Shown one piece after another: positions 1 to 42,225 of a DNA stretch of 42,225 nucleotides. Origin of the DNA: a virus (taxonomy: Duplodnaviria; Caudoviricetes); IMG/VR virus record IMGVR_UViG_3300046495_000035, positions 1 through 42,225 of that record; one strand, given 5' to 3'. Position 1 is the first letter of the stretch. Each line of letters begins with the position of its first letter. The notes beneath the pieces were generated by a model, which did not search any database, was not told the origin of the DNA, and worked only from the letters and a program-made list of their open reading frames with translations. The position numbers and the translations under genes were made by a program.

Positions 1-1224
1 ATAGGAGGAGAGTTTGCTTTAACCAAACTCTCCTCCGAATGGGAAGGCTGGGGTACCGCTCTTAAACCAGCTTTTGAACCCATCACCATTGCTCGTAAGC
101 CAATCTCTGAAAAGACTGTGGCAGAGAACTGCTTGAAATGGGGCGTTGGGGGGATAGATATCGACGGGAGTAGGGTGGAAGCTGATAATAATTATCTTAA
201 CGGAGATTTCAATCCTGAAAAAAAGATGAATAGGGATGTGTATAACTGGTCTAATGGGGTTAAAGATGTGAGAAGACCGCCTAACAAACAAGGCCGCTTC
301 CCCGCCAATCTCATTCACGACGGCTCTGATGAGGTGGTGAGTTTGTTTCCGAATAGTAAGAGCGGAGCGAGAAGCTCGAAACACGTCATCGGGAACGAAC
401 AGGGGGAAATGTTCAACCATGGAATCTACGGCAAGTACAAGTCGAAACCATTTGATGATGTTCCAGCTACCGAAGGTTCCGCCTCTCGCTTCTTCTATTG
501 TGCTAAAGCCCCGAAAGACCAACGATTCAGCTACTTGACTTGTAACTGTCAAACAGTCAAACTTGATTCATGGCAAAAACAGGACCAAAACCAAAAAGAC
601 CAGACGGAAACCACATTACCAGAAGTGGATACCTACGAGGAAAGCATGGAGGACGACTCCGACTTGAACATGACCTCATATGGGAACGAGCAAACGGACC
701 AATCCCCAAGGGACACGACATCCACCATATTGACGGGAACAAGCTCAACAACCAACTCTCCAACCTCCAGCTCGTTACCCCCACAGAACACAAACGAATC
801 CATGGTGGATGTGAATTGCGAGGCAGTGAGTGGTGGAAGCCTTGCTCAATCTGTAAACAACTCAAACCAATCAATACCGAATACTGGTACATCTCAAGAG
901 AAGGGTGGCCTTTGTACGGGCGTTGTCGTGTCTGCCACATTGGCCGAGTCGTACAGGAAAAGCGTCTGCGTAGATTGCAGAAGCGAAGTGAAAATTAGCG
1001 GACATCCGACCCAAAAACCCCTCGCCCTCATGGAGTACCTCGTGAAGCTCGTTAGCCGAAAGGGAGCTGTTGTCCTAGACCCGTTCGCTGGTTCAGGCTC
1101 TACGCTCATCGCCTGTAAGAAGACAGGCAGGAACTACATCGGGTGCGAGATGAACGAGGAGTATGTAAAGATTGCGGAGGCACGGTTGAAGGCAGTTTCT
1201 CCAGACCAAATCCAACTTCTATGA
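1..1224 (+). CDS. DNA methyltransferase (N6/N4 family), 5'-truncated by window edge, with ~150-aa in-frame insert
   Basis: Frame 1 is open from base 1 (…WEGWGTALKPAFEPITIARKP…). Also GRFPANLIHDGS, SRFFYCAKA, HPTQKPLALMEYL, the SAM motif VLDPFAGSGST and YIGCEMNEEY. Confidence 0.93.
   Translation: MGGEFALTKLSSEWEGWGTALKPAFEPITIARKPISEKTVAENCLKWGVGGIDIDGSRVEADNNYLNGDFNPEKKMNRDVYNWSNGVKDVRRPPNKQGRFPANLIHDGSDEVVSLFPNSKSGARSSKHVIGNEQGEMFNHGIYGKYKSKPFDDVPATEGSASRFFYCAKAPKDQRFSYLTCNCQTVKLDSWQKQDQNQKDQTETTLPEVDTYEESMEDDSDLNMTSYGNEQTDQSPRDTTSTILTGTSSTTNSPTSSSLPPQNTNESMVDVNCEAVSGGSLAQSVNNSNQSIPNTGTSQEKGGLCTGVVVSATLAESYRKSVCVDCRSEVKISGHPTQKPLALMEYLVKLVSRKGAVVLDPFAGSGSTLIACKKTGRNYIGCEMNEEYVKIAEARLKAVSPDQIQLL
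535..563 (+). promoter_or_regulatory. Candidate internal sigma70-like promoter for the nested HNH gene (leaderless transcript)
   Basis: TTGACT (535-540), 17 nt, CAAACT (558-563), 6 nt, ATG (570). It overlaps an inverted repeat TTGAC..GTCAA. Confidence 0.4.
570..998 (+). CDS. HNH homing endonuclease (HNH_3-like) with C-terminal Zn finger, nested in an alternate frame inside the MTase gene
   Basis: EHDLIWERANGPIPKGHDIHHIDGNKLNNQLSNLQLVTPTEHKRIH, then CSIC…CRVC. Confidence 0.9.
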   Translation: MAKTGPKPKRPDGNHITRSGYLRGKHGGRLRLEHDLIWERANGPIPKGHDIHHIDGNKLNNQLSNLQLVTPTEHKRIHGGCELRGSEWWKPCSICKQLKPINTEYWYISREGWPLYGRCRVCHIGRVVQEKRLRRLQKRSEN

Positions 1225-2777
1225 CCGACCCCCGCCTCCTCGATAAATCCTGGCGACTCTCCCATCTCTACACCATTACTTCCAAGGCAGGAGGTGAGAA
1301 GGTTTCCTTCAAGCCAAACTTAGCTCAGCAGGAATTGTTCAAGGTTCTGGAGACAGATAGGCGAGTGATTATTTTGAAAGCTCGTCAGCTTGGAGTCACC
1401 ACCGCCCTCTGCGTTTGGTTCCTGGATGAGGTTCTCTTTCGCAGGAACATCAACTCCCTCTCTGTTCTTCAAAGTAGGGACCACGCCATTTCAGCTTTCG
1501 ATGGGAAGGTCCACTTCGCTTGGGATAACATCCACCCAGATTTGAAGAAAGGTTTGGGCTGGACCGTGGATATTTCTAGGGCTAATCAGCTTACCTTCTC
1601 CTTCGGTGATGGCTCTTCCTCTTCCTACGTTGTTTCTACCTCCGGGCGTTCCGGGACTTTTCAAAACGTTCATATCTCCGAGTTGGCTGCTTTGGATTCC
1701 GAACGTCCCAACGATTCAAAGGAAGTGATTACTGGAACAATCCCCGCCGTCCCTACCTCCGGGCTTATCGTGATTGAGAGTACGGCCAACGGGGAATTGG
1801 GAAACTTCGCGAATTACTGGAGGGATGCGGTCTCAGGAAGAAACGGGTATAAGCACCTCTTCTTCAACTGGAGAATGGACAAGGAGGAAATCGAGAAGAT
1901 GTCTCCCGTGGAATTGCCTCCTGAGTTCAAGGACATCCAGATTCTCCACAAACTCTCTGACAAAGAAGCCTCCTATCTTTTTTCTAAATGGCGTTCCCTC
2001 TCCTGCGACTGGTCCCTTCTTCGTCAGGAGTATCCAACCACTCCAGAGGAAGCCTTCACTTCTTCGAATGAAAAGTTCTTCGACATCGAAGCCCTGGATG
2101 AAGCGATTGAAATTGCGGAAGTCGGAACCAAGTTTGGTTCGCATACCTACTTCCAGGAACCGAAGCCTGGACGAACCTACTCCATTGGAGCCGACCCTTC
2201 CGAAGGAGTAGGTGGGGACCACTCCGCCGCAACAGTTCTCGAACTCGACGGATTGAAACCGAAGGTTGTTGCCATCTACGCTGACAATAAATGCCCACCA
2301 GAAGATTTCGCCTTTACCCTGAAAAACCTTTCTGAGAAATACAACGGAGCGACCATCGCTGTCGAAAGGAATAATCACGGCCATGCCGTCATCGCTACTT
2401 TGAAACACATCTACGATGAGGACCTTCTGTATCGGCAGCAGGACCCATCCATGGTTTCCTCCAAATCCTTCCGCCTGGGATTCAATACCAATGCAGCAAC
2501 CAAACCCCTCATCCTCCACGCTCTCGGACAGGTGGTTCGAGAGAGAGCCATCCTCATCCCTTCAAGGGAACTCCTTACCGAACTTCGGCAATATCCTAGG
2601 AATGAAGCGTCGAAGACAAGGACAGAGGAAGGAGCCACAAGACATTGGGACCTCGTTCTTTCAACAGCGCTCGCCCTCCATGCTTCAGACTTCGCTCTGA
2701 AAAACGGGAAAGGTGGTACCATAGGAGGTATAACCTACGTTCCTACTAAGGAACTGGATGAGTTTTCAGCCATCTAA
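1221..2777 (+). CDS. terL: Terminase large subunit
   Basis: Walker A IILKARQLGVTT, Walker B VHISELA, coupling motif IESTANG, nuclease motifs IGADPSEG-GDHS, AVERNNHG and HWDLV. ATG 1221 overlaps the MTase stop (ATGA). Confidence 0.95.
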   Translation: MTDPRLLDKSWRLSHLYTITSKAGGEKVSFKPNLAQQELFKVLETDRRVIILKARQLGVTTALCVWFLDEVLFRRNINSLSVLQSRDHAISAFDGKVHFAWDNIHPDLKKGLGWTVDISRANQLTFSFGDGSSSSYVVSTSGRSGTFQNVHISELAALDSERPNDSKEVITGTIPAVPTSGLIVIESTANGELGNFANYWRDAVSGRNGYKHLFFNWRMDKEEIEKMSPVELPPEFKDIQILHKLSDKEASYLFSKWRSLSCDWSLLRQEYPTTPEEAFTSSNEKFFDIEALDEAIEIAEVGTKFGSHTYFQEPKPGRTYSIGADPSEGVGGDHSAATVLELDGLKPKVVAIYADNKCPPEDFAFTLKNLSEKYNGATIAVERNNHGHAVIATLKHIYDEDLLYRQQDPSMVSSKSFRLGFNTNAATKPLILHALGQVVRERAILIPSRELLTELRQYPRNEASKTRTEEGATRHWDLVLSTALALHASDFALKNGKGGTIGGITYVPTKELDEFSAI

Positions 2778-2780
2778 TCT

Positions 2781-4736
2781 ATGTCAGAACTTTCTCCCAT
2801 CGTGGAGGGTCAGGATGTAAAGCCGTTTCCTCTCAATGATTTCTCTGAGGAAGATGTCGGTCTTATCTACGAAAAGTTATCCAAGGCCCGTGACGAACGC
2901 TCGATGCCGAGAAAGGAGTTCGACATGATGGTTTTTGAACAGGACTACGAACGTAATCGTGAAGCTGCGTTCTCCTACCTCCGCCCGAAGAAGAACGACG
3001 ATGATGTCCGCGTGAACTCAGGGACGAGCGAGAAGAAAATCGAACTCATGCACAACGAACTCATGAGCATGAACTTCCAGCCGTCCGTCCGAGCGTTTGA
3101 TAAAAACAATCTGGAACTCGTTGACCTCGGCTCTGATTTCACCGACATCGTTCGGATGACGAATGAACAAGAGAAGGATGAAGATATTTGGGATGAAGTG
3201 ATTACGGATTTGCTCACTCAGCGTGCTGCCTTTGTCGAAGAGTGTCTCGTCCCAGAATCAGCCGAAGGTTGGTATGGAAAAGGCGCACCTGGGTATCTGC
3301 GAGCGAAGAAGCGTCGTCTCTCTCCTCTCCAGGTTTACATGGCCGACATCTACTGCCCGATGTCGAAGTTCAACGAACAACCGTACATCGTTATCTACGA
3401 CCGCTTCCTTATTTCTGAAGCTCGCGTGATGTTCGGAAATAATCCGAATTGGAAATTCGTCCGTCCAGGAGCTATCCACGACGAGTTCATCCCGTGGTTC
3501 AAGTACCGCTTCTCCACTCTCCGCTCGAACGAAGTTGAAATCATGACCATCATGTCCTCATCGGACCATGATGATTATTACCAGCAGGTCGTGAACGGCG
3601 TTCCGATGCACCCGAAGGGAACGACCATGCCGTGCCGAAAGGGTTATCCGATTGCCGCTGCTACTGCCAAACAGATTCCTGATTTCGCCTATGGGAAACC
3701 TCCGATTGCTTCCGCCAAGTTCCTTCAAGGCTTGCAGGATGAAACACTCCGCAACCTCATTCGAAAGATGCGTCAGGCTATTGAGCCGCCTCTTGGCGTC
3801 ACTAATGGAAAGGTGTACGGACGCGACGTTTGGTCACCAGGAGCGACAACTGTTGGCCTCGTACGGGACAACTTTTCTAAACTCATCGACCACCAGGGTG
3901 TCACCAATTCCGAGTTCCAAATGTTCCAGCTCATCACGCAGAAAGCCGAAGAGTTCATCGGCATGGCTAACATCACCGCACAGATAGGTGGAGGGCAGAT
4001 GACTGCGACGCAGATTCTCGAACTCCAGAAGCAGAGCATCAAGATGCTCGGGAAGATTGTCCTTGCCGTCACCCGTTTGAAACGCGACGCGACCTATCTC
4101 CGACTCGACTCCGTCTTCGAGGAATATCTTGAACCCGTCTCCAAAGAAATTGAGGAGCATGGCGGAAAGAAAGAAGCTCGCAGGAAGTACCGCTCGTTTG
4201 AAATCAACGACTCGAAGAATCACCTCGGACAAATCGCCAAGAAGTTCATCGTCCTTGGGGACAAACTTCTCACCGAAGCGGAAATCGAAGACGTCCTTGA
4301 TTACGAGGATTACCTATCGGCAAAGGCTGGAAAGAACGTCAGGTATTCGTTCATGAACGTCCCTGCCATAAAATCCATTCCCCTTCTCTTCCATGTGGAA
4401 GTCACCCCAGAACAGCGTGACTCAGGTTCTCTGGATAAGGTTCTCTTCCAGGATAAGTTGGCGCAAGGAGCGAGCATCTCCCAACTCACAGGAAGGAAAC
4501 TTTCTGGAGACCGCATCGTCACCGACTTCGAATCTACCTGGAAGTCAAAGGGTTGGTTCGAGGCGAAGAGTGAGCAGCCTCAGGTGGGACAGCAACCAGG
4601 GCAACCTGGTGGAGTACAAGGACAAGCCCAGGAACTTCTCGGACAAATCGGACAGATGGGAAACTCAGTCCCGCGTTCCGACATGGGTCAGAGGCAGATG
4701 GCTTCTCTCGGCTCAATAATGAAGCAACCGAAGTAG
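2781..4736 (+). CDS. Portal protein (P22-like)
   Basis: 651 aa directly after terL; helical, with the MTATQI motif and a Q/G/P-rich C-terminal tail typical of podovirus portals. Confidence 0.8.
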   Translation: MSELSPIVEGQDVKPFPLNDFSEEDVGLIYEKLSKARDERSMPRKEFDMMVFEQDYERNREAAFSYLRPKKNDDDVRVNSGTSEKKIELMHNELMSMNFQPSVRAFDKNNLELVDLGSDFTDIVRMTNEQEKDEDIWDEVITDLLTQRAAFVEECLVPESAEGWYGKGAPGYLRAKKRRLSPLQVYMADIYCPMSKFNEQPYIVIYDRFLISEARVMFGNNPNWKFVRPGAIHDEFIPWFKYRFSTLRSNEVEIMTIMSSSDHDDYYQQVVNGVPMHPKGTTMPCRKGYPIAAATAKQIPDFAYGKPPIASAKFLQGLQDETLRNLIRKMRQAIEPPLGVTNGKVYGRDVWSPGATTVGLVRDNFSKLIDHQGVTNSEFQMFQLITQKAEEFIGMANITAQIGGGQMTATQILELQKQSIKMLGKIVLAVTRLKRDATYLRLDSVFEEYLEPVSKEIEEHGGKKEARRKYRSFEINDSKNHLGQIAKKFIVLGDKLLTEAEIEDVLDYEDYLSAKAGKNVRYSFMNVPAIKSIPLLFHVEVTPEQRDSGSLDKVLFQDKLAQGASISQLTGRKLSGDRIVTDFESTWKSKGWFEAKSEQPQVGQQPGQPGGVQGQAQELLGQIGQMGNSVPRSDMGQRQMASLGSIMKQPK

Positions 4737-4737
4737 C

Positions 4738-5079
4738 ATGAAAACGTATCACCGAATGGATGCACGGAAGGTGGTTGAGGAAGCAATGGGTTCCATCTTC
4801 CGTGGGACATCTTTTGATGAACTCGCTGACGAGAATCAAAAACGTGAATACGCACAGAACGCACGGCTCATCCTCGACTCCGTCGTCTTCAAGACGGAAA
4901 TCGGCCGACTCATCGACGACCTCATCACACATCTCGCTAAGAGAACGCAGAGCTTCGATGAAGTCCAAGACGCGCGCGCCCAGATACTCGCCCTCGAACT
5001 CTTCACAGGAAGGCTGGAGCAGATTGCTTCCTGGACGAAGCGCGACATTCCAGCGGAGGATGAGTTCTCCATAATATAA
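4738..5079 (+). CDS. Hypothetical head-morphogenesis protein
   Basis: 113-aa helical ORF between portal and scaffold; tightly packed. Confidence 0.65.
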   Translation: MKTYHRMDARKVVEEAMGSIFRGTSFDELADENQKREYAQNARLILDSVVFKTEIGRLIDDLITHLAKRTQSFDEVQDARAQILALELFTGRLEQIASWTKRDIPAEDEFSII

Positions 5080-5166
5080 ATCCAACCTGGGACGCCAGGA
5101 TAGATTCACAGAGCGCGTATCCGCCCCAATCCGCTCTGTCTATAAGGGGTAGATTGGTATTTTTTT

Positions 5167-5778
5167 ATGCCTAGAGCTTTGTTCGACGAAGCTGGCAACC
5201 AGGTGGAAGTTCCCGATGAGCAGGAGTTGGAGAGCTTGAAATCAGCGCAGGAAGAAGCTAACGCTCTCAAGGAACAAATCAAGGCTTTTGAAGATGGTTC
5301 CGTCGGGATGAAATCCCTTCGCGAAGCATTGAAACGCAAGGACTCCCTCATCGCTGATTTGCAGAAGAAGGCCGAGGCTCCGAAGCAGGAAGCGAAAGTC
5401 GAGGAAAAGAAGGAAGTCTTTGACGAAGAGAAGTATCGTCAGATGTCGCGCGCAGAAGCCTCGAAGATTCTCTTGGAAACAGAAATCTCCCGCTCTCTCT
5501 CAGAGTATTCTGAGGACGACAAGAAGCTCATCAAGCGGAACTTCGACAAGCTGACCGCAGGTGAGGAACTCAACATGGAAACGATGTCCGTCTACATGGA
5601 GCAAGCCGCGCGCGCCGCGTTCCCATCAACCGACGTTCGCTCAAAGTTTTCCCATTCCGCTGGTGGTCGTCCGCCGATTGTCGATGATGGTCAGAAGAAA
5701 TCGTTTGCGGATTCCGATGCTGGTCGTGACCTTGCCGCTCGCATGGGCTTGAAACTCGAAGCACCTAAACGCAAATAA
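5167..5778 (+). CDS. Probable capsid scaffolding protein
   Basis: Charged coiled-coil (E/K-rich); position upstream of capsid genes; C-terminal short helix (…DLAARMGLK). Confidence 0.65.
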   Translation: MPRALFDEAGNQVEVPDEQELESLKSAQEEANALKEQIKAFEDGSVGMKSLREALKRKDSLIADLQKKAEAPKQEAKVEEKKEVFDEEKYRQMSRAEASKILLETEISRSLSEYSEDDKKLIKRNFDKLTAGEELNMETMSVYMEQAARAAFPSTDVRSKFSHSAGGRPPIVDDGQKKSFADSDAGRDLAARMGLKLEAPKRK

Positions 5779-5780
5779 CT

Positions 5781-6359
5781 ATGTCTGAAGAACTCAAGAA
5801 GAACAGCGAGATGGATGACCTGCGTGGATTGGTCTCCGAACTTACTGGGCAGGTGAAGAAGCTCTCGGAGAAAAAGAACCCAGGCTCAGGCGTTGTCCGA
5901 AAGCGCGTGAAGGAACACACCGCGTTCATGCGTGAGTACAGCGTGAAGGATTCCCCAGTCGGGTTGGTCACGAAGCTCTACGACGTGAAGGAAGTTCAGG
6001 ATAAAACCGAGAACAAACGGTACATCGGTCTCTGCAAAATCGACGTTCTGAATCCGAAGACGGGAGAAACCAAATCCTTCAAGGACATCAACTACCTAGA
6101 GTTTCTCGACCAATGCCCGAAGGTACTCACCTCCATTGTCCGATGGGACAAGACCGTCCGCTACGAAACTGACCCGCGAAAAGGAGGAGGAGGAACTGGC
6201 GCAGTTCTGAAGCAGGGAGTGAACAATGAATATGTCGTTGACTTCGAACATGACTTTGAAGTCGGATATATCGACCACACCTATACGCTGAAAGTTCTGG
6301 AGGGAGCCTTTGAAGGGGATACGTTTATTCACGAGAATGGCACGGGCCTCAACATCTAA
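5781..6359 (+). CDS. Hypothetical protein
   Basis: 192-aa ORF, 2 nt after the previous stop. Confidence 0.7.
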   Translation: MSEELKKNSEMDDLRGLVSELTGQVKKLSEKKNPGSGVVRKRVKEHTAFMREYSVKDSPVGLVTKLYDVKEVQDKTENKRYIGLCKIDVLNPKTGETKSFKDINYLEFLDQCPKVLTSIVRWDKTVRYETDPRKGGGGTGAVLKQGVNNEYVVDFEHDFEVGYIDHTYTLKVLEGAFEGDTFIHENGTGLNI

Positions 6360-6360
6360 T

Positions 6361-6798
6361 ATGGCTGACTTCGCACAGATTCGTAAGCACGAGGAGAAAA
6401 TGGATTCCGAAGACCACAAGGCGCGCGTCGCGCGGGCAACCCTCGTCGCTCGCAAACTCCTCGCCACTCTCGCTACCGAGTTCGAGACAATCCCGCTCGG
6501 TGACATTGAGCAGACTGACCCAGCCCACAAGGAAATGGCGAAAAAGCTCCTGAAGGTTCTCCTTGAAGAGAACATCCCATATTCCGATTTGGATTTCTGT
6601 TTCCAGGTCGCAATGCAAGCCATCTCATTCCCAGCCGTCATGGTCCAGGAATCCATGAAGGAATCATTCCAGCGTTGCCTCACGGGACTTTTCGGTAAAC
6701 CCGCGCGCGACGTGACCGCTCAGGAAATGGACGTTCTTCTCAAGAAGGCGGATACCATCGAGCCAGAAAAGGTGGTATCATCTGAAGTAGCGGAGTAA
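6361..6798 (+). CDS. Hypothetical protein
   Basis: ATG 6361 (MADFAQ…), 1 nt after the previous stop. Confidence 0.7.
   Translation: MADFAQIRKHEEKMDSEDHKARVARATLVARKLLATLATEFETIPLGDIEQTDPAHKEMAKKLLKVLLEENIPYSDLDFCFQVAMQAISFPAVMVQESMKESFQRCLTGLFGKPARDVTAQEMDVLLKKADTIEPEKVVSSEVAE
6773..6781 (+). promoter_or_regulatory. Candidate extended -10 promoter upstream of structured RNA and capsid genes
   Basis: TG-G-TATCAT; no good -35. Confidence 0.35.
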
Positions 6799-6801
6799 TT
6801 C

Positions 6802-6988
6802 GCAGGAGTTCGGGGGTCAGTCCGTGCTGGTCCCCACTCTCCCGCGCGTTAGGTGCATAACGCATCGACCTCTGGGGTCGTAAAATCCAGACCAATCAAC
6901 GTAGAGAGGAACCACGTCACGGTCCTCGCTCGAATCCGCTGATGTAAACAGCGTCACCAAAACTATTCGAGGCACAGTCAATGTGTCT
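6802..6988 (+). ncRNA. Structured RNA leader of the capsid operon
   Basis: Consecutive helices: GGGGGTCAG/CTGGTCCCC, GCGTTA/TAACGC, pseudoknot CGAC-TCTGG-GTCG-CCAGA, GAGGAACC/GGTCCTC, CTCGAAT/ATTCGAG enclosing CGCTG/CAGCG, and GGCACA/TGTGTC. Confidence 0.65.
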
Positions 6989-7018
6989 TTCTTTGCTTAT
7001 TCTCCTTATCAAAAATGT

Positions 7019-7441
7019 ATGGCCTTTATCCGCCGCACAGGTTCCGAACGGGTTTCCGTTCAGTTCCCGAAAGTCGCCTCGGTTGCCCTCAATGTTGGTG
7101 ATGCTCTCATCGCTGACGGTTCTGGTGCTGTGACCGTAGCCACGGCCACCTCCACGGCCATCATCGGTATCTGCCAGAAGAAGGTTGCTTCCACGGATGC
7201 TGACTACGCCTCGAACACGATGATGCCAGTCGAAGTCATTGACTTCAACGCCATCTACGAAGCAGACGTCGATAATACCCTCACGACCGCCATGGTTGGT
7301 CTCCGTCGCGACCTCACGGACAAGGACTCTGTGAACGCCACGGGTACGACCCACAATCAGGTCACGATTGTTGGCTACATCTCGGCTACGAAAGCTCTCG
7401 TCATGTTCAACAGCGCGTTCCAAGCTGTGAACGCCGCCTAA
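7019..7441 (+). CDS. Capsid decoration/cement protein
   Basis: 140 aa, A/T/V-rich, ALNVGDALIADGSG…AIIGI pattern, immediately before the MCP. Confidence 0.7.
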   Translation: MAFIRRTGSERVSVQFPKVASVALNVGDALIADGSGAVTVATATSTAIIGICQKKVASTDADYASNTMMPVEVIDFNAIYEADVDNTLTTAMVGLRRDLTDKDSVNATGTTHNQVTIVGYISATKALVMFNSAFQAVNAA

Positions 7442-7466
7442 CTCATCGCCATAACGTAATAACTAT

Positions 7467-8495
7467 ATGGCCGCAGGTTCACAAACGACTCTCCTCTCTA
7501 CAATCTCGGAGCCAGAGTTCAGCGATTTGGTACGCCGCAACTGGGTGGCAACGCAGCAGTTCATCGACAAGAACGCTCAGCAGATGTTCATCATGGACCA
7601 GATTGGTTCTGGCCAGGGTTCCTCGAAGCTCTACAACGAGTTCGATACGGAGACCTACGCTGACGTGAAGGTCGAAGGTGGTGCCGCTACGAAGGCCAGG
7701 GTTGGCGTTGGCTACAACGTCACGATGACCGCGAAGACGGTTGCCAAGCAGGTCGACATCACGATTGAAGAGCGCATCCAGAACCGCTACCCAGAAGTCA
7801 TGGCGAAGGTCACGTCCCTCGCTGAGTTCTGCAACAACCGCATGGACCTCGACCTCTCGCACCGACTCACGTTCGCTGGTGCCACATCCTACACGGACAT
7901 GAATGGCAACACGGTCTCGACGGTGGTCGGTGATGGCCTCGCTCTCGTCTCGGCTTCGCACACGCTCGCCTTCAGCTCGACGACCTACTCCAACTTGGTG
8001 TCTGGCTCTCCTGCGTTCTCGCAGACCGCCCTCCAGGGTGCGTTGCTCCTCGCCGCTTCCAACATCTACAACAACTTTGGACAGCGCCGAAAGATGGATT
8101 TCAACACGATTTTCTGCTGGTCCGACCCGTCAACCGAACAGGTCATCGACCAGTTGCTCCAGTCCACGGCTGACATCGACGCGGTACAGGCTGGCATCGT
8201 GAACGTGTATAAGGGCAAGTTCTCGAAGGTGGTTCTCCCGAACCTCGCCACGACTGCTGCTGGTGCCTACGATTCGACCAAGCGCCGCTACTGGGGTATC
8301 GCCGCTCTCGGCCAGGGTCTTCTTGGTTGGCAGGGTATCCTCGGTGTCTGGATGCCGCCGACGCTCAAGACTCCTGCTCCAGGAAACAACGGCGAGAACA
8401 TCGACACGTTGAACTGGACCTACACCACGGTTGCCATGTACGGCATCGCCACGGTGTCCCCGCGTGGTCTCATCATGTCCTTGGTTGTCTCCTAA
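7467..8495 (+). CDS. Major capsid protein (HK97 fold, Mu gpT-like family)
   Basis: 342 aa; DVKVEGG, GDGLALVSASH and strong codon bias; followed by a strong hairpin. Confidence 0.85.
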   Translation: MAAGSQTTLLSTISEPEFSDLVRRNWVATQQFIDKNAQQMFIMDQIGSGQGSSKLYNEFDTETYADVKVEGGAATKARVGVGYNVTMTAKTVAKQVDITIEERIQNRYPEVMAKVTSLAEFCNNRMDLDLSHRLTFAGATSYTDMNGNTVSTVVGDGLALVSASHTLAFSSTTYSNLVSGSPAFSQTALQGALLLAASNIYNNFGQRRKMDFNTIFCWSDPSTEQVIDQLLQSTADIDAVQAGIVNVYKGKFSKVVLPNLATTAAGAYDSTKRRYWGIAALGQGLLGWQGILGVWMPPTLKTPAPGNNGENIDTLNWTYTTVAMYGIATVSPRGLIMSLVVS

Positions 8496-8498
8496 TAC

Positions 8499-8545
8499 CT
8501 ATCGCTAACATAGGGCGGGGCTTCGGCTTCGCCCTATGTTGATAG
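8499..8545 (+). terminator. Strong hairpin after MCP (terminator or stability element)
   Basis: AACATAGGGCGGGG-C(TTCG)G-CTTCGCCCTATGTT, extended by CTATC/GATAG; UUCG tetraloop; weak U tract. Confidence 0.65.
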
Positions 8546-8551
8546 CTTCCT

Positions 8552-8860
8552 ATGTCGTACCCAATTCAAGGCTCAATCCGTTCCTCAATTCCTTCAATCG
8601 CGTCTAGCGCAACGGCTTTGGCACAGAATGAGGCGCGCTACGGTTTCGTTATCCAGAACCTCGGACAGAATCCGTTGTTCGTTCGTCTTGGCGCCTCAGC
8701 TTCAACGACGGTTTTCACCGTTGTCTTGAAGGGAGGTACGAGCAACGACGATGGAACGGGCGGTTCTTATACGATGCAAGGTGACGCGGTTTGGTGCGGT
8801 GAGGTCAGCGTTGCTGGAACCTCTCCTCGTTATTCTGCCACCGAAATCCAAGCCTCATAA
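8552..8860 (+). CDS. Small beta-sandwich virion protein
   Basis: RYGFVIQNLGQNPLFVRLG pattern, beta-rich. Confidence 0.65.
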   Translation: MSYPIQGSIRSSIPSIASSATALAQNEARYGFVIQNLGQNPLFVRLGASASTTVFTVVLKGGTSNDDGTGGSYTMQGDAVWCGEVSVAGTSPRYSATEIQAS

Positions 8861-8861
8861 T

Positions 8862-9353
8862 ATGGGACTCGAATCACCAGAATCCGTCCCGTTGCCAGAG
8901 AGCTACGTCAAAGCTCTTGAAGCGGCTCGGAACAATGTCTCTCTCCTCGAAGCTGAAGCCTCGCGTCTCACTCTTCTCCGCAAGGAGCAGGAACGTGAAC
9001 TCATCTCTCTCCAGACCAAACTTGCGAACGAAGGCGAATCCCTGAAGGCCGCGCAAGCTGAACTGGCTGTTGTGACTGACAAGCTCGCTGACGCGAAGCT
9101 CGACATCGCTTCTTCAATCTCGGCTCTCGACACCGCAAAGGCCATCAAAGCTCTCACGGATAAGGAAGTCGCGGGCGAAAAAACTTCCCTCGAAGTGATG
9201 AAGGCAGAAATCGCCAAGTCTCAGGAACAGTTGAACGCTCTCTCGGCTTCTCTCTTCGAAAAACAGAATCTCATGGCTTCCAAGGAAGCGGAACTCGCCG
9301 CGAAATCGGCTAGCATCGCTGAGCATGTGAAGTCGCTCTCCAAACTCGTATGA
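8862..9353 (+). CDS. Coiled-coil protein
   Basis: ATG 8862 (MGLESP…); A/L/K/E heptad-rich. Confidence 0.7.
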   Translation: MGLESPESVPLPESYVKALEAARNNVSLLEAEASRLTLLRKEQERELISLQTKLANEGESLKAAQAELAVVTDKLADAKLDIASSISALDTAKAIKALTDKEVAGEKTSLEVMKAEIAKSQEQLNALSASLFEKQNLMASKEAELAAKSASIAEHVKSLSKLV

Positions 9354-9688
9354 TGCTCAATCCTGGCGTAGCAGACAGCATTACAATCGGTGGTGGTCCC
9401 GTCTCTACGTCGGAGGTTTTGCCGACGGCTGTTTCCAACGACAAAGTCCTCATAGCCACAGCAGGAACCCGAGTTCAAATGCCAACTTTCTCCTGCAAGG
9501 CTGTAGTCATAAAATCCCTCCCAACGAACTCGGGTCTAATATATGTCGGCAATTCCACCGTTGCTTCGTCCAACGGTTTTATCCTTTCCGCCTCGGAGTC
9601 CGTCTCACTCGACATCGACAACACGAGCCACATCTGGCTCGACTGTTCGGTGAGCGGTGATGGCGTGACGTACATGGCGAACGTCTAG
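9350..9688 (+). CDS. Small beta-sandwich virion protein
   Basis: [21 protein letters not shown]…[12 protein letters not shown]; similar pattern to 8552..8860. Confidence 0.65.
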
Positions 9689-9689
9689 T

Positions 9690-10427
9690 ATGGCCAGAAT
9701 CTTCGCAACTGGTGGGGGTGGTGGCGGAGGTGGGGCTGGAAGTACAGGCCCCACAGGTCCAACAGGCTACACAGGCCCTGCTGGTGCTGGTTCAACAGGC
9801 CCAACTGGATACACGGGACCCAACGGAACAGGTCCTACTGGTCCGACTGGCTATACTGGTCCAGGCAATTTCACAGGCTACACGGGATACACGGGCGCAA
9901 CTGGATTCACAGGCTTCACAGGCCCGCAGGGAAACCCTGGGGTCAACGGAGTCTCTGGCGCTCTCATCACGCCTTTTACCGCACAAACTACCGTCACCGT
10001 GACGCATAACTTCGGAGCCTATCCAGTCGTTCAGGTTATCGACAACACGGGTGCCGTCATCATTCCTCTCACCACCGTCAACAACTCGGTGAATGACTTT
10101 ACCGTCACCTTCGACGCCTCTACCTCTGGAAACATCATCGCCTCAATCGGAGGCGTCTCTACGGCTGTCACCACGAAGACAACGAACTACACCCTCCTGA
10201 CTACGGACAACCTTCTCCTCGCCAATGCCGCAATCACCATCACTCTGCCAACGGCCGTGGGAGCGCAGGGAAAGACATACACCGTGAAAAAGATAAACGC
10301 CGCAGGGAACGTGGTTGTGAATACGACTTCCTCGCAGACGATTGACGGCTCGCTCACGCAAGTCATCTCGTCGCAGTATTCGGCCATGACCGTGTTCTCC
10401 GACTCGGCTAACTGGTTCATCATCTAA
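9690..10427 (+). CDS. Collagen-like (Gly-X-Thr) fibre/surface protein
   Basis: GPT/GYT repeats, then [13 protein letters not shown] and [10 protein letters not shown]…YTVKK…TIDG domains. Confidence 0.8.
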
Positions 10428-10431
10428 CCAT

Positions 10432-11664
10432 ATGTCTTTCTTCAATTCCTTCACGCTTGCAGACTCCGCGAACCTCGACGCCTTCTCTCGCCTCCGTGTG
10501 GCAGAAAGCACCTCGCTCTTTACCGTGCAGAATCAGTACAACACCAGCTCCCTCAAGATAGAGAGTGGTAATACTGGCACGGGCGTTCTTCCAGCGCACA
10601 ACGCGAACACTCGCATGGTGGCTCTTTCCGCTACCGCAGGTTCTGGCACGTCGTTCATTCAGTCCTACAATTATTTCCCGTACTTTCCTGGGAAATCCCA
10701 GCTCATCAAGCTCACGGGTGTCCTCGGAACAGGCGTCGCTGGAGCGGTTGTAGACGCTGGATACTTTGACCTTGAGAACGGCATCTTCCTACGACAAAAT
10801 GGAGCTTCAGGCTTGCAGGTTGTTCGTCGCTCAAAGACCTCTGGTTCTGTTGTTGATGATGTTATCTCACAGGCAAGCTGGAACCTCGACAAGATGGACG
10901 GCACAGGTGCGTCAGGCGTGAACCTCAACGAAGCCAACGCCTTCATTCTCATCATTGACCTTCAGTTCCTCGGCATGGGTCGTGTCCGCATCGGTTTCGA
11001 TGTCGGTGGAGTTATCTACTACTGCCACCAGTTCCTGAACGCTAACGTCCTCACCGTCCCGTACATGCAGACCGCGTGCCTCCCGATTCAAATGCTTCTC
11101 ACCGCCACAACCACGGGTGGAGCGAAGACTTCCTATTTCAAATGCGCCTCGGTGGACTCCGAAGGTGGCACGTCCCTCATGTCTGGGTATCCATTCTCCA
11201 CTCCATCAGCGTCAGTCACGGCAGGAAACGGCACCCGTACTCATATCCTCTCCATTCGTCCAAAGACCACCTATAACTCCCTCACCAACCGAATGCAGAT
11301 TGACATGGACTCGTTCTCCTTAGTGGTGACGGGCTCTAACCCAGTATTTTTTGAACTCGTTGTCGGAGCCGCGTTCACCGTCGCTCCTACTTGGGCAGAT
11401 ATCAATACCACCCATTCTGGCACGGAGTATGGGACAGGCGGGACGTTCAGCAATCTTACGAATGGCGTAGTCATCGCCTCTGGCTATGTGCCTTCCACCG
11501 CAGGTACGAAGGGTTCGACTATCTCGCAACTCCTCGACTTGTATCCGATTACCCTCGACCGCGCTGGCGCACAGCGAGCCATGGGAACTCTCTCTTTGCT
11601 CGTCACAGGACTCGGTGGGACATCAGCTACGCAAGCGAGCATGAGCATCATTGAAGTCCGCTAG
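10432..11664 (+). CDS. Virion structural protein, probable lectin/jelly-roll fold
   Basis: DAFSRLRV, YFPGKSQL, QASWNLDKMDGTGASG, IDLQFLGMGRVRIGF…YCHQF; beta-rich. Confidence 0.7.
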   Translation: MSFFNSFTLADSANLDAFSRLRVAESTSLFTVQNQYNTSSLKIESGNTGTGVLPAHNANTRMVALSATAGSGTSFIQSYNYFPYFPGKSQLIKLTGVLGTGVAGAVVDAGYFDLENGIFLRQNGASGLQVVRRSKTSGSVVDDVISQASWNLDKMDGTGASGVNLNEANAFILIIDLQFLGMGRVRIGFDVGGVIYYCHQFLNANVLTVPYMQTACLPIQMLLTATTTGGAKTSYFKCASVDSEGGTSLMSGYPFSTPSASVTAGNGTRTHILSIRPKTTYNSLTNRMQIDMDSFSLVVTGSNPVFFELVVGAAFTVAPTWADINTTHSGTEYGTGGTFSNLTNGVVIASGYVPSTAGTKGSTISQLLDLYPITLDRAGAQRAMGTLSLLVTGLGGTSATQASMSIIEVR

Positions 11665-11665
11665 T

Positions 11666-12337
11666 ATGAAAATCCAGAAACCCACAATCACGGACCTGAC
11701 AAACATGAATCACGACCACACCTCGATTGCTCAAGGTGGTGTGATTTCATCTGGCACGGGTCCGACTGGATACACGGGCTACACAGGTCCTGGTGGGACT
11801 GGAGCCACAGGTCCTACTGGATATACTGGCCCGTCTGGTATCAACGGACAGATTGTCCTCACAGCCGCAGGTGCATGGATGCCAGTCACATCTCCTGCTT
11901 CCGCTATCTCGCAGGTTGAATCAACCACCAATAAGGTCAACTACTTCGTCGTGGACTTCCTCCAATCCGTGAAGACCTACTGTGAATGGGGACTCGCGCT
12001 TCCTTCCAACTACAACGGCGGGACAATCACCGCGACGTTTGAATGGACTGCTGTATCAGCTTCCACTAACTCGGTTGTGTGGGGGCTTGCTGGCGTGGCT
12101 TACGGAGATAACGCCGCGATTGACGCCGCCTACGGAACAGCTATCGAAGTCACGGATGCCAACAACGCCACAGGTGTTGTGAACATCTCTGGCGCTACTG
12201 CGAACATCACCATCGCTGGAACTCCTACCGCAGGTCAGTACGTCCAGTTCCGTGCATATCGCCTCGGTTCAGGAGCAGATAACCTTGCCGCAACCGCTCG
12301 CCTTCTCGCTGTTCGCATCGCTTACACACCGACCTAA
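11666..12337 (+). CDS. Collagen-like short-repeat protein with beta-sandwich head
   Basis: [11 protein letters not shown] repeats, then a LPSNYNGGTITATFEW domain. Confidence 0.75.
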   Translation: MKIQKPTITDLTNMNHDHTSIAQGGVISSGTGPTGYTGYTGPGGTGATGPTGYTGPSGINGQIVLTAAGAWMPVTSPASAISQVESTTNKVNYFVVDFLQSVKTYCEWGLALPSNYNGGTITATFEWTAVSASTNSVVWGLAGVAYGDNAAIDAAYGTAIEVTDANNATGVVNISGATANITIAGTPTAGQYVQFRAYRLGSGADNLAATARLLAVRIAYTPT

Positions 12338-12345
12338 CCTAGTCT

Positions 12346-14838
12346 ATGGCGAAGTATTGGGTTGGTGGTACAGGAAATTGGAATGACCCGACAAACCATT
12401 GGGCAACAACCGATGGTGGTCTTCCAGGTGCAGGGAACATTCCTACGGCGACCGATGATGTTCATTTCACCGCCCTCTCAAACGCTACGGCTTACACCTG
12501 TACCATCAACGCCACGGCTGTTTGCCTTTCTTTTCTTGTTGACGCAAACCCTCTGACTTCAGGCGTGCCTACCCTTGCAGGTTCTTCTGGCCTAACCATC
12601 TCCGGCAACCTCTCTTTGCTTTCGGGAATGACGAACAACTACACAGGAGGTATCACCTTCAACGCCACATCGGGAACGAAGACCATCGCCTCCAATACCG
12701 TGAAGGTGAAGAGCACTTCCATCACTCTGAACGGAGCAGGTGGAACTTTCCAACTCTCAGATACCCTGAACTGGGCAACAGGAACAAACGTCGTTATCGC
12801 AAACACCGCTGGAACTTTCTCCCACAACAACCAGCTCGTGAAGCTCGACGGTGGTCTGCTTACCGTTCAAGGAAATACGCTCACCTTCTACGACCTCACT
12901 ATCATTGGTGTTGATTCCACGAGCGGTCTTGCCGCAACAACTGGTCCTACGATTGCCAATACGCTCACCGTTACAGGGGCGAACACACGCGACCGAGCTA
13001 TTGTGAAGGGGGGCTCATCTGGTTCTACCATCACAGCAAACACCGTCTCTCTCACCGATGTTGATTTTCAGGACATTACAGGAGCAGGAACGGCGTCTCC
13101 TTTCACAGGAACTCACGTTGGAGATTGTGGAGGAAATGTATCGGTAACCTGCGACACGCCGAAAACTGTGTACGGAGTAGGAAATGCCGCAATCTCTCTC
13201 ACATCAGGAACTCCTTTTGCTCAAACATCTGGTGGGGCTGGCTCTTTGACCTGGCACCCACTTCCTCAGGACACGGTAGTTTTTGATAATTCGACATGGG
13301 CAGATAACACCGCCCGTGTGGTTACCTTCAATTTCAGGAATTGTCCTGGAGTTGATTTTTCAACACTCACCAGAACAGCAAAAACTTTTACCGTTGCTGG
13401 AGCCACGTCTGTTTTCAACGGACCTACTTATAGGTTCGCATCAGTAGTGGGCTTCACGACTGGCGTCGCCCTCACCTTCAAGAGCAACACGACGCAAAAC
13501 ATCACCATGGCTGGTATCCAATGGGCGACGGGTGGCGGAATCGCTGTTGGAGTAGCCACACAAAAACCGAACATTGGAACACTAAAACTTCTCGACGCCC
13601 TCGTCATGGGAGGAACCCTGACGGCTGGGAATATCCAGCTCAACTCAGGAACATTCGATGCCAACAACCAAAACATCACGATGACGAGGTTCGCGTCTAC
13701 GACATCGACGACCAGAACCATCAAGATGGGTTCTGGGACGTGGACGATAACAGACAGCAACACGACCGTCTGGTCGATGGCAACAGAAACTGGTCTCACG
13801 ATTATCAACGATGATGGCGCTGGAAATCTATCAACTGTTGACTTCACCTACTCTGGCTCAACAGGAACGCGAACTTTTTCTAAGTTGAATGGCTCTACTC
13901 AGTATCTCGGAATAGTGAAGGTTTCAGCGGGAACGGATACTTTTGCAATGGCTGATTGCCTCTGCGTTGATTTCATCTGGACTGGTTTCGGCGGCACCTG
14001 GACTGGAACGAATAATATGACGTTCCAGAGAAACCTCACGCTCGCATCAGGAATAACGCAATCATTTTCTGGCTCCTTGACGTGTTCTGGAGCATACGCG
14101 ACGGCGACTCTCACCTCCTCAGCGAAGACTTTTTCTGGGCTTCTCTCCATTACCAAGACATCGGGTACTTTTACTTTCTCTGGAGACTTCACCACAACGA
14201 GTGCATCAGGAATTACCTATACTGGCTCAGGTACTTTCAACGATGGGGGAGTGAACGTAACCGTGGGAGTTTTTTCCTGTAACACAACCAACACCCGAAC
14301 CGTTACCTTGGGAGCTGGAACGTGGACGCTCACAACAACGGGAGCGCTCTGGACGCTGAATACTACGAACCTCACCCTTACCCATGCTGGAACCATCAAG
14401 ATAAATAACGCCACTTCTTCCAGCAAAACATTTACTGGGTCTGGTCTTACTTATAATAATATCTGGTTCTCTGGTGCTGGGACTGGCGCACTCATCATCG
14501 CCTCCTCCAATACCTTCAATAACTTCAAGGTAGATACCGCTCCAAAAACAGTTACCTTCACAGCAGGGACAACGCAGACAATCCGCTCGCTCACGGCTGT
14601 TGGGACTGCTGGGAACCTCATCACGTTCGGAAGCTCGACCACATCAGCGTATACTATAAGTGCAGTTTCAGGTCTTATCTCTGGAGATTTCATGTCCGTT
14701 TCGTACATGACTGGTTCTGGTGGAGCGCGATTCTTCGTCGGGGCAAACTCAACAAACGGCGGTAATAATAAAAACATTCGGTACTGTACTTCCTCCTATC
14801 GGCGGGGTGCTGTCATCGGTAACGGAACTGTCATATGA
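12346..14838 (+). CDS. Large beta-helix adhesin-like fibre/spike protein
   Basis: 830 aa, T/G/S-rich; starts YWVGGTGNWND…HWA…IPTATDDVHF; internal repeats (MGSGTWTIT, LGAGTWTLT). Confidence 0.75.
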   Translation: MAKYWVGGTGNWNDPTNHWATTDGGLPGAGNIPTATDDVHFTALSNATAYTCTINATAVCLSFLVDANPLTSGVPTLAGSSGLTISGNLSLLSGMTNNYTGGITFNATSGTKTIASNTVKVKSTSITLNGAGGTFQLSDTLNWATGTNVVIANTAGTFSHNNQLVKLDGGLLTVQGNTLTFYDLTIIGVDSTSGLAATTGPTIANTLTVTGANTRDRAIVKGGSSGSTITANTVSLTDVDFQDITGAGTASPFTGTHVGDCGGNVSVTCDTPKTVYGVGNAAISLTSGTPFAQTSGGAGSLTWHPLPQDTVVFDNSTWADNTARVVTFNFRNCPGVDFSTLTRTAKTFTVAGATSVFNGPTYRFASVVGFTTGVALTFKSNTTQNITMAGIQWATGGGIAVGVATQKPNIGTLKLLDALVMGGTLTAGNIQLNSGTFDANNQNITMTRFASTTSTTRTIKMGSGTWTITDSNTTVWSMATETGLTIINDDGAGNLSTVDFTYSGSTGTRTFSKLNGSTQYLGIVKVSAGTDTFAMADCLCVDFIWTGFGGTWTGTNNMTFQRNLTLASGITQSFSGSLTCSGAYATATLTSSAKTFSGLLSITKTSGTFTFSGDFTTTSASGITYTGSGTFNDGGVNVTVGVFSCNTTNTRTVTLGAGTWTLTTTGALWTLNTTNLTLTHAGTIKINNATSSSKTFTGSGLTYNNIWFSGAGTGALIIASSNTFNNFKVDTAPKTVTFTAGTTQTIRSLTAVGTAGNLITFGSSTTSAYTISAVSGLISGDFMSVSYMTGSGGARFFVGANSTNGGNNKNIRYCTSSYRRGAVIGNGTVI

Positions 14839-15068
14839 AGATGTCGCTCGAACAAAAACTCGATGACCATATCCACACGGAAGAAAAAAACCTCGAGGAT
14901 ATTCAGGGTGACGTAAAGCTCATTATGACGAATCACCTCGCTCACGTTCAGGAATCCCTCAATCACCAAATGATTCTCATCACCAAGCTCGACGAGCGTG
15001 TGAAACTCGTCCTGTGGATTCTCGGAGTCCTTGGCTCCCTAATCATCGTTGAATACTTCAAGAAATAA
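14835..15068 (+). CDS. Coiled-coil plus C-terminal TM protein (XhlA-like lysis accessory/holin candidate)
   Basis: TNHLAH motif; C-terminal LVLWILGVLGSLIIV. Confidence 0.6.
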   Translation: MKMSLEQKLDDHIHTEEKNLEDIQGDVKLIMTNHLAHVQESLNHQMILITKLDERVKLVLWILGVLGSLIIVEYFKK

Positions 15069-15071
15069 CCT

Positions 15072-15239
15072 ATGACCATCGTGAAGTGCGACAAATGTGA
15101 AATGGAACTTTCTGGCGGTGAGAACGGCAAAGCGGTTATTCCAGCGACAGCAGACCTCGGCCAGCAGTCGTTCGACCTTTGCTCTGGGTGCCGTTCTTCC
15201 CTCATCGTTTACCTCGAAACTAAGGTGACCATGCCGTAA
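15072..15239 (+). CDS. 55-aa Zn-ribbon microprotein (absent from ORF track)
   Basis: MTIVKCDKC…FDLCSGC…; exactly fills the gap between neighbours. Confidence 0.7.
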   Translation: MTIVKCDKCEMELSGGENGKAVIPATADLGQQSFDLCSGCRSSLIVYLETKVTMP

Positions 15240-15240
15240 T

Positions 15241-15477
15241 ATGTCTACCACCAAGAAGGAACTTCTCGTTACTACGCTTCACACGTTAGAGGTCGTAATC
15301 TGCTTCGTTCTTGCCTTCGTGATTCTCAAGTGGGCTGGCATGGAATCAAATGCGAAGGAACTTATCGGTGGTACGGCTCTCGTGTTCATCGCCAAACTCA
15401 TGCGTGAAATCCCTGCCATCCCTGTGAATGATTGGGTGAACACCCCTTTTCTCTCGAAGCCGAAACCAAAGGTCTAA
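15241..15477 (+). CDS. Putative holin (2 TM)
   Basis: Two hydrophobic segments and a basic C-terminus, just before the endolysin. Confidence 0.6.
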   Translation: MSTTKKELLVTTLHTLEVVICFVLAFVILKWAGMESNAKELIGGTALVFIAKLMREIPAIPVNDWVNTPFLSKPKPKV

Positions 15478-15540
15478 CCTACCGCGCTCCTCTCAATCAA
15501 CGCCAGCGACGTTTATTACAAAGGGGAACGCGAAGACGAT

Positions 15541-16206
15541 ATGAACATATTGAATTGTCCGACTTTCAACCAAGGGGACAAGTCTTGGGGAGACATGGTT
15601 ATGCTACCAGGGGACAAAAACCTTCGAGGTTTTGGCTGCATCGTAAGTTGCGTAGCGTCCATGCTTCACCAATTTGGCTATATCGCAGAAACTCCAGCGA
15701 CGGTTTGCCAGAAGCTCGTGACGGCAGGTGGATTCCTGAAAAGCTCGGACATGATTCTCCCGAAGGTTAGTGAGATTTGGGGCAACGTCGCATACCTTGC
15801 TTCTGAAGACACGACTGCGAATTCCAACCCAGACGCAAATCCAGTTCAGGTAACGACCGCGATTGAGCGCATCAAGAAACTCGCACGCCGTGGTATCCCT
15901 GTTATTCTCCACGTCGATAACGTCGCTCACGACGGTATTGCTGACCACTTTGTACTCTGTGTGGATGACCAGCTCACGGTGATGAACCCTGACGGTGGGA
16001 CGTTCCATGCTTTCGAGATGAAGTACGGTGACCCGAAAGTTGGCATCAAGGGATACCGAGTGTTCGCTGGGGCGCCAATGTCTTTCCTCGACGGAGTGAC
16101 CAAGGACCAAGAAGACATCGGCGTCACTATCGGGAAGCTCGCCGTAGCGAAGAAGCAGGTTTCAAACCTCATGGTCAAAGAAGCCTTAGAAGGTCTAACC
16201 CGTTAG
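15541..16206 (+). CDS. Endolysin candidate, peptidase C39-like (papain fold)
   Basis: FNQGDKSW…GCIVSCVASM (Cys), HFVL (His), MNPDGG. Confidence 0.75.
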   Translation: MNILNCPTFNQGDKSWGDMVMLPGDKNLRGFGCIVSCVASMLHQFGYIAETPATVCQKLVTAGGFLKSSDMILPKVSEIWGNVAYLASEDTTANSNPDANPVQVTTAIERIKKLARRGIPVILHVDNVAHDGIADHFVLCVDDQLTVMNPDGGTFHAFEMKYGDPKVGIKGYRVFAGAPMSFLDGVTKDQEDIGVTIGKLAVAKKQVSNLMVKEALEGLTR

Positions 16207-16209
16207 CCT

Positions 16210-17745
16210 ATGTCCTGGTTCCTCGCCCGTGCCAACAACCAGAACCCAGATGCCATCAAAGTTGGCGCAGGTCTTTCTGTTGACTCAGCCAACGCGCTGA
16301 ACTCCGTTGGATACACGGGGAGTACAGGACCAACGGGATATACGGGGTATACAGGACCAGCAGTCACAGGCCCAACGGGTTATACGGGACCTGGAAACTT
16401 CACAGGATATACAGGACCGACTGGACCGACGGGCTGGACTGGTAGCCTCGGGCCTACTGGGCCCACAGGCTTTACTGGCTTTACTGGCCCGCTCGGTCCT
16501 ACTGGTTCAACTGGACCGCAGGGAACTATTGGACCTACAGGATTCACAGGCTATACAGGACAGCTCGGACCTACTGGGGCTACGGGATTTACAGGATACA
16601 CGGGTGCAGGGAACTTCACGGGGTTCACAGGCTTCACAGGGTTCACGGGACCGACAGGGTACACAGGTCAAGCAGGAGCAAATGGAGCGACTGGTCCTAC
16701 TGGCTATACAGGCTCTACTGGATTTACTGGACCTCAAGGAGCCACGGGAGCCACAGGCTTTACTGGACCCATGGGAGCAACAGGGTTTACGGGTTACACA
16801 GGGCAACAAGGCGCTACGGGATACACGGGTCCAATGGGAGAGACTGGACCTATCGGACCAACTGGTCCAACTGGTCCGATTGGAGAAACTGGGCCTCAAG
16901 GAAACGTCGGACCTACTGGGGCAGGAAACTTCACAGGACCTACTGGATATACGGGACCTCAAGGCGACATCGGCTCAACTGGACCCCTTGGTCCTACTGG
17001 CTACACGGGAGCTGGAGAAACTGGTCCGACTGGTCCGCAAGGTTCTACTGGTCCTACGGGATATACAGGTGATACTGGTCCAACAGGCGCTGGTAACTTT
17101 ACGGGCTATACAGGTCCAACAGGCTACACGGGATTCAACGGAGCTAACGGAGCTACTGGACCAACAGGATTTACTGGTCCAAATGGCTCTGAAGGGGCGA
17201 CAGGCCCAACAGGTTATACTGGTCCTAGCGGTTCCAATGGGGCTACTGGCCCGACAGGTTATACGGGACCAACAGGAGTTGGGTCCACGGGGCCGACAGG
17301 ATATACAGGATTCACGGGACCAAGCGGGATAACTTCAAAGATTTATCTCGGAAGTTTTACGCGCGTTCTCGACGCTGCCTCTGGAGACGTCAGTTATACT
17401 GGCGTTGGATTCAAGCCGAAGCTCATCATCCTATCAACTACGGTGAACTCTGGTTCTACAGGAAGAATTATCTCATCAACTGGTCATGCTCTCGACGGTG
17501 GGAATATCGGCTGTATCTGGGAGAAGGAAATCGTCACACACAATTCACCTGGCACAACATCGGCTGGAGGAGCTAGCACCACTCTCATTCTCCGAATGGA
17601 GGACAAGGCGGGAACAGGTGGAACCATTGGGCAAGATGCTGTCGTGAAGACATACGATGCCGATGGGTTTACACTTACCTGGACGTTGAATGGTACGCCG
17701 ACCGCTTCAATCACGGCGACCGTAATCTTCCAATGCTATGGGTAA
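16210..17745 (+). CDS. Long collagen-like Gly-X-Thr protein with globular C-terminal domain
   Basis: ~340 aa of [12 protein letters not shown] triplets, then [12 protein letters not shown]…DADGFTLTW. Confidence 0.9.
16308..17330 (+). repeat. Degenerate 9-bp GGN-NNN-ACN triplet repeat array
   Basis: Encodes the Gly-X-Thr repeats, with periodic G(A/P)GNFT interruptions. Confidence 0.9.
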
Positions 17746-19522
17746 ACCCTCGTTCAGTTTTGTGATGATTGCTCGTAACGAAGCCAAGACGCTTCCGCGC
17801 CTCCTATCCTCTCTCTCCGAGTTCAAAGCTCGCGGAGGAACTACGGTTGTCGTGGACACAGGGTCAACTGACAATACCGCACAGATAGCGAGGGACTGGG
17901 GTTGTATCGTCGAGGAAGTCGGAGAGCGTTTCCTTCTCACGGTATCCGAGGAAGAGGCGAAGGCAATCAACGAACGGTTCTGCGTCGAAGGCGATGAGCC
18001 TGTTATCAAAGCTGGTGACAGGCAGTTTGATTTTGCATCCGCTAGGAACTATGCGAACTCTCTCTCACCGACGAATCTCTGTTGGTCGCCTGACCCGGAC
18101 GAAGTCTTCACCAGGCTCGACCTCGATGCTGTGGAGAAGGCGATTGCTGACGGAGCCGATGCCCTAGAGTACGAGTTCATCTTTTCGCATGACGCCCAAG
18201 GTCTTCCTCTCATCCGCTTCCGCCATTCCAAGATGTTCGACCGTACGAAGTTTTCTTGGTCAAATATCGTGCATGAGATTTTGAGCGGAGAGGGTAAGCG
18301 GGCCTACCTCCCAGAGTCATCTGTCCTTCTTGAGCATTTTCAAAACCATGAGACAAACCGCTCCGGGTATCTTCGAGGATTAGCAATCGACTGTTTCAAT
18401 AATCCAGATAAAGACCGACAGAGCCACTACTTCGCCCGCGAGTGCATGTACACTGGGCGTTTCCATTCCGCTATCAAGGAGTTCACCAACCACATGGCCA
18501 TGAATCGTTGGCCAGCGGAACGCTCGCAGTCAGCAATCTTCATCGGTGACTGCTACATGTCTCTCGGCCAAGAGGAAACCGCTGTTAGGTTTTGGCATCT
18601 CGCCATCCAAGTGAACTCCGAACGCCGTGAGCCGTGGCTCAAGCTCGCTGAACACTACTACCGCAAGGGTGATGCTCTCCGAACTGCCGCCTACTGCGAA
18701 GCCTCACTCGTTATTCCTCAATCAGGATTCTATGCCGACAAAGCCGAACACTACCGCCACGTCCCTCATGAATGGTTGTATTGGGCAGATTTTCGCCTCG
18801 GGAATATCGAAAAAGCTAAAGAGCATTTTGATAAAGCTCTTGCGTTCCTACCTCTCAACTCCAAGTACCTCCACGACTACCGATTCTTCCACGAACTCCC
18901 ATCAGTATCTTTCATCGTGCCTACCTTGGGTCGTCCCGAAGGACTCCAGCGATGTCTCGACTCCATCAAAGCCCTCAACTACCCGCAAGAACTCATCGAC
19001 GTCTGCGTCCTCGACGAAGCCGAACCGACTGTCCCGCAAAAAGTTGCCAAAGGCGTCGAGCAAACGAAAGGCGAATGGAAAGTCTACGCCGCGAATGACA
19101 CGGAGTTCACCCCGGACTCCTTGATGATTGCCTATCTCTCTTCCATCGAGAATCAGGCGGGCCTAATCGCGTTCCATTCCGAGGAGCTTCTTCCGGACCG
19201 TGGAAATGCTTACGCCCACTTCATGATTCGCCGTGACCTGCTTCCTTCATTGGAAGACGGGCAGATTTTCTCAACCCGCTATACCCATGTTGGTTGTGAC
19301 AACTGGCTTTCCGCGCAATGCGAGAAACTCGGCGTAGCCCACCACGAAGAGAAAGCCATCATCAAACACAACCATTTCTCCCATGGAGCAGAGTGGGATT
19401 GGGTGTATGAGCGGGGTTGGTCCCACGCAGAGGAAGATAGGGCTACTCTCAAGAAAGACCTCGAAAGATTGAAGGCAAGTGATTGTTGGCCAAGCGACTC
19501 TTGGCCAGATGTAGTAAAATAA
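17738..19522 (+). CDS. Glycosyltransferase: GT2 domain, TPR repeats, second GT-A-like domain
   Basis: [27 protein letters not shown] and DxD motif DPDE. TPR helices (YYFARE-like, RREPWLKLA). C-terminal [17 protein letters not shown]…AAND…CDNWL. Confidence 0.9.
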
Positions 19523-19527
19523 AGGAT

Positions 19528-19698
19528 ATGACAAAAAAGACGGACAAGATGCAGAAGGTGATGCACGAGTACAAGACAGGCTCCCTTCACTCCGGCTCAG
19601 CGAAAGGACCAGTGGTATCCAACAGGGACCAGGCAATCGCAATCGCTATGTCCGAAGCCAAGAAAGCGATGCAATCAGGACATTCAAAAAAACGATAA
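19528..19698 (+). CDS. DUF6496-like small basic protein
   Basis: KVMHEYKTGSLHSGS…V.NRDQAIAIAMSEA matches the family pattern as I recall it. Confidence 0.75.
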   Translation: MTKKTDKMQKVMHEYKTGSLHSGSAKGPVVSNRDQAIAIAMSEAKKAMQSGHSKKR

Positions 19699-19706
19699 CA
19701 ACCTCT

Positions 19707-21476
19707 ATGCTCTTCTCGGTAGTATCGAACTTCTCGACCACGCTCGCGCAATCCATGACTTCCTCTCAAGGAACGATGGTCCTGACTTCGTTTACCGTGC
19801 AGGGCCATGCGCTTACTTCAGCGGATTACGGTTCCTTTCTCTATCTGACCGTCAACCCGGGAGCCTCCAACTGTGAAATCGTCCGAGCTGATTCCAATGT
19901 CGGGACAACGCTCACCCTCGGAAAACGAGGACTCGCCTGGTATGGAGGGACGGATACTGAGCTTTCCGCCTTCAAGTTCGCCCACAATGCAGGAGAGCCA
20001 GTCATCATCTCCAACGCCAAGAACGTCTACGATAATCTCGTCGATAACGTTTCCGATGAAACTATCGCAGGAATAAAGACATTCACCTCCTCTCCGATTG
20101 TCCCGACTCCGACAACTAATACCCAAGCGGCAAACAAGGTCTACGTCGATACCGTGGCTATCTCCGGTGCGCCGGATGCTTCTTCCGTGACCAAAGGCAT
20201 CACCAAACTTACTCTTGACCCTGTTTCCCCGACCAATCCGATTGCTGTCGGAGATAACGACACTTCCGCTTCCGGCTCTGGCTCCAAAGTAGTCCGTGGA
20301 ACGTCAGGCAAAATTGCCGCCTCATGGGGTGGTGGAGCTTCTTCCCTCGCTACTCTCAACGGTTCTACGCTGGTCGTAGAGAATCCGGCCAATGCCACAG
20401 CGACACCCACAGCGACGAAGATTCCAGTATCTGACGCTGGTGGAAAGCTAGCGAACGGTTGGATAAACACTAAGTTCGGAGGAACGGGAGCAGACGGCGC
20501 ACTCGCTGTCTCTTCCGGTAACACAAACATCTCTCTTGGAGGAGCTAAGTTCTTCGTGAAGAACTACTCCTCTATTTCGATTACAGGGACAGGTTCGGTG
20601 ACTTTCACGAACCCTCACGCAACTGGCTCATACATCATCCTCAAGTCACTCGGTGATGTGACTCTAACTTCCTCAACCGCACCGATGCTATCGGCTGTCG
20701 GATGTGGTGCTGCTGGAGGAGCTGGAGGAGCTAAACAGGCTAACGGGTTCGACGGTTCCACAGCCACAGAACTCTTGGATACATCAGCCCACTTCGGAAA
20801 TAAAGGACTCGTATCAAGCGGAACGGGTGGAACTGGAGGAGTTGCGCTTACCGCCTCCACGCAGGATTTCTATTCCAAAACAACTGGACAGATTTCAGCC
20901 ACGAAGCGAATCAAACTTGCTCCAGGTTCTGGAGGAGGAGGCGGTGCCGGAGGACAGAGTTCGAATGGAAACGCTGGGGCAGGAGGAGCTGGTGGAGCTG
21001 GAGGCGGTGCGCTTTCAATCGAATGCGGTGGAGCGTGGAACTTCACCACAGCTCTCGGTATCTCTGTCGCTGGTGCCACTAGTACCGCTGGCTCTCCAGC
21101 GTCTGCCACCAACGATGACGGTGGTGGTGGTGGAGGAGGTGGAGCTGCTGGGATGTTCCTCGGACTCTACAACACTCTCACGGCAAACTCTGGCACCGTG
21201 AATACTTCTGGTGGTCTTGGAGCCTCTGGTGGAGCAAGGAACGGTACAGGGACCACTGGTGGTGGCGGAGGTGGAGCAGGTGGAGGACAGCTTGGAGCTG
21301 GGGGCGACGGAGGCTCGGCTGGAACCTCACCTACCGCGAATGGGAAGACTGGTACTTCTGGTGGTGGTGGAGGAGGTGGAGCAGGGCAAGGCCCCGGAGC
21401 GCACGTTGTCGGTTCTGCTGGTGGAGCTGGGGGGTCAGACGGATTACTGGTCACGGCTAACGTCGACTACTTCTAA
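19707..21476 (+). CDS. Tail fibre-like protein with glycine-rich C-terminus
   Basis: ETIAGIKTFTSSPIVPTPT…AANKVYVD, DASSVTKGITKL, FGGTGADG, and poly-Gly domain. Confidence 0.75.
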   Translation: MLFSVVSNFSTTLAQSMTSSQGTMVLTSFTVQGHALTSADYGSFLYLTVNPGASNCEIVRADSNVGTTLTLGKRGLAWYGGTDTELSAFKFAHNAGEPVIISNAKNVYDNLVDNVSDETIAGIKTFTSSPIVPTPTTNTQAANKVYVDTVAISGAPDASSVTKGITKLTLDPVSPTNPIAVGDNDTSASGSGSKVVRGTSGKIAASWGGGASSLATLNGSTLVVENPANATATPTATKIPVSDAGGKLANGWINTKFGGTGADGALAVSSGNTNISLGGAKFFVKNYSSISITGTGSVTFTNPHATGSYIILKSLGDVTLTSSTAPMLSAVGCGAAGGAGGAKQANGFDGSTATELLDTSAHFGNKGLVSSGTGGTGGVALTASTQDFYSKTTGQISATKRIKLAPGSGGGGGAGGQSSNGNAGAGGAGGAGGGALSIECGGAWNFTTALGISVAGATSTAGSPASATNDDGGGGGGGGAAGMFLGLYNTLTANSGTVNTSGGLGASGGARNGTGTTGGGGGGAGGGQLGAGGDGGSAGTSPTANGKTGTSGGGGGGGAGQGPGAHVVGSAGGAGGSDGLLVTANVDYF

Positions 21477-21478
21477 AT

Positions 21479-22693
21479 ATGACCACTCCCTTGTCGGTTT
21501 TGATAAATCGGATGAAGAGATACCAAGCGGCAATTTCTGTTGAAGAGCAATATCTCGTCCGCGACCTTGACGATGCCATCCGCACGCTCAAGCGTTCGTA
21601 CGACATGCCGTTTTATCAGATAAAGTCTTCTCTCAAGGTCTTCTCAGGTGTCTACGAATACCCGACGGCTATCGACCACGACTACCTCATCTATCTGGAA
21701 CGGTCACAACAGGACCTCGGATTCGCTAACAAGCTCCGCGCTCGCTATACCTCCATCCAGCAGTTCTATGAAGACCCAGATTACCGAAACCAGATTGCGG
21801 AAATCTGGCAGAACAATTCTCTCGTTATCGGCGTCCGAGATAAGAACAACCAATATCAAGGGCTGTCTTCTCAGGTACTTGATAACTGCGAAAGCACCAC
21901 GGGGTATACCGCGTCAGGTGATGCTTCTGCTATCCAGTTCAACCAGATTATCTTCAAAGAAGGAACTGGCTCGATTCAGTTCACGGTAGTCAATTCATCG
22001 GGGGTAGCGACCGTGACCAAGCTCCTAGAGACTTCCTTCATCGACGCGAACTACGTTCAAAAATGGCACTTCCGATGGGTCTATCTCTCCTCAATCCCAA
22101 CCTCTATCCAGCTTGCCTTGAAGGTAGACGATTCCAATTACCTCATCTCTGCCCCGCTCACCGCGCAGTTCGCTGGCCAGGCTCTCGTTGCTAACCAATG
22201 GAACCTGATGGCCTTCGACCTTTCCACGGCAACGACGGTAGGGACAGTAACGAACGCATCACTCTTCTCCTATACGGAAGTCACCCTGAATGGAGCGGCG
22301 TCAGGAACGTACTACATCGACGCTTCCTACGACCGCACGTGGGCATTGCTCGATTACTGGTACTACTCCAAGCTCGCCGTGCAGACGGTAAACGCTACGA
22401 GCGCAGACCAAGAATCCTTCTTCAATTCTTCTGATGTCTACTCCACAGACTCTGCTCTCGTCGGAGATTCAGAATGGGCTGATGTTGTGATGTATGAGGC
22501 GATGATGTCCTCTCTCACAGACAAGGAGAACGCTCCCGTCTACGCTTCCATCAAAGCCAAGCGTGACCAGTCATGGGAATCCCTGATGAAGAAATGGCCT
22601 GACAACCGTCCTTCGCCAACTGCCACGAGGTACCGATTCGGAACTGATTACTCCATGCCGAGTTCCTTCGGCTTTGGCTATTTCGATGTATGA
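21479..22693 (+). CDS. Putative head-tail adaptor/tail protein with inserted beta domain
   Basis: Helical termini and a beta-rich insert; position before the nozzle gene. Confidence 0.55.
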   Translation: MTTPLSVLINRMKRYQAAISVEEQYLVRDLDDAIRTLKRSYDMPFYQIKSSLKVFSGVYEYPTAIDHDYLIYLERSQQDLGFANKLRARYTSIQQFYEDPDYRNQIAEIWQNNSLVIGVRDKNNQYQGLSSQVLDNCESTTGYTASGDASAIQFNQIIFKEGTGSIQFTVVNSSGVATVTKLLETSFIDANYVQKWHFRWVYLSSIPTSIQLALKVDDSNYLISAPLTAQFAGQALVANQWNLMAFDLSTATTVGTVTNASLFSYTEVTLNGAASGTYYIDASYDRTWALLDYWYYSKLAVQTVNATSADQESFFNSSDVYSTDSALVGDSEWADVVMYEAMMSSLTDKENAPVYASIKAKRDQSWESLMKKWPDNRPSPTATRYRFGTDYSMPSSFGFGYFDV

Positions 22694-24549
22694 AGGAGCC
22701 AAATAATTCCAACTGGGCCGTATATCCCCAAGTCAGTCTCACGGCGAACGGAGTCGTCAGCAAAGGCTTCGAAGGTTTGGTTACTCAGAACGACCCAACC
22801 TTCATTGCTGACGGTTGTGCCTCGGCAGGGCAAAACACCTTCGACACCGCAGGGGACCACTTCGCTGTTCGCTCCTACGGGACTTCCATCTACCCTTCAA
22901 CGGCAACTGTCTCCGTCGCCTCTGGTGGATATAAATCCGCCCATACCTTCCGCCTCCGCGACGGTTCAAACATTATCGTCGTATCTACGGATACGGACCT
23001 TTATTTCTTTGACGAGCTTTCCCAAACATTCGTGAACCTCATCTCCGGTGCAAACTCCGGAGATTATGGTTTCGCGGAGTTCAACGTCAACGCTAACGCT
23101 GAGTCTCGAATGTATTTCGGAAACGGCGTTGATTCCTCTGGTTGGTGGAATGGAGGCCACTCACTTCTGAACGGAGCTTTGGTCGGAGGAGAAGCAACCA
23201 TCAATGTAGACTCGACTGCCACCTTCACCACAGGCGGAGCTGGTTCAATCCGCATCGGAGGAACGAACGTCAACTACACAGGAACCACAGCGACCTCTTT
23301 TACTGGTTGCACGGGAACTCCTGCTGCCGCTGATAACGCTCCCGTCGCACAAGCTCCTACCTTCAACGGTTCTATCCCGATTGGGAACATCATGATGTCA
23401 GCGCAGAACCGACTCTTCATCGTCCCTACTGCCAATCAACAGCTCGTTCAGTTCTGTGCCTACGGAGATTCGACGACTTGGCTTCTCACCACCGTCCAGC
23501 AAAACACCGCTACTTCAGCAGGAGCGTTCAATCTCGTGGAGGGAGGAGGACGAGTCACCGCGATGTCTCAGGATGAACTGAACCTCTATTTCTATAAGGA
23601 TTCGATGATTTACCTCGCGACTCTCACCGACTCTTTCTATTCCCTCCGTCCGTTCAAACCTTTCGATGGACGTACCCGCGCAGTCGGCGCAAAGGGAAAG
23701 CGTGGAGTCTTCGTCGGTGGTAACTTCACCTTCGTTGTCACCCCTGATTCTCAAATCAAAGCCCTCCAGCGCATTGAGAACATCGACTATCCTCAGCTTC
23801 AGGCTACTTCCTACCCCATCCAACCTACCTGCGATGCTTTGGATTTCTCTTCCGTTACCGGAATCTCATTCAAGCAGTACGCCTTCATCGCGTGTAAATC
23901 CACTCCGCTCGCAGCGAACAACGATACCGTCCTCGTCTACAACACCGTGGAAGACCATTGGGAAACTCCTATCGTTGGTTGGCAGGTAGGAGAGTTCTTC
24001 GTCTACAACGACGGAACTGGTGAAGCTCTTTTCTTCACCGATGCGGTTTCACCGAACATCTGGAAATGCGTCAAAGACATTCTCTCCGATGGCCCATACC
24101 CGATTACCGCTTCCCGAACGACGAAGCAGTATGACTTCTCCCTTCCATCCCAGGAAAAGGAATTGGATGATGTGTACGTCGAGGGGTATATCACACCGAA
24201 CACCACTCTGCGTATCCGCCTTCTCCTGGATGAGAAGGGATTTACCGACATCAACCAAACGGATTTCTCCGGAACCGAGGTGAACTACCAACTGAATAAG
24301 TCCACCGTCAATTCCTTCGGCCTCACGCCATTTGCTACCGAACGCTTCGGCTCAAACGATGACCTCACCGGACTACGGAAGTTCCGAGTCCATCTAAAGA
24401 ACAAGTTGCGTCGCGTTCCCTTCTACGTCGCCCAACTGGAGTTCTCTTCATCAGGAAATAATCAACGCTGGGAAGTTGTCAGGTACGGCTTCCTCGTGAG
24501 GAACCACAGCCAGCCGACCAGAACTAAGCTAATGCGTGACTTCGCTTGA
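22690..24549 (+). CDS. Tail nozzle/stabilization protein (P22 gp10 / T7 gp12-like beta-propeller)
   Basis: 619 aa beta-rich; NRLFI, NDTVLVYNT, TKQYDF…KELDDVYVEG patterns. Confidence 0.7.
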   Translation: MKEPNNSNWAVYPQVSLTANGVVSKGFEGLVTQNDPTFIADGCASAGQNTFDTAGDHFAVRSYGTSIYPSTATVSVASGGYKSAHTFRLRDGSNIIVVSTDTDLYFFDELSQTFVNLISGANSGDYGFAEFNVNANAESRMYFGNGVDSSGWWNGGHSLLNGALVGGEATINVDSTATFTTGGAGSIRIGGTNVNYTGTTATSFTGCTGTPAAADNAPVAQAPTFNGSIPIGNIMMSAQNRLFIVPTANQQLVQFCAYGDSTTWLLTTVQQNTATSAGAFNLVEGGGRVTAMSQDELNLYFYKDSMIYLATLTDSFYSLRPFKPFDGRTRAVGAKGKRGVFVGGNFTFVVTPDSQIKALQRIENIDYPQLQATSYPIQPTCDALDFSSVTGISFKQYAFIACKSTPLAANNDTVLVYNTVEDHWETPIVGWQVGEFFVYNDGTGEALFFTDAVSPNIWKCVKDILSDGPYPITASRTTKQYDFSLPSQEKELDDVYVEGYITPNTTLRIRLLLDEKGFTDINQTDFSGTEVNYQLNKSTVNSFGLTPFATERFGSNDDLTGLRKFRVHLKNKLRRVPFYVAQLEFSSSGNNQRWEVVRYGFLVRNHSQPTRTKLMRDFA

Positions 24550-24550
24550 T

Positions 24551-26311
24551 ATGGCAAACCCAATGGATTCGTTCCTACAAGGAAAGCCCGCCTACACCAC
24601 TCCGTCTCCCGCCGCAGGTCCGCTCGCTCCTGCTCCGACGGTTGCTTCAGCTTCCGCTTCAGTCCCCAAGCCGAATCCGACGGCATCGCCAGTCATCAAA
24701 TCAGCTCCTGCTCCTACGGCGGTAGCCCCTACGGCTATTCTTCCTACTCCCGCAGACCTTTCCCTCTCGAAGGCTTCTGGTGTTGACCCTGGCCAGCTTC
24801 AGACCTACATGGCAGCCAACCCTGGGCTTCAGGCTGACGCAGCCATCGGGAACATCCTCATGCTTCAGCAGAAGCAATCTCCCGCTCCCGTCGCTCCGCC
24901 TTCCGTCGTTCCTACCGCTCCTACCGACCTCACCCAAGGGACGGGTTCCGCGCGCGACACGCGGGATGTGAACAAGACTACCGCCACCGACCTCTACGCT
25001 TCCATCACAGGCATCGCCCCGCCGTCTGCTCCAGGTGATGGTTCGGCTGACCCTTCCGTCATCGCCGCTCAGCAAGCTCGTGACGCCGACGCGAAAGCGC
25101 AATCTGCCGCAGCTTCTGGTCAGTACAGTCCGCAGGAACTTGCGATGATTCAAGCGGACGAAGCCGCCGCACGCGCGAAGTATCAGTTCATGGTTGATGC
25201 TGCGAACCAATCCAAGGAGCAGGATTTCTCGAAGAACGTCGTTGCGATGGGACAGACAGGAGGACTGATGTCTACCCAAATGTCCGGCCTCGCCGCGCTC
25301 ATCCCGGATGTCGGAGGGAAGTATCAATACAACGGCGGAGAAATCGGCTTCATCCAGGAGAAGTATCAGCGGTCCATCAACCAAGCTACACAATCCCAGG
25401 ATGCTGCTATCCAGGAAGCCCGCCAGTCTGCTATCCGAGCCATTCAAACTGGAAAGAAGGACGACCTCAACAACGCTCAACAGGCTTTTGAAAATGCTCA
25501 AAAGTCCTTCATGGATAAACAGAAGCTCGCCTCCGATTACAGCAAGGACATGCTGAATTACGCGAAGACAGCCCAGGACATGCAGAAACAGCAGATGGAT
25601 ATGACCATCAACTCTGACAAAGCTGGCATAGATAAACTCAAAGCTCTCGCCGCAGGTGGGACCGACTATGCCTCCATCCCTGCCGACACCATCCAATCCA
25701 TCAAGGATGAACATGGCTGGACGGACTTCGAGACAAAAGCCTTCTTCCACTCACAGGAAGCAGGAGCTAAGAAGGACAACTACAAGACAGAAATCAAAGG
25801 CAACTACATGGTCATGTCTGGGTACAACCCGACGACTGGTAAGTTGGAAGTGACAACGGAAAAGATTGACGGACTCCCGCCGAATGTCGAAGGGAAGTTC
25901 TCACAGAAGGTGGATGGCTCTGGAACCATGTACCTCATTCCTGACGTGCCAGATACAACGAAGCCAATCCTCGACCAGATGCTCATAGTCGGGAAACCAG
26001 GACAGTTCAAGACGGCGACGAAAGCAACTGCCGCCACAGGAACTCCTCCGCCAGTTCCAGGGTTCAAGTCAGAGGAGATTCAGAAAGCGGCCCAGGTCTA
26101 CTTCGATACTTTCGGAAACTGGCCAGACAAAGCTGATGTTCCGTATGTCGTGAAATCCTACTGGTCAGCCAATCCTTCCTCAAAGTCTGGAACTGAAGTG
26201 AATCCGTTTGAGAAAGGACGCTCGGCTTACCAGACACCGAAGGACAAATCGGTGGACGCGGCAACCCAAGCAATCATGGACCAGATTCAGCAATCGGGAG
26301 CAACTGAATAA
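24551..26311 (+). CDS. Putative internal ejection protein
   Basis: P/A-rich disordered N-terminus and Q/A coiled coil; position after the nozzle gene. Confidence 0.6.
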   Translation: MANPMDSFLQGKPAYTTPSPAAGPLAPAPTVASASASVPKPNPTASPVIKSAPAPTAVAPTAILPTPADLSLSKASGVDPGQLQTYMAANPGLQADAAIGNILMLQQKQSPAPVAPPSVVPTAPTDLTQGTGSARDTRDVNKTTATDLYASITGIAPPSAPGDGSADPSVIAAQQARDADAKAQSAAASGQYSPQELAMIQADEAAARAKYQFMVDAANQSKEQDFSKNVVAMGQTGGLMSTQMSGLAALIPDVGGKYQYNGGEIGFIQEKYQRSINQATQSQDAAIQEARQSAIRAIQTGKKDDLNNAQQAFENAQKSFMDKQKLASDYSKDMLNYAKTAQDMQKQQMDMTINSDKAGIDKLKALAAGGTDYASIPADTIQSIKDEHGWTDFETKAFFHSQEAGAKKDNYKTEIKGNYMVMSGYNPTTGKLEVTTEKIDGLPPNVEGKFSQKVDGSGTMYLIPDVPDTTKPILDQMLIVGKPGQFKTATKATAATGTPPPVPGFKSEEIQKAAQVYFDTFGNWPDKADVPYVVKSYWSANPSSKSGTEVNPFEKGRSAYQTPKDKSVDAATQAIMDQIQQSGATE

Positions 26312-26319
26312 ACATCACT

Positions 26320-29300
26320 ATGGCATTTCTTCAAACCCTCTCTAACCTCGCTACGGGGGCGAAGAGCGCCCTTACGACAGGAGCTAACTACATTTCATCC
26401 CAGCTCTCCAAGCCTCTCTCCCAAGGAGGGACGACACTCACGAAGCTCGTTGACCTTGCTTCTCCAGGGGGAGTGATGGCTGCCGCTTCAAACGCCGCTG
26501 TGAAAGCTGTCGCCCCTGTTATCCAGAAGGCTGTCACTCCCGCACCAGCGATGTCTTTTCCCGTTGGTCAGGGGATTACCCCAGCGCAAACTGCGGTGGC
26601 ACAGCAGACCGTCGCTCCTAAACTTCCTTCGACGATGGCCTCAAAGGCGGACCTCACACAGGCACAACAAGCAACCCCTGGTCCTGGCGTAGCGCAGGAT
26701 GCTTACGGTAAGCGAGTAGCCCAGGCTATATTCCCGCAGACATCTCAGATGATGGACTCCGCCTCCCGTGGTGGAGTTGGGCAGAAGCTCGCCTCTGTTG
26801 CTTCCTTCGTCCCCTCGGTTATCAAGGAAGCTGTCGTCCAATTCCCCGCGCGCACAACCGCCGCGATGGGCCTTTCTGCTGGTGGAGCAACAGGAACCGC
26901 TCAGCCAAAGACTTTTCTCGAACGGCAACTTCTCGGAGACGAGGCGGTCTCACCGATGGACAAGACGCTGAGCGATGCGACACAGCTCGCTGATAGCCTG
27001 GCAAAGAAAGTTATTGCTAACAGCGGACAGGACCCTAACTCTTTCGGCGGAAAGATTGCTCGCCTTGGCATGGTTGCTCCCGCAGCTCTCCTTGCTGGCG
27101 GTCTTGAGGCCTTGAACTTCGACTTCGGACTCGGTGAAGCTGGGAATAGAGCGGTAGGGAAAGCCATTGGAGAGGCAGAGAAGAAAGCTGGCCGACTTCT
27201 CACGAACGTCGAACGAGAAGCAATCCTCAGGGAAGTCACTCAGAAGGTTGAGAAGGGCGTCATCGAATCCGTCCCGCCTCCTCCCCCCCCGCCAGGTTCA
27301 CCAATGGAACGAGCCATCGAATCCATCTCAACTGAATTACCAAAAGAACTTCCAAAGACTGAAACGCCGAATGTTTCACGTGAAACACCTGGTGGAAAAC
27401 TCGTGAAACCTGAGCCAAAATCTCTACCTCCAATCTCTGAAACACAGCCAGTCATCACCGCTCCAAGGGAACGAGCCAAGTCTGAAATCACCCGTTTGGC
27501 TGACGAGGAAGCGAAGGGAGCTAATCTCGTCGGAGAAGTCATCCGCCCGCCGGAGGATACAACTTCTCTCGCAGACCTGCGGAAGACCGCCAAGGCGCAA
27601 GCAAAGGCTCAGGACGCCTTCCTCGCAGACCTTGAGAAATCCACCCAGCAAGCATACGAAGACGCCCTCAAGGGCCAGCAACCTGCCCTGAAACGTAAAG
27701 ACATCGTTACCCTGATGAATGAGGGAACCGACCCAGCAACGATAATGAAGGTTCGTTCTCTTGGTGATGGCTCCGTTCGAGTTTCCGCTGATGCCTTCGA
27801 GGTACTCCGGTCTATCCCAGACATCAAGGAACAGGGACTCTTCACCCCGTCCATCTATACCTTCGACGAACTCGGCCAGCCCGTGAAGGATTTGTTCTGG
27901 AACCCAATCGTCAAAGCCGAGGGTGCTGTTTCCAAGGCTCGCGCAGCAGCGGAAGCGGAATTGAAAGTAGTGAAGCAGGGACTCTCGAAATCGAGTTCTG
28001 AACGCATCATGCTTCACGCTATGTCGCAGGAATCTGATGGAGCAAAGATTCTGAAGAACCTAGGAAAGTCTGCACCAACACTTACGCCTGGTGAGCAGAA
28101 AGCCTATGGGTTCATGCGCGATAGATACGACGAACTTCTTGGACAGTTGAATAAGGTTCGCGCGATGGTCGGTGCGGAGCCGATTGCTAAACGTTCCAAC
28201 TACTTTACGCACATCGCTGACCTCAACGCTCTCGCTGAGGCTGGGGTGGATATTGGTAAAGAGAAAGACTTGGGCGCAGCCATGCGAGCCAACATTCACA
28301 GAATCCAAACACCATTCTCATTCGCCCGAGAACGAACGGGAACCTCCAAGGTCGTGCTGGATGCCTTCGCTGCCTTTGAGAAATATCAGAGCGACGCTAT
28401 CAAGTACGCGACGATGACCCCGACTGCTGCCCAACTTCGCCTTCTCCTCTCCGACATCAAGCTACCAGATGGCTCCGTCTTCTCATTGGCGAAAGAGAAC
28501 CCGAACGCCTACAACATGCTCTCCGATTGGCTGGACTACACCATGGGAGCAAGGCCGAAGATTACCGATACAGCTACGAACAAAGCCATTAAAGCTACCG
28601 AGCAAGTCCTTGCTCCAATTCTCAAGCACATCCAAGTCGCTACTCTCGCAGGGAATCTCGGCTCGGCTGTTGCCCAGACCACGGCAATCCGAGGAACGAT
28701 TCTGGAAATTGGATGGAAGCAGACTGCGAAAGGAATCGGCACTCTTGCAGAAAAAGGATTCAAGGAAGCGGCAGAGAAATCCAATGTTCTCTTCGGCCGT
28801 ATCTTCGATGCTTCTTTCCATGATGTTGGAGTTACCGCTCGCGGCGGCGTGATGGGCGCACTCGCTAAGGTAGATGGGATGATTTCAGAAACAGGGAAGA
28901 AGGTCATCTCCGCTACCCTCGGTAAGCTCGACTACACCGTTGCCACCGCGACGTGGTACGGCGCATACGACAAAGCTCTCGCTGAGGGATTGAGCGAGGG
29001 TAGAGCGGCTATCTATGCGGACGATGTAGTTATTCGGACTCAGGGTTCTGGTTCGCGCTCAGCTATCTCACCTTCCCAGCGCACGACAATCGGCAAGGCT
29101 CTTACCATGTTCCAAACCTTCGTCATCAACGACCTGAAGCTCCTGGAGCAGAAAATCCCAGGAGCATGGAAGAAGGGTGATAAGAAGGGCGCGATGATTG
29201 CGCTCATCAACACCCTCGGAATCTCTGCAGCCTTCAACTACGCCTATACCTCAGCAGGATTCCAAGCTCCATTCCCGGAGGTCTACACGAAGACGAAACA

Positions 29301-30003
29301 GGGCTACGAGTCAGGTGGGGTTGGAGGAGCTGCACTTGGAGCAGCGAAAGAAATCGGAGGGATGCTTCCAGTGGTCGGTGGTCCGATGAAGTTCGGACAA
29401 TCTGATGTGAAGAAGACTCTTCCAGTGGTCGGAGACATTGTGAAACTTCAGGAGGCCGTGAGCCAAGGAAACAAAGCGAATATCGCCTTCCAGATGGGTA
29501 AGCTCCTCGGTATCCCAGGGATGTCTCAAGCAAAGAAGACCTACGAGGGAATCAAAGCGATGTCGAAGCCGATGACGGTGTACGGCGGAGCATCAGGTAA
29601 GCGTAAGGCGGAGGTTCTTATCACCAGCCTTCCGGACAAAATAAAAGCTGTGATGTCCGGGCCGTATGGAACGAGCGTCGTGAAGGATAAGGTCGAACTC
29701 TTGAACAAGCAGGGTGGAATCCTCGACCCTATTGCTTCAGAAACTTCCGACATCAAGGACACATTCTCTCAGGCGTTCAACGCCAAGGACAAGGAGGGAA
29801 TGAAATCTGCCATCGCTTCTATGAAAGCCCACAACGAAAAAACCGTGAAGGACATTGTCGCGGGAATGAAGTCTGGTATTTTCAAGGACAAGAAGCTCGA
29901 CGATATGGTCACCGCTATCAAGGCAAACACCCTGACCATGGATGACCTCGTTGCTTCCGTAAAAAAGGATATGACTGCGAAGATAAAAGCAAAGGGCCTC
30001 TAG
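26320..30003 (+). CDS. Large internal ejection/DNA-transfer protein
   Basis: 1227 aa, helical; ADDVVIRTQG…LTMFQTF region resembles large polyvalent/ejection proteins; last structural gene. Confidence 0.65.
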   Translation: MAFLQTLSNLATGAKSALTTGANYISSQLSKPLSQGGTTLTKLVDLASPGGVMAAASNAAVKAVAPVIQKAVTPAPAMSFPVGQGITPAQTAVAQQTVAPKLPSTMASKADLTQAQQATPGPGVAQDAYGKRVAQAIFPQTSQMMDSASRGGVGQKLASVASFVPSVIKEAVVQFPARTTAAMGLSAGGATGTAQPKTFLERQLLGDEAVSPMDKTLSDATQLADSLAKKVIANSGQDPNSFGGKIARLGMVAPAALLAGGLEALNFDFGLGEAGNRAVGKAIGEAEKKAGRLLTNVEREAILREVTQKVEKGVIESVPPPPPPPGSPMERAIESISTELPKELPKTETPNVSRETPGGKLVKPEPKSLPPISETQPVITAPRERAKSEITRLADEEAKGANLVGEVIRPPEDTTSLADLRKTAKAQAKAQDAFLADLEKSTQQAYEDALKGQQPALKRKDIVTLMNEGTDPATIMKVRSLGDGSVRVSADAFEVLRSIPDIKEQGLFTPSIYTFDELGQPVKDLFWNPIVKAEGAVSKARAAAEAELKVVKQGLSKSSSERIMLHAMSQESDGAKILKNLGKSAPTLTPGEQKAYGFMRDRYDELLGQLNKVRAMVGAEPIAKRSNYFTHIADLNALAEAGVDIGKEKDLGAAMRANIHRIQTPFSFARERTGTSKVVLDAFAAFEKYQSDAIKYATMTPTAAQLRLLLSDIKLPDGSVFSLAKENPNAYNMLSDWLDYTMGARPKITDTATNKAIKATEQVLAPILKHIQVATLAGNLGSAVAQTTAIRGTILEIGWKQTAKGIGTLAEKGFKEAAEKSNVLFGRIFDASFHDVGVTARGGVMGALAKVDGMISETGKKVISATLGKLDYTVATATWYGAYDKALAEGLSEGRAAIYADDVVIRTQGSGSRSAISPSQRTTIGKALTMFQTFVINDLKLLEQKIPGAWKKGDKKGAMIALINTLGISAAFNYAYTSAGFQAPFPEVYTKTKQGYESGGVGGAALGAAKEIGGMLPVVGGPMKFGQSDVKKTLPVVGDIVKLQEAVSQGNKANIAFQMGKLLGIPGMSQAKKTYEGIKAMSKPMTVYGGASGKRKAEVLITSLPDKIKAVMSGPYGTSVVKDKVELLNKQGGILDPIASETSDIKDTFSQAFNAKDKEGMKSAIASMKAHNEKTVKDIVAGMKSGIFKDKKLDDMVTAIKANTLTMDDLVASVKKDMTAKIKAKGL
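27372..27387. promoter_or_regulatory. parS: Perfect parS site
   Basis: TGTTTCACGTGAAACA, the exact canonical chromosomal parS palindrome; encodes N-V-S-R-E-T. Confidence 0.85.
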
Positions 30004-30203
30004 CGCAGGTCGATGAAGTGCGCGTAATCACCAGGGTCGTATCCAGGGGTAGGAGCTGACTCCTGGAAAAAGATTCCGTAGACGAGAACCGCAATCCAGA
30101 AAACGACGAGCAATCGAACTGCTCGTTTTTCTGTTGACTGAGGACCGACTGGCTTGAACCAGTTCCGGAGTTCTTCGTAGAGATTGAGTAATGCGTCTTT
30201 CAT
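30000..30203 (-). CDS. Small single-TM membrane protein (only credible minus-strand gene; superinfection-exclusion candidate)
   Basis: MKDALLNL…LLVVFWIAVLVYGIFF; convergent on the ejection gene; has its own promoter. Confidence 0.65.
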   Translation of the reverse strand: MKDALLNLYEELRNWFKPVGPQSTEKRAVRLLVVFWIAVLVYGIFFQESAPTPGYDPGDYAHFIDLR

Positions 30204-30211
30204 ACTCACCC

Positions 30212-30240
30212 TGCCTACCACATCCTTGAGCGGGTGTCAA
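30212..30240 (-). promoter_or_regulatory. Promoter for the minus-strand gene
   Basis: TTGACA, 17 nt ending TG-G, TAGGCA, then 8 nt to ATG. Confidence 0.5.
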
Positions 30241-30265
30241 GGGATTAGGGTAAATAGAGCGGTTC

Positions 30266-30295
30266 TTGACAAGTATAGCGTTTTCTATCTAAGGT
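30266..30295 (+). promoter_or_regulatory. Divergent early promoter
   Basis: TTGACA (30266-30271), 18 nt, TAAGGT. Confidence 0.5.
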
Positions 30296-30341
30296 TTTGC
30301 AAAGGTCGAAACTCAGTTCTACTAATAACCATCAGTGTATT

Positions 30342-30635
30342 ATGACGCATCAGCTCAAAATCAACGGAATCCTGCTCGAAACAGACTCCATCTCTACCCT
30401 CAACGACGTTCTCTTCAAAGTCTGTTCGTTGACCAACACCCCTCATCCGAAGCAGGAATTGGAGAAAGCACCCGTAAAAAACAAACGATACAAGCTCCCG
30501 GAAGTTGCCTGTACCATCTGCTCAAAAACCTATCACCCATCATACCGAGGTCAGCTCTCGTGTAGCAAGGTCTGCAAGCGAGAACTCTTCCAACGTAAGT
30601 ATCACCCGACTGTTGCTCCTGTCGTAATCCAGTAG
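30342..30635 (+). CDS. Zn-finger protein
   Basis: CTIC…CSKVC treble-clef pattern. Confidence 0.7.
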   Translation: MTHQLKINGILLETDSISTLNDVLFKVCSLTNTPHPKQELEKAPVKNKRYKLPEVACTICSKTYHPSYRGQLSCSKVCKRELFQRKYHPTVAPVVIQ

Positions 30636-30639
30636 ACCT

Positions 30640-31137
30640 ATGGAAATCGAAAAGAAGAAACGACCACCGCTTCATCTCCGCCTTCTCGAAGAGGTTGAAT
30701 ATGGCGTGGAGAAGCCAGTCAAATACTGGGCGGAACACTTCGGAATCGACATTTCGCACGTCCATGTCCTCCTTACCACACTCCGTCGAAAAGGGAATAA
30801 CATCTTCTCTGTAAAGCGCGATTCTGGTGAGTTCGTCGTCACCAAAATCGACCGCAAGACGTATAGCGAAGAAGATGCTGATGAGCTTGCGCGTGTTTCC
30901 GACCAAGTTTCAGCCAACTACCACAAGGAAATCAACTCAAAGTTCAAGAATCTCCTTCGTGCAATGGATGGAGCAACAAAGCTCTACCCAATGCTTGAAC
31001 CAGAAGTGAAACGACGCCTCATCGAAACAGCTCAAAATCTAATCCAATACGACTATGAACAGTTCAAAGAACGGTTCCTGGAAAATCGTGGAGAAGCCAG
31101 TCAGCTCCCTGCGCCCGGACCCGAAGCAACCGCGTGA
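30640..31137 (+). CDS. Winged-HTH DNA-binding protein candidate
   Basis: VKYWAEHFGIDISHVHVLLTTLRRKG. Confidence 0.6.
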   Translation: MEIEKKKRPPLHLRLLEEVEYGVEKPVKYWAEHFGIDISHVHVLLTTLRRKGNNIFSVKRDSGEFVVTKIDRKTYSEEDADELARVSDQVSANYHKEINSKFKNLLRAMDGATKLYPMLEPEVKRRLIETAQNLIQYDYEQFKERFLENRGEASQLPAPGPEATA

Positions 31138-31951
31138 GAACGCGAAGGATTACGTCCTCCAGGAACTCGCTGATTCCATCCGCTCTCAGGGAATCATCCA
31201 CCCGATTGAAATCGACGAGAACGACATGATTGTGACGGGAGAACTCCGCTGGATGGCATCGCGTAAAGCCGGACTCAAAACCATTCCCTGCCGCGTCCTT
31301 GAAGGATTGGAGCCGGACGACCGATTCATCCGCCAGCTCGTCGAGAACCTTCAGCGCCACGACATGAATCCGGTTTCAATCGGAAAATCTATCGCAAGAA
31401 TCAGGACGCGTCCTGTTGCCAATTCTGTGCTTGATGTAGCAAAACTCATCGGAAAAAGTGAGAGGTTCGTTCGTGAGCATCTCGCCCTCGCAGAAGCAAC
31501 GGATGTCGTTCAGGCAGCAGTTTCAAGCCGCATCATTCCCATCAGCGTTGTGTCAGCGATGAAGTCCGTCCCCTCTCGGCATCAGGCTGAGGTAATGACG
31601 AAAATCATCGACGAACGTCCGACGGAAGAAGGCGCAAATGCAATCATCGACGCGGTGAAGCGCACTCCTGAAAAGACGAAGCAGATTCTGAAGGTGAAAG
31701 TCCGCGATGAAGATGGGAAGCGCGTGTTCGACCTCCGCTCAAAGATTCAGAAGATTTCTCCGGAAGCTGCTATGCGCTCACGCGACGCTGCTGATGTCGG
31801 GAATGGCTGTATCGAGCTGATGAAGAACCTCCTCCGCTTCATGGGGAAGCACGCTTCGAGCGAAATCACCGGGCTGTATCGCACGAAAGTGAAGGACCTG
31901 ACCCGTGACCTCCTCTCCGAACTCGGAGAATGGGACCGAGAGCTAAAGTAA
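31055..31951 (+). CDS. ParB/Srx-domain protein with HTH
   Basis: LRPDPKQPRE, ELADSIRSQGIIHPI, IVTGELRWMA, QLVENLQRHDM, VAKLIGKSERFV. Confidence 0.85.
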   Translation: MNSSKNGSWKIVEKPVSSLRPDPKQPRENAKDYVLQELADSIRSQGIIHPIEIDENDMIVTGELRWMASRKAGLKTIPCRVLEGLEPDDRFIRQLVENLQRHDMNPVSIGKSIARIRTRPVANSVLDVAKLIGKSERFVREHLALAEATDVVQAAVSSRIIPISVVSAMKSVPSRHQAEVMTKIIDERPTEEGANAIIDAVKRTPEKTKQILKVKVRDEDGKRVFDLRSKIQKISPEAAMRSRDAADVGNGCIELMKNLLRFMGKHASSEITGLYRTKVKDLTRDLLSELGEWDRELK

Positions 31952-31958
31952 TCCCCAT

Positions 31959-31987
31959 AAAAACCCCTGCAAATCGTGGGGGTTTTT
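31959..31987. terminator. Bidirectional intrinsic terminator
   Basis: AAAAACCCCTGC-aaatc-GTGGGGGTTTTT. Confidence 0.8.
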
Positions 31988-31990
31988 GAG

Positions 31991-31999
31991 TTATCCACA
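31991..31999 (+). promoter_or_regulatory. DnaA box
   Basis: TTATCCACA, perfect consensus, intergenic. Confidence 0.6.
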
Positions 32000-32098
32000 C
32001 AATTTACACTTTTCCAGAAATGAAACCACCTTCCCCGTGAGGAAAAGGTGATAACATGTTCCTGATGAAGTGAACGGAAACAGCGTAGCACTCCCGCA

Positions 32099-32132
32099 AC
32101 GCCTCTGTCCACTCGACAGCAGGTGGTGTTTT
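32099..32132 (+). terminator. Hairpin with U tract (terminator/attenuator)
   Basis: ACGCCT-CTGTC-cactc-GACAG-c-AGGTG-gtgTTTTTT. Confidence 0.55.
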
Positions 32133-32331
32133 TTATTCCACCCCAGCAACGTATCGGAAAGCTGGTCAACTTAGACGATAAACAGAGCGCGACGGATTCT
32201 AAATACATCTCCGATTTGCCCTTGGGAAGTAAGTATTTCAAGGGCAACTGCCAGTTGTATTCAGTATCTCTAGGGCTTACCTACAAACTCCTAGTAACCA
32301 TTCTCTTTACGGGGATGGCAGGTGAAGAAAT

Positions 32332-32625
32332 ATGAAATTGAAAACGGAAATGCTCTTTGAACCTGAAACACTCTGCCCGTGGTGCTATCGAAAAGGGATT
32401 CAGCTTTTGCTGACCAGGAAGGCAGAGAAGCGAACATGCGCGAAGGGATGCGGATACTACGCATGGATTCCGAGGAAGGAAAAGTACGGAAAGGTTGGTG
32501 AATCTTATCGGGAAGTGAAGCGCGTTAGGAAACAGGATAGAAAAATCAGAAAGAAGCTCGGAAAGATTTTCAACGAAAATCGGAATCTCGACAAAGAGTT
32601 CTTCCGACTTATGAACAAATTATGA
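32332..32625 (+). CDS. Basic Zn-ribbon protein
   Basis: CPWC…CAKGC, K/R-rich. Confidence 0.6.
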   Translation: MKLKTEMLFEPETLCPWCYRKGIQLLLTRKAEKRTCAKGCGYYAWIPRKEKYGKVGESYREVKRVRKQDRKIRKKLGKIFNENRNLDKEFFRLMNKL

Positions 32626-32894
32626 TTTCCCTTTCCTCCCTCATGGGAGACAAACTGAAGAAAGTCTCGAAAAAAAAGAGCTTGGTTCTCCCTGAACGAT
32701 TTATGCAGGATGCGAAGGAAACTTTCGATTTGTTCAAACCTCTCACGGATTTACCCTACATGGCCTACTTCCGATTGTTTCAACGGAACACCGCCCGGCG
32801 TGAGGAAATAATTTCCATCCGTACCTGGGTTCGCTCTCATGGAAATCGTGGGAGCATTTTCTTTGGAGTTTGCAGGAAATCTAATATCAAGTGA
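32622..32894 (+). CDS. Hypothetical protein
   Basis: ATGA overlap with the previous gene. Confidence 0.6.
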   Translation: MISLSSLMGDKLKKVSKKKSLVLPERFMQDAKETFDLFKPLTDLPYMAYFRLFQRNTARREEIISIRTWVRSHGNRGSIFFGVCRKSNIK

Positions 32895-32898
32895 TAGC

Positions 32899-32942
32899 TG
32901 TGTATAACTGTCATTGACATAGTAAAATAGCTATGTTAGTGT
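32899..32942 (+). promoter_or_regulatory. DnaA box (reverse) plus sigma70 promoter with internal palindrome
   Basis: TGTGTATAA (32899-32907); TTGACA (32914-32919), 17 nt with TG, TAGTGT; inverted repeat ACATAG-N8-CTATGT. Confidence 0.7.
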
Positions 32943-32969
32943 ACCTGCATAAGAAACTAACTATCCTTT

Positions 32970-33179
32970 ATGGAACCCACCACGGAACAGATGGACGCTC
33001 TCGCCTCCGACCATGACGAACTCCAGATGGAGCATGACCGGGACTTGCAGTACGAAGTTCTCAAGGAACAGGCAGAGAATCTGAAATACCACATCACCTC
33101 AGACCTCCGCTCACTCGAAAAGATTATCGGACGCCAGCGCATCATCGACTTTCTCAAGGATATGCCTCTGGTCTTCTAA
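32970..33179 (+). CDS. Hypothetical acidic protein
   Basis: First ORF after the promoter. Confidence 0.65.
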   Translation: MEPTTEQMDALASDHDELQMEHDRDLQYEVLKEQAENLKYHITSDLRSLEKIIGRQRIIDFLKDMPLVF

Positions 33180-33190
33180 CCCATAACCCT

Positions 33191-33430
33191 ATGTCCCTCA
33201 CCGACAAAGCACGCGCAGGAAAGAAATTGAATAAGTACGACCCGCCGACCACGGAAGAGATTGCTATGACCGTTGCTTACCTCGTTGGTTCGCAGTCCGG
33301 TCCTGAATACCTCGACTCTCTTGGCGAAGAAAAAGCTACCGGACCTGAGCCGTATGTCCGAGCCACCATCATCATCAAGAACGCTCTCAAACATAATCTC
33401 ATCGACATCATCGACATCATCGAGAAATAA
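33191..33430 (+). CDS. Hypothetical protein
   Basis: ORF with T-ATG context. Confidence 0.65.
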   Translation: MSLTDKARAGKKLNKYDPPTTEEIAMTVAYLVGSQSGPEYLDSLGEEKATGPEPYVRATIIIKNALKHNLIDIIDIIEK

Positions 33431-33459
33431 TCATTTCCGTTCACGGAAACCTAAATGAT

Positions 33460-34440
33460 ATGCCTAAACTGAAACAAGAGAAAAAAGAAATGGAGTATGA
33501 GGACGCTCCTTCTGGTTATTGCACCTTGTATGACTACAAATCGCCATTTATGGCTTATGAGGGTGGATACGGGTTCCAAGGAGTTCTCCTCTTCGATGGG
33601 AAGACGGACAAAATCCAATGCCACCTCTGTGGGGCATGGGAAAAATCCCTCCAGCATCACCTGAAACGGGAACACGCCTTGAACGTATCGACGTACAAAG
33701 ACCGAGTGGGATTGAGCCAGACCACCGCTCTCATCTCCGAGAGTACCCGTGAGAAGCTCATCGCTCATAACATCGGTAAGCGAATCCAGAATCTCCAGAA
33801 CCGAAAAGGGAAATCTCATTCTACGGAAACTCGTGAGAAAATCCGAGAGACTCTGAAGAAGAACTCGATGGAGTTGAAGAACAAACGTGGAACCTGCCCG
33901 CTCCAACTCCTCACTCGCTTGAAGGCGGTGTATGAAAAGGTGGGAGAAGAAGACTTTACCACCGATTGCGTTCCGTTCTACGAGGCTCTCATCAAAACGT
34001 ACGGAACCTTCGCCGAAGCCTGTCGCCGTGCGGGTGTTCCATGCAAGGCTCGGAATGTCCCTCCTTCACGGATGAAGTACACCAAGGAAAGTATCGTTGA
34101 GTGGGTGCGTGAGTTCATCAACCAGAACGGAAGGGCACCAAAGGAAAAAGATTTCCTTGCTAATAACAAGAGGCGTATCTACCAGGCTATAAGCAGACGG
34201 TTTGGTATCCAAGAAATCATCAAGGAAGCCCGTGCGCTCGCTACGACGAAAATAGACGGTGACCACGCCAATCGCTACACCGACGAGGAACTCCTCCAAA
34301 ATATGAGGGACTTCGAACGGGTGAATGGTCGTGAACCGTATCCGTCCGATGCCCGCCGGGGATTCACCTCCGATGTCCAAACATTCGTCAACCATTTCGG
34401 GAGTTGGAAGAAAGCAAAGGAACTTGCCTTCACTAAATAA
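33460..34440 (+). CDS. Multi-domain DNA-binding protein (MucR-like Zn finger, NUMOD3-like, homing-endonuclease-associated repeats)
   Basis: IQCHLCG…HHLKREH…YKDRVGL; KGKSHSTETREKI; YTKESIV…NGRAP; YTDEELL…NGREP…HFGSWKKA. Confidence 0.75.
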   Translation: MPKLKQEKKEMEYEDAPSGYCTLYDYKSPFMAYEGGYGFQGVLLFDGKTDKIQCHLCGAWEKSLQHHLKREHALNVSTYKDRVGLSQTTALISESTREKLIAHNIGKRIQNLQNRKGKSHSTETREKIRETLKKNSMELKNKRGTCPLQLLTRLKAVYEKVGEEDFTTDCVPFYEALIKTYGTFAEACRRAGVPCKARNVPPSRMKYTKESIVEWVREFINQNGRAPKEKDFLANNKRRIYQAISRRFGIQEIIKEARALATTKIDGDHANRYTDEELLQNMRDFERVNGREPYPSDARRGFTSDVQTFVNHFGSWKKAKELAFTK

Positions 34441-34446
34441 AAAAAT

Positions 34447-34776
34447 ATGGCTACATGCGAAATCCACGGAATGCAATTTGTCGAACGTCCAGGCGGAGTA
34501 AGCAAATCCACCGGCCGCGCCTATCAGGCCTTCATGGCTTGCCCAGGTAAGAACCAGGACGGAACCTACTGCAAGAACAAACCCCCGAAGGTTGCCGTCG
34601 CTAGTGCAGGCAATTCCTTCCAGGCTTCCGTCGTCCTCGGCTCCATCTCCGCGAAGCTCGACACCATCATCAACATGTTGAAGAACCAAGTCCCGACGCT
34701 CCCGGAATCCCGCCCGTTGCAGAACACTTCCAACGGCGTTCCCGTCACTATCGACGATTCAGAATTGCCGTTTTGA
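34447..34776 (+). CDS. Zn-binding protein with SSB-like acidic C-terminal tail
   Basis: CEIHG…GVSKSTGRAYQAFMACP…CK; ends IDDSELPF. Confidence 0.65.
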   Translation: MATCEIHGMQFVERPGGVSKSTGRAYQAFMACPGKNQDGTYCKNKPPKVAVASAGNSFQASVVLGSISAKLDTIINMLKNQVPTLPESRPLQNTSNGVPVTIDDSELPF

Positions 34777-34804
34777 ACCCTAACTCACCCCATATACACG
34801 GAAT

Positions 34805-35539
34805 ATGGCTCATGTAGCTCAGCTCATCAGTGAGCGCATCGCAACAGACCGCGCCAAGGATACGCGTGTGAAGGATGCGTTCCACGTCACGGACCTCGGC
34901 AAGTGCCTTCGCGGTGTCTATCTCAAACGCCTCCATAACATCGACGGATTCGATGACCGACAGCTCCGTATCTTCCGAGCTGGTCATCTCTTCGAGGAGT
35001 TCATTATTTCCTCGATTCCCGAATCCACTATCTCCGAACTTCAAGGAACCTGTGTTTGGCCTGAACTCAACCTCATGGGGTCTTTCGACCTGCTCACCAA
35101 GGAAGCGGACGGCTACCACCTCTACGAGTTGAAATCGCAAAACTCACAATCCTTCCACTACATGCTCGACGCTGCGAACCCGCTTCACATCCAGCAGGTT
35201 CTCCTCTACGCCTCGAAGATTCAGGAACGCATCCCGCTTGCCGGAATCCACGTTTTCTACCTCTCGAAAGATGACCTTTGCAGTAAACAGTTCGATGTTC
35301 CCTACGACCAGGCAATCGTCGATGCTGCTCTCCTGAAGGCGAAGTACCTCAAGGAATGTTGGGATAAGGGGATTCTCCCTGACGTTCCTCCCACCCTCGT
35401 CGTTTCCTCGAAGAAGAAGACAGCCGGAAAGTTCGAGGTAAATTGGGTCGCCCGATTCTGCGATGTTCACGCTCAGTGTTTGGGTGATGAAAGTTGGGAA
35501 GCAAAGGCAAAGTCAGAAGCTGATTCGATGAATAAATAA
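34805..35539 (+). CDS. PD-(D/E)xK / Cas4-like exonuclease
   Basis: TDLGKCLR, GHLFE, GSFD, YELKS, QVLLY, FCDVHAQC. Confidence 0.85.
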   Translation: MAHVAQLISERIATDRAKDTRVKDAFHVTDLGKCLRGVYLKRLHNIDGFDDRQLRIFRAGHLFEEFIISSIPESTISELQGTCVWPELNLMGSFDLLTKEADGYHLYELKSQNSQSFHYMLDAANPLHIQQVLLYASKIQERIPLAGIHVFYLSKDDLCSKQFDVPYDQAIVDAALLKAKYLKECWDKGILPDVPPTLVVSSKKKTAGKFEVNWVARFCDVHAQCLGDESWEAKAKSEADSMNK

Positions 35540-35541
35540 GT

Positions 35542-35901
35542 ATGGATGAAATGCTCCTCCAAGTCCCCGGAGAAATCAGTAAAGTCGAAACCATGCGGAA
35601 CGGGGCATTGAAGCTCCGCATCGACACCCAAGAAAACGTCAGCCCGGAAGTCCGCGCGAAGATAATGATGATGGTGGATAAGCTCGGCTACTTCACCTTC
35701 GCCGCACGCCTAATCCAACCGGAGGACATCGCCGACCTCCCGGAACTCAAACGTGAGGAAGACGGAAAATCTCCCGCCCAACGCCTCCGCGCCACCCTCT
35801 TCGTCCTCTTCAACCAGGAAAAGCCGGAAGGGGGATTCGAGCTTTTCTACCAACAGCATATGCAAAAGCTCATCGACTTCGTAAAGAATAAACTAACTTA
35901 A
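35542..35901 (+). CDS. Conserved phage hypothetical protein
   Basis: KSPAQRLRATLF…FELFY; in the recombination module. Confidence 0.7.
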   Translation: MDEMLLQVPGEISKVETMRNGALKLRIDTQENVSPEVRAKIMMMVDKLGYFTFAARLIQPEDIADLPELKREEDGKSPAQRLRATLFVLFNQEKPEGGFELFYQQHMQKLIDFVKNKLT

Positions 35902-35903
35902 GT

Positions 35904-36095
35904 ATGAAAACAGCATTGAAAATCGTGAACATCATCGCCATCGTCTTCGCTTGTCTCGCTATCATCGGCCTCATGGGGGAAAAGGACGGCATGGCTGGCA
36001 TCATCGTTGGTGTCCTATGGATTGGGCAGGGAATTGTCGGGCTGATGGGGGCGGATAAGATTGAGAAGCTCGAAGAGCAACTCAAATCTAAATAA
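35904..36095 (+). CDS. Small 2-TM membrane protein
   Basis: Two hydrophobic helices. Confidence 0.65.
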   Translation: MKTALKIVNIIAIVFACLAIIGLMGEKDGMAGIIVGVLWIGQGIVGLMGADKIEKLEEQLKSK

Positions 36096-36100
36096 CCAAT

Positions 36101-36523
36101 ATGGAGAAACGGTGTGCCAAGTGCGGTACAAGCGAGGCTCTCCACAAAGGTTCTTCCTACACCAGAAAATCTGGTGAGAAAGTTCAGCTCTACATTTGCC
36201 GACCATGTAACAACGCACGGATAAGGTTCTATCGTCACGAACACAACGGGATGCAGAAGCAGTACGAAGCATCGCAGAGGTATCTCGCTAAGCATCCAGG
36301 GAGAACCAAGCTCTACCAGCAATGCCACAAGATTCCCATGAAGCCCTGCGAGTCCTGCGGTTCTACGAAAACCGTTGACCGCCATCACGACGATTATCGG
36401 AAGCCGCTGGAAATCCGTTTCCTCTGCCGCCTCTGCCACAAAAAGCATCATCAGCAACTTCTATGGGCAAGACAACAGCGAAGCATTTACAGGCGTGTAG
36501 CAAGTACAAAAAAGCATACCTAG
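36101..36523 (+). CDS. Zn-finger HNH-like endonuclease
   Basis: CAKC…CRPC; PCESCG…HHDDYRKPLEIRFLCRLCH. Confidence 0.8.
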   Translation: MEKRCAKCGTSEALHKGSSYTRKSGEKVQLYICRPCNNARIRFYRHEHNGMQKQYEASQRYLAKHPGRTKLYQQCHKIPMKPCESCGSTKTVDRHHDDYRKPLEIRFLCRLCHKKHHQQLLWARQQRSIYRRVASTKKHT

Positions 36524-36759
36524 ATTCCCATGGGTACTTATCCTGCGAAGTCTGCGGACGTTCAAATGCTTTTCGGTACAACGTCCATCACATCATTTAC
36601 GCCTCGCGGGCGCCTCGCCATCCCCAACTGCACAATCCCAGGAATCTCATCCTCGTCTGCGATGCCTGCCACGAAGGTTTCCACTCAGGAAAACTCAAGG
36701 ACATGTATCTTGAACTGGAGAAGTTCCGTGGGCTGAAGGAATTGTTCGGAAAGTTATGA
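36463..36759 (+). CDS. HNH endonuclease
   Basis: CEVCG…VHHII…NLILVCDACH. Confidence 0.8.
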   Translation: MGKTTAKHLQACSKYKKAYLDSHGYLSCEVCGRSNAFRYNVHHIIYASRAPRHPQLHNPRNLILVCDACHEGFHSGKLKDMYLELEKFRGLKELFGKL

Positions 36760-37106
36760 CCTTTTTCATCGACACGCACGTTGTCTCCTGGAACACCCTT
36801 CTCAGAAAACATTTCCGCGTTGTTTCCAAATCTTTTGAGGAACTGAAGTGGGCGACGATGGTCGCGCTTGCAGGGCAGAGGGTGAAGCCCGTGAAGTCCG
36901 AAGGAGTGCATCTGATTTTTGAAGCCCATTGGAAAGGGAAGCGGATTCATGATTGCGACAACGTTTGTGTAAAACCCATTATCGACACCCTCGTTGACCG
37001 AGGGATAATTCCGCGTGATGACACTCGATTTGTGAAATCCGTAACCCTCAGGGGATTCACGGAATGTCCGACCGAGCAGTACGTCGTGACTATCGAGATA
37101 TGCTGA
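36756..37106 (+). CDS. rusA: RusA-like Holliday junction resolvase
   Basis: RIHDCDNVCVKPIIDTLVDRGIIPRDD. Confidence 0.8.
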   Translation: MTFFIDTHVVSWNTLLRKHFRVVSKSFEELKWATMVALAGQRVKPVKSEGVHLIFEAHWKGKRIHDCDNVCVKPIIDTLVDRGIIPRDDTRFVKSVTLRGFTECPTEQYVVTIEIC

Positions 37107-37113
37107 AAACATT

Positions 37114-37145
37114 TATTCAAAGAATCAAATATTCAAAGAATCAAA
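37114..37145 (+). repeat. Exact 16-bp tandem duplication
   Basis: TATTCAAAGAATCAAA x2. Confidence 0.95.
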
Positions 37146-37151
37146 AAGATT

Positions 37152-37847
37152 ATGTCCTGGGATGAACAACGAGTTGACGGTACGGAAAAACCGGTGCACG
37201 AGAAGATTATGATTTTCGACTTAGAGAAAGCCCTAGCGTATCTGTACGCTGGCTGGCGCATCGTCCGCAGGACGGATGTGACGGCGCTCTGGTTAGAGCG
37301 GAACGGGCAGTCGAAAGGATTGAACCTCGGATGGAACGTGATGAATGACTTCAAAGCCAAAGGGTGGCTGGAAGAGCACGCAGAATATCCTCGCGGTCAC
37401 TACCTGATGAAGGAGTGGAGCTTGAACGACATGGGCAAGATTGCCTACGAGAAGTCTTACAAAAACAAACACGACAAGCTGAAGGCGGAAGTGCAGGAAA
37501 CGGAAACGAAGGTCACCAAGGACAGGGCTCCTGAACCAGAGTGGTACACGCTCCAGCCTTTGAATGCGACGCAGGTGCTCGTGACTTTCCTCCTCCCCAA
37601 CGGCTTGGAGCTGATGATGGAACGACTCGGAGGAAAAGAAACGCCAAAGGCGGATAAGCCGACGAAGTCAAAGTCGTTTACCTGCCTGAATTGCGGCGAG
37701 GTGTTCACGAAGATTCGAGTGAGTACGAAGAACCCCTCCCTCTATTGCAAAAAGCCTCTCTGCAAGAAAGCGAAGGCGAAGATTACCAACGAACGGTACT
37801 GGCGCAACAAGATTGAAAAGGAGCTCGCGAAACGAACCGCGAAGTAA
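37152..37847 (+). CDS. Hypothetical protein with C-terminal Zn finger
   Basis: CLNC…YCKKPLC. The original start may be 37100 (see findings). Confidence 0.7.
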   Translation: MSWDEQRVDGTEKPVHEKIMIFDLEKALAYLYAGWRIVRRTDVTALWLERNGQSKGLNLGWNVMNDFKAKGWLEEHAEYPRGHYLMKEWSLNDMGKIAYEKSYKNKHDKLKAEVQETETKVTKDRAPEPEWYTLQPLNATQVLVTFLLPNGLELMMERLGGKETPKADKPTKSKSFTCLNCGEVFTKIRVSTKNPSLYCKKPLCKKAKAKITNERYWRNKIEKELAKRTAK

Positions 37848-37851
37848 AAAC

Positions 37852-37933
37852 TCTTCTGACGCATACCTCCTGCTCCGATTGTTTTCCGCCTTCGTGCGGA
37901 GCTTGGTCGGAAGCGGGAGGGTGCGCTGGAAGA
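37852..37933 (+). ncRNA. Long intergenic RNA hairpin
   Basis: TCTTCTG/TGGAAGA, CGCAT/GTGCG, CCTCCTGCT/AGCGGGAGG, CCGATTG/TGGTCGG, TTCCGC/GCGGAG; many G-U pairs. Confidence 0.7.
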
Positions 37934-37946
37934 AACTCCAACCAAT

Positions 37947-38153
37947 ATGCTCTCAAACAAGAAAGGGCAGAAAGAGATAAAAGAGAAATGGTGCACGATG
38001 TTAGAGCGAGCTCGCGATGCCTCTCCGCTAGGCAGGAAGAACTCATACGCCAGCGTCCCGCTTTCTGAAAGAGTCGACTTGGCGGCGTCGCTACGGGAAG
38101 GGATGATAAAAGGCATGGTGAAGATTGAAAGAATAAAACCGACAATCCTATGA
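37947..38153 (+). CDS. Hypothetical protein
   Basis: T-ATG start; ATGA overlap with the next gene. Confidence 0.55.
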   Translation: MLSNKKGQKEIKEKWCTMLERARDASPLGRKNSYASVPLSERVDLAASLREGMIKGMVKIERIKPTIL

Positions 38154-38449
38154 AAAAATGCCTACACAAAAACAAGACGAAGCGGTGCAAAAAAGCGATG
38201 CACCCGAAGATAAACGAGCTGGTGAACAAGCTCATGGGCATGGTGCGGGAGAATGTTTGCCAACATTACGTCCCACCGAGCAAAAAAACCTACCGTCAGT
38301 CGACGTGGACCATCGAGATGATGTGGAACGACCAGATGTCCGACTCTGATATTTCAAGCGGAGTGCTCCATACTCCGATGAGGCTCTGTGACGCCTGTGG
38401 CAAGGTGTTCATGGACATGATGAACGTAATGAAGAAAAATAAAATATGA
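38150..38449 (+). CDS. Cys-containing hypothetical protein
   Basis: ATGA overlaps on both sides; LCDAC. Confidence 0.6.
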   Translation: MKKCLHKNKTKRCKKAMHPKINELVNKLMGMVRENVCQHYVPPSKKTYRQSTWTIEMMWNDQMSDSDISSGVLHTPMRLCDACGKVFMDMMNVMKKNKI

Positions 38450-38598
38450 GAATTTTCCTCCTCATCATCGCGCTCATTCCTGCGGTGTTCAACTTGGTCG
38501 CGCCATTCATAAAACGAATCCACAACCAATGGATAATCGTTATCTCAACAACCATTTCTCTCCTCGCAATCGCCTCCACTATTTATCTAGCACTATGA
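38446..38598 (+). CDS. 50-aa 2-TM microprotein (absent from ORF track)
   Basis: MRIFLLIIALIPAVFNLVAPFIKRIHNQWIIVISTTISLLAIASTIYLAL; ATGA overlaps at both ends. Confidence 0.7.
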   Translation: MRIFLLIIALIPAVFNLVAPFIKRIHNQWIIVISTTISLLAIASTIYLAL

Positions 38599-38924
38599 AC
38601 CTGAAATTGCTTCGAGCGTTTAGAGAGTTCGTATCTGAAGTCAGTCTTTACGAGGCGCATGTTCGCCCCAGCGCGGATGTTTTGCTTCCCTTGCTCGACG
38701 AAGAGATTGCGATGGAGGAGGAGAACATGGCTTGCACTTGCTGTGTGAAGAAACTCGTAGTTACACGACCGGCAGATGCTTGGTGTTCATGCGATTGTGC
38801 CTGTCACAGAGATAAAGAACACATCTGCCCCCTCGCCCCCAAGCCAGAGAAGAAACATTGCCGTTGGTGCGTGGCAAATCATCACGAAATACCAGAAGGC
38901 AGAGATGCCTGCGAAGGAATCTAA
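38595..38924 (+). CDS. Cys/His-rich hypothetical protein
   Basis: ATG 38595; CTCC, CSCDCACH, CRWC. Confidence 0.6.
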   Translation: MNLKLLRAFREFVSEVSLYEAHVRPSADVLLPLLDEEIAMEEENMACTCCVKKLVVTRPADAWCSCDCACHRDKEHICPLAPKPEKKHCRWCVANHHEIPEGRDACEGI

Positions 38925-38928
38925 ACCT

Positions 38929-39144
38929 ATGGTGAAGACCGAAGAGAAGCTCCTCTACCAAATCCCAAAGGGTTCATTGATATGGTTCAAGCCAAAATCA
39001 GGCAAAAGGATTCTCCTAACATTCAAAAATCTGGATGGCATGTACAGCTACTGCACCACGAGTAGGAACGGAGTGGTTCACCTATCCGCCAATACTCCAC
39101 TCGTAAAAGGTAAGGACGAGGTATACGAAATCGTAAATGTATGA
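38929..39144 (+). CDS. Hypothetical protein
   Basis: ATG 38929; LDGMYSYC…VVHLSANTP. Confidence 0.65.
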   Translation: MVKTEEKLLYQIPKGSLIWFKPKSGKRILLTFKNLDGMYSYCTTSRNGVVHLSANTPLVKGKDEVYEIVNV

Positions 39145-39431
39145 ACATCAAAGAGAAGCTGGAGGCGATAATCAAAGCGTCGGGTTCCATGATTTTATGC
39201 GGAAAACACCCGACCGAGTGTGGCGAATGGCACGGCGTGTGTCCCGAAGCGGTAAAGGTCATCGCTATGGAGTTCGCCTGTGAGGTGCTGCGTTCGCTCG
39301 ACATTCCAGACCTTGACCACAGAAAAAATGATAGTGGGCATGAAACAATTGTCACGAATGAACGCAACCTGACGAATGGAGCCTGGAGGATTACCCGCGA
39401 CGCCTTAGTAGAACAATTGCGCTCCGTATGA
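39141..39431 (+). CDS. Hypothetical protein
   Basis: ATGA overlap with the previous gene. Confidence 0.6.
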   Translation: MNIKEKLEAIIKASGSMILCGKHPTECGEWHGVCPEAVKVIAMEFACEVLRSLDIPDLDHRKNDSGHETIVTNERNLTNGAWRITRDALVEQLRSV

Positions 39432-39445
39432 TTTCATGTTATCAT
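39417..39445 (+). promoter_or_regulatory. Candidate promoter for the HNH gene
   Basis: TTGCGC, 17 nt with TG, TATCAT, then 9 nt to ATG 39455. Confidence 0.5.
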
Positions 39446-39454
39446 AGTCGCACT

Positions 39455-39988
39455 ATGATTTCATACAATTGCTCTCAATGCGGAAAGAAACTATCTGGGT
39501 TCAAGAGTCACATCGAGAGATACAAGACACATTTCTGCTCTAGAAAATGCAGATATGAGTCACAGAAGGGGACGATGCAGACGCATGGCATGAGCCGAAC
39601 AAACTTCTACTCCGTGTGGAGAGGGATGTTCAACAGATGCGAAAACAAAAACCACAAACAATTTCCAGCTTACGGAGGTCGAGGAATAAAAATCTGTGAT
39701 AAGTGGTCGCAGTTTGAAAACTTTTACGATGACATGTTCCCAACATACAGAGTCGGTCTGTCACTCGATAGGATTGACAACAACGGCGCCTATTCAAAAA
39801 AGAATTGTCGATGGGCAACCCGTTCAATACAAAACACCAATAAAAGGAACACCGTATTCACCGTAGTAAACGGCGTGAGGGTTCCTCTGGCAAGAATCGA
39901 AAAAGCTAGGAGTGCAAAATATCAGCGTAGGTACAGGGAGGATAAGAAAAGAAATCTCATCAACAAATTACAAGGGAAGAAGGTATGA
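39455..39988 (+). CDS. HNH homing endonuclease with N-terminal Zn finger
   Basis: CSQC…FCSRKC; THGMS…WRGMFNRC…YGGRGIKIC…SLDRIDNNGAYSKKNCRWAT…QNTNKR. Confidence 0.9.
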   Translation: MISYNCSQCGKKLSGFKSHIERYKTHFCSRKCRYESQKGTMQTHGMSRTNFYSVWRGMFNRCENKNHKQFPAYGGRGIKICDKWSQFENFYDDMFPTYRVGLSLDRIDNNGAYSKKNCRWATRSIQNTNKRNTVFTVVNGVRVPLARIEKARSAKYQRRYREDKKRNLINKLQGKKV

Positions 39989-40173
39989 CCTATCGAAAAC
40001 TTCACACCGAATTGAAGAAGCTCGTCGAGAAGGGATACGGAAAACCTTGTAAACACACCTCTCTCGGTTGCCCTGTTTGCCGAGCGCACATCGCTCTTGA
40101 TACCTTGGATGATATGGCTGAGACTGAAGAATGGGCGAAGACAAAAGGATTCTGGGTTTCTAGGAAGGCATAG
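39985..40173 (+). CDS. Hypothetical protein
   Basis: YGKPC…GCPVC; ATGA overlap. Confidence 0.6.
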   Translation: MTYRKLHTELKKLVEKGYGKPCKHTSLGCPVCRAHIALDTLDDMAETEEWAKTKGFWVSRKA

Positions 40174-40195
40174 CATAAAAAGAAATAGTAGTCTC

Positions 40196-40352
40196 GATAG
40201 TTCCTTACTCGATTCGGGTGGTGGCGGAAAGGGTATACGCTTATGTGTCTGATATGGAATCGTATTCACATCCGATTGACATCGGAACAACAGCACATAT
40301 ACGAATTGCGAGGTTCGATTCCTCGCCCATCCGAATCGGGTAGGAAACTATC
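40196..40352 (+). ncRNA. tRNA-like RNA with extended acceptor stem and branched insert in the anticodon arm
   Basis: D arm TGGCGGAAAGGGTATACGC; T arm GCGAGG-TTCGATT-CCTCGC; acceptor CGGGTGG/CCATCCG extended to ~25 bp; no CCA. Confidence 0.75.
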
Positions 40353-40363
40353 CGAAGAAAACC

Positions 40364-40549
40364 TTGGTAGGGCGACATGAGCAAGTCGTAAAAAGGCTCA
40401 CACGACTAAACACCGTGGTCTGTCACGGTAAGCGATTGAATAGTGGGTGTTTATCACCTGTCACTCAACGCTTCTCCGTGCCAGTTCATAGCGAGGGGTC
40501 TGCAGCACGCCCTCACTTCGTCACAACGACTATGGGCTGGCACGGGGAA
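40364..40549 (+). ncRNA. Structured RNA domains downstream of the tRNA-like element
   Basis: Pseudoknot 40373-40400; hairpin ACCGTGG/TCACGGT; irregular hairpin 40430-40473; 19-bp stem 40473-40491/40530-40548 closing a 3-way junction. Confidence 0.65.
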
Positions 40550-40574
40550 TTGTTCTCCGATGGGGAGGTGGAGC

Positions 40575-40757
40575 GTGGTTATTTCGTGCTGTGTCTGCCA
40601 GACCGTGTTGGGGGAGAAGGAACCGTTGGAGGACACGAGAGAAACCTCGACATACTGTGAACCGTGTTTCCAGACTGTCTGCCCCACTTGTATTTTGTGC
40701 GGTGAAGATACGGATGGCCATGCGCTTTGCGACTCATGTTCAAATGAGTGCGGATAG
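40575..40757 (+). CDS. Cys-rich Zn-binding microprotein
   Basis: SD GGAGGTG, GTG start; CCVC, CEPC, CPTCILC, CDSC. Confidence 0.65.
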   Translation: MVISCCVCQTVLGEKEPLEDTRETSTYCEPCFQTVCPTCILCGEDTDGHALCDSCSNECG

Positions 40758-40865
40758 GGCGTGCTATACTGGGTTTACGTGGAATGAACCCCACGCATAA
40801 CCCATTTTTCTATCCTGCTGGACGTGGAAACACGTCGGTTCATCGGCAGGATTGAAAAGCTGGTT

Positions 40866-41213
40866 ATGAGATTTTGCATAGACTGTAAGAAGTTCAAGAA
40901 AGTAACCTACGTCAAAAAAAGAGGTAAGGAAAAGACCTCTTATCGCTGTCGTGAGTGCAACACGAAGATTTGCAAGAAGTACCGTGACGCTGGAGGTATG
41001 AAGCCGATAAGGGAACGGATAGAAAAATACGAAAAAGCCAACCCAGAAAAACGCCGAGCTTGGAACCTCGCGAAGGAAATACCTCTCATGCCCTGCGAGA
41101 CCTGCGGTACTACAAAAAAAATCCACAGGCATCACGACGATTACACAAAACCAATGCAAGTACGTTTTCTCTGTCCAGCTCACCACAAGCAAGCACACAT
41201 GAAAGAGAAGTGA
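40866..41213 (+). CDS. Zn-finger HNH-like endonuclease, paralog of 36101..36523
   Basis: CIDC…CREC; PCETCG…HHDDYTKPMQVRFLCPAHH. Confidence 0.8.
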   Translation: MRFCIDCKKFKKVTYVKKRGKEKTSYRCRECNTKICKKYRDAGGMKPIRERIEKYEKANPEKRRAWNLAKEIPLMPCETCGTTKKIHRHHDDYTKPMQVRFLCPAHHKQAHMKEK

Positions 41214-41237
41214 TAAACTACAAGTAGGAGGTTCGCC

Positions 41238-41414
41238 ATGAAAAGCGAAGTCACCTGCACCAAGTGCCAGAAGAAAGTTCCCTATCTGAAGTCTGAGTAC
41301 CTTGCCAACGGGAAGTGCGTCTGCATGAACTGCTACCGTGAGATGACCCAAGCGGTCATCGTTCACAAGGAGGCGGAGAATGACGACAACGAGAACCTGC
41401 TCAAAATGCCGTAA
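41238..41414 (+). CDS. 58-aa Zn-ribbon microprotein (absent from ORF track)
   Basis: SD AGGAGG; MKSEVTCTKC…CVCMNCY. Confidence 0.75.
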   Translation: MKSEVTCTKCQKKVPYLKSEYLANGKCVCMNCYREMTQAVIVHKEAENDDNENLLKMP

Positions 41415-41574
41415 GGATATTCCGAGCGACATGGGACACGCCTTCATCGCGGAGAAAATCTACTGCTTGTCCTGTCTGACGGCTAGTTGGCAATCGCCGA
41501 ACGAAAAGCCCGCGCTCAAGAGCTTCACTCCCACTCCTGAGAAATTCCCAAAAGGGGAAGACAGGGGTCGCTGA
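41380..41574 (+). CDS. Zn-ribbon microprotein
   Basis: SD AGGAGG; CSKC…YCLSC. Confidence 0.7.
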   Translation: MTTTRTCSKCRKDIPSDMGHAFIAEKIYCLSCLTASWQSPNEKPALKSFTPTPEKFPKGEDRGR

Positions 41575-41747
41575 TGACCGTCATCGTCCTGCGTGCTTGC
41601 CACATCTGTTCCAAAATCTTCGATGCCTCTGTGAGTGGAGACGGAAACCCCGTGATAAAGAAAGTCGTTATCACACTCTGTCCCGAACACGAGCCACCCG
41701 AAGATGATTCGCTCTTTCAGCAGGAACAGCCAGAAGGGGCGATGTAA
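41574..41747 (+). CDS. 57-aa Zn-ribbon microprotein (absent from ORF track)
   Basis: TGATG coupling; CHIC…LCPEH. Confidence 0.65.
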   Translation: MTVIVLRACHICSKIFDASVSGDGNPVIKKVVITLCPEHEPPEDDSLFQQEQPEGAM

Positions 41748-41758
41748 GCCCCTTTTTT
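41734..41758 (+). terminator. Intrinsic terminator
   Basis: AAGGGGC-gatgtaa-GCCCCTT followed by a T run. Confidence 0.75.
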
Positions 41759-41769
41759 CTATGAAAATT

Positions 41770-41886
41770 ATGAAATGCAGTCGTTGCAAAATGAATGTTT
41801 CCAAACTCTTGGCTACCGCCGATGGTAAAAAACTTTGCGTCCAATGCCTTTCCAACCTCATAAAATATGGGATTGGGAAAAAGTAA
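41770..41886 (+). CDS. 38-aa Zn-ribbon microprotein
   Basis: MKCSRC…KLCVQC; the start could be 41761. Confidence 0.55.
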   Translation: MKCSRCKMNVSKLLATADGKKLCVQCLSNLIKYGIGKK

Positions 41887-42220
41887 CCGCTCGGCTCGCT
41901 TGTGAAATGTTTTTTGTGTATCATGGAACCTAAATAAGCGGGCGACGGTGCTTTGCGAGTGACCAGCACCGGATAAACCCCTCGGAAAAGTCGTTTGCTG
42001 GATGATAAAATTGCCCGCTCTGTCCCACCGGCTGACAACGGGCGACCTCATTATCCAGTAAGAGATAACACGGCTAGGTTGGAGGAATGTAATGAGATTC
42101 TCTCTTGACCAAGCTCGCCTCGCTTCACAGATTCTCCGTTTCCCGTGGTATGAGGGGAACAGAGCCGGCAGACCCTAAGTGTCGCACATTATTTGTGGAC
42201 ACTTGTTTTATTAGTAAACA
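41887..42220 (+). ncRNA. Highly structured non-coding region, possibly truncated by the window end
   Basis: GCTCGCTTG/TAAGCGGGC; TTGCTGGATGAT/ATTATCCAGTAA enclosing TTGCCCG/CGGGCGA; GTTTCCC/GGGGAAC; AAGTGTC-CACA/TGTG-GACACTT. Confidence 0.55.
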
Positions 42221-42225
42221 CAGCG

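Follow-up and report, generated by a model that had tools for sequence, protein, structure and literature searches.

An HNH endonuclease gene nested out of frame in a phage DNA methyltransferase gene: a probable unspliced homing cassette of the ShiLan kind

How can a DNA methyltransferase (MTase) gene carry a complete nuclease gene inside its own coding sequence and still be read from one side to the other? The question is raised by the beginning of a 42,225-nt stretch of viral DNA (the whole stretch analysed, hereafter the window), a single contig that represents the 42 kb genome of a tailed phage, with a terminase gene at 1221 and a portal-like gene at 2781. The reading that we favour, with a probability of about 78%, is that the nested HNH gene is an unspliced homing cassette and that the host MTase would be translated through it as a loop. 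The features on which the argument is built are the following.

1..1224, + strand: beta-class N6/N4 DNA methyltransferase gene that hosts the insert, in frame 1 (PHROG 67 at 8e-40)
490..510, + strand: FFYCAKA, conserved left anchor of the variable loop, common to insert-free relatives
about 523..1017, + strand: putative mobile tract with promoter, HNH gene and cysteine pairs, through HPTQK, in place of a loop of 10-62 aa
535..563, + strand: predicted sigma-70-type promoter, TTGACT (535-540), 17 nt, CAAACT (558-563), then 6 nt to the HNH ATG
541..549, + strand: C-N-C of the MTase frame, which co-occurs with the 3′ CxxC and would form the 5′ half of a predicted zinc staple
570..998, + strand: HNH_3 endonuclease gene, 142 aa, frame 3 (PF13392 HNH_3 at 5.5e-18)
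967..978, + strand: C-V-D-C of the MTase frame, which would form the 3′ half of the staple and overlaps the HNH codons of Leu133 and Leu136
1003..1020, + strand: HPTQKP codons, likely homing target, with Gln where empty alleles have Val
1078..1101, + strand: DPFAGSGS, SAM-binding motif I, intact
1221..2777, + strand: terminase large subunit, the next gene, which marks a tailed phage

The earlier note on this DNA had described a complete HNH gene inside an MTase frame devoid of stops, and both observations hold. Over positions 1-1224 frame 1 is open, its product matches PF01555 (N6_N4_Mtase, 3e-26) and its relatives include DpnA, CcrM and RsrI. Because the contig begins inside the gene, the 5′ part of the MTase, including the catalytic DPPY, is missing; DPPY is present in full-length relatives and, of the beta-class order DPPY, target-recognition region, HPTxKP and motif I, the C-terminal motifs of the window are intact. 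Beside X1, which may be the run of origin, a second public DNA run (X2) contains positions 446-1262 on one contig with 0 differences, and thus the nested arrangement is not an assembly error. Another contig in runs X1 and X2 has a different sequence ahead of the terminase start (window position 1227), so that part of the phage population seems to be without the MTase at this place.

The HNH open reading frame lies in the third frame, wholly within the MTase gene, and its catalytic motif is intact. In 58 aligned relatives, residues H52, H53, N65, H74 and H78, together with C92, C95, C119 and C122, are invariant. The predicted structure of the protein (pLDDT 92.5) had I-HmuI (1u3e) as its best fold match (Foldseek E 8.7e-3), with no match at E 0.001. 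The nested gene is likely to encode a selfish homing endonuclease. The window has further nuclease genes, an HNH gene at 39428-39988 (PHROG 374) and an endonuclease gene at 40824-41213 (PHROG 2340), as well as a weak homing-endonuclease match at 33460-34440 (PHROG 314).

Is this arrangement a singular case? A search with the insert as read in the MTase frame found 19 proteins among 605 candidates, the HNH query found 132 among 136, and insert-bearing proteins amounted to 231 representatives (50% clustering, E up to 0.001). In viral contigs, direct protein queries retrieved only 4 distant HNHs, whereas profile scans found at least 209 loci; these and the window together included 141 with a full-length family member, which form 109 clusters among the matches listed. 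Among these clusters, 84 lie nested in MTase genes (12 have intein motifs and 72 do not) and 25 are not nested, L084 being counted, on inspection, with the latter as free-standing. As 23 of the 25 non-nested clusters lie directly behind an MTase gene, 107 of the 109 clusters listed are found within or directly behind one. All these counts refer to related sequences and not to independent events. The search for loci was made with the HNH, so that an open or closed host frame played no part in their choice. In cultured phages, the HNH gave 7 matches, all weak, and none of them is an established carrier of the window's own element.

This family indicates that the host frame is kept open by selection. 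For a single gene the argument is modest: the chance of an open frame had been put at 0.001, which is 30-120 times too small. When the window HNH was recoded with the codon use of the genome, the host frame was open in 6,094 of 50,000 draws (0.12); among 143-codon windows of 26 other genes of the genome, 273 of 6,635 (0.04) were open in that frame; and shuffling the Leu, Val and Ile codons of the HNH itself left it open in 3 of 100 cases. With a chance of 3-12% for one gene, selection has to be argued from the family. There, the host frame is free of stops over the HNH in 83 of 84 nested clusters but in only 2 of the 25 free-standing ones, a control set mostly made up of one Planctomycete clade (both among the matches listed); stops in the MTase frame within the insert, which would have spoken against dual coding, are seen in one nested copy. 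In this lone exception, L097, the copy is carried by an intein and has decayed, the HNH frame itself being interrupted by stops; all 72 nested relatives listed without intein motifs have the MTase frame open across the HNH. Against synonymous codon shuffles, nested copies had 1 host-frame stop where 82 were expected and free-standing copies 74 where 83 were predicted. NTA codons of nested copies were found before A or G in 0 of 1,085 cases and before C or T in 67 of 915, whereas in free-standing copies the figures were 23 of 350 and 17 of 245; kinship inflates the stop and codon counts, although the within-gene NTA contrast does not depend on the free-standing control set.

Selection on the two frames over the insert is of different kinds. 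The median dN/dS of 21 hand-picked close pairs was 0.19 in the HNH frame and 1.17 in the host frame, and the MTase part downstream of the insert had a median of 0.21 in the 18 of these pairs where it could be estimated. This pattern, together with the stop depletion, supplies the two-frame comparison that the earlier note had proposed, and it implies that the nuclease is the selected product, that the host reads the insert as filler and that the C-terminal MTase domain is maintained. Could the insert-bearing MTase nevertheless be non-functional, its frame being open only to avoid polarity on the downstream terminase or because the insertion is of recent origin? The gene seems dispensable, given the second contig of X1 and X2 with different sequence before the terminase, and a host-frame dN/dS near 1 over the insert would also suit a dead protein. 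Nevertheless, we consider this explanation quite improbable, because the downstream part is under purifying selection in carriers, cysteine codons are kept in the host frame and motif I is intact. As for a recent origin, synonymous sites of the HNH are near saturation between carriers and therefore the family is old.

An open frame might also be a mere fallback if the insert were removed from RNA or protein by some unrecognised self-splicing element. Related HNHs do travel in intein-like inserts: 12 of the 84 nested copies listed sit in such inserts, exactly at the H-x-T-x-K-P motif, although the Pfam scores of the two intein-motif relatives tested are below the curated cut-offs. The window element is of another build. 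The absence of intein splice motifs and of a group I intron core, both already remarked upon in the earlier note, is borne out: no intein family was found in 20 of 20 aligned insert-bearing MTases, the window element has neither a Hint domain nor a terminal His-Asn followed by Cys, Ser or Thr, and no Rfam intron family matched positions 1-1400 at E values of up to 5. RNA folding of 500-1030 is ordinary (z-score +1.04) and the flanks of the HNH, around 45 nt on the left and fewer than 10 nt on the right, leave too little room for a ribozyme core. Moreover, RNA splicing would not need such near-total avoidance of stops. We therefore give self-splicing a very small chance, and dual coding without splicing, as first suggested from the window, fits every test run, from the 72 open frames to the lack of intein, intron and folding signals. 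As a separate observation, intein-like inserts with the same HNH family in frame 3 were seen in L086 (where the MTase is ParB-fused), L087, L097, L218, L237, L245 and L248-L254. More distant HNH genes, also in frame 3, lie in intein-like segments of long open reading frames (L001, L102, L119, L124, L125, L131, L132, L135, L136, L142-L145, L154, L159, L161 and L163), and the three of these frames that were tested (L102, L124 and L142) encode terminase large subunits that match inteins.

Where does the inserted DNA begin and end, and how would the MTase accommodate it? From FFYCAKA to HPTQKP the loop of the window has 164 codons (492 nt), a length of insert that keeps the MTase frame, whereas in insert-free relatives with both anchors matched the spacing between FFYCAK and HPTxKP is 10-62 residues of highly variable sequence. 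In the alignment with insert-free homologs, which the earlier note had recommended for mapping the edges, the DNA of the window follows carriers inside about 523-1017 and empty alleles (L007/L010) outside, on both sides; the switch from carrier-like to empty-like sequence comes directly after HPTQK, and the edges are good to about 10 nt. For unrelated nucleases, too, this loop is a hotspot. Zinc-finger nucleases of a DUF559/Vsr-like type occur there in L300:581-1438 (-), L309:1573-2343 (-) and L313:720-1448 (+), where, on either strand, they split the MTase gene rather than nest in it. In L112, moreover, an MTase of the same family is host, at a different site further upstream, to a smaller HNH of 82 aa nested in the same frame (1947-2192), and the 'empty' relative L058 carries at 450-1100 another long S/T/N-rich in-frame insert in this loop, without a match to the window HNH profile.

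Cysteines next to the insert suggest how its ends might be held together. Among the 72 non-intein nested carriers listed, CxC and CxxC are both present in 41, both absent in 21 and present singly in only 10; among the 115 scorable of 150 protein representatives, the corresponding figures are 74, 31 and 10. The 3′ cysteines arise only with NTG codons at HNH Leu133 and Leu136, and NTG is used there in 36 of 37 and 31 of 31 carriers, respectively, compared with 107 of 494 at other positions. An initial idea that the 3′ CxxC often lies beyond the HNH stop was rejected, as it is inside the open reading frame in 49 of 50 cases. Cysteine knuckles in the same loop were also seen in some empty alleles (L014, L039, L046 and L062). 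Co-occurrence and codon choice thus support the view that the four flanking cysteines are kept as a putative zinc-binding staple. The earlier guess of a Zn knuckle gains these two lines of evidence, while structural confirmation did not come with it: the AlphaFold model of the MTase with insert, from a 20-row alignment, had a mean pLDDT of 42.6 and is uninformative for the loop or the zinc site. The 21 carriers lacking both pairs would have to do without such a staple.

A nested gene needs its own means of expression, and a promoter-like motif stands before the HNH start. The predicted promoter lies in the MTase coding strand. The window copy is weak (8/12) and, with CAAACT as its -10 box, is not listed by a plain promoter scan, whereas close relatives have TAAACT at this position. 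With HNH starts chosen by a nearest-ATG rule, TAnnnT is found exactly 6 nt before the start in 28 of the 84 nested copies listed, compared with 0.46% of 9,916 background positions and with 0 of the 25 free-standing copies listed. The hexamers and the amino acids they encode vary among nested copies, and TTGAC is found 34-35 nt upstream of the start in 17 of 83 nested copies among the matches listed. Another 24 of the nested copies listed have a Shine-Dalgarno motif, and none has both motif types. The simplest reading is that the internal promoter would yield a leaderless HNH mRNA. By eye, gene starts of the window have no Shine-Dalgarno motif and show pyrimidine/A-rich leaders, which suggests a host that initiates without Shine-Dalgarno sequences.

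What does the nuclease cut? The HPTVKP motif is kept in 64 of 68 empty alleles, which were fetched by their likeness to the window exteins, but in only 16 of 69 carriers (the 72 non-intein carriers minus 3 without a scored motif); it is changed in 4 and 53, respectively, and among carriers in at least 14 different ways. Because the motif is changed in carriers and kept in empty alleles, and because intein-borne members of the family insert there, we infer that HPTVKP is the homing target and that codon changes would shield carriers. Against shielding, the 16 carriers that keep HPTVKP are unexplained by self-protection. Moreover, HPTQK is normal in solved MTases such as DpnA and thus the Gln of the window may be inherited from the donor. 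In L259-L290, Planctomycetota MAGs, a free-standing HNH gene starts right at the end of the MTase gene with HLT(A/G/Q)KP; these copies possibly reflect intronless homing into the same target.

The distribution of the insert is in line with mobility. Sequence comparison shows it to be patchy among MTase alleles. The window exteins are 77% and 76% identical to the empty alleles L014 and L007, whereas the carrier with the nearest HNH, L169 (73%), has exteins only 64% identical to those of the window. A tree of 103 rows, 37 of them carriers with both flanks and 66 empties, requires 10 changes for the carriers, of which only 3 are forced by starred branches, gain and loss not being separable. Six related carriers, chosen after the first tree had been seen, were rejected as a clade (AU p 2.7e-5). 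Contigs of 4 DNA runs contained no joint over the insert, a result that is uninformative on empty alleles, and no RNA run was among those listed for this sequence.

These data also bear on whether the HNH has been domesticated, so that MTase and nested nuclease form a compact restriction-modification or phage-exclusion pair whose nesting ties their inheritance. Such a pair would account for the confinement of 107 of the 109 listed clusters to an MTase gene or its immediate neighbourhood and for purifying selection on the HNH. It would not lead one to expect a patchy spread with exteins closer to empty alleles, the same HNH family riding in intein-like inserts, a fold nearest to the homing enzyme I-HmuI or changes clustered at one coding motif of the host gene, and we give it only a small chance.

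As an unspliced homing cassette, the element would work as follows. The MTase would be translated straight through the insert as a mostly unstructured loop, held at its base by the predicted zinc site of four cysteines; a separate leaderless transcript, likewise predicted, would serve for synthesis of the nuclease. In a co-infecting phage, the nuclease would nick or cut the HPTVKP-coding stretch of an insert-free MTase gene; repair would copy the tract from about 523 to 1017 into that allele, and the carrier would escape its own nuclease through the changed codons of the tract (Val to Gln in the window).

A related junction, absent from the window allele, occurs in sister alleles. In 10 carriers (L178, L180, L185, L197, L201, L203, L213, L214, L215 and L258) the host frame runs through the HNH and then reads H-P-T-stop, with V-K-P resuming 5, 7 or 9 nt later, and 19 of 150 protein representatives end at HPT. 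Pattern scans and carriers together gave 26 distinct HPT-stop sites, 12 of them behind a window-type HNH, 9 behind a different nuclease (all 3 that were tested are DUF559/Vsr-like) and 5 behind none detected. ACN or GCN stands just before Val at 24 of the 26 sites, and 25 match the third-base class of the take-off codon; a pattern scan with the landing codon freed gave no new contig. Further loci with HPT-stop were seen in L299-L356, L379-L383 and, for ShiLan, in L357:5808-5850. In the cultured mycobacteriophages ShiLan and RitaG, the junction lies between small annotated genes, and 85 of 158 matching phage records cover a junction of the ShiLan/RitaG type. A ribosomal hop of tRNA-Thr would explain all HPT-stop junctions, and we give it about even odds; as a start codon lies within two codons at 13 of 28 junctions, a split gene is a serious rival, and the matched codons may be duplication scars. 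If the junctions are read by hopping, they would be natural short bypass sites. According to the accessible part of a 2016 review (PMC5009743), no natural in-frame stop-hops are known, and literature searches outside subscription journals, including the accessible parts of PMC9957025 and of the bypass preprint, returned no report of bypass at this motif. Taken as a whole, a cassette in which a promoter written in host codons, a zinc staple encoded by nuclease codons and self-protection at HPTVKP have become adapted to one another, complemented by tRNA-Thr stop-hops of 5-9 nt that would protect sister and mycobacteriophage alleles, is a tentative proposal to which we give somewhat worse than even odds. 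If true, the stop-hops would be a minimal equivalent of the T4 gene 60 bypass that has evolved repeatedly.

Homing endonuclease genes are known to settle in host genes in other ways. In Aeh1, mobE splits nrdA. The phage T4 MobA/gene 60 bypass cassette was reportedly treated by Bonocora et al. in 2011. In the accessible accounts of this cassette, the host gene is split and a structured gap of 50 nt is bypassed (PMC5009743; bioRxiv 10.1101/2022.08.31.505936). The nuclease gene lies in the host gene, and an alteration immediately downstream protects the carrier, which provides a precedent for shielding, and the HPT-stop sister alleles resemble gene 60 in having a stop and a matched codon at the motif. 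Unlike T4, the host frame of the window is continuous and shows a codon change instead, and the gaps of the sister alleles are of 5-9 nt and of putative function. Inteins with out-of-frame homing endonucleases, as far as their preprint was accessible (bioRxiv 10.1101/2025.01.02.630785), have the nuclease in frame 3, as the window does; their enzymes are endonuclease VII-like, whereas the window family is HNH_3, and it is the 12 of 84 nested members listed with intein motifs that share this build, the window element having no splicing domain. Free-standing HNH homing endonucleases that move by intronless homing (PMC2988022, in its accessible part) share with the window an I-HmuI-like HNH core and resemble the proposed cassette in co-conversion of flanks and in a cut site separate from the insertion site, but their genes do not overlap the host frame.

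The closest known system is the ShiLan domain, an out-of-frame HNH hidden in mycobacteriophage DNA methylases (Arsenault, Gosselin, Gogarten 2025, PMC11855218; also, in its accessible part, Gosselin et al. 2023, PMC9957025). The 'third route' proposed in the earlier note had already been described in 2025, and in the same MTase family (PMC11855218). Both ShiLan and the window have the HNH in the third frame, a stop-free host frame, a patchy distribution and no intein or intron signs (PMC11855218), and ShiLan gp65 aligns with the window MTase through PF01555 and the GWGTALKP, GRWP and SRFF blocks. They differ in the insertion site, which interrupts GTALKP-SFEPI in ShiLan and lies between FFYCAK and HPTxKP in the window; in the HNH, with 195 aa in ShiLan and 142 aa in the window, 33% identity over a 75-aa core only and other flanking domains; and in the promoter-like motif, with none scored before the ShiLan GTG. 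A ShiLan domain in the strict sense, at the same site and homologous over its whole length, is thus not what the window holds. Judged from sequence, the element belongs to the ShiLan kind, is distinct from the ShiLan element and represents a large separate lineage. The main text and figure legends of PMC11855218 give no selection test, target site or zinc staple, and the predicted promoter, the putative cysteine staple, the HPTVKP target and the HPT-stop junctions would be new relative to that paper. They offer candidate answers to its open points, namely how the nuclease is expressed, how 140 foreign residues are tolerated and where the cut is made. Nested genes of this kind are missed or mis-split by annotation. 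The 10 phages of the 2025 paper (PMC11855218) are now joined by the 72 non-intein clusters listed here and by 231 protein representatives, so that what was a curiosity of ten phages is now a large family with demonstrable selection.
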